The position numbers were made by a program, and so were the translations under genes. DNA of 63,230 bases, filler included, from Ministeria vibrans ATCC 50519 (lineage: Eukaryota > Protista > Filasterea): assembly GCA_943704425.1 (NCBI GenBank). It is 10 parts of 10 records of this genome, joined end to end, with 100 filler letters (N's around TTAATTAATTAA, not from the genome) between each part and the next. Parts side by side here need not be neighbours in the genome. Positions count along the whole stretch, not along the records: positions 60,809 to 63,230 come from CALSCP010001734.1; 9 more parts are not named here. The stretch is one strand, 5' to 3'. Positions 1 to 63,230 of the stretch are shown piece after piece. A model generated the notes under the pieces. It made no database searches. It had not been told where the DNA came from and worked only from the letters and a program-made list of their open reading frames with translations. Position 1 is the first letter of the stretch; each line of letters starts with the position of its first letter.

Positions 1-13082: not shown

Positions 13083-13409
13083 GTTGAATAAAATTGAAAT
13101 TGACGAGCTGGACGAATCAATGATATTCACTGGTTGTTGCTCTACTAATAGTCAAATGACATGTGAATGACATTTGACAAAAACAGTCAACAATTAAGCG
13201 TATTGACTATTGACTATTGACTAATGGCTATTGTAATTTGTAGACGTCTTGCGCAAGTCGTTTGAGGGCTTGATCACTAATTAATGTCGACTCGACTTGA
13301 CTGATATTTAATTCTTCGATCGTGCTTCGATCTGAAATCGTCTTTTATCGATCATTCTTTTTTTCACTCTCACATCGAAAAACTCCCCACGCTACTTTTA
13401 CAAACGAAC

Positions 13410-14881
<1,472 letters not shown>

Positions 14882-14981
14882 NNNNNNNNNNNNNNNNNNN
14901 NNNNNNNNNNNNNNNNNNNNNNNNNTTAATTAATTAANNNNNNNNNNNNNNNNNNNNNNNNNNNNNNNNNNNNNNNNNNNN

Positions 14982-17900
14982 GGGGGGGGAGGGGATGAGA
15001 AAACAAAGGGAGCCAAGCGAGCGGCGTACCCGAGGAGGTAACATCATTCCAGATGTTGTCAGTAAACTTGACACCTTTACGCTTCTGTCTCACATTACTG
15101 GGACCATCATCAAAAGGCAGGCTGCCAGACATGCTACACAGTCAAATGACAAGAAAAAAAATATGGGGGAAGGGTGAGACTGGTGATGCTAGACGAAGGA
15201 CGTACGCGAGAAAGAGCATGACACCCAAGGACCACATGTCGACGGCACACGTGTAGCCCGTGGCATCGCGTGACGGACCCTTCTCCATCACCTCAGGAGC
15301 TACAGAAAAGAATACAATATATATAATTATAAAAAGAGTGAGCGATGAGCAGCATCGCAATGCAAGCCAAAGACCATCGCCACTCATACAACTTACCGAC
15401 ATAGGCGGGAGTGCCGCAGACGCTCTTCATAAAAGTCGACTCACCGTACACCTTGGCAAACCCAAAGTCGCCAATCTTGACCATCAGATTGCGATAATCC
15501 TTCACATCACTGACAAAAAGAAGTAGGGAAAAAAAGTTAATACGCGTTCGACGAGAAAAAGAAAATACAAAAAAACAAAAAAAATCGACAGCACAAGACT
15601 TACACGTCGCGACCACCGGTGGTCAGCAGAATATTGTCGGGTTTGAGATCGCGATGGGAGATGCCGAGGTTGTGAAGATACTCGACGGCGAGCATGATTT
15701 GATAGAAAAAGAACTTGGCCTCGTGCTCGGCAAGCTTGGAGCGTGCGAGCGTGTAGTCAAGAAGATCACCGCACTCCATGAGCTCCATCACAATGTACAG
15801 GGTCCAATCTGTCTCAAACACCTCACAGATTTGTACAATGCCAAAGTGGTCGGCGCCCAAGAGAATGTCAATCTCCGACTGAAGGTCTTGCAGCAGCTTC
15901 TTGCGCATCATAAACCGTTTCTTGCTGATCGTCTTGACAGCACGGTGCTGACCTGTCAGTCGATGGCGACAGCGCGTCACAATGCCGAATTGACCGACAC
16001 CGAGAATCTTGCCCTCGTCCTGGTAGTTTTGAGTGTACTCGCCGGTGGGGCCGACGACGTCGCTCGACTCACGTTCGCGTGTGCACGGAACAATCAACAT
16101 GGGATCGGGTGCGCGCACGGGACCGGAGCCTCCATTGAGTGTGACCAGTTTGGTGGGCGGGCCACCGCGCAGCGTTGCGAGTGCCCGTCGCTTTGGCGGG
16201 TCGGTCAGGGGCACGTTTCGAATGGAGGGTGGAGGGGAAGAAGGTGACGGGGGTGAGATGAGAACATCGCCGGCGCTCAAAGTATTGTTGGATGCGCCAG
16301 GGGTGCTGGCCGCGGTGCAAGGTTTCGCTGCGTACAGCGTTGTCGGCGACGAGGGTGTGTCCGAGACAAATTCGCTCGAGTCCACGAGTGAGTCATCGTC
16401 AAATACACTGTTGTTGGGCGACGGCAGGTCGAGGGAAGGCTGCTGGGGCCGCAAGGGCAGGGCGCGCGTGGTAGGACCGCTTTGTGAGCGAGGCAAGTGG
16501 CTGAGATGAGGGGGCGACGAAGGGCCAACGGGCAAGTCGGGCAGGACGCGTTTGGAGGCGGAGTCGATACTAGAGAGACTCAAAGTGGTGTACATGGGTG
16601 GATAGTCGCTGCTGCCGTCGTGCGCAACAGCATGATCGTTGGAATCGGCGCTGTCGTAGCGAGTCGTCTCGTCGCCAACGAGAGTGTTGTCACGGGAGGC
16701 TTGTGCGACTGTGATGACACATGGTTGGAGGGGTTGGGGCTCGAGGGTGCGAATATTGAGGGTGGGCAGAACGCGACGTTGGGGAGCAGTGTCTGGGATG
16801 GCGGCGAGTGTCGTCTGCATGGCAAGTTCGTGTTCAAGTTCGGGCAGTGACGCGTTGCTCTCGCTCTCGCTACAGCTGAGAGGAGAGCCGCTCGTCTCCT
16901 CGGAGATGCGGCGGGAGCGCTGTTGAAACGGAGCGGCGTCTAATCGCAGATTGGTACCGGTGTCGGAGGGAGAGCGACGCCGTACAACACACGGCAATGC
17001 AAACTGGTGACACCGCTTGTGTGTGACAAATTTACACGCTTGACATTTGTAGCCCTAAAAAGAATCATAATAAATTTATAGAACAAGGAGAAAATAAAAA
17101 TAATTATTAGTAGTAATATAATAATAATAATAATAAAATAATAATAATAATTATTATTATTATTATTATTAATATTAATATTATTATTATGAATAGTTTG
17201 TTACTTGACGCGCGAGTCCCCAGACAAATTTGCCACAGTGATCACAAAAGGCAGGGCGCTTGAAAGAGGTGACGTAGAATCGATGGCCATTGATCATGTG
17301 CAGCTGTGGGGAAGCAAATCAATGAGTAAGTGCATAAAAGAAAGAAAAAGAAAGTAGAAAAAAAAAAGGAAGCATTACCTTTTTGTCGTTTTGCTCTTCG
17401 TTGGTCCAGTTGTCATCGGGATCAACGCCAATGTCATCGACAGACTGCAGGCCGTGGGTGACGCCTGTTTCCGGGTTGGTACTGTTACCGGAAACAGTTG
17501 AAGCGGTGGAAGAGGAGCGCGCGAGCATCGGCTTGGACTTGACACGACGCACATCGCGCCAAGCCGACGACGACAAAGCCGCCGACGGCACAGCAGAAGC
17601 CGCAGCAGCGGATGCCGCTACCGCCGCCACCGCCAACGACGACGACACAGACGCCGATGTTGACGCAACCGCCTGGGGCTGTAAATGGTGGGGAGAAAAA
17701 TAAAAGCAGCATGAGAGGAAGATGGGTAGAACGATAGTGAATTGATTCATACCTGAGACACGGCATTGGCAAAGGCATTGACAGACTCTTTGAATTGGCC
17801 ACGGCACCGATTGGAGCAGTAGCCAATACACTTTTGATGATATTCCTTTTTACATACTGAAAGGACAAGAGAATAAGAAGGAGAGATGGTGAAAATGGAG

Positions 17901-19453
17901 TAGTGTACCAACACAACGGATGCCATTGCGACCCATGCCCCAAATGAACTTTTTGCAGTATTCACAGCTGGCGGGTTTCTTCTGATCAATTGATTCAAAT
18001 TCATGGTGGCGCGGCTCTACAAAAACACATGTAAGTGAAGGCAGGCACGGTCCTCCATGAGCTCCTTGTAATGATGAATGTGTCGCTCTTTCTACTACGT
18101 TATCCTCCCTCGTTGATACTTTCACCACTTCTCTCTACCACTTTGTACATGCACACACCACGCATGCACATATACATACACTATCACTTATGTCCCTCTT
18201 CGCACTCTCACTCTCTCACCCCACTGAAACACACCACACATTCGCAAAACATACACTATCACTTTGTCCCTCATCTCACACCACACATGCACACACACAC
18301 ACACACACACACTTATCACGTTGTATGATTTTTTTTCTTCCTTTCTCTTTCGTTCACTCGTTCGGTCCTCTCTCATCTCTTACCACGTTCAGTGAGGGCA
18401 AACGATGGCTTGGGAGCCATGATGGGTCCTGTCGAGTGAGCTCGTTGTCGACCACGAACACCGGGTGAGTACGGCAGTGCACTCATGCGCATCCCTCGTG
18501 GACTTGTAGGTGGTGTGACGCCGGCGCGAATAGGCTGGTAAAGGACAAAAAGAGAGTTCAGGAGGAGCTTCCTTTGAGTGTGCGCGACACTCAATCGCGT
18601 CCCACTTACCCGACGCGTTGGGGCGTCGCGGACGTGCGAGCCACCGGGCACCTTCTCCTCCTCTTCTTCACGATTCGACGACGACGAGGGATACCGCGGA
18701 GAGATGACCTGAGCGAAGAAGAAAAAAGAACCACAGTTGAGGTGAGATGAGGCAGATGGAACGGAGAAGACAGACGGACAGGGAATAAATCTATGGTCAG
18801 TACTGCAAGGGCGAGTGTCCCGACTGCAACGGCGGNNNNNNNNNNAAAAAAAAAAAAAAAAGAAAAAAGAAGCCAAGGGTGGCAAGAGAGACCCTTGAAT
18901 GCACTTGTGCTGAAGAGGGTGCCAAGGACAGCCATGTGGCCTCCAGTAGGCACATGGAGCGTACCTCGATATCGGCTGCGAGACGAGGACTGGCCGTCAC
19001 GTCCATCGAGTGACGGTTTGCAAACCCGAGCCTCCTTTTCAGGGACAAGGCGATGCTCGAGTCCGACGACTCCGACACTACATGGAGAAGTAACATGGTA
19101 GTCAGTATAGCAAATCGGAGAAGCGGAATTGATGAATGAGGGGCGCTAGCGGACAAATTCGTGAGACAGATCAGAACGAGAGAACAGGCAAAAAAAAAAA
19201 AAAAAAAAAAAAAAAGCGATGAGTTGCTGACGAGTGACGACGGAAGAGCAAGAGAGGCGTCGATAAACAGCAAGAGAGGCACGCGAGGGGCGCTGGAAGG
19301 TTCTTGTGTGTGTGTGTGTGTGTAGAGAGGGAGGATGGGCTTGTAGCGGAGGAGTTGGGCGCGAGAGGAGAGAGTGAAGAGGATTCTCAGTTGTGCGGAA
19401 TTTGCATTACCAGAACCGCTTCGCTTTATGTCGTCCGATGAGGGATCCGACAT
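14982..19453 (-). CDS. Protein kinase D-like kinase (2 x C1 plus CAMK-group kinase domain), 3' truncated
   Basis: C1a HEFESIDQKKPASCEYCKKFIWG..C..|C..YHQKC; C1b HRFYVTSFKRPAFCDHCGKFVWGLARQ|GYKCQACKFVTHKRC. Kinase motifs ILGVGQFGIV, HRDLKPDNILL, KIGDFGFAK..GESTFMKSVCGTPAY, DMWSLGV and LSGSLPF. Confidence 0.88.
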
Positions 19454-19833
19454 GGCGGACGCGGGGAGGGATAAAAGGACGCGCGAGACAGCACAGTTAG
19501 AGTGAGTACAAAAAAAATGTATTCCTATTCATAATATTCTAAGTTCTGACGGTAGTCTGTCAGTTGTCACAACACCAGACCAGAGTGAACAGGCAGCATG
19601 CACAGTGGACAGCAAGCACGCTTTTTACATTTCCACTCCCTTCAGTCCTCAACCCTTCTCTCATTGCACTCTTTTTCAGCCGACGTGGACCGTAGTGTGG
19701 TTTTTTGTTTTTGTTTTTATTTCCCCTCGCTTTTCGCTACAACTACTGGTCCCAGCAGGAAAAACAGAACAGACAAAAGTTGAGACTGCGATGGCCGATG
19801 ATCATTGATCAACGAAGAATTAAGAAAGAATAA

Positions 19834-20827
19834 TCAATCGAAGGAAGATGAGGTGTAAGAGCTTGAGGGTGACTCGTAGTAGCTGGCTGGAGCTGCGCCT
19901 GTGGGCCCAACATGAGCGACGATGCTCCTCCTGAGGCCGGTGTCGACGACGGGGCGAGCGTTGCGTTCGAATCGAGAGATTTTCCAAAGAGACGAGCGCG
20001 TGCCGGAGGGGTCGACGCCGTCGGGCAAGGGCGGGCGCACATATGTATGGCCTCTCGACGCGATGGTGTCGCGAGAGGGAAAGAAGCGTGCCTTGGCCGC
20101 CTGTGCCTTGCGACGGCGCACCATGAGGCGATGATTTTGCTCATCGAGCCAATCCCACTGTTCACTCTGAGCCAACATGCTTGAGAGCGGCACGGCGTCG
20201 AGGGATTGTTGGCCTCGCGTGAGAGCGCGCTCTCTTGCACACTGGGCTGACGTCATGCCATACACGCGAGTGTGGGGTGCCGCCTGGGCCACCGCCTCTG
20301 CTGCCTTTTCCCTCCTTGTCATGCCGTAGTGTTCGCGCTCGTACCTCGTCGGGGGCGAGTGCCACTGTCGTCGATCCTACATTTATAGAGTTGGGAAGTT
20401 TCTTTTCAAGATGTTTAACTTGCCAGTATAGGCGTACCCATTTGTAATAAGGGGGCTGTACTTGACAACAAGAGTTTGTTGTTGCAGAGGTTGATGGGCG
20501 ATGGGTCGCAAAGCTGTGGATAACTGTAGGAGAATAGGTGAAGTAAAGGTTGCCATGGTTACTTCTTTTTCTTTCTTCTCCTTTCGCACAAAATTAAATA
20601 CCGTCTCCAGCGTACGCCGAACGAGCACTAGGCACTCCGTGCGTTACATAATTATCGTGCCTGGCACTTTGGGATGAAGATGAGCGTCCTACGGGCTGTG
20701 CTGGGCGAAAGCGTCGGGGGAGACCTTGAAATCGATCAGGGCGCCCGTCTGCACGTTCCGTCGTCTCATACGCCCCATCATGAGAGCGTGAGCTGCTGTA
20801 CGACGAGCTGTAGGACGGGCCAGACAT
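19834..20827 (-). CDS. Possible CFAP77 (DUF4483)-like axonemal protein (multi-exon)
   Basis: VYGMTS, PLSSMLAQSEQWDWLDEQ, DTIASRGH and SLWKISRFERNARPVVDT resemble the CFAP77 C-terminal pattern (P..DLL...Y...W..EQ; LW.M..F.KV..HLDT). Confidence 0.4.
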
Positions 20828-21085
20828 TGTAAGAGAAATAGTGGTTCACCGTTGTCTCGATGTGGTCTCGACCACTGAAATAACACAGACAAATAAATTC
20901 ATTAGATTTCACAATTTTAGTCAAAACTTAACGCTTTTCGCGAACATTGCCGCATCATGACTGTCATGACTGATGACGGTCTTCGATTTCGCTATGAAGA
21001 TATTTTGTCCAGGGGTGAGTGAAATGCTGTCCACTAGCAATTTTGAAACCTTTCTCACCCCATTCCTCAAGGCAATGCATCGCCT

Positions 21086-22152
21086 ATGGCCGTTCCGCAG
21101 CTCCACGTCGATCTCCGTAGACTCATAGTATCCCACGGATTGCCGCTCGAGACTGAAGAAGAACAGGTATATATGTGTGTGTGTGTGGGTTGATTTGAAA
21201 AGATGCGCTGTTTGATCTGTGTTTGAAATAGGGACGCCCAAGGGTGGAAGCGCCGTCGTTGCGAGCACGGCTGTGGAAGGTGCTACTGGGTGTTAGCCAT
21301 GTTGATGCGGATGCGTATGTTGCACTGGTGCGACGGGGGCGCGCCAGGGTGTACGAACACATTCGCAAGGATGTGCATCGAACGCTGAAGGACGATGCGA
21401 CCTTTGTCGAGCGAGTCGATCCCGTGTCGCTGGTGCGCATCCTGAATGCCATTGCACACTTGCACGGGAATCTGCCACCCCCTAAGAAGGAGGACGGGGC
21501 GGAGATGGGGGGCGACGAAGACGAAGACGAGATGAACTTTCTCGCCATGTATCGTGAGACGGACACGCGAATTGATAGAGACACGGGCGTCGACGAGGAG
21601 GCCACATCGATGCGCTTTTCGTATGTACAAGGCATGAATGTGTTGCTTGCACCCTTTCTGTGTGTCATGAGCGAAGTCGAAGCATTCTATGCGTTCGATC
21701 GGCTCATCACCACCTACTTGCCGACGTATGTGCAGCCGACGCTGCCGGGCGCCCATGTTGGAATTGATCTAATTGACCGGTGTTTGCAACGCTGCGACCC
21801 CGAGCTGCATGCCCACTTGGCACAGTGCGACCCCAAGCTGCTGCCTGTCTTTGCCTTCTCGCCCGTCCTGACACTGTCGGCGTCGCGCAAGCCCCTCGGC
21901 CAAGTGATTGTGTTGTGGGACTTTTTATTTGCAGGTGGGGTGCACCTCAATCTGTTGGTGGTCATTGCGCAGCTGCTGCTGCTGCGCCTGCCCCTCCTCG
22001 AGACCACTGCGCCCATGGCTGTTCTGCGAACCTCTCCCCGTCTCGACGCACGCACCCTCTCCCGTGGCGTTGTCGGCCTCGTGGGCCGTCTTGACGACGA
22101 AGACCTGTACCTTCAGCTCGTTCGCCATCCTCGTCATATGCGACCAACCTAA
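21086..22152 (+). CDS. BUB2: Bub2/Cdc16-type TBC-domain GTPase-activating protein
   Basis: LRRLIVSHGLP|..SLRARLWKVLLGV, YEHIRKDVHRTL, LVRILNA, SYVQGMNVLLAPFL, CLQRCDPELHAHL, VFAFSPVLTLSA and LWDFLFAGGVHLNLLVVIAQL. The start codon is uncertain. Confidence 0.8.
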
Positions 22153-22363
22153 ACAAATTAATGATAATTAGTATGATAATTAATGAACAACAGAAGAAAA
22201 GCGATTGTATTTGTAGTTGCGTTTCTTTGGTCGGAACAAAGAAAGAATCGAGTCGCCCGGCCATGTGCACTATGCGCCAAGGTTGCCTTGATGATGGCGA
22301 AAGTTTGTTTTTTGTTGTTTTAACGCAGAGTCGTAAAACACACACTGGGTGTTGAATATTTTA

Positions 22364-22441
<78 letters not shown>

Positions 22442-22523
22442 GCTATTATATTATTATGTTTACTATTTGCGACTGTGCATTATTACAATTTTCCACCCTC
22501 TTAATCCTTAACCCACTGGCTCT

Positions 22524-23203
22524 CTACTTCTTGGTCTTCTTAAAGACTTCTTTCTCAAACTCGTGGTTTCGCCAGGTGGCAATGTCGTCACGGAGCAGGT
22601 CGATGAAGCGGAGCGTGTCCTGGATGCGCTGTGACAGAGCCTTGCGCGCCGATCGCGCCTCGGCGAGTCCCTCGGGAATGATAATACCATCAATGCTTTC
22701 TGCCATCCGTTGCAGTTCCTCTTCGTGGCCAAGCGTGTCCTTGAGCACTCGCTCATACTGAGTCTCCATTTGCGCCTGAGACACGTAGCCTTTCTTAATT
22801 TCCTCTGCGCGCGTACGCAGTGTCTTCACCCGCGGCTCCACGTCTGCCTCGTGCCTTCGATCAAACACACGCAGCTTGCCTTGGTACACGGCATTCTCGT
22901 TTACGAGCGTTTTTCCCGTCAGCATCAACTGAGTAAGTGGAACGAGTCGGATAAGAGCCATTGTTTGTCATCATGTCATGGTTATTATACCTTTGCGCCA
23001 TTGACTAATCCTAGCGACGTCACAGAGGCTTCTGCATCACCCGTCCAGTGTCCTTTCCCGCCAGCAATGATGATTCGCATTGAGGACACCTCTAAGCCGG
23101 CAGCCTGAGCGGCACGACGACGGAATTCACCCATCGTCTCGGTGACGGCGACTTCCAAGTCGACTTTGCACGGCCTCAAATGCACAGTGATGGTGTTGCT
23201 CAT
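22524..23203 (-). CDS. BAG1: BAG1-like co-chaperone (ubiquitin-like domain plus BAG domain), 2 exons
   Basis: UBL segment ITVHL..GLEVSSMRII..GK..SVTSLGLVNGAK. BAG helices EEIKKGYV, EEELQRMAESIDGI and ARSARKALSQRIQDTL..IDLL. Confidence 0.75.
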
Positions 23204-23307
23204 TTCACGTTGAAAAGCGTTGACTCTCGAAGTGCTATAAAAGTAAAAAACGGAAGGTAAAGTGATTAAGTGAAGTAAGTAGTCGGGCAAGTATCACGAA
23301 ACAAACT

Positions 23308-23469
23308 AGAAGAAGAAGAATACAACCCATTTTTTCATTACAGTCACCAGATCTACAACAAAAGCACAAGTGCAATCGCTATCCAGTGAGGTAATCGCAA
23401 TGGTACGCCATACCCCCAGTGGAGGCTTAGGGCTCTGACAAGCTGTAACAGCTGTCTAACGAGTAAACA
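23308..23469 (-). mobile_element. Internally deleted, diverged copy of the dispersed repeat family
   Basis: (gaa)n tacaacccattt..tacagtcacca...gctatccagtgaggtaatcgcaatggtacgccatacccccagtggaggcttagggctctgacaa. Confidence 0.85.
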
Positions 23470-23582
23470 AACTAATCGAAGAAGTCAAGAAGTCAATCGA
23501 CATGAATTTTGAACTTTCAACTTTGGTCTTTGACTCATCACTCATCACTCAATTCAAATCAGATTAATTGTTCTTTTGAAAG

Positions 23583-24314
23583 ATGAACTGTGAAGACACC
23601 ATTTTGGTGATGCGAGAGTGCCTAGACGTGCTGGCGGACACGAGCGATGCGAAAAACGTCTTGGAGATTGCTGCCAAAACACAAACCATCGAACAACTAC
23701 AGACAGCGCGTGAGGAACAGATTAAAGACTCAATTAGAGGTAACATGTAGTTGAGTGAACCGATATACGCAGCAGCAGGGTCGAGAGAGAGTCCTTGTGA
23801 GACGCCCTTGGTTTGAAATAAGTTTGCTCGTTGCCTGCTCCCCTGCCTTCTGCGTGTTTCCGACTCTTTCTCTTTGCTCTACCACTACTAAATGTGCTTT
23901 TTTGTGCACTTGGGTGCAGTTGGGGTTCGCTTACCTGTCGTGGTTTGACGGGAAATTTTGAATTTTATTTTTGACATGAAAAATTCAAAATTTTCTTGTC
24001 TGGTCACTTCTCTTGATTACATAACCGGCATTCACTGACGACGTGTTGTCATTCTGCATGTAGCACTTGCGGCAACCGTCGAGAAGAAGAAACAGTCGAT
24101 GCCGGAGGTGGACTCAGAAGAGACGCACCAGGGTCGCTTGGAAGACATTGAAAACGAAAAGTTCAATGCGGCCAAGGCGATCACCCAAGGCGATCAGGAA
24201 TGCCAAGAACTCGAGGTACGCCCTCCTCAAAAACAAAGCACGATACTATATCCTCTTTATGACAACGGCACATGTCGTCCACTCTTCTGACATGTTAAAT
24301 GTGTTTGTTTGTGT

Positions 24315-24346
<32 letters not shown>

Positions 24347-24791
24347 ATTGTTGTGACTCTTAATGTTTCACTGATCTGTACGTAGGCTTCATTGAAAAAG
24401 CTGCGAGAAGAGATTGCGGTGCTTGAGGGCAAGAAAATGACAGTGAAGGAGACACAGGTGCAGGAGTTGCCTCGAGTCAAGTAAGTTTGACACAAACAGA
24501 AAATGTGATGCGTTGACGAACGAACATTCATTTAGACACTCCCTCTTGTTGTACTACAATGTGAGCAACATCAAGTGGAACTATGACGAGGAGACGCTCG
24601 TGAAAGGCTACGTAGTGCACAGCAACGAGTCTGACACAAGGTAAGAAATGTTTCATATTGGCAGTGATTTTTACCTGCTTTCTCACCATGTTTCTTTTTC
24701 CTTTCTTCTCTCTTGCTGTAGGCCGTTCTGCATGAACCCACAAAAATCCTCATCCTTTTTCATTTCAAATTATCTTTGGGACATGGTGTAG
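23583..24791 (+). CDS. SPC24: Kinetochore Ndc80-complex subunit Spc24 (5 exons)
   Basis: Coiled-coil N-terminus, then LPRVK|HSLLLYYNVSNIKWNYD..LVKG and RPFCMNPQKSSSFFISNYLWDMV*, the Spc24 RWD-like terminus. Confidence 0.8.
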
Positions 24792-24993
24792 AGCCACAGT
24801 AAAAATTCAAAAACTCACCTCAAAATTGAATTAGTATGAGAATAGCAACACAATAATAGTACTGAATACCTGAATAGTACTTGCATGTATAAGTTACATT
24901 GATGCATAACAATAAACAATTAAACATGCTTGGGTGATATGCNNAATAAATATTCTAATTCTAGTCACTTAACACTTTCTTTTATTAATTATT

Positions 24994-25397
24994 TTAATTC
25001 TTTATCAAGTCACTCGACAAGTGCCAAGTGCAGGGATACCACGTTAACCACAAGACAACTGACAACCACGCACACACAACAATGGAGGTAGCATAAATGG
25101 TCATCCGGTCTCGCGCGTCAAACCACCTTCGTTTCGCCCACTCGTACGCTCGAATGGCCTGCACTGTGGATGGTATTCGAGTTGGTCCAGCTATTTTCGC
25201 CGCTGCTGTCCGTGATTGCTCTTTTCGCAAGGAAATCGAAACCGAAAAAAAAAAAAAAAAAAAAAAAAAAAGGACACGTAAAGAAGTGTCGTTGGATTGC
25301 AGTCATCCTGCACGTGTGGGCGGTGTGTCGCGCCGTGCACCGCCCCCAAGCGGCTTCTGCCTCGTCGCTCCGCTGCTTCACTGCGTCTTCTCCCCAT
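24994..25397 (-). CDS. Small hypothetical protein with a C-terminal TM helix
   Basis: ORF 24994-25230 ends in MTIYATSIVVCAWLSVVLWLTW. A putative upstream exon is separated by a poly-T intron. Divergent from Sin3. Confidence 0.3.
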
Positions 25398-25429
25398 TAA
25401 GCAAGTCCGTTGCTCTCCCAGTCTTTCTT

Positions 25430-25463
<34 letters not shown>

Positions 25464-25632
25464 AAACTTGGCGCAAATCGAATCTTGCACGGCGGATTTC
25501 ATTGCATTCAGTCCGCTGAATGTGCACAGTGTCAACCATTGGCAAGATGTGATTGTTCGGAACCCTTTTCCTTTCGCGTCTCGCTAACTTTTTTTTTTCT
25601 CTTCGACTTTTTTTGACAGGGTGCTGGGTTCA

Positions 25633-27166
25633 ATGGAGGATATGCACCCGCGCAGCCAGGCCAGGATCCACCGGTACGCTGTTGTCTCTGTGCCCCATTG
25701 CGGCATGTGGCAAATCTCTATTCGCACTGCTGCGCGTTGCTGCAAAAGGCGCCGCGTCTCAGGGGTAGTCGACCGCGAATGGTGATGCTAACCCCGTGCC
25801 TTTCTTGCAGCCTCCGTGCCAGCGCCTCAAGGTCGAAGATGCTCTTTCTTATCTCGACCAAGTCAAGAACCAGTTTCAAGGGCAACCTCACGTACAAGAA
25901 GAAACGAAGAAGAAATAAAAAACGAATTTTAAATATGATACTCTTTTGTAGGTGTACAACCAGTTTCTGGAGATTATGAAGGAGTTCAAGCTCCAGTCGA
26001 TTGATACACCCGGCGTCATCAGCCGCGTGTCGTCGCTCTTTGAGGGAAATCCCGATCTGATCAACGGCTTCAACACATTCTTGCCGCCCGGCTACCAGAT
26101 TGAGGTGACAGCCGACGGTGTGGTCACGCACAACACGACCAACCCCAATGCGCCCACCACCACAACTGTGCACCCACTGAGTCATGCCGACGCCACTGCA
26201 ATGCACCAACAGCAACTCCAACAGCAACAGCAACAGCAACAGCAGCAGCAGCAGCAATCTCAACAGCCGACAATGGATCTGCAACAGCAACAGCAGCAGG
26301 CTATGATGTCGCCCTCGGCCGTGCCCAACGCCACCTATGTTGGCCAAGTGCCCATGATGGGTTCGCCACAACAGATGCAACAGGCGGCGCTTGCTCAACA
26401 ATCACCTATGATGTCACAGCCATCCGCATCGCAACAACAGCAGCTGGGCGCTGCGCCCAATGGCAAGCAGCCGGTCGAGTTCAACCACGCCATCAGCTAT
26501 GTGAACAAGATCAAACAACGATTTCAGTCTCAGCCCGACATCTACAAGGCATTCCTCGACATTCTGCAAACATACCAGAAGGAACAGCGCACCATCAAGG
26601 ACGTGTACCAACGCGTCGCGACCCTCTTCGAATCACACACGGACCTCCTTCAAGAGTTCTCTCAGTTCCTTCCCGAAGCTGCGCCCGTCGCTCAACGCAT
26701 GGGCCATCTTCCCATGTTCTCGCACGAACAACAGCAGTACCAAAACATGCTCGTGCAACAGCAACAGCAAGTCCAACAGCAACAACAACAGCCGATGCAA
26801 CAGCAGCAACAGCAAGCCGCAGCCTTTGGTGAGGGTGCCTTTTACAACGATAGCGACACGTACGCTCCGGCCACGGGTGGTCGACGCGGTGGAAATGCTC
26901 GTGGTGGTCGTACTTCTGCTGCCACTGGCAATTTCCGTCCCACTCCCATGGGCCTGGCGCAACAGCAAGGACAGCAGCTGCCTCAGGCACATTACTTCCA
27001 ACCCCCGTCCGGCCAACAGCAGCAGCAACAGCAACAACAACAACCACAACTTCCACCCAAGAAACGTTCTCGTCCCAACAGCAAATCTTCAGCGACCGCC
27101 ACAGCTGCAGCCGCAGCCGCAGCCTCGTCCAATGCGTACGCTGGTGAATTTCAATGGAGTCAACAA

Positions 27167-27202
<36 letters not shown>

Positions 27203-30200
27203 ACGGGGGCGTATGGTCTTCCAGGGGGTCCGCAGCAACAGCAGCAGCAGCAGCAACAGCAATTGTCGTCGTATGAACTGGCATTTTTCTCGCAGGTGCG
27301 TTCCGCACTCGACAATGACGTCGTCTACGAGAACTTTTTGCGCCTCCTCAACATGTTCATCAACGAGATTATAACTCGCGTCGAGCTTGTGCAACTGGCG
27401 GGAAATTTTCTGTCGCGCTTTGGTGATCTTTACGATTGGTTCAAGCAGTATGTGGGCTACCGTGGTGAGCTCGATGGCACCGAGTACGACGGTGTCACCG
27501 GTGGCGTGCCTCCGATGCTCACGACGCCCGCCGCGAAGTCCGTGCATGCCTCTGCGTCTTCGGGTGCTGCCGTCGCAAGTGGTACGGCATCGACTTCGAC
27601 GACAGGTGCGGCGGCTGCCGCAGCCGGTAGCAGCGGAACCTTCTACGGCATCAGTGGCGTGCGTCCGGGCCACGGCTACGACATGCCACCGTCGAGTGCG
27701 CCTCAAATCGACTTTTCCACCTGCAAGCGGCTTGGTTTCAGCTACCGCGCGCTTCCCAAGAGTCTGCAGCAGGCCAAGTGCAGCGGTCGTACTGCACTGT
27801 GCCACGAGGTGCTCAACGACCAGTGGGTGAGCTTTCCGACGTGGAGCGAAGACTCGACCTTTGTGTCGTCCAAGAAGAATGTCTTTGAAGACGCCATGTT
27901 CAAGGCGGAGGACGAGCGCTTCGAGCTGGACCTTGTCATCGAGGTGAACCTCGCGACCATTCGCGTACTGCAGCCCATTGCACAAAAGCTCGAGGCAATG
28001 AGTGCCGAAGAGGCGGCACGCCAGACTCTCGGGCGTACGCTTGGAGGTGCCTCCGCACGCATCCACGAGCGTGCCATAGAACGTGTTTACGGTGACCGTG
28101 CCGAAGACGTCATTCTCATGCTACGTGACCATCCGGCCGCAACCGTCTCTATCGTGCTCGCTCGTCTACACAAAAAAGACGAAGAGTGGCGTGCCGCTCA
28201 GAAGGAATGGAACAAGATCTGGCGGACACAACATGAGAGCAACGCTCTCAAGGCGCTTGATCATCGTGGCATTCCGTTCAAGGCAAACGACAAGCGTGCC
28301 ATCAGCACACGCAGCATCATTTCGGATTTTGAGACGATGCTCCTTGAAGAACGCGAGCAGACTCCAGCACCACCGTCCACCATCGCTGGCGCACCGCCAC
28401 AACCGCCCCATCTCACCTTCGCGTACGACTCCGCCGACATCTTCACTCTCTGTCACAAGCTCATCCGTCAGTTTCTCGGACGCAACATGTCGTCGTCGAA
28501 CCAACACGACCGCGACCACGCAACGCGCTTCTTGCGACTCTTCACCTGCGACTTCTTTGATGTCGAACTCAAACTGGACGCCGCGGACTTGGAACATGAT
28601 GACACCGCGAACGCGGAGGAGTCACCTAAGGCCATAGAAGTTGACGAGTCGGTCGCTGCTTCAACAACCACAACAACAACAACAACAACAGCAGCAGCAG
28701 CAGCAGCAACCGCGACGACGACAAGTACCGTGACAAATGCAACACCAGATGCAACAACGGCAGGCGGAGCGGCGTCGTCAGCGGCAGCGTCGCTCACGTT
28801 GGCCGCTGGCAAAGTGCGCCCCATTGTCATGACCCCCGACGACGAACCCAATGCGCCGGCGATGCCTCGCTCTACCCACATCTTCTATGTAAATACCTCT
28901 TGGGTTGTGTTCTTCCGGCTTCACCAGGTACCACATGCAACAATCAAGAATATTATAATTATTATTAATATTATTGTTATTATATTTTTATTCTTTGATT
29001 CATTCATTTTTTTTGTTTCTCTCTGTTTTTAGTTGTTGTACGAACGACTCAAGGGCATCAAGGAAGTGGCGGACGCAATGACATCGGAGAAGAAGGCGCG
29101 ACGGGAAGAAGAGGCAAATTTGACGAGATTGATGGACGAAAGCAACAGTATTACGTGGGACGACGGGTCGGTGGACGTCCGTCGCCGTGCCGAACTTGCC
29201 GAAGAGCTCAAGCTGCGTGACAAGGGCCTTGCCGCCGAGACCGAGGATTTTTTTGCGACCTACATGGACTTGCTTACCGAGCTTATCGAGGGGCGTCTCG
29301 ACTCGGTACGAATTGCTGCACTATACTCTATACTTCAATGGAGGCAGGTGATTTTAATTTTTGTTGTGCTTTTCTTCGCTGTGTAGACCGCATATGAAGA
29401 CATGTGTCGTGAGTTGTTTGTGACCAAAGCTTATCCTGTGTACACCCTTGACAAGCTGCTTCACAGTCTCATGCGACACGTACGCCATTGTTCTTGTGTT
29501 GAATGTGGTTTTTGAAACATGAGTTTTTTTTTTTTTTTTAGTTGAATACGGTTGCGACCGACGAGACGTGCAAGAAGCTTCTTGAGTTGTACGAGTATGA
29601 GAAAACGCGCAAGACGGACGCAGTGTCGCTGGAGGCATCGAGCCGCGCTAATGCTGTGGGGCTTCTTGGCGATGACAACTGCTTTCGCGTTGCCTATGTA
29701 CGTGTGTCTTTTCCTTTTTTCTGTGCAGTGCCAAGTTTTCACTATTGCAATTTTGTTGTTTGCTTTAGGACACGACGTGTAAATCGATGCAGGTGCGTCT
29801 ATTGGATCGCGTCGAGTCGTCGCATCACAGTCTCAGTGCAGTGGACGAGAAGGTATTGATATTTTCTCGCGATAACTCTCCATACGAACCTAAGACGTGT
29901 GGATTAAAAATAATTATCATGTTTGTATCTTTTATTTGTTGTTTTGCTATTGCAGTGGTCGGAGTATGTGGACAACTTTGTGCGGCAGGAGGAGACCTCT
30001 CCGCGATTTGAGGGTCTGGTGAACAAAGTGATGATGCAGCGCAATGTGCGTCGCCGCGCGGAGCAGATTCCAGCGGGACTGGAGATTGTCAACAACCTCG
30101 AGTGTCTCATTTGTGTGAACACCTTCAAAATGTTCTATCTGCAAGACAGCGAAGACTACCTGAGTCGCCAAGGCGCTCTTGCTCAAGCAGAAAAGGTCAG

Positions 30201-30693
30201 ACTGAAACCAACGAGGAAGGGTCGAAATTATAATTATTTTGTTGACGGTGACTCTTTTTTGATACAGACTGGCTTGAAATCGTGTGCGCGTAGACGGCAA
30301 AAATGGTCGGGGGTGCATGAGAAGATGGTGTCGAACGTGAGTGCGGATGGGGCACAGGTGATGAAGTGGATGAAGCAGGGATGTGAGACAGTGTCAGTGG
30401 CACGGCCCTCCGGTGCCACTGTCATTGAATACCATGCCATTGCTGGCTCTGCGTCCGTCGTGGCGCCCGTGTCAACCCAAGTAGCGCCCGAGACCGCAAC
30501 GACGACGACGACGACGACGACGACGACAGGAACAACAACAACAACAACGACGACAACGTCAAGTGCAACTGAGGCTCCAGCACCGAACGATACGTCAGCA
30601 GCCTCCAATGCCCCGAGTGTGCCCGCTGCGTCGGTTGAGACTGCCGAGGCGCCCGCCGCTACCGACGCTGGGGTCACACCAATGGAATTGTAG
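25633..30693 (+). CDS. SIN3: Paired amphipathic helix co-repressor Sin3
   Basis: PAH1 QRLKVEDALSYLDQVK..|VYNQFLEIMKEFK..IDTPGVISRVS.LF; PAH2 VEFNHAISYVNKIK; PAH3 VYENFLRLLNMF. HDAC-interaction region SYRALPK..CSGRT.LC.EVLNDQWVSFPTWSEDS; C-terminal YEDMCRELF.TKAY.VYTLDKL. Contains polyQ tracts. Confidence 0.97.
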
Positions 30694-30852
30694 GCTTGTC
30701 AGAAAGTCAATTTGAGTGAACACAGAGAGAGAATAGTTTTATTATGATCTTTTATTATTCTTTTCATTTTTTTGAGGGGGGGGGGCTAGGGTTGACAAAC
30801 AAAGTAGGCATACTAATATTTTTATTTTGTTCTTGTACACTGCGAGCGTCAG

Positions 30853-32512
30853 CTACCAGCACTGACGCATAATACGGGCAATGTCGGCAAGGCGGTCACC
30901 CTTTTCCTTACGCATGGCGGAGAAGAGAACCGTCTCAATGTAGTTGGCGAGGATGATGGTGCGCAGGTGCGGGTGGAGGGCCTGCAGATGCGCCGCGGCC
31001 GACTGAGCACGCGTGCGGATGGTGGCGGCAAGAGCGGGCGAATCGTACTTGGCGGTGGCACGTGCGAGGTCAAGGTCGGGTAGAGGGCAGTAGCGGCGCA
31101 TGGGGACGAGAGAGGCTGACGTGTTAAAGCGCACAACTTGAGTGGCGTAGCGGGAGTCAAGAAGACGGTTGAGGAAGCGAGAAGGAGGTGCATCGTCGGC
31201 CATTGAGAGTGAGATGACGTGTGAGAGGTAGGCACGGACGGTGCGCCACCATGCACGGCGGGTAAAAATGGGCTCGAGGGGCAGTGGGAGGGCAAATAGA
31301 GCGGCAATGCGATCGTCGGTGGGCGCCTCGAGGGTGTGTGCACTCACCGCCACCGTGTACTTGGAGACAGACTCGACACGGAAGTGCCTGGTGCAGAGGA
31401 AAGCGAATGTCAAGCGATCGGCTGTGATGTTTGTAGAACGTACCAGTATGGAGGAATGTAAAGAAGCTCGCCTTTAGACAGAGTTGTAGTGAAGGGAGTG
31501 ATTGTGCTGAGACGGGGAAAACGAGAGAGGTCGGGGTGGTCAAGATTCGCCTGCGAAAACGACTGGAAAGGATGGAGTGACGGAAAGACATAGAGACTCT
31601 CGTGGTCGGCCGGCGGATAGAGAGTGTACTCGTCGGTGCCATACACTTGCAAACGAAAGCTGTGTGCCGTCTCAAAGTGCGTGTCCAAGTACACTGTGCG
31701 CGCGCCACTCATCCACACGTAGGTCTATAAAGCAGACAGAAGTCAAAGCGGGTATGAGTGACGAGAGAGAGCGAGTCATACCGACACCTCTGTAGGGTCG
31801 CCAAGAAACTCTAGAGGAGTCATGTCCTCTTCGATGGATTTGTGCGACGTGAGTGGCGTTGACATCATAAAGTAGCTATGTGGGCAGCGTACATATTTTA
31901 AGAGTCATCTTTAGGTATTGGTCAACAACACAATTTTCACAACGGCAATAGTGAGTCGTAGGCAAGGGACATCGACTGATGAAGACAATCACTAAATCGC
32001 AAATGCAGGCCAGACAGCATACCTGCTGGGAGACTCATGGATTTTCTTCTGAAATTCGCCCGCAGCCGTCAGGAAGGACTTCCAAGGCGCCTCGTTGATG
32101 CAGTAGTCGACCTCGAGCGCCAACGGCTGAGCCTGCGACCACATCCGAAAACGTGGGTTGCTCTCTTGCGACTGGGCAATGAGGGCCGGCAGTGATCGGG
32201 CGAGATAGGAGAAGGTCCAGTTGGCGGCAGGCCACTTGCTACGTCAAGCAATGTGTGGGTGAGAATAATCAAACAAACACAAACCATTTTCGACCGATAC
32301 AGTGCGGGAGAGTCGACCAGAACCACAGGAAAGGCTCGGTCCATGATTGCACGGGCAGCCACACTGTCGTCCTTGTCACGCGACCACTGGCGAATCTCGA
32401 GAGGGATCGCCATGGCGCTCGATTCGTGGGGCAGCGCAATTTGGACTGCGTCGGTTTGATCGCCGGCGATCAAGACAAATGCAAGCATGCACTGAAGAGG
32501 TAGAGAGCGCAT
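30853..32512 (-). CDS. JmjC/cupin-8 (FIH/JMJD5-like) protein with a possible signal peptide (about 5 exons)
   Basis: FPVVLVDSP, VWMSGARTVYLDTHFE, FRLQVYG, LYPPADHESLYVFPSLHP, SQANLDHPDLSRFP and TLSKGELLYIPPYW|HFRVES. Confidence 0.8.
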
Positions 32513-32706
32513 GGCAATGATGACATGAATAATTGATTTTTTTTTAATTTTCATTCTGACTTTCACTCCCAAAGTCCAGAGAAACCAAAACTCCAAAGTC
32601 CAAAATCCAAATCTGAAATCAGACTTTTTCTTGTCGTCTCCCCATCCCCCCCGCTCGCCCTGCTTCCGTCGCTTTTACCGATCGATCACAATTCGTGTGC
32701 AAGTAC

Positions 32707-33413
32707 ATGCTACGATTCCAATGTACCGAATGCAACGACTCTTGTGACGAGTCCTTTGATACCTACCGCTGTGGGAGATGTGCCGGTCCAATGCGCATTG
32801 CAGTCCAAGACGCATGGAAAGCCGCAAAGTTCCCAAAGTAAGCATAGTGCCAAAGTGTGTGACTGTGTATACTACAGCTTAGTTGACACCGCTCGCCTTC
32901 CAGAGACCTCATTGCGAGCCGTCCTGCCACGATGTGGCGGTACCGAGAGGCCTTGCACGTGCCACCCGGCGACGCAGTGACACTCGGAGAGGGAATGACT
33001 CCGTTGGTAGCGGCTGACTTTGGCGACGTCGGCTCCGTGCACTTCAAGCTGGACTATTGCAATCCAACGGGCTCCTGTACGACATTCGCTCCATTGGCGT
33101 TCTATATCTCATCCGAATTGTTGTTGTTGATGATGATGATGTTGTTGTTGTTGTGTGTGTCCTGTGTTGCAGACAAAGATCGAGGTGCGTCGGTGTTGAT
33201 GTCGCATCTACAGTGGATGGGCGGGCGATGCAGTCAGCCGCTCACGCAAGTGAAGGACGACTCGTCGGGCAATGCAGGAAGCGCGCTGGCCTGCTATGCC
33301 GCTCGCTGCAACATCCCGTGTGAAATATATACGCCATCGTGCACGTCGGAAGGGAAACTTTGCCAGGTACCGAAAGAGACGTGCACAAGAGGCGGATGAT
33401 AACAGGCAACATT

Positions 33414-33501
<88 letters not shown>

Positions 33502-34166
33502 TGCGGATGTACGGTGCGACCGTGAGACTGGTTGATGGTACTCGTGCAGACGCGACACGTGCGGTTACAGACGGACCCGGGGTGTACGCTTCGCACAACT
33601 GGCATCCGGTGTACATGGAGGGCGTGAAGACAATGGCATTTGAAGTGTGTGAACAGCTGGGATGGCGTGCGCCCGATGCCATTGTGCTCCCCGTTGGCTA
33701 CGGCAGCGTGCTACTTGGTCTTGCTCAAGGGTTTCGCGACCTCCGCGATGCCGGGGTGATTTCCGTTCTTCCGCGATTGCTTGGTGTTCAGTCAGCCGAG
33801 GTGTGTCCTGTGGCGCGAGCCATGGACGCAGGCGAGATCCAGTGCACGGCGATGAAGCAGCTGGGGCCGACGCTCGCGGAAGGAATTGCTGCAGAGGACC
33901 CTGTGCGAGGTCGTGAGATGCTAGTGGCCCTGCGCGAGTTCAATGGTGCGATGACAACCGCGACGTATGCCCAGATTCGTCAAGGACTTATTGACATTGG
34001 TCGTCTCGGCTTCTTTGTTGAGCCTACCTCCGCCATTGTTGCACACGGTCTGCGCCACTTTCGCACCACCGGTCACATTGCTCCTGAATCAACTGTCGTT
34101 GCCATTTTGACAGGTACCGGTCTCAAGGCAACCTCGAAAATTATGTCTGTCGTGAATGAAAAATAG
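32707..34166 (+). CDS. thrC: Prokaryote-type threonine synthase-like PLP enzyme with an N-terminal Zn ribbon (4 exons)
   Basis: CTEC..RCGRCAGPM, MWRYREAL, TLGEGMTPLV, NPTGS|YKDRG (PLP lysine), DDSSGNAG, YASHNWHP, PVGYGS, TLAEGI, VEPTSA and LTGTGLK. Introns at 32838-32903, 33077-33171 and 33367-33500. Confidence 0.85.
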
Positions 34167-34544
34167 GCACCAGATGCACCACATTGTTATTGTCCAGGGA
34201 GGGACAGAGATAATATTAAAATAGATAATAAAATAGCGAATAGAGCGCTTAATTATGTGTCTTCTTGTTGATGATTGTGAATGAGAAAATAAATAATCAA
34301 GATACGAAACAATTAATTAGCAAAGGGCACTTCCGCGGCTTCTCTCTTCCGTCGTATTGAAAGAATAGGAAAATAAATAGAGAATCGAGAGCTGTACTAT
34401 GTCTTAAAGAATAATGACAACAAAAATTGAAATGACGTAATTCGTAAATAAGTATAAACTATTATTATTTTTATTATTATTATAATTATTATATTTAATA
34501 TTACTAGTAACTAGTTTACTACTTTTCAGACTTTCAGTCACAGC

Positions 34545-35813
34545 ATGGCTGCGACCGTTGCGAACACCGCGAGCGCCTCGTCGTTAACTGCGTTGGAGAC
34601 TGCGAATCGAATGCCATCTCGCGTGAAATTCCAAATACAAGTCATTGCTGCGAAAAACCTCATTGCCAAGGACCTCAATGGTAACGCCGACAAGAAGTAC
34701 ATCTACCCGGTCGACTCGCGTCTCTGTGTACCTGTTCTTTTTTCGTGTTGTGGGGGTCACAATAAGTATTGAACTTTTTATGGGACCACATCGTTTGTGT
34801 TTGCGTTGCGGTGCGGCCACTCGCCAACGGCGGAGGCGGCTTGCACTGTCCCCTCGGCTGGCTGGCCGGAGCGGGATGGTTTGTTGTGTGCGTGGTTTGC
34901 GTTGTTTTTTGCTCTGCTTGTTCATTCTCCTTCTGTCTGTGTGTGTGAGTGTGTGTGATGTTGCTTGTGATAGTAAATTGGAATGCTTCTGTTAGGATAC
35001 TCGGATCCCTTTGTTACGCTTGCGATTGGCGAACGACAAAAGGAGAAGACCAAAGTGATTACGAAACATCTGAATCCAGTGTGGACCGACGAGATCTTTT
35101 CGTTTACGTCAGACAATCCTTCGCGCGACAAGGTAAGCCGCCATCGACCGTACGTTAGTGTGCGGCGCTTCGACAGCTTAGATGCTATGACTAATCACTT
35201 GTGCAGTGTATGACTGTTTGTCGCTACTTGTTGGCATTTTTATATGACGTTGTCTTTTTGTATTGTATTTATTTTCTGTGCTGTCAGCACTCGCGCTGTG
35301 AATTCTAGCAGCTTATAATCTTCGTGCGAGCCGTGTATGTTGTTCCTTTTTTGCTGAGGCTGGGTGTGTTTTCGTGATGTATTTGGGTGATGATTGAGTG
35401 ATTATTGGGTAGTTTCCGTCTATTACTGTATTAGTTATCATTTTGATTGTGCGGCCTGATTCTTGTCTCGCTGTGCTTTAGATTGAAGTGGTTGTATGGG
35501 ACTGGAACCGAGTCGAGCGTGATCGCTTTCTCGGCATGGTGACTCTGTCGGTGCGGGAAATATTCAGTCAGTGCATGCTCGCGGAAAAGTACCATCAAGA
35601 CGTGATGATTGGTGTCCATTCACTCGTTTTCTCTCTTCTGTAGTTTATGGGGACGCTTTCACACGCTTGAAAAACGACCCAACAAGGGCAAGGAAGTCGA
35701 TCGTGGCGAGTTGTTACTCAACTTTTGTTTGCTCAATGATGACGGATCGCCACGCGTCGCTGAAAGTAATCCGGTGACTTGTGGTTTCTTCGTGGTGGTG
35801 ATGATTGGGGGGG

Positions 35814-35851
<38 letters not shown>

Positions 35852-37731
35852 AGCACCGTCCAATGGACCGAAGCGTGCGCCGGCATCGCCCATCATTAAT
35901 CGCGCGGTCAACCGCTACGTTTCGGGCGTATCCGTCAATTCGGGTGAGTTTTAAAAATGGGCACACTTCCTCTTCTCTTTCGAACTGACGTTGAGTTGCT
36001 CTTGTGCAGTAGACGAGGTTCCCACTCGCTCGTTTGAGGCTGGAAAGAAGTTTGCACTGCGCGTGAACATTATCGAAGCAAAGGATTTGCCGCACTTTAC
36101 GCTGCGAAAGCATATGGCAACGATCAGCGTACAGATGGGCTCGACACGACGGCACACACGCGCGCTGCTGTTGAACGACTCGCGACTGCTCACATTCAAC
36201 GAGTCGCTTATTGTCAATGTGCCCGAAGGCGTGTCGGATGTCAAGGTGGCGCTGCACACGCGTGGGCGTGTCATGGGTGTTGAGCAGGAGGTGGGAAAGG
36301 CCAAAGTGCCACTGTTGGGTCTGCCCGTCGAAGGACTTGACTCCACCGACCAGACTGAGACGTTGCTTGCTGCGTCCGAGTCGCCAACGCCGCTGGACGT
36401 GGCGGTAGAATCGCCAAATTCGCTTGCGTCGCCGTCGGCACTGGCGGCCGCTCAAGACGCAACGTTGGCAGACGATGTGGCATGGCGCACTGCAAGCGCG
36501 CCGCCCGACGTGGCGCCGCAACGTGCGAGTCGCAACAGTCTGGAATTCGACACGGAACGCGCAAGCGTACGCTGGCTCACCATGGAGCGCAAAAAAATGA
36601 AGCCGCCGCCGCCTGGGTGCAGTCTCAAAGACGGCCGTGCCGGCCGTGTGTTGGTGGAGCTGTCGTTAATTGAAGGATGGGTCCAAGTGGACGGCGTTGA
36701 CAACACGTCGGAGGGCGAAGAGGGCGACGACGTCGACGACGACGACGAGCCCGTCGACGAGCCTCCCGCGACACCTGTGGCGGCACCCGATCCGCTAGAG
36801 TGGTCGCTCTTCGACGAAGATGTGCCGTGCAGCCTGACCAAGCTGCATGCGCTGACGATGCAGAAAGACAGTAAGTTTCTAGCGGCCTTTTACGTCGCCA
36901 AGAATTACACGAACACAGCGGTGACGGACTGGGATGAGGACGACCGACGCGAAGTCACGTATCTCATGCCCAAGAGTGCCATAGTCAAGGCCAACAATGT
37001 CTCCGAGAAGTGGCACTATGTCGTGAAGAGCCCGGGTGCCGGATTTATCCTTCACGTCGAGGTGAATCATTCATTTTTAGCCGTCGACCAGACTCTGAGC
37101 TTAAATTATTTGTTGTTGTTGTTGTTGCTCTTCTTCTTCTGTGTTTCTTAGACGCTGACGCCAGAAGTGCCGTATGGTGAGTCGATTGTGACCAAGATCC
37201 AGTACTACATGTGCTACCGTGGGCCCAAGCAGGCGTACCTGCGCGTCACTGCACAGGTCGAGTTCACCAAGAGCGTCAATGGCATGATGAAGTCAATGAT
37301 TCTGCGTGGCAGCAAGAACGGCATGACGGACAACTACGCGCTCTACAGTCAGGCATGAGTAGAAGTAGAAAGTGCTCCCATCATATGTTCATGTCCGTTT
37401 GTGACCCTCTATTTATCTTTGTGTGTAGATTCTGAAGAAGTTCACAAGGCCGAGCAAGGGCAAAGGCGCAGGGACTGGGGCAAGTGGTGACAGTGAGACG
37501 GCGATCATTGTGCCGTCGGGTCAGTCGTCAAGTGGTCGGTCCCTCAAGATTGCCACGTACGTCTGTCTAGTGGTCCTGTGCGTACTGCTCGCACTTCTTT
37601 ATGTTCGCATTGTCAATCTCGAGCACCACATTGTTCAGCTTACTCAGCAACTGGCCGACTCTCTTCCTCCCTCCGATGAGTCCCGTCTCCTCCCTCCGAT
37701 GAGTCCCGTCACTCTGAGTTCTGACCTGTAA
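34545..37731 (+). CDS. C2-C2-VASt (StARkin) tail-anchored lipid-transfer protein
   Basis: First C2: IQVIAAKNLIAKDLN|GYSDPFV..KTKVITKHLNPVW..VVWDWNRVERDRFLG. Second C2: LRVNIIEAKDL. VASt: RREVTY.MP..|TLTPEVPYGES..YLRVTAQVEFTK..MMKSMI. C-terminal TM YVCLVVLCVLLALLYV. Confidence 0.8.
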
Positions 37732-37843
37732 TCCTGCAGAGGAAATAAAAATAATAAATAATTTTTGAAGAAGAAGTGAAATAATTTTTGAAGAAGAACA
37801 AGACATTTCCAATAATAATAATAATAATAATAATAAAATTTTA

Positions 37844-37944
37844 CCCATGTTACCTCTTGAGTTTCGGTTGAGTTTGCAAGGCGGTCTGGCTGTGTCTTCG
37901 CGTGGTGACTGTATCATTAATAAATGGGTTGTATTCTTCTTCTT
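37844..37944 (+). mobile_element. Truncated (about 100 bp) copy of the dispersed repeat family, opposite orientation
   Basis: ccatgttacctcttgagtttcgg...gtatcattaataaatgggttgta(ttc)n, embedded between AAT/TTA tracts. Confidence 0.9.
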
Positions 37945-38214
37945 ATTATTAGTACTATAATAATTATTATTATTATAATTATATTTTTTTGAATTTTGAC
38001 GTCTTGTCATCAGTCAGCAACCTGTCTTATGCCTAATGTCTTCGTTCCTTCGACCTTCAGACCCTCTCAACGCTCTTGTTACAGTCTTGTACCTTACAAA
38101 GGAAGTTTGTCACACATTACACTTATATTCAACGTTTAATGTCCAATGATCTCTGATGACTGATCACCGATCTCAAATTCTCATTTTCTCATACTTTTTT
38201 TTGTACGGTGCGCC

Positions 38215-40937
38215 ATGCGGAAAGTGTTTCGCCAAGTGCGATGGCTGTCTCCATCGTCGGCGCGTCGGCTGCTTCTATCGCCCAAGACACTTGCCTTCTG
38301 CTTGACTCTCCTGCTCTTGGTTGTCGTCAAAAACTCTCTCGTTCGCGCCGCCTACGGTCCCGAACGCGTCGGCACTGTCGCGTCACGCGAAGTAGACCTG
38401 GAGCTCTACGCGATGGCCGACTCCGACCTGCACGCCGACTATGGGTACGTTCACATATTCATCCTAATCATTTTTTGGCTGCGTGTGTTCCGTTGCACCT
38501 TTTCCAACGTGACATCGTCTCGCCTCCGCTTGCTCCCCTCTCTCTTTCGTGTGCGGTCCCTCTCTTGCCATAGGCATTGGTTAGGCATGTATGTTCTGTC
38601 GCTTCGTGTTTGTATTGCGCCTGTCTGTCAAACATACGTCGATCCGTTTTTTTTTTTTCAATACTAATTATAATTATTCCCTTTTTGACACGTCGCCGCA
38701 CTAGACTTCATCATGACTTGCCCCATTGCTACTGGGACGCATCGCCGTTGAAAATCGAGGAGACGCCGGCTCTCAGTAAGGCGCGGCTGGCGGCGCACTT
38801 TGCGCTTGTCATTGTGGTTGACTGTGCGACGGATGGAGTGGCGGCGTTGAATGCGACGCTCACGTCGATCGCGTCGGCGCAGTTCACCCACATCCATGGC
38901 TTCCCCGACCATGGCTTGGAGTTGATCTTTTCCGTCAATGCGGCCGTGGCGAACGGGGACGAGACGCCGACGCCCGCAACCGAAAGTTGTCTTGCTCTTG
39001 CGCGCGACTTTGACTTCTCCGCCTACGGCAACAAAAAGGTCCTGCTGTGGGATTGTCGCTTCGAATCGCGCATGCTCCATTGGATGCACGCCTGGCACCC
39101 CATTCCCATGGACAATATTATCTCGCACGAGGAGTGGACTAACGGCGCCTACACGAAACGCGCGTCCTTTGGTGATTCGCCCTCGCTCGAGTTTCTGCGA
39201 CGACACATCGCATCACGTTCACGGAGCGGCAGTAGTCGCCTTGTCGAAGACCTGCGCGGCGCGGACTTGTCTATTGACGAGATTATCGAAGATATGCCTG
39301 CCCACCAGCGCTCCATGGTCATGTCGGCAGGCATGCCAGCGGCGCTCATTCTTGACTCCGGCACTGTCTTTGGTCACCGGTTCCTGTTCTGGGCTCGCGA
39401 CGTCGTCTCCGAGTACCGCGGTGGCTTTCGTGGCCGCGATACCTTTGGTGGCATCTTCCGACCGACCATCGAAGCGTCGACCAATGTGGTACCCGAGGCG
39501 TTTGTCGTGCCCACTTCGCGTGACTGTCGCTTCTCTCGTGCCGAATTGCGTCGGCCCACCCCAGGTCATCTCAGTGAACTCTTGGTCTTTGCGCGGCCCT
39601 TTGCCACGATGCGTGAGCACATTGGCGAGCACATGAACAGTGTCATTGAGAAGGCCAACGACGGCGTGATGCGTCGCGTCTTTGGAGACCCTTGGCAACG
39701 TTCAACTCTCGCCTGGATCGCCGCTGAGTGTCACCGGCAAAACCTCTACTTGGTCTCGCCGTGCATGTCGCATGCCGGTTCGCTTGCCATGACCGTCTCA
39801 CAAGTGGACGCTAGCCCCCTCACGCCCCTGCCGACCGATCTTTACGGCAAGTCTCACGTCGACCAGACGCTGCAGGACCACAAGACATCGCTTGTGTTTG
39901 CCACGCTGCCTTGCCGCTATGAATGGGACGGGGCCCCACGCATGGAACTTTCACTTGCCGCAAAAGAGTCGCATACCAAGGAGGGATTTGTCGGCGTGCG
40001 CATGGTAAATGCCTCACAGGTGACGTCCACTCTCTCATGGCTTTGCCAGACGGCCAAGTTTGACAAGGTTCATCGTCACACTGTGCTGCTGGCACTCGAT
40101 GAGGACGCGTATGAATCGTTGCGTCACAACGCGTTTCATGTGCACGTCATTCCAGCGTTTGAGTCGCGCGACAATGCTCTCATTGAGCGCGCCATGGCCG
40201 CGAGCGACCTTCCCCCCGGCATTCTTCCCATGAATTCGGTGGCGTATCCTTACGAGCGCGCGCGCATCATGAACCTCCTCACCGAGATGCTCGCGTGTCA
40301 CGCCGACGTGTTTGTGCACAACGACAATGCACTCTGGCTTGACAACGTGTACAAATCTATGGCGGCGCCACCGCTTCAGATGCATGTTGTCGACGACGAG
40401 CTTGGCGAACATGATGTTGTGAATCGTGAGGTGGACTTAGTACTGCTTCGTCGCGACAATTTCACACACACCTACATGAAGAGGTGGGACGAAGATTTCT
40501 TTGTGGCGCGACACACGTCGCGCTCAGTCAACGTACTCTCGTGGGTGGCCCGCCGCTATTCGATGCTTGCCGACGAGTGGACCGCCTATCCGCACCACGC
40601 CAAGAACGAACGACCCATTTGGATTCGGCCCGTCTTTGCCGAGGTCCTCGCCGAGGGTCGCATTCCCTTCTACCTTATTGACAAGAACCAACTACCGACG
40701 GGCGTTCGTGTCAAGACATTCCACGCCAACGACGACAAATCGGGCCGTCGCCTGCGATACGAGGCGGACGAGCATTCGGTGACGTCGGCGAATGACTTTG
40801 ACAGTATCCCCAAGGACGCATCGATTCTCATGCTGCCGAACGAGACGCAGATGCTCTTCTCGCAGGTGTCTCGCTCCGGCATGCTCATTTGCAAGAAGCG
40901 TGTCGTTGCCGATTTTATCGCAGCCATTGGCGGGTAA
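38215..40937 (+). CDS. Type II membrane protein with two putative glycosyltransferase-like domains
   Basis: TM LAFCLTLLLLVVV in exon 1. Long exon 2 carries ALNATLTSIASAQF..LELIFSVN..WMHAWHP (GT-A/GT2-like) and VRMVNASQVTSTLSWLCQT..HTVLLALDEDAY..DVFVHNDNALWLDN (nucleotide-diphospho-sugar transferase/GT77-like). Confidence 0.55.
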
Positions 40938-41073
40938 TGCCGGCTTACATGCACTTGTATGTCAACTACAACAGCAATAAATTAATAATTATTTTATTCT
41001 ACTTTTCTTTATTCCAATCTCCTCATGTACTACACGTGCAATATAATAATAATAATACGAATAGTAAATTATT

Positions 41074-41150
41074 AGAAGAATACAACCCATTTATTAATGA
41101 TACAGTCACCACGCGAAGACACAATATTAGAAAAATAGTAGTAGTGATAA

Positions 41151-41181
<31 letters not shown>

Positions 41182-41244
41182 AATAATCTGTGTCTTCGCG
41201 TGGTGACTGTATCATTAATAAATGGGTTGTATTCTTCTTCTTCT
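41074..41244. repeat. Inverted pair of about 50-bp ends of the dispersed element, with an AAT-rich spacer
   Basis: 41074-41123 and 41189-41244 are reverse complements over agaagaatacaacccatttattaatgatacagtcaccacgcgaagacaca. Confidence 0.9.
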
Positions 41245-41288
41245 AATTATTATTATTATTATTATTATTATCATTATTATTCTTATTA

Positions 41289-41319
<31 letters not shown>

Positions 41320-41336
41320 CATTATTATTCTTATTA

Positions 41337-41425
<89 letters not shown>

Positions 41426-41485
41426 ATANNNNNNNNNNNNNNNNNNNNNNNNNNNNNNNNNNNNNNNNNNNNNTTATTCTTATTA

Positions 41486-41574
<89 letters not shown>

Positions 41575-41645
41575 ATATGCATCATTTGTATTATTTGTAT
41601 CATTTGTATTATTTGAATTATTTGTATTATTTGTATTATCATTAT
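41245..41645. repeat. (TTA)n microsatellite with 9-bp ATTTGTATY variants
   Basis: Seen directly; interrupted by an N gap. Confidence 0.9.
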
Positions 41646-41921
41646 TAATTGAGAGTGATAAAAAAACTGGATTTTTTTCTCAAAAACTCGATATCAAGTA
41701 AAAACGTTTTGAAACTTGTGATTTATTTTGCTATTATTTGTCACAAAGAGGAGATTTTGGAACGTAAGCGAGAAGTGGAAGTTGTGCACCAAAATGAGTG
41801 ATCAACGGTGCAAATGAAAGTGAAAAAGAAAACGGGCTATCTGGCCCAGATAACCACTCGATATCGAGCAATAACAGAATAATACAGTTGTTTTTTTATC
41901 AGTCTCATTTTTATTATTATA

Positions 41922-42135
41922 GTTTTGGTTTGACATTGAGTACAGCTCTCGATTCTTTAATTATTATTCTAGTACCATGGCGATTGCCTCACTGGACAGA
42001 GTCGACACAGCACTATGACCTGCCACTGTTCTCCCATGTTACCTCTAGAGTTTCGGTTGAGTTTGCAAGGCGGTCTGGCTGTGTCTTCGCGTGGTGACTG
42101 TATCATTAATAAATGGGTTGTATTCTTCTTCTTCT
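41922..42135 (+). mobile_element. Copy of the dispersed repeat family (opposite orientation), probably subtelomeric
   Basis: Reverse complement of 1800-1960, plus ttgacattgagtacagctctc shared with 63065-63085. Confidence 0.9.
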
Positions 42136-42612
42136 AAATTAATAATAAATTATTACATTGACTTTAATCTTCTCTATTAGTAACGATCAGTTGAATCGTA
42201 TGGGTGTACGCCAGCGGTCGCCGTACCAAGAAAACCAGATATTTATGGACAAACCGGAGGGGTGGTACAGAAACGTTGCGTAATCGTCCGAAAACGGGCG
42301 GGAAAATACTTACGTCGCCGCCAAATTTGCCATCATCATCGCCGATCGTTGAAAAGACCACGTGAATCAAAGTCGAGTCACCAAATGCCCCAAAGTCATC
42401 GCCCTTGCGCCATATCTATGATTTCCAACGTTTAAACGTACTCTTGCCAAGACGAACTGGGGACCCAGGGCTCCGACGAAGGGATGCAACTTCTGCGTCC
42501 GTCGGCCAGCACGACCTTGCCACGACGACAGCTCGCAGCGGCTCCGAAAACAAATAGACTGACGAGGGCGGCAAAAAAGACCATGAAAAAAATATCAACA
42601 TTTTGGAATCAA

Positions 42613-42625
42613 TTAGGGTTAGGGT
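42613..42625 (+). repeat. Probable telomere: (TTAGGG)2T at the contig end
   Basis: The contig ends ...aattagggttagggt with the G-rich strand running toward the end. Only 2 units are present. Confidence 0.5.
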
Positions 42626-43799
42626 NNNNNNNNNNNNNNNNNNNNNNNNNNNNNNNNNNNNNNNNNNNNTTAATTAATTAANNNNNNNNNNNNNNNNNNN
42701 NNNNNNNNNNNNNNNNNNNNNNNNNCTCCCCTCGCTCCCCTGCTTCAACTCCGACTCCCTCGTCCACACCCCACCTCTACCGCACGACCCGCCCTCCTGG
42801 ATCTGCCACTCCGCCTCTGATCAGCGTCCTCCAACCGCTCCTTCCCACAACCATGCAACTTGGTTGTCGTCATCAACTCTCGCAAACGACCGCAAACTCC
42901 ACTTCAGATCACTCCCACCGAACCCCACGACGCCACTCCACCCCCCACCACCCCCAAACCCCGTCACGCCATCCCGCCACACCCGCCCGTCATCGCTCTC
43001 ATTAGTCTCGTCAGCAGCAAATCATCGATTCATCATCACTCTTCACCACTTCGTCCAATCCCACCCAACCAGCCACCGTACGCCGCTGCGTTTGCCGCCC
43101 ACCCTCCACCCACCACTCATCAACACCCCTCCCGGCCTTCTCTGCGCTCTCCCGTGCCCCTGGCGTTCCAGATCAATTCGATTTGCCCCTTTTGATCTTC
43201 AGTCCCAACTCAAATTCGGCCACTTTTTTTTATCTTTCTCTTTTGTAAGTTGACTTTTCAAACATTCCTCAAACACACTCCAAACACTCCCACACACTCC
43301 CACCACATCACCACGCATCTGTGCCGTGCCCTGCGCGCGTCGCATCGCCCCAAACGATGTGTATGACGTCGATTTTTCGCTTGAAACGCGGCGTCCAATG
43401 AAATGCAAGCATCGCTTTTCGTTGTTTGCGCGTCTTCTCGCGTCGAATCCGCACCGCATCCACCCTCCCTACATGCCCCCAAGCGTGCCTCACTGTCTGC
43501 CAGTGCGACCCGTGCGCTCTGTGCCACGTTCGCTGCGTTTGATGGTCTTTGTTTTTTTTTGGCCAAAAATAATTTTTTTTGTTTGACGTGGATTGTAAAA
43601 CGTTACGGTTTGTCGTGCGTCACGCGTCGAATCGCCACTGCCCCCTGGTGATCGCAGCCACCACTCACCCGATGTGCGTGCTGCACAACGCCTCCACCCT
43701 CTCTCAACGCGACAAACTCACACCACAACAAATATATTTTTTTTTCTTCTGCATCAACACACACCAACTGATCATCTTCCTCTCGTCCTCCTCGTTTAG

Positions 43800-43955
<156 letters not shown>

Positions 43956-44055
43956 NNNNNNNNNNNNNNNNNNNNNNNNNNNNNNNNNNNNNNNNNNNNT
44001 TAATTAATTAANNNNNNNNNNNNNNNNNNNNNNNNNNNNNNNNNNNNNNNNNNNN

Positions 44056-44193
<138 letters not shown>

Positions 44194-44196
44194 TAA

Positions 44197-44238
<42 letters not shown>

Positions 44239-44253
44239 CGCAACACCAACGTA

Positions 44254-46213
44254 CTCGGGAGGAAGGGAGACGTAAGAGAAACGAGGAAGACTGTCGGGAT
44301 TGCGGCACCAGGTCTCAAGGAGAGTTTCAGAGTCGGCGGCGGTGGAGGTGGGCCAGAGAAAAGCCTTGGGAAGTGTGCGTGGCTTCCACATGGGTACGTC
44401 GCTAGAAGGAACGAAAGGCTCGGGGGCAGTATCGATGTGCACGTCAGTCGTGAACATGGGCGGGTCGATCGGCGCACGAGGCTCGCGTGGCCTCGTCTGC
44501 CGGACAGGTTTGGGAGGTGCAATCTTTCCTGTGCGCTTGTTGACCTCGCCACGACGCCGCGGAATGCTCCAGTCGAGCTGAGACAAGAAGGGATCCTTGA
44601 CGAACCAAAAATTGTCGAATTGGCTCATACGACGGTCCTGGTCCACGATTTCGCGCACCCGTTTCCAAATGGCTGCATCCAGTTTGCTCACTTGATCCAG
44701 GTGATGATCGTGCACACGGTCGACCCACTTCCAGAAAGTATTACGCACCGGCAAGAACATGGAGCCCATCTCCATTGTGCCAAAGATAGACACGGGATGC
44801 GGAAGGTAGTTGCGGTACTGGAAGATGCCCTCAAAGTAGACGCGATGGGTGATGCCGACGTCGAGGGCACAGTAGTGGAGCAGCGACTGGCGACACTCGG
44901 AAATTCCGTGCATCGAGCCGTCCAAAAAGAGTTCTCTGTCCTCCTTCCCCATATCAATGTCGCAGTAGAAGTCGTACACCGCTAAGAAAAAGAGTAATAA
45001 TAGTTTTTTAAAAGCAAAAAAAATTAATAATAATAAATTATTATAATAAAATAATTATTATTACTAGTACTCTTATTATTAATAAAAAACGTCTAATTCA
45101 CGTTATTATCAGTGTTTCTTTGTACCTCTCAATGACGACAAGGAGCAGTGCCTCCACCAGGGTGTTTCGTTGTCCTCCTCTCTTGCCCAGGTCATATATT
45201 CGTCGACGGAGATGCGACCACGGTCCTCCCAGTTGGGCGACTCTTTGAAGAAGGCAGGACGCTGGCCCTCGCTAAGGCCATTGATGGTCATGTGCATGCT
45301 CATGGTGTCGAAAAAGCGCGTGCGATTGCCAAACATGCAGTACTCAGTGAGAATACGTGCGCGGTCGTAACCGACGTTGTGACCGATGATGAGCTGTGCG
45401 CGGTCCTCGGTGGAGAAAGGTACAAAGGGTTTCGCCCCAAAACGCGTGTAAGTGACATCCTCTTCTTGTAGCCACTCGGGAGAGTAACGCACAAAGCGTC
45501 GCACAATGCGGTCAATCTTGTCCTCGTCCGTTTCCCTCTGGAATGGCGCGCGTCGATGCCACCAAGTGGGATCGGGAGCGTACAGTGCCTGTTCAAAATC
45601 GGGATACTCGGAGTAATCTTCGGACGGATCGCACATGACGGCACGCAGCAGTCGCTCCGATTCGTAGGCACGTTCCGAGTCAATCTTGTGCGGCATGCCC
45701 ACGGCGATACCCTTGCGTTGTCTCAGTCGAGTGCCAGTCACGCGTGGCGCCCCCGACACATCTCGAAAATCATGCAGCCGTACGTTCTTCTCCCACTTCA
45801 CCTGCGCTCTGCGGTACTCAGGCGTGTCTTTTGGTCGTTCGCCCTTGAAGAAGGTACGCAGGTGTGCCTGTCGCTCTCTTTGAATCTTTGCCAGGGCACA
45901 ACAGTCGGCTTCAAGGAAATCGCAGCTGTCCACCTCGCCAGCAAACACTCCCCACTCACCTGGCTGCCACTTCCGATCGTCGGCATGCTGCAAGTATTCT
46001 TCGATCTTCTCCGCTTCGATATGAAATACGTTGGGGTACTCAAATGGCTCCATATCCGGATCGGTTGCCTAAGACAAAAATATCATTAATGTCTTTTTTT
46101 TCTTTTCTTATTCGGCTACTCCTCGTTTGGTCTTACCCCCGGCACAAGAGAGTCGCCCAAGCGAGTCGGGGGACGGACGTTCAAATTCCGTCGGTGCGCT
46201 CGTTGGAAATCTT
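44254..46213 (-). CDS. POLG: Mitochondrial DNA polymerase gamma, exonuclease region (internal fragment)
   Basis: ExoII LIIGHNVGYDRARI, RFFDTMSMHM..GLS..QR, SLSSL..VYDFYC, ExoIII LLHYCALDV.ITH.VY, PHPVS..G.MEMGSMFLP and DPFLSQLDWS. Confidence 0.9.
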
Positions 46214-46387
46214 CAATGTCTTCCACATCGCTCTGTAAAAAAAAANNNNNNNNNNNNNNNNNNNNNNNNNNNNNNNNNNNNNNNNNNNNTTAATTAATTA
46301 ANNNNNNNNNNNNNNNNNNNNNNNNNNNNNNNNNNNNNNNNNNNNCCCCTCTCCCCTCTTTTTTTTTTCTTCTTCATTTTTATATAG

Positions 46388-47685
46388 TGCACTTCATCGC
46401 CTTGTTTGAATGGAGGCACGTGTGCCGAGGGAGGTATCAACGAGTTTTTGTGCACGTGTTCCACGGGGTACACGGGAAGTCGTTGCCAGGACGACATTGA
46501 CGAGTGTGACTCGTCTCCCTGTTCCAATGGGGCGTCGTGTCACCAAGGCATGTCGCCCGACCTGTACGTGTGCGTGTGTGCCGAAGGTTTCACTGGTGAT
46601 ATCTGTGAGTCAGATATGGATGAGTGTGTCTCATCACCATGTACCAATGGAGCGACCTGCGATGCTTCCGCGTCGCCTGGGATCCTGTCATGTATCTGTC
46701 CCGAAGGGTACAGTGGGGCTCTGTGTGAGACGTTGATCGATGTGTGCATCTCGTCGCCCTGTTCCAATGGCGCCAGATGCTCACTGACCGGTACCATTCC
46801 TGAGGGGTACGTTTGTGTCTGTGCTGAAGGCTACACGGGTGCCGATTGCGAGTCCGACATTAATGAGGTACGCATTATTATTATGATCGGTATTGTTATT
46901 ATAATAATAATATTATTATTTTTATTATTATTGTTATTGTTATTATTAGTAATAATAATTATTAATTTATTTTATTTTATTATTATTGTTATTGTTATTA
47001 TTAGTGTTAGTTATTATTTTTAATTTTATTATTGTTATTGTTATTGTTATTATTAGTATTAATAATAAAATTTTTATTATTGTTATTGTTATTGTTATTG
47101 TTATTATTAGTATTAATAATAATAATTATTATTTTTGTTGATTAATTATTTTGCTTTATATTCAGTGCGCTTCATCCCCGTGCTCGAACGGAGCTACTTG
47201 CACTGATATGGTGGCATATCCATCGTGTTCTTGTACTTCCGGATTCACCGGCACCCAATGCGAGTCGGACATAGACGAGTGTGCTTCATCACCATGTGCT
47301 AACGATGGCACCTGCTTCACGCAGGCAGTCAACGAATGGACATGCCTGTGTCGACCAGGTTTCAGTGGTATTGCATGCGAGACGAACATTGACGATTGTT
47401 CGTCTGATCCGTGTGCCAATGCGGGGACGTGTGTGGATGGCATTGCGTCGTACCAGTGTGACTGCGCAACGGGCTTTACAGGCTCAACCTGCGCCATAGA
47501 ACTCGCCGAGTGCATTAGCTTCCCGTGTCAGAACGATGCCACGTGCAATGAGAACGTCGGATTTTTTACATGTACTTGCAAAAGTGGGTACACTGGCGAC
47601 CTATGTGAGTCTGAAATTGATGAGGTACGAATAAATGTCTAGCTTTCATCTAAAAAATAAGTAGAATGATTGAAACATACATTAA

Positions 47686-47727
<42 letters not shown>

Positions 47728-48069
47728 TATTATTATTATTATTATTAACTCTTTCTCTAGTGTGCTTCGGTACCATGCGAGTATGGTGGAACTTGCATAG
47801 ACATGGTAAATGGCTACACATGCGCCTGTCCAGCAGGTACCTCTGGTGCGTCGTGTGAGACAGACGTCGACGAGTGTGCAAGTGGTCCTTGCGAGAATGG
47901 AAGCACTTGTGACACGTCGATGACCCTTGACTTGTTTACATGTTCATGTGGTGCGGGGTACACGGGCACGCTGTGCGAGACCAACATGGACGACTGCATT
48001 TCAAACACATGTGAGAACGGTGCGACTTGTGTTGACGGCGTTACATCGTTTACGTGCTCGTGCGCTAGC
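46388..48069 (+). CDS. Notch-like tandem Ca-binding EGF-repeat protein, internal fragment (exons 46388-46867, 47166-47624, 47761-48069)
   Basis: About 11 repeats of DEC.SSPC.NG.TC...Y.C.C..G(Y/F)TG..CE. Introns fall at the DE|C boundary. Confidence 0.9.
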
Positions 48070-48169
48070 NNNNNNNNNNNNNNNNNNNNNNNNNNNNNNN
48101 NNNNNNNNNNNNNTTAATTAATTAANNNNNNNNNNNNNNNNNNNNNNNNNNNNNNNNNNNNNNNNNNNN

Positions 48170-50894
<2,725 letters not shown>

Positions 50895-51276
50895 CACAAG
50901 TGGAACATTATCAATATACATATATATAAATCAGAGTCATAATATTTTTTTTTTTTGGAGAATCAGTAAGTGGGTTGTATTGTTCTTCTTCTTTTAATTG
51001 TGCATGTTGGGTTCTTTGAAGGTTCCTTTGAGTCACTTCAGGATGAACTCAGGCAATGTAAGATTAGGAGTCATTCAGGCTGCGTATACCGTGCAAAGGC
51101 CAAGGATATGTTCGCCGCATGAGCCATTGTGAAAGAACAGCTCTTTCTTCGTATTATAATCTTGAAATTGTTTTGTCATCGGAGTCTTTATCAAGAATAT
51201 AAACACCGAATTTCATTAATTAATAATAACTAATTAATAATAATAATTATTATTATATTCTTTCCTGTCGCCAGGA

Positions 51277-54200
51277 ATGCTTCTTCGAGCGGCAGTCGTC
51301 CTGCTACTTCTTGCCGGTCGCAGCAGGAGTGTCGAGGTTGCCTCGGTTGGCTCAAGTGGGCCTGACGACCGCGATCTGCTCGTGCGCGGCGAACAGATCA
51401 ACATTGTTGCGTCGCTCGTAGTGAACAACGTCACGCTTGAGGACCATATCCTTGCGTACGTGGCAACAGCGTATCCGTGTCTGTCGATGCCGTGCGAAAA
51501 CAACGGCGTTTGTTCCGTGGGTGCGTCGGGTGATGCGTTTTTGTGCAGTTGCGCGTCGGGATTTACGGGCGCGACGTGCGCCGTCTGGCTGGCACCGTGC
51601 GACAGCTCGCCGTGCGCCAATGGTGCAACGTGTACGCTGTCACCTGGTGGTGGCGGCGGTGGGTTTGCGTGCGAGTGTTCTGAAGAGTATTTTGGGGCGT
51701 TGTGCGCGGAGGAAGTGTCGTGCATGAGCTCACCCTGCGGCGGAGGGGCCACTTGCGTGCTGGCGGGGTCTGGGAGTGCGTTTACATGTGTGTGTCCTGT
51801 TGGTGCTACAGGCACGACGTGCGAGAAGATTGACGAGTGCGGGTCATCGCCGTGCCAGAATGGCGGAGTGTGCACTGACGGAGCGAGTGCGTTTGTGTGT
51901 TCGTGTGCGGCTGGTTTCACTGGCGCCGAGTGTGAGTTGGACGAGGACGAGTGCGGGTCGTCGCCGTGCCAGAATGGCGGAGTGTGCACCGACGGAGCGA
52001 GTGCGTTTGTGTGTTCGTGTGCGGCTGGTTTCACTGGCGCCGAGTGTGAGTCGGACGAGGACGAGTGCGGGTCGTCGCCGTGCCAGAATGGCGGAGTGTG
52101 CACCGACGGAACGAGTGCGTTTGTGTGTTCGTGTGCGGCTGGTTTCACTGGCGCCGAGTGTGAGTCGGACGAGGACGAGTGCGGGTCGTCGCCGTGCCGG
52201 AATGGCGGTGGGTGCATGGACGGTGTGAACGGATATCTTTGTTTGTGCGTCAGTGGGTACACGGGCACGCTGTGCGAAAGCGAGATTGACGAGTGTGCGT
52301 CGTCGCCGTGTGCGCATGGAGGATTGTGCGTTGACTTGGTGATTGGGTCAGTTCTGTGCGATTGTCCGGGGGGAACGTCCGGGTTGAGGTGCGAGACGGA
52401 CCTGGACGAGTGTTCGTCGTCACCGTGCGAGCATGGCGGAGTGTGCGAAGATTTGGTGTCTTCATTCTTATGTTCTTGTGCGAGCGGATACACCGGGACA
52501 GTGTGCGAGAGCAATGTTGACGAGTGTGCGTCGTCTCCATGCTCGAACGGAGGAGTGTGCGACGACTTTGTGGGTTCATTCTTATGTTCTTGTGCGAGCG
52601 GATACACGGGGACAGNNNNNNNNGCGAGAGCAATGTTGACGAGTGTGCGTCGTCTCCATGCTCGAACGGAGGAGTGTGCGACGACTTTGTGGGTTCATTC
52701 TTATGTTCTTGTGCGAGCGGATACACGGGGACAGTGTGCGAGAGCGACATTGACGAGTGCGCATCGTCGCCGTGTCAGAATGGCGGTGCGTGCAGTGACA
52801 CGATTGACGGATTTACGTGTTTGTGCGCGAGCGGATACACGGGAACAGTGTGCGAGAGCAATGTCGACGAGTGTGCGTCGTCTCCGTGCTCGAACGGAGG
52901 AGTGTGCGACGACTTTGTGGGTTCGTTTGGGTGCTCTTGTGCGAGCGGATACACGGGGACCGTGTGCGAGAGCGACATTGACGAGTGCGCATCGTCTCCG
53001 TGCCAAAATGGCGGTACGTGCAGCGACGCCATCAGCGGGTTTGTTTGTTTGTGCGCGAGCGGATACACGGGCACGGTGTGCGAGAGCGATATCGACGAGT
53101 GTGCGTCATCTCCGTGTGCACATGGGGGAGCCTGCCTTGGCTTGATTGGGTCATTTTTGTGCAAATGTCCGGCGGGAACGTCTGGGTTGAGGTGCGAGAC
53201 GAACTTTGATGAGTGTTTGTCGTCTCCATGTGCGCATGGAGGAGTGTGCGAAGATTTGGTGTCGTCATTCTTATGTTCTTGTGCGAGCGGATACACGGGG
53301 ACACTGTGCGAGAGCGAGATTAATGAGTGTGCATCGTCTCCGTGCCAGAATGCCGGTGCGTGCAGCGACGCTGTAAACAGATTTACATGTTCGTGCGCGA
53401 GCGGATACACGGGGACGCTGTGCGAGAGCGACATTGACGAGTGCGCGTCGTCTCCGTGCTCGAACGGAGGAGTGTGCGACGACTTTGTGGGTTCGTTTGG
53501 GTGCTCTTGTGCGAGTGGATACACGGGCACAGTGTGCGAGAACAATATTGACGAGTGCGCATCGTCGCCGTGTCAGAATGGCGGTGGGTGTCTCGACACG
53601 ATCGACGGATTTACGTGTTCGTGTGTGAGCGGATTCACGGGCACAGTGTGCGACAGTGATGTTGATGAGTGTGCATCGTCTCCCTGTCAGAATGGCGGTG
53701 GGTGTCTCGACACGATCGACGGATTTACGTGTTTGTGCGTGAGCGGATTCACGGGCACAGTGTGCGAGAGCGACATTGACGAGTGTGCGTCGACTCCGTG
53801 CCAGAATGGCGGACAATGCGTTGATGGTCTTGGGCAGGTGGTGTGCGAGTGTGGGGGGACGGGATTTGTGGGGAGCACGTGCAACGAGCCTGATGTGTGT
53901 GTGTCTTCACCTTGCCAGAATGGAGGAGAGTGTGTCAACCAGTTTCCTGCCGGACTGGTGTGTGACTGTCAGCAGACAGGTTACACTGGACTGCGTTGCG
54001 AGACTGAGATTGATGAGTGTGCCTCGAGTCCGTGTGTGAATGAAGGCACGTGTGTGAATGGCGTGCTGAGCTATTCGTGTTTGTGTCTGCCAGCATTCAA
54101 TGGGACCAACTGCGAGGAGTATCCGCTCTATCCACGTGTGTTTCACTCACTCTCGAACAACAATACGCGCGCTGATGACCTGGTGATTCTTGGGTCACAT

Positions 54201-56079
54201 GTGTATCTTGTGGGCAGCGCAGAAGGCCCAGTGAATGGTGCGATCGGGAATGGGGACCTCGACATTTTGGTGGTGAAAATTGACATTGCAACGGGAGTTG
54301 AAGTGTGGACACGACTGATCGGGAGTGCGCATCGTGACGAGGCATTTGGGGCAGTGGGAATTGAGCCTGATCAACTCTTTGTCGTTGGTCTGACGTACGG
54401 GAGTCTTGCTGGCCCCATTGCAGAATTGACTTTGTCCAATCCAGTCCGTCTGAAAAACATGCTTAACAATAGCCCCATGATTAATAATTGTTCTCTTATT
54501 TGTGCGTAGTTGATTTTGCAAGTGAAACCGAGCGATGGTTCACTTGTCTGGTTTGACGAATCAGGTTCCTCCGACGGTTCTGATCGTTATGTGTCTCTTG
54601 TTGCGACTTCAACTCCCGTATTGGTTGTTATGGTATGATAGAGAGAAAGAAGGAAACAGAGAAAGAGAGAGAGAAAGAGAGAAAGAAGGAAAGAGAGAAA
54701 GAAAGAAAGAAAGAGAGAAAGAGAGAAAGAGAGAAGGAGAGAAAGAGAGAAAAAAAAAAGAAATTAGAGAGAATCAAATTGAAAGAGAAAGGAGAAGCAA
54801 AGTGAGAGAGAAACTCAAGCATTTTTTATTTTCCAATTATTATTAGGGCTGGAGCACCACCGCCGCCACTCCCTCTTCAGACCTTATCGATCCTTCTTCC
54901 TCCCTGACCAATTCCTTTCACACGGTGGGCACGACTATTACCCATTTTACGCCCAACGGCACTCGCCTTCTCTCTCCTTGGATGCTCTGGACGGCGCAAA
55001 CATCGGACACATATTGCAAAGGTGAGATGGATGTGGATGTATGTATGTTTGTATATATGTGTATTGTGTGAAGAGGGAGAAAGAAACAAGGAAATTGACA
55101 AAAAGATTGTGTTTGACTGGTCTCTCGCGAGTTTTAGGCGCCAGTGTGTCGTATGACGATCAAATTGATCGTGTGCTTCTCGCTGGAAACTTTTTGGGAG
55201 ATTTAGAGTTGAAAGAAGCCGATTCGCAGACTGCATTTTACACATCGTTTGATCCACTGCTCATCAACTCGTTTGATAGCATTAGCGTATCGCCGTTCAT
55301 CAGGGGAGCGAGTACGAACAACAAAAAATGAATTAACAATAATAATTAATTCGTATTATTACTTTGCCTCCGTCCTCTCAGCGGAAGTGACCAGCTCCGT
55401 TTCAAACGGCACTCACTGGTACATTGCTGGCTTTACCTTTGGCATGCTTGGCTCGTCTGATAGCGATGTTTTCCAGCCGAACGATCACGAAGAAGCCAGG
55501 TTTCTCATTCAAGTCCCGCATACTAGTGAGATTGACACATTCATATTCAATTCATTCAGTATGTTCATCCTTTATTGTTTGTTTTTTTGTTTGTTTTGCC
55601 GAGCAGCTACTCAGGGGACTATTGCGCGACTGGAGCCAGGAAGTGTCTTTCGCGATGCCATAGACCGCATTGCCGTTGCCAATGACCAGGTGGTTGTTGC
55701 CGCAGAGTTTTCGAGCAGTTTTGCCCTTGTGCAGACCTTGTCCGTTGAAGAAAGAGATTTGGATGGGTTTCCTCCTTGGTCGTTCTACCCCGACGAAACA
55801 ACTGTAGCTACGGAGCTCCCCATTCCTAGCGCAGCTCAAGTGCTTCCATTTGTACATCCGGATTATGTCACTCATCCACCACAGCCAACGACAGGCATGG
55901 CCCATCTTGACACAACTCAGCCGCAATTTGCACACTTGCATCGCGAGGGCACACATGCACTCATGGTCTGTACCACTGTGCCCCTTGTCAACCCGTTTGG
56001 TCTTCAACATGTACCAACTGTCACTACCAATGCTCTTCTCACGGTTGCCTATTCTCCGTTTCTCGTACCAAACTTGTAA
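51277..56079 (+). CDS. Secreted EGF array (about 22 repeats) plus SBBP-like propeller protein, paralog B
   Basis: Signal peptide MLLRAAVVLLLLAG, an intronless EGF array (the frame break at N gap 52616 is artefactual), GDLDILVVKIDIATGVEVWTRLIGSAHRDEAFGAVG..LFVVGLTYGSLAG, and an exon layout parallel to paralog A. Stop at 56079. Confidence 0.85.
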
Positions 56080-56274
56080 TATAAGAAAAGTGCAACAATA
56101 ATAATATTATTGTTATTAAATGTTAAGAGTCAAATCGACAACGGACATTTTTGCTTTTGAATCGCCCCTTAAACCCGCAATAAAATGTTTTGGCTGTGGC
56201 ACATTAGTTGAAGAAGAAACTTTGGTCTGTGTCGAATTGATTCTATATCAAAGTTACAGAGATTTAAGTGAGAA

Positions 56275-56363
<89 letters not shown>

Positions 56364-56763
56364 NNNNNNNNNNNNNNNNNNNNNNNNNNNNNNNNNNNNN
56401 NNNNNNNTTAATTAATTAANNNNNNNNNNNNNNNNNNNNNNNNNNNNNNNNNNNNNNNNNNNNTGAGATGAGATCGAAGAGAGAGAGAGAGAGAGCAAAA
56501 AAGAGAGCAAGAAACAAAGTAATAGAGAGAGAGAGAAAGAGCAAGAAACAAAGTAATAGAGAGAGAGAGAGAGAAAGAGCAAGGAAGAAAGTGATAGAGA
56601 GAAACAAAGTGATAGAGAGAAAAACAAAGTGATAGAGAGTGAGAGAGAGAGAGAAAGAGTGAGAGAGTGAGTGAGTGAGTGAGTGTGTGTGAGTGGAGAA
56701 GAAAGAAGACGTAACACCAACACCAAAAGAGTTTAAAAAAAGTGTTCTGACTCTGTTCTGACC

Positions 56764-57697
56764 TGATTTGTGACTTTGATAAAGAGTGACGTGAGTCGTT
56801 CGGGAGTGTTGTAGTAGCGTGAGATGCTGTAAATCATGCGGATGGCATTAAGCAGCCCTGGAAGCGACTCAAGCATTGCTGCTGGAGACGATTTGTACAG
56901 TGGCTCACAGAACTGTGAAAGAGATGACGAGAAAAATTAGAATGTGTGCAGCTCGATTTTCATTGATTGACTGATCATGGAGTGTGTTTCGAGTATGCGT
57001 ACTTTTTCGAGAGTGTAAAGATAGCGGACGTTATCACGGGCCTCATTGGCTGCAACTGTAATTTTTGTGTCCAGTTCTTTCCACTGACGCAACAAGCGCG
57101 ACTTGGCAGCATTCAAAATGCCTAAATAGAATGAGGCATAATAATTATTATTTTAATTATTATAGTTTAACAATTAATCGTTGAATTCTGTAAACTGACC
57201 AATGACCGCTTTGCACTGGGGACTCTTGATCTGATCGAGGAGTGCATTGAACTTAGCCATGCGATGCAACCAGTGCGTGTTCTCCGCTCGTGGTCCCACA
57301 TCGTCTGCTTCGCGTCGCATCTGCTCACTCTCCGCCAAAACCTATAACAAATAATAATAATAATAAGAATAATCATACAACCCATTTATTAATGATACAG
57401 TCACCACGCGATAATAATAATAATAATAAAAACGATAATAAATTATAATGATTATTATTATTATTATGTGATTATGGATCCTAATCAATCAAAACGCGCG
57501 TATTTTATGATGACCTGTTCGACTTGACGGCACCACTGTGCCACGACATCCTCACAAGCATCAACTGTCTCAGGGTCGTTTGCAGCCGAGGCGTAGTCTG
57601 AAGGGGAGCAGATAGTGTCCAGTTCAAGTGAGCCATCGGAGGGAATGCTCAAGCGCACTGCGTCGGAGACGTTCATTCGCGCATTCCCAAGGACTAG
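56764..57697 (-). CDS. Axonemal outer-arm dynein heavy chain (DNAH5/8-like), DHC_N1 fragment
   Basis: WCRQVEQ|[59 protein letters not shown]|FCEPLY and [31 protein letters not shown]. Confidence 0.92.
57375..57410 (-). mobile_element. 35-bp terminal fragment of the dispersed element inside a dynein intron
   Basis: atacaacccatttattaatgatacagtcaccacgcg, flanked on both sides by (AAT)n. Confidence 0.85.
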
Positions 57698-57704
57698 TGA
57701 CACG

Positions 57705-57813
<109 letters not shown>

Positions 57814-57913
57814 NNNNNNNNNNNNNNNNNNNNNNNNNNNNNNNNNNNNNNNNNNNNTTAATTAATTAANNNNNNNNNNNNNNNNNNNNNNNNNNNNNNN
57901 NNNNNNNNNNNNN

Positions 57914-58176
57914 CAATGCCAACGACGTCGTGGTGGTGGACGGAGGCTGCGGGTCGACCCGACTCAATAAAATAATTGAATATTTTTTACGACGACGAAG
58001 CATGCCAATGACACCGGCAAGACAAGCGGGCGTGTATCTCACTCTTGCGTACCTGACGTCGGGGTGTCAGTCTCAGACGTTGGGTCGTCCTCAGTGTCTG
58101 ACTCTTCAAGCATCTTGCGTAGTTTCTCCTCCTGCTCCTCAGAGCTCAGGATCTCGCCATCTTTGGTGGGACGCAT
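57914..58176 (-). CDS. 5' fragment of an unknown gene divergent from the phosphatase
   Basis: MRPTKDGEILSSEEQEEKLRKMLEESDTEDD followed by a GT donor; truncated by the contig end. Confidence 0.35.
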
Positions 58177-58534
58177 TTGTATACGAAATGGAATTGGGTT
58201 GGTGTGGGAGGGAGGTGAAGAAAAAAAAAGTGTTCTACTTTGAACTTTCAATTTTCAAGTCAAAGTAAAATCTCAGTCGGGAGTCGGCTGTCGTTTAATT
58301 TTTTTTTCGTCTCGTTGATTTTTTATTATTTCACCGACAAAATCCATAAGACTGAACGGCAACTCGTCACTTGTTAGTTTTTATTCTTATTTACTTGATT
58401 GACCTCTCTCAGTGCCTGTCAGTTTGCGCTTGCGAGTGACTACAGTCCTTTCTCATTACTGAATAATATTAAAAGTTCGTTTTGCGTTGCACATTTGCCA
58501 GACACACAACTGACCTCTGAAACACAGCACGACC

Positions 58535-60205
58535 ATGATTCCGGAGCCCGTTGAAGAATTTAGCTGTTCGGACTTTGGTAGGCAGGCGAGTAGAGTGGAG
58601 TGGAGTGCAAGTGTGAGAGAGACCAGTCGAGAAAATGATTATCGGGACGAATAAGAATTCCGCGCTCGACCCTGCTCTGACTCTCTGCTCCTCTTTTGAC
58701 TCTTCGCTTTTGACTTTCGTCTCGCTCCAGATGCAATGTATTCAAAGGCCTCCAACAAGGGACAGCTGTCAGCCAGAGAGATAGTGCATCTGTGCGAGGG
58801 GGTAAAGTCCCTGTTGATTATGGAGACGAACATTCCCAACGTCGACGCTCCTGTCACAATCTGCGGCGACCTGCATGGGCAGTTTTACGACTTTCAGCAG
58901 AAGATTCTTGTGAAGGGGAACTGTGACACATTTGACTTGGTACGGTGTTATAATTATTATTTTTAAAAACAATACGTTATTCTCTTGTTTCATGTACCCA
59001 TTAGTAATAATTATTGTTTCAACATACATTAACTTTTAAGGCTTATTTCTTTGCAATTTTCTTATAATAAACATAGTTTATTTATCGTATTAGTTGGAAA
59101 TACCTTTTTAATGTTGTTTTTTTGTTTCGATAGGGCCCGGGGAATTGGCTGTTCCTTGGAGATTACGTTGATCGTGGATATTACTCCGTCGAAACAGTTG
59201 TGTTGTTGCTACTCTTAAAGGTAATAGTTATACGACTCTTCATATTATAATAATTGTTAAGGTCATAACGTGTCTCTCACTAATGAGTACCGCAACATAG
59301 ATGCGTCACCCTAACCGTGTCACAATTCTTCGTGGCAACCATGAATGTCGTCAGGTCTCACAGACGTATGGTTTTTACGACCAGGTTCTGCGGGACTACG
59401 GCTCGGCACTTGTCTGGCGCTCTCTCACCGATCTTTTTGACTACTTGCCAATTGCTGCACTTGTCGCGGACCAAGTAATACCAAAATATTGCAATAATAT
59501 ATAATAATAATTATTATTATAATAATATGACGTGTCTTCTCATCTATACATCTTTCATGTAGATTTATTGTCTTCACGGAGGTCTCTCACCAGCACTTCC
59601 CACCCTTGATGGTGTTCGTGCGCTTGATCGCATTCAGGTAACCAAACAAGCTAAAGGCCAAAAAAAAGACAATAATATATGATGTGATGCAAAACTCACA
59701 TTTCGCTCCCCCTCTTCTCTCCTTTCTCCCTTACCTCCACCACCACTGCTCTATCATTTGTTGGGTAGGAAATTCCACACGAAGGAGCACTGTGTGATGT
59801 CATGTGGGCAGATCCGGACGAGCGAGTGGGATTTAATGTTTCGCCGCGCAATGCTGGTTACACGTTTGGTGAGGACGTGACGGAAAAGTTCATCTACGAC
59901 AATGGACTCGCGACCATTGCGCGCGCTCACCAGCTGGTAATGGCAGGCTATAATTGGACACACAAAAATCAAGTGTTGACAATTTTCTCGGCACCCAACT
60001 ACTGTTACCGCTGTGGAAATGAGGGAGGTGCGGATAAAAGATGGAGGGATCGGAGCTGAATTGTTGATTAATGCCTTTTGCTTGATTTTTAGCCAAAGTG
60101 CAACTTGACGCTTCGCTCAACCCAGATTACCTCAATTTCAGCGCTGTTCCTACACAGGATCGAAAAGTGCCTCAAACTATTATGACAAGTCAGTACTTCC
60201 TGTAG
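58535..60205 (+). CDS. Divergent PP2A-type Ser/Thr phosphatase catalytic subunit (7 exons)
   Basis: [61 protein letters not shown] and C-terminal YFL*. Confidence 0.93.
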
Positions 60206-60312
60206 CATTATGAAAAAGAATTTTTTAATTACATTGTAAGAAAATTGAGCGTGAAACAACATGATAATAATTAGTAAACGGAGGGAATAATTAGTAAACG
60301 GAGGGGGGGGGC

Positions 60313-60708
60313 TTAAGCACCGTCATCTGTGCTTTCCATAGGCAGGGATGCAAGAGTTTCTCGAATTTTGGCAATGTGAGGGTGTGTGGGAGGGAGAGAA
60401 ATGGTGAAGATGCGGTCTGCTCGCAAGAAGAACTCACGCGCTTTGACAAAGTCATTTTGGGCTTGGTACAGATACCCAATATTAAAACACGTTTCACCGG
60501 TGGATGAGTGGTCGAGACCAAGTGACTTCTGACGGATGGTCAGCGCACGCTCATAGTACTCAAGAGCACGACTGTTGTCTCCTTGTGCCTTGAACACACC
60601 AGCCATGTTGTTCAATGTCTGGCCTGTGGATGAGTGATCGAGACCAACAGACTTCTCATAGATGATCAGAGCACGCTCATAGTACTCAAGAGCACGACTG
60701 TATTCTCC
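60313..60708 (-). CDS. 3' end of a 42-aa TPR-repeat (KLC/nephrocystin-3-type) protein
   Basis: RALEYYERAL.I..KS.GLDHSSTG.T..N repeated, ending LPPTHPHI. 5' truncated. Confidence 0.85.
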   Translation of the reverse strand, partial: GEYSRALEYYERALIIYEKSVGLDHSSTGQTLNNMAGVFKAQGDNSRALEYYERALTIRQKSLGLDHSSTGETCFNIGYLYQAQNDFVKAREFFLRADRIFTISLPPTHPHIAKIRETLASLPMESTDDGA

Positions 60709-60871
60709 NNNNNNNNNNNNNNNNNNNNNNNNNNNNNNNNNNNNNNNNNNNNTTAATTAATTAANNNNNNNNNNNNNNNNNNNNNNNNNNNNNNNNNNNN
60801 NNNNNNNNGGCAGAGACGGAGACGGCGGCAAAGAGAGGGAGAGGAATTTATATTTTATATTATTAATAATA

Positions 60872-60908
<37 letters not shown>

Positions 60909-60925
60909 ATGACTTCTACGTTTAG

Positions 60926-62317
60926 AACGTTGTGGACATGTCATTTATGTTTTCTTCCGCGGCAGTATTCAACTCTGAGCTCTTTTTCAACACTTCTGTA
61001 TGGCATACTCGCAGTAATTTTTTTTCATCTCGGTGTGGTTGTTAGAGTTGAAAAACCATGTTTCAACCAGAACTTAATGATAACCCATACCCTTTTTCTA
61101 TTATTATGTATTATTGACATTCATTGAGATTGAACTGTCGTTCGTCTTTGTAGAAAACTACAACAATGTCGCGCATGTTCCAGCTCTGTCCTCGTTTTAA
61201 TCAACCCCTCTTATTTGACACTACTGTAAGATCTGGATTGTTGTATGGGTGATAGAAAAAGTCCTTTCATGATCATTCCTCTTTACTGTAAAGCGAGTGA
61301 CGGATATGGCTTACATGTTTTACTCTGCCTCGACGTTCAACCAGCAGCTGAACTTTAAAACTGAAGTATGAAAAACAATTATACTTCTTCTTTATTATTA
61401 ATAATACTCATCATTGTAGCAAGTCACGGATATGTCCTTCATGTTTCATTCTGCGTCGTCTTACAACATGCCAATCGTGTTCAATTCGTCGGTGAGAAAT
61501 ATGTCTTATGATTCTTTGGCAGGGCTCAAATCTGAGAATGGATGGCATATTTCTAGAGTGTGTTGACGACAACGCACATGTTTTTCGCTGCAAGCCAGTT
61601 CAATTCACCTCTTTCACTTGACACTCGAGTAAGTATCTTTCATTGGTGTGCATGTACATACGAATAATAATAATGACATTAAATATTATTATTAATTTAT
61701 AATTTTAATTAATTAATTAATAATAATAGTTATTATTATTATTATTATTATTATTTTTCATTCCAAATATATTCTTGGTTGTTGTACCTAGAGCGTCACT
61801 GACATGTCGCGGATGTTTCAATCTGCCCTGAAGTTCAACCAGCCTTGTAACTTCGATACTTCCGTAAGAATAATATTTAGAAGAAGAGATAGCTATAAAA
61901 AAACTGTGAAACTTAATAATTATTCGTTTCACAGTTTTTTTTGGTACTAATGAAAATAATTATTTTCAAATAATTAGAGTGTGGGTAACTTTGACTATAT
62001 GTTCTGGGAAGCGCAAGATTTCAATCAGCCTCTGCTATGGAACACATCAGTACGCTTCTTGTCTGAGAAGAACATCGGGATTAATTTTTATTTATACGTG
62101 CTTAGCAAGCCGTGACAATGGTGTCGATGTTTTTCGTCGCTAGCTCTTTCAATCAAGAGTGAGAAAAATCTATATCGAAAAAGAATTGTATTGAAAATCC
62201 CTCTTTCATAGTTTGAGTGGCTGGTGTGTTAGTTCGATCCCTACGCAACCAAGCGGTTTTGACAGCTCAGCCTCTGCCTGGAGTCTGCCACGTCCTGTTT
62301 GGGGAACGTGCCCCTAA
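60926..62317 (+). CDS. DUF285/BspA-type surface-repeat protein, one 24-aa repeat per 72-nt exon (5' truncated)
   Basis: Exons 60926-60997, 61154-61225, 61294-61365, 61420-61491, 61557-61628, 61792-61863 and 61978-62049 are each AG|72 nt|GT with consensus .VTDM..MF.SA..FNQPL.F.T. Then 62106-62158 and 62212-62317 end QDLSGWCVSSIPTQPSGFD...PVWGTCP*. Confidence 0.88.
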
Positions 62318-62816
62318 CAACGAAAGAAGAGTGTACGGACTTTCCTTCATAAAGCTCTTTTTCTTCTCCTAAAACCATAATGAGTACTTATATACGGAGT
62401 AATGAGACTCACGACTACCCGTCACCCGACACATGAACTATATTGTATTCAGACGTTTTACACATACTCAAGCAGCTAATGAGGTCCGCTCGGAATACAT
62501 CGCAATCCTCTTCAAAGCAACAAACACAAAACACATAATAGAGGATACTACAAAGTACAAGCAACACCAATGAACAAACACCAATACAAATGCACACTAG
62601 CAAAGACAAAACATAGCAACAAACAATAAAGACACGAACACACAAGACAAAAACTTCACAAAAACGAAACACAAAGTCACACAACAAATTAGAACACACA
62701 CAACATACATAGCACGCGCCCAAAGCCAAAAGGACATACATCGAAGCTCAAATAGACTCATGACTACCCGTAACCATAAGTAAATCACAGCCAACTGAGT
62801 CAACAATAACCATATC

Positions 62817-63090
62817 AAGAAGAAGAAGAATACAACCCTCCTGCAACCCATTTATTAATGATACAGTCACCACGCGAAGACACAGCCAGACCGCCTTGCA
62901 AACTCAAGTACTCAACCGATGAACTGAAACTTTAGAGGTATCAGGTAACATGGGAGAACAGTGGCAGGTCGACAGGTCAGAGTGCTGTGTCGTCGCTATG
63001 CAATCGCAATGGTACTCCATACCCCCAGTGAGGGCTTAGGGCTCTGACACAAAATAGAGAAAAGAGAGCTGTACTCAATGTCAAAACCAA
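62817..63090 (-). mobile_element. Longest, mutated copy of the dispersed repeat family
   Basis: (aag)n tacaaccc..caacccatttattaatgatacagtcacc...agggcttagggctctgaca..gagagctgtactcaatgtcaaaacc, with small internal duplications. Confidence 0.9.
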
Positions 63091-63122
63091 GACAATACAC
63101 AGAACAGCAGTACAATACTTCC

Positions 63123-63230
<108 letters not shown>

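What the first reader, a model, noticed from the sequence alone, without database searches (positions are those of the whole stretch)
60926..62317. Bacterial-type DUF285 surface protein rebuilt as a cassette of symmetric 72-nt, one-repeat exons
Seen: seven consecutive exons are each exactly 72 nt, phase 0-0, and each encodes one 24-aa repeat (NVVDMSFMFSSAAVFNSELFFNTS; KTTTMSRMFQLCPRFNQPLLFDTT; RVTDMAYMFYSASTFNQQLNFKTE; and so on). The introns look unrelated to each other. The gene ends in a DLSGWCV...PVWGTCP cap and is invisible to the ORF track. Known: DUF285/BspA-like repeats are solenoid surface repeats, mostly bacterial but also in large DNA viruses and some protists. One-repeat-per-exon architecture with shuffling is described for brown-algal LRR/TPR candidate receptors. 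Inference: a horizontally acquired solenoid gained one intron and then expanded. Any exon can be skipped, duplicated or swapped without a frameshift, so this is a candidate variable recognition or adhesion system in a unicellular opisthokont.
Basis: partly seen in the sequence, partly recalled or inferred. Interest (0 to 1): 0.78.

Follow-up and report, generated by a model that had tools for sequence, protein, structure and literature searches.

The report
Bacterial-type repeat gene, one-repeat exons
A single-celled eukaryote, likely a relative of animals and fungi, splices a gene for a DUF285 repeat protein (a family known mostly from bacteria, viruses and algae) from 72-base exons that each encode exactly one repeat, likely a horizontally acquired gene expanded long ago by exon duplication, with no sign so far of the exon shuffling that would make it a variable receptor.

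Summary
Seven AG-72 nt-GT phase-0 exons each encode one 24-residue DUF285/PARCEL repeat; a 53-nt exon and a cap exon follow. Spliced contigs from three studies join exons 1-6 exactly, with no letter differences, and run 1.1-1.2 kb further upstream, through at least one more repeat, into an assembly gap. An intronless phage protein with the same 24-residue units and cap is predicted as an LRR-class solenoid. The cap is widespread in prokaryotes and viruses, but its tree names no donor. The 'variable receptor' reading is not supported so far: no skipped form, no second copy at 90% or more, no orphan or inverted exons in 63 kb, exons at most 64% alike, and no membrane anchor or signalling domain in the visible 220 residues. 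Best reading: a domesticated, probably acquired solenoid whose array grew by exon duplication long ago and is now spliced in one main form. The layout is known for LRR and TPR genes; my searches found no report of it for DUF285. New variant of a known kind; interest moderate.

The parts
60709..60808 (.). Assembly gap (44 N, 12-nt spacer, 44 N); the 5' part of the gene lies in or beyond it
   Evidence: transcript contigs carry 1122 and 1169 nt upstream of 60926
60809..60925 (+). 3' part of an intron (donor not visible); AT microsatellite, ends in AG
   Evidence: X7 and X11 contigs leave the window at 60926 and continue with the end of another repeat in the same phase (table 7)
60926..60997 (+). 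Exon 1 (visible), 72 nt, phase 0-0, one 24-aa repeat
   Evidence: (PF03382 E 0.02)
61154..61225 (+). Exon 2, 72 nt, phase 0-0
   Evidence: (E 0.024)
61294..61365 (+). Exon 3, 72 nt, phase 0-0
   Evidence: (E 2.9e-4)
61420..61491 (+). Exon 4, 72 nt, phase 0-0
   Evidence: (E 0.0059)
61557..61628 (+). Exon 5, 72 nt, phase 0-0
   Evidence: no Pfam hit alone; 30 bits with a one-unit profile
61792..61863 (+). Exon 6, 72 nt, phase 0-0
   Evidence: E 1.4e-4; its first 30 nt are the loose end behind exon 5 in three runs
61978..62049 (+). Exon 7, 72 nt, phase 0-0
62106..62158 (+). Exon 8, 53 nt, phase 0-2, last partial repeat
   Evidence: junctions predicted
62212..62317 (+). Terminal exon: C-terminal cap (LSGWCV...PRPVWGTCP) and stop
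   Evidence: junction predicted

Best explanation
This is the spliced 3' part of a DUF285/PARCEL repeat gene in which each 72-base exon encodes one 24-residue repeat, predicted to form an LRR-like solenoid with a conserved end cap, likely acquired horizontally, likely expanded long ago by duplicating an exon-plus-intron unit, and likely spliced today as one main form. Shown: exon layout, splicing of exons 1-6, family, repeat length. Inferred steps: (1) an intronless gene of the 24-residue type with this cap came in from a bacterium, virus or alga; (2) an intron settled between '[DN]Tx' and 'xVTDM', and unequal crossing-over between neighbouring introns multiplied whole units without breaking the frame; (3) exons then drifted to 36-64% identity and introns lost resemblance, leaving too little homology for further easy exchange, so the array is now largely fixed; (4) the protein most likely works as a rigid binding rod, secreted or held by its unseen N-terminus, whose variable positions give one fixed binding surface, for example for adhesion or for contact with bacterial prey.
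For: Layout. Splicing: (3 of 4 runs, 3 studies, no other letters, one spliced form). Family: (201 bits against a profile of 44 foreign 24-aa units). Fold: stand-in L163 at pLDDT 96.2, Z 16.5, rmsd 2.9 over 226 residues to an NLR LRR domain, Z 14.8 to TpLRR. Intronless precedents with 24-aa units plus this cap: L163, partly L183 and P0142. Cap in 1043 cluster representatives, 319 of 363 GTDB stretches, 169 of 214 viral stretches. Age: 116 of 188 same-residue codon pairs differ; longest word shared by two exons is 11 nt, against 54 nt in the intronless L163 array; only 11 of 211 canonical arrays have a closest unit pair as distant as here. Punctate spread and HGT are the family's described habit (PMC2996958). 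The host builds other arrays from symmetric exons too (EGF gene).
Against: No donor could be placed: 0 of 68 branches reached 95 support, and two of the three collections searched for the cap hold no eukaryotes by design. The N-terminal 1.1-1.2 kb is unseen, so secretion is not shown. The fold is from a stand-in, not this protein. Contigs drop rare isoforms, so one form is not proof of constitutive splicing. No genome, so copy number is untested beyond a 90% identity cut. The DNA control run laid nothing. 7 of 36 intron pairs scored above 95% of single-base shuffles; I ascribe this to shared AT microsatellites but did not test it with a stricter null. The unit-identity comparison used a rough pattern, and longer arrays reach higher maxima.
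Confidence: 0.62

Rival explanations
1. A diversifying recognition system like brown-algal ROCO-LRR and NB-ARC-TPR genes: exons are skipped, duplicated or swapped within and between paralogs to vary binding.
For: Every 72-nt exon is frame-neutral; unit positions 10, 11, 13, 14 and 20 show 5-7 different residues around a fixed core; LRR-class fold of the stand-in; the unseen 5' part may hold many more exons.
Against: No skipping joint and no second contig family at 90% or more in three runs; identical letters in runs of 2011, 2018 and 2025 (they may be one strain). No orphan, broken or antisense repeat among 2153 open segments of the window. No recent twin exons. No signalling domain at the C-terminus. 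Brown-algal loci show non-coding and opposite-strand exons and recent positive selection (PMC3341825).
Confidence: 0.15
2. The repeats were already there when the gene arrived, and one intron was later copied from repeat to repeat (intron transfer or gene conversion) rather than exons being duplicated.
For: Intronless relatives already carry 7-9 such units before the cap (L163). Each exon's best foreign match (13-17 of 24 residues) is about as close as or closer than its best sister exon (at most 14 of 24).
Against: That comparison is best-of-thousands against best-of-six. The exon ends share no proto-splice consensus. Serial intron copying into all eight sites is a rarer process than tandem exon duplication (established knowledge, recalled).
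Confidence: 0.12
3. An intracellular solenoid (scaffold or inhibitor), not a surface protein.
For: No transmembrane or GPI-like tail in the visible part (max 19-residue hydropathy 1.13). DUF285 arrays also occur in viral proteins named as E3 ligase or kinase and in the apparently unanchored P0175 and P0176.
Against: Many family members carry signal peptides or membrane-targeting sequences (PMC2996958; 10.1101/2023.03.21.533155). The cap has two invariant cysteines in 5 of 5 aligned sequences, which suggests a disulfide. Three N-x-S/T sequons occur, though they follow from the family consensus.
Confidence: 0.2
4. Vertical inheritance from an old eukaryotic DUF285 lineage rather than a horizontal gain.
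For: DUF285 is present in diatoms, green algae, pelagophytes and dinoflagellates; the nearest Atlas clusters for exon 7 are mostly eukaryotic; some 24-aa arrays look eukaryotic (P0209, P0235).
Against: Best cap matches (67-76%) come from prokaryote genomes, viral contigs and unnamed metagenome records. Distribution is described as punctate.
Confidence: 0.12

Closest known systems
DUF285 / PARCEL repeat proteins (PF03382; Roske et al. 2010, PMC2996958; abstract, background, first results section and passages read)
   Same: Same xVTDMxxMFxxAxxFNQ core, variable sequence from unit to unit, tandem tract; Pfam hits on 6 of 7 exons.
   Different: Units are 24, not the canonical 25 residues (2393 of 3007 spacings in fetched homologs are 25); no dyad symmetry in any of 7 exons; split by introns (the paper's main text has no 'intron', 'exon' or 'splic'); host is outside the algal groups it lists.
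Phage and giant-virus DUF285 proteins (L163 ORF between a tail-fibre-like gene and a tail sheath gene; Vibrio phage vB_VpaM_sm033; Aureococcus virus proteins)
   Same: L163 has a run of 24-aa units followed by the same cap; sm033 cap is 67.6% identical; structural neighbours in BFVD.
   Different: Intronless, with much more similar units (54-nt shared word); not shown to be the donor.
Brown-algal ROCO-LRR and NB-ARC-TPR genes (PMC3341825, PMC11378527; passages read)
   Same: One repeat per exon; ROCO LRR exons are also 72 bp; frame-neutral cassettes; LRR-class fold.
   Different: Those exons are phase 2 (PMC11378527), belong to multigene families with GTPase or NB-ARC domains, and show spare and inverted exons, splice variants and positive selection. 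None of that was found here. The repeat family differs.
BspA / TpLRR repeats (PF13306; family definition recalled)
   Same: NCBI names many DUF285 proteins 'BspA family leucine-rich repeat surface protein'; TpLRR is a structural neighbour of the stand-in (Z 14.8).
   Different: Different repeat consensus; no piece of this gene hit that family. The BspA label is a naming habit, not shown membership.

Membership tests
DUF285/PARCEL (PF03382) | Sequence match to the repeat model | tested here: met
   6 of 7 exons hit PF03382 as their only family (15-22 bits each, below the 25-bit cut-off singly); the joined protein scores 201 bits on a home-built unit profile; Atlas top hits are DUF285 at 0.95. 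The joined protein was not scored against Pfam itself.
DUF285/PARCEL (PF03382) | Tandem canonical 25-residue units | tested here: not met
   Period is 24 throughout. The paper allows non-canonical units, and other 24-aa arrays pass the Pfam cut-off widely, so this marks a variant, not exclusion.
DUF285/PARCEL (PF03382) | Dyad symmetry of the coding unit | tested here: not met
   0 of 7 exons beat shuffles (lowest fraction 0.13); a simple local-alignment test, not the paper's method.
DUF285/PARCEL (PF03382) | Membrane-targeting or secretion signal (many, not all, members) | tested here: inconclusive
   None in the visible C-terminal 220 aa; the N-terminus lies in the gap.
DUF285/PARCEL (PF03382) | Solenoid fold | tested here: inconclusive
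   Met for the stand-in L163; the protein itself was not folded.
Brown-algal-type shuffling receptors | One repeat per frame-neutral exon of equal length | tested here: met
Brown-algal-type shuffling receptors | Spare, broken or opposite-strand exons at the locus | tested here: not met
   8 units in the six frames of 63 kb, all in the gene; next best E 0.47. Holds for the visible part only.
Brown-algal-type shuffling receptors | Alternative splicing of repeat exons | tested here: inconclusive
   No skipping joint in 3 runs; one 185-nt contig at depth 4.6 covers intron 1 unspliced. Contigs drop rare forms.
Brown-algal-type shuffling receptors | Multigene family with recent duplicates and exon exchange | tested here: inconclusive
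   No second copy at 90% or more laid; no twin exons; no genome to scan.
Brown-algal-type shuffling receptors | Linked signalling domain (ROC-COR, NB-ARC, kinase) | tested here: inconclusive
   None at the C-terminus (gene ends at the cap); at most about 390 codons upstream are unseen.
Brown-algal-type shuffling receptors | Positive selection on exposed positions | not tested
   Seven exons with 62% of synonymous-capable codon pairs differing are too few and too diverged.
BspA/TpLRR (PF13306) | TpLRR repeat consensus | tested here: not met
   No hit among 8 pieces at E up to 1; the sequence shows the DUF285 consensus instead.

The most novel reading that the evidence does not exclude
A close unicellular relative of animals has taken a mobile bacterial or viral repeat family and turned it into an exon-cassette receptor family: many DUF285 loci and 15 or more cassettes per gene, varied by skipping and exchange, give a recognition repertoire for bacterial prey or viruses that arose independently of LRR, TPR and Ig systems.
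Probability: 0.15. Interest if true: 0.8.

Novelty: new variant of a known kind. Interest (0 to 1): 0.42.

Why it matters
It is a clean case of a normally intronless, mobile repeat family fully domesticated by an intron-rich eukaryote, with the intron pattern recording how the array grew. It extends DUF285, abundant in ocean transcriptomes and of unknown function (10.1101/2024.06.08.598090, passages read), to a probable non-photosynthetic opisthokont that appears in repeated sequencing runs and may be in culture, where knock-down and tagging could give the family a function. If a paralog family with exon exchange turned up, it would be a new recognition repertoire near the origin of animals; the present data do not show that.

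Tried and rejected
No whole genome is held, so the paralog count was not possible. One search listed no holder on record as RNA; spliced contigs were inferred from the joints. The intended DNA control X1 laid nothing, which is no evidence. The gene's own protein was not among the listed hits, so the N-terminus could not be recovered. Scans for other intron-split DUF285 genes: donor-side pattern, 0 matches in JGI metagenomes and 0 in IMG/VR (1 match in the window as positive control); acceptor-side pattern, 56 metagenome loci, none with a chain of repeat exons, about ten being intronless arrays with an in-frame stop or at a contig edge and the rest chance. These collections hold few protist genomes, so this is weak. 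Cap tree: the 70 best-scoring of 490 distinct caps plus the query, 79 columns, quick method, unresolved. PDB by sequence: no DUF285 structure (2 weak unrelated hits); Foldseek on PDB gave nothing at E 0.001. NCBIfam: only weak hits of 2 of 8 pieces to a PARCEL lipoprotein model. Rfam: 0 matches in the window. Earlier findings by place, sequence and DUF285 words: nothing. Rejected: chance AG/GT placement; pseudogene (open frame, spliced in three studies); contaminant contig (spliceosomal introns of the same style as neighbours, and the host's dispersed repeat lies at 62844 on the same contig piece). Not-in-print searches: DUF285; 40 of 54 listed; PF03382; 9 of 10; DUF285 + intron; 5 of 6; most were seen as listings only, the library lacks most subscription papers, and no supplements were read (those of PMC2996958 and the pelagophyte preprint list DUF285 taxa and may bear on the claim).

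Full report
Observation. The region was read directly and parsed. Seven exons of exactly 72 nt, bounded by AG and GT and open in frame 0, lie at 60926, 61154, 61294, 61420, 61557, 61792 and 61978. Of 450 AG-72-GT pairs on both strands of the window, only these seven carry the repeat motif. A 53-nt exon (62106-62158) begins at the same repeat position and a terminal exon (62212-62317) encodes the cap. Joined by coordinates, they give 220 residues with a period of exactly 24. Introns are 53-163 nt and 17-38% G+C, against 40-49% in the 72-nt exons. An assembly gap lies 117 nt upstream of the first visible exon, and no genome is held.

Splicing. One search listed 17 runs: six hold 58-100% of the words, and a second group holds 22-35%, close to the 0.3 that exon-only words would give by my hand arithmetic. 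Four runs were laid on 60915-61685. X7 and X11 each have one contig (1858 and 1887 nt) that skips introns 1-4 at GT..AG; X13 skips introns 1-3 and its loose end is the start of exon 5; all three continue behind exon 5 with the start of exon 6. No other letters, no indels and no skipping joints were seen. One short low-depth contig in X7 covers intron 1 unspliced. X1, meant as a DNA control, laid nothing. Upstream of 60926 the X7 and X11 contigs continue for 1122 and 1169 nt, and their last 30 letters encode the end of one more repeat in the same phase. The visible part is therefore roughly the last 220 of at most about 610 residues. The tool marks these runs as RNA only by guess; a processed DNA copy is not formally excluded.

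Family. Six of seven exons hit PF03382 as their only Pfam family, each below the cut-off alone; exon 7's nearest Atlas clusters are DUF285; all 120 listed profile hits (of 359) carry PF03382. The unit is one residue shorter than the canonical 25: 2393 of 3007 spacings in 275 fetched proteins are 25 and 250 are 24; 9 of 277 proteins have three or more 24-aa units in this register. The cap matches 1043 cluster representatives, 319 of 363 candidate stretches in prokaryote genomes of many phyla, 169 of 214 in viral contigs and 45 phage records. Of 542 caps examined, the clearest with a 24-aa array in front is an intronless phage ORF, L163, between a tail-fibre-like gene and a tail sheath gene. Folded as a stand-in with a 38-row alignment it reaches pLDDT 96.2 and resembles LRR solenoids (Z 16.5, rmsd 2.9 over 226 residues; TpLRR Z 14.8; repeats inflate Z). 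No DUF285 structure is solved by sequence search. The 'BspA' label comes from NCBI names; the TpLRR/BspA repeat itself was not matched.

Host and origin. The window encodes a DNA polymerase gamma exonuclease domain (PF18136), which I recall as essentially opisthokont, and its Sin3 is closest to EukProt 'Opistho-2' and then fishes at 54-57%. A unicellular opisthokont is likely; I did not place it further. The contig piece belongs to the host: it carries the same dispersed repeat found six more times in the window. A tree of the last 79 columns (70 best of 490 distinct caps plus the query) is unresolved, with best identity 67%. Horizontal origin rests on the family's described punctate spread (PMC2996958), on its flux between a giant virus and its algal host (10.1101/2024.10.30.620910; PMC10720644) and on where the best caps were found. 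An algal or viral donor is as open as a bacterial one.

How the layout arose. Eight acceptors sit at the same repeat position. The neighbouring phosphatase gene has exons of 43-259 nt with mixed phases (4 of 6 introns phase 0), so phase 0 alone is unremarkable here but the fixed position is not. Duplication of an exon-plus-intron unit is the simplest cause. It is old: exons are 36-64% identical in DNA and 29-58% in protein; 116 of 188 same-residue codon pairs differ; the longest word shared by two exons is 11 nt, against 54 nt in L163; and only 11 of 211 canonical arrays, and 3 of 12 short-unit arrays, lack a closer unit pair (rough unit calling). Introns show no convincing homology: 7 of 36 pairs exceed 95% of single-base shuffles, the one strong score joining two introns rich in AT microsatellite. 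The habit is not special to this gene: an EGF gene in the window has phase 0-0 exons of four repeats each, while the adjacent TPR fragment has three repeats in one exon. Three unnamed, eukaryote-looking DUF285 proteins have an in-frame insert resembling a read-through intron at a different repeat position (inference).

Is it a variable receptor? The hallmarks reported for brown algae are spare, broken and opposite-strand exons, recent duplicates, splice variants, positive selection and a signalling domain (PMC3341825; PMC11378527). Here a one-unit profile finds exactly eight units among 2153 open segments of the window, all in the gene; three runs show one spliced form with identical letters and no second copy at 90% or more; the protein ends at the cap with no hydrophobic tail. 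These tests are limited: contigs drop rare forms, the runs may be one strain, and the 5' part and the rest of the genome are unseen. The variable-receptor reading stays open at about 0.15. Unit positions 10, 11, 13, 14 and 20 vary most, which fits a binding face but is expected of any old array.

Function. The family has no established activity. A Lactococcus protein with DUF285 plus MucBP and Ig-like domains aids adhesion, without the DUF285 part being singled out (PMC5071367); mycoplasma members are mostly predicted lipoproteins or secreted (10.1101/2023.03.21.533155); algal members respond to cold, low light or nitrate limitation. A secreted or N-terminally anchored binding rod is my best guess; an intracellular role is the main rival.

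Novelty. One repeat per exon is known for LRR and TPR genes of brown algae and animals, and 105 earlier scan notes share such words (unchecked). For DUF285 I found no description of exon structure or of an opisthokont member in the searches, mostly seen as listings, with no supplements read. Pattern scans found no second intron-split DUF285 gene in collections poor in protists. Papers were read as passages, except PMC2996958 (abstract, background, first results section and passages). Verdict: real, expressed, a new variant of a known kind; interest 0.42.

Noticed in passing
window 1807, 37898, 41083, 41196, 42087, 57378, 62844: Seven identical copies of a 34-nt core, extending to 70 nt or more in some, next to AT or AAG microsatellites. 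Read on the other strand it holds an AATAAA followed by a simple-repeat tail, like the 3' end of a 5'-truncated retroelement (inference). No Rfam match.
   Followed up: partly
window 60313-60708 (- strand): 3' fragment of a TPR_12 (kinesin-light-chain-like) repeat gene, three repeats in one exon, cut by the same gap; it would lie head to head with the DUF285 gene if the scaffold join is right.
   Followed up: partly
window 46388-56079: Two or more tandem genes with long EGF-repeat arrays followed by similar unannotated C-terminal regions; one has phase 0-0 exons of four EGF repeats, another has arrays of 9-13 or more repeats without introns.
   Followed up: partly
window 44008-46068 (- strand): DNA polymerase gamma exonuclease domain (PF18136) in two frames, used as a lineage marker.
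   Followed up: partly
window 58535-60206: Complete seven-exon serine/threonine phosphatase gene of the PP2A/PP4/PP6 type by its motifs (family name recalled), with an unusual acidic N-terminus.
   Followed up: partly
window 38574-40937 and 2714-4252: Long single open frames (787 and 512 aa) with no Pfam hit; the first looks like an intron-poor membrane-anchored enzyme.
   Followed up: no
window 33324-34166: PLP-dependent enzyme (PF00291) resembling a threonine synthase, possibly of bacterial type (inference).
   Followed up: no
L163:1300-3150; L164, L169, L182, L187, L188, L205: Capped DUF285 proteins in phages: one between tail genes, and six loci on one 340-kb viral contig. Possible virion or receptor-binding role.
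   Followed up: partly
P0209, P0235, P0276: 24-aa-type DUF285 proteins with a 46-47-residue in-frame insert that looks like a read-through intron at another repeat position.
   Followed up: no
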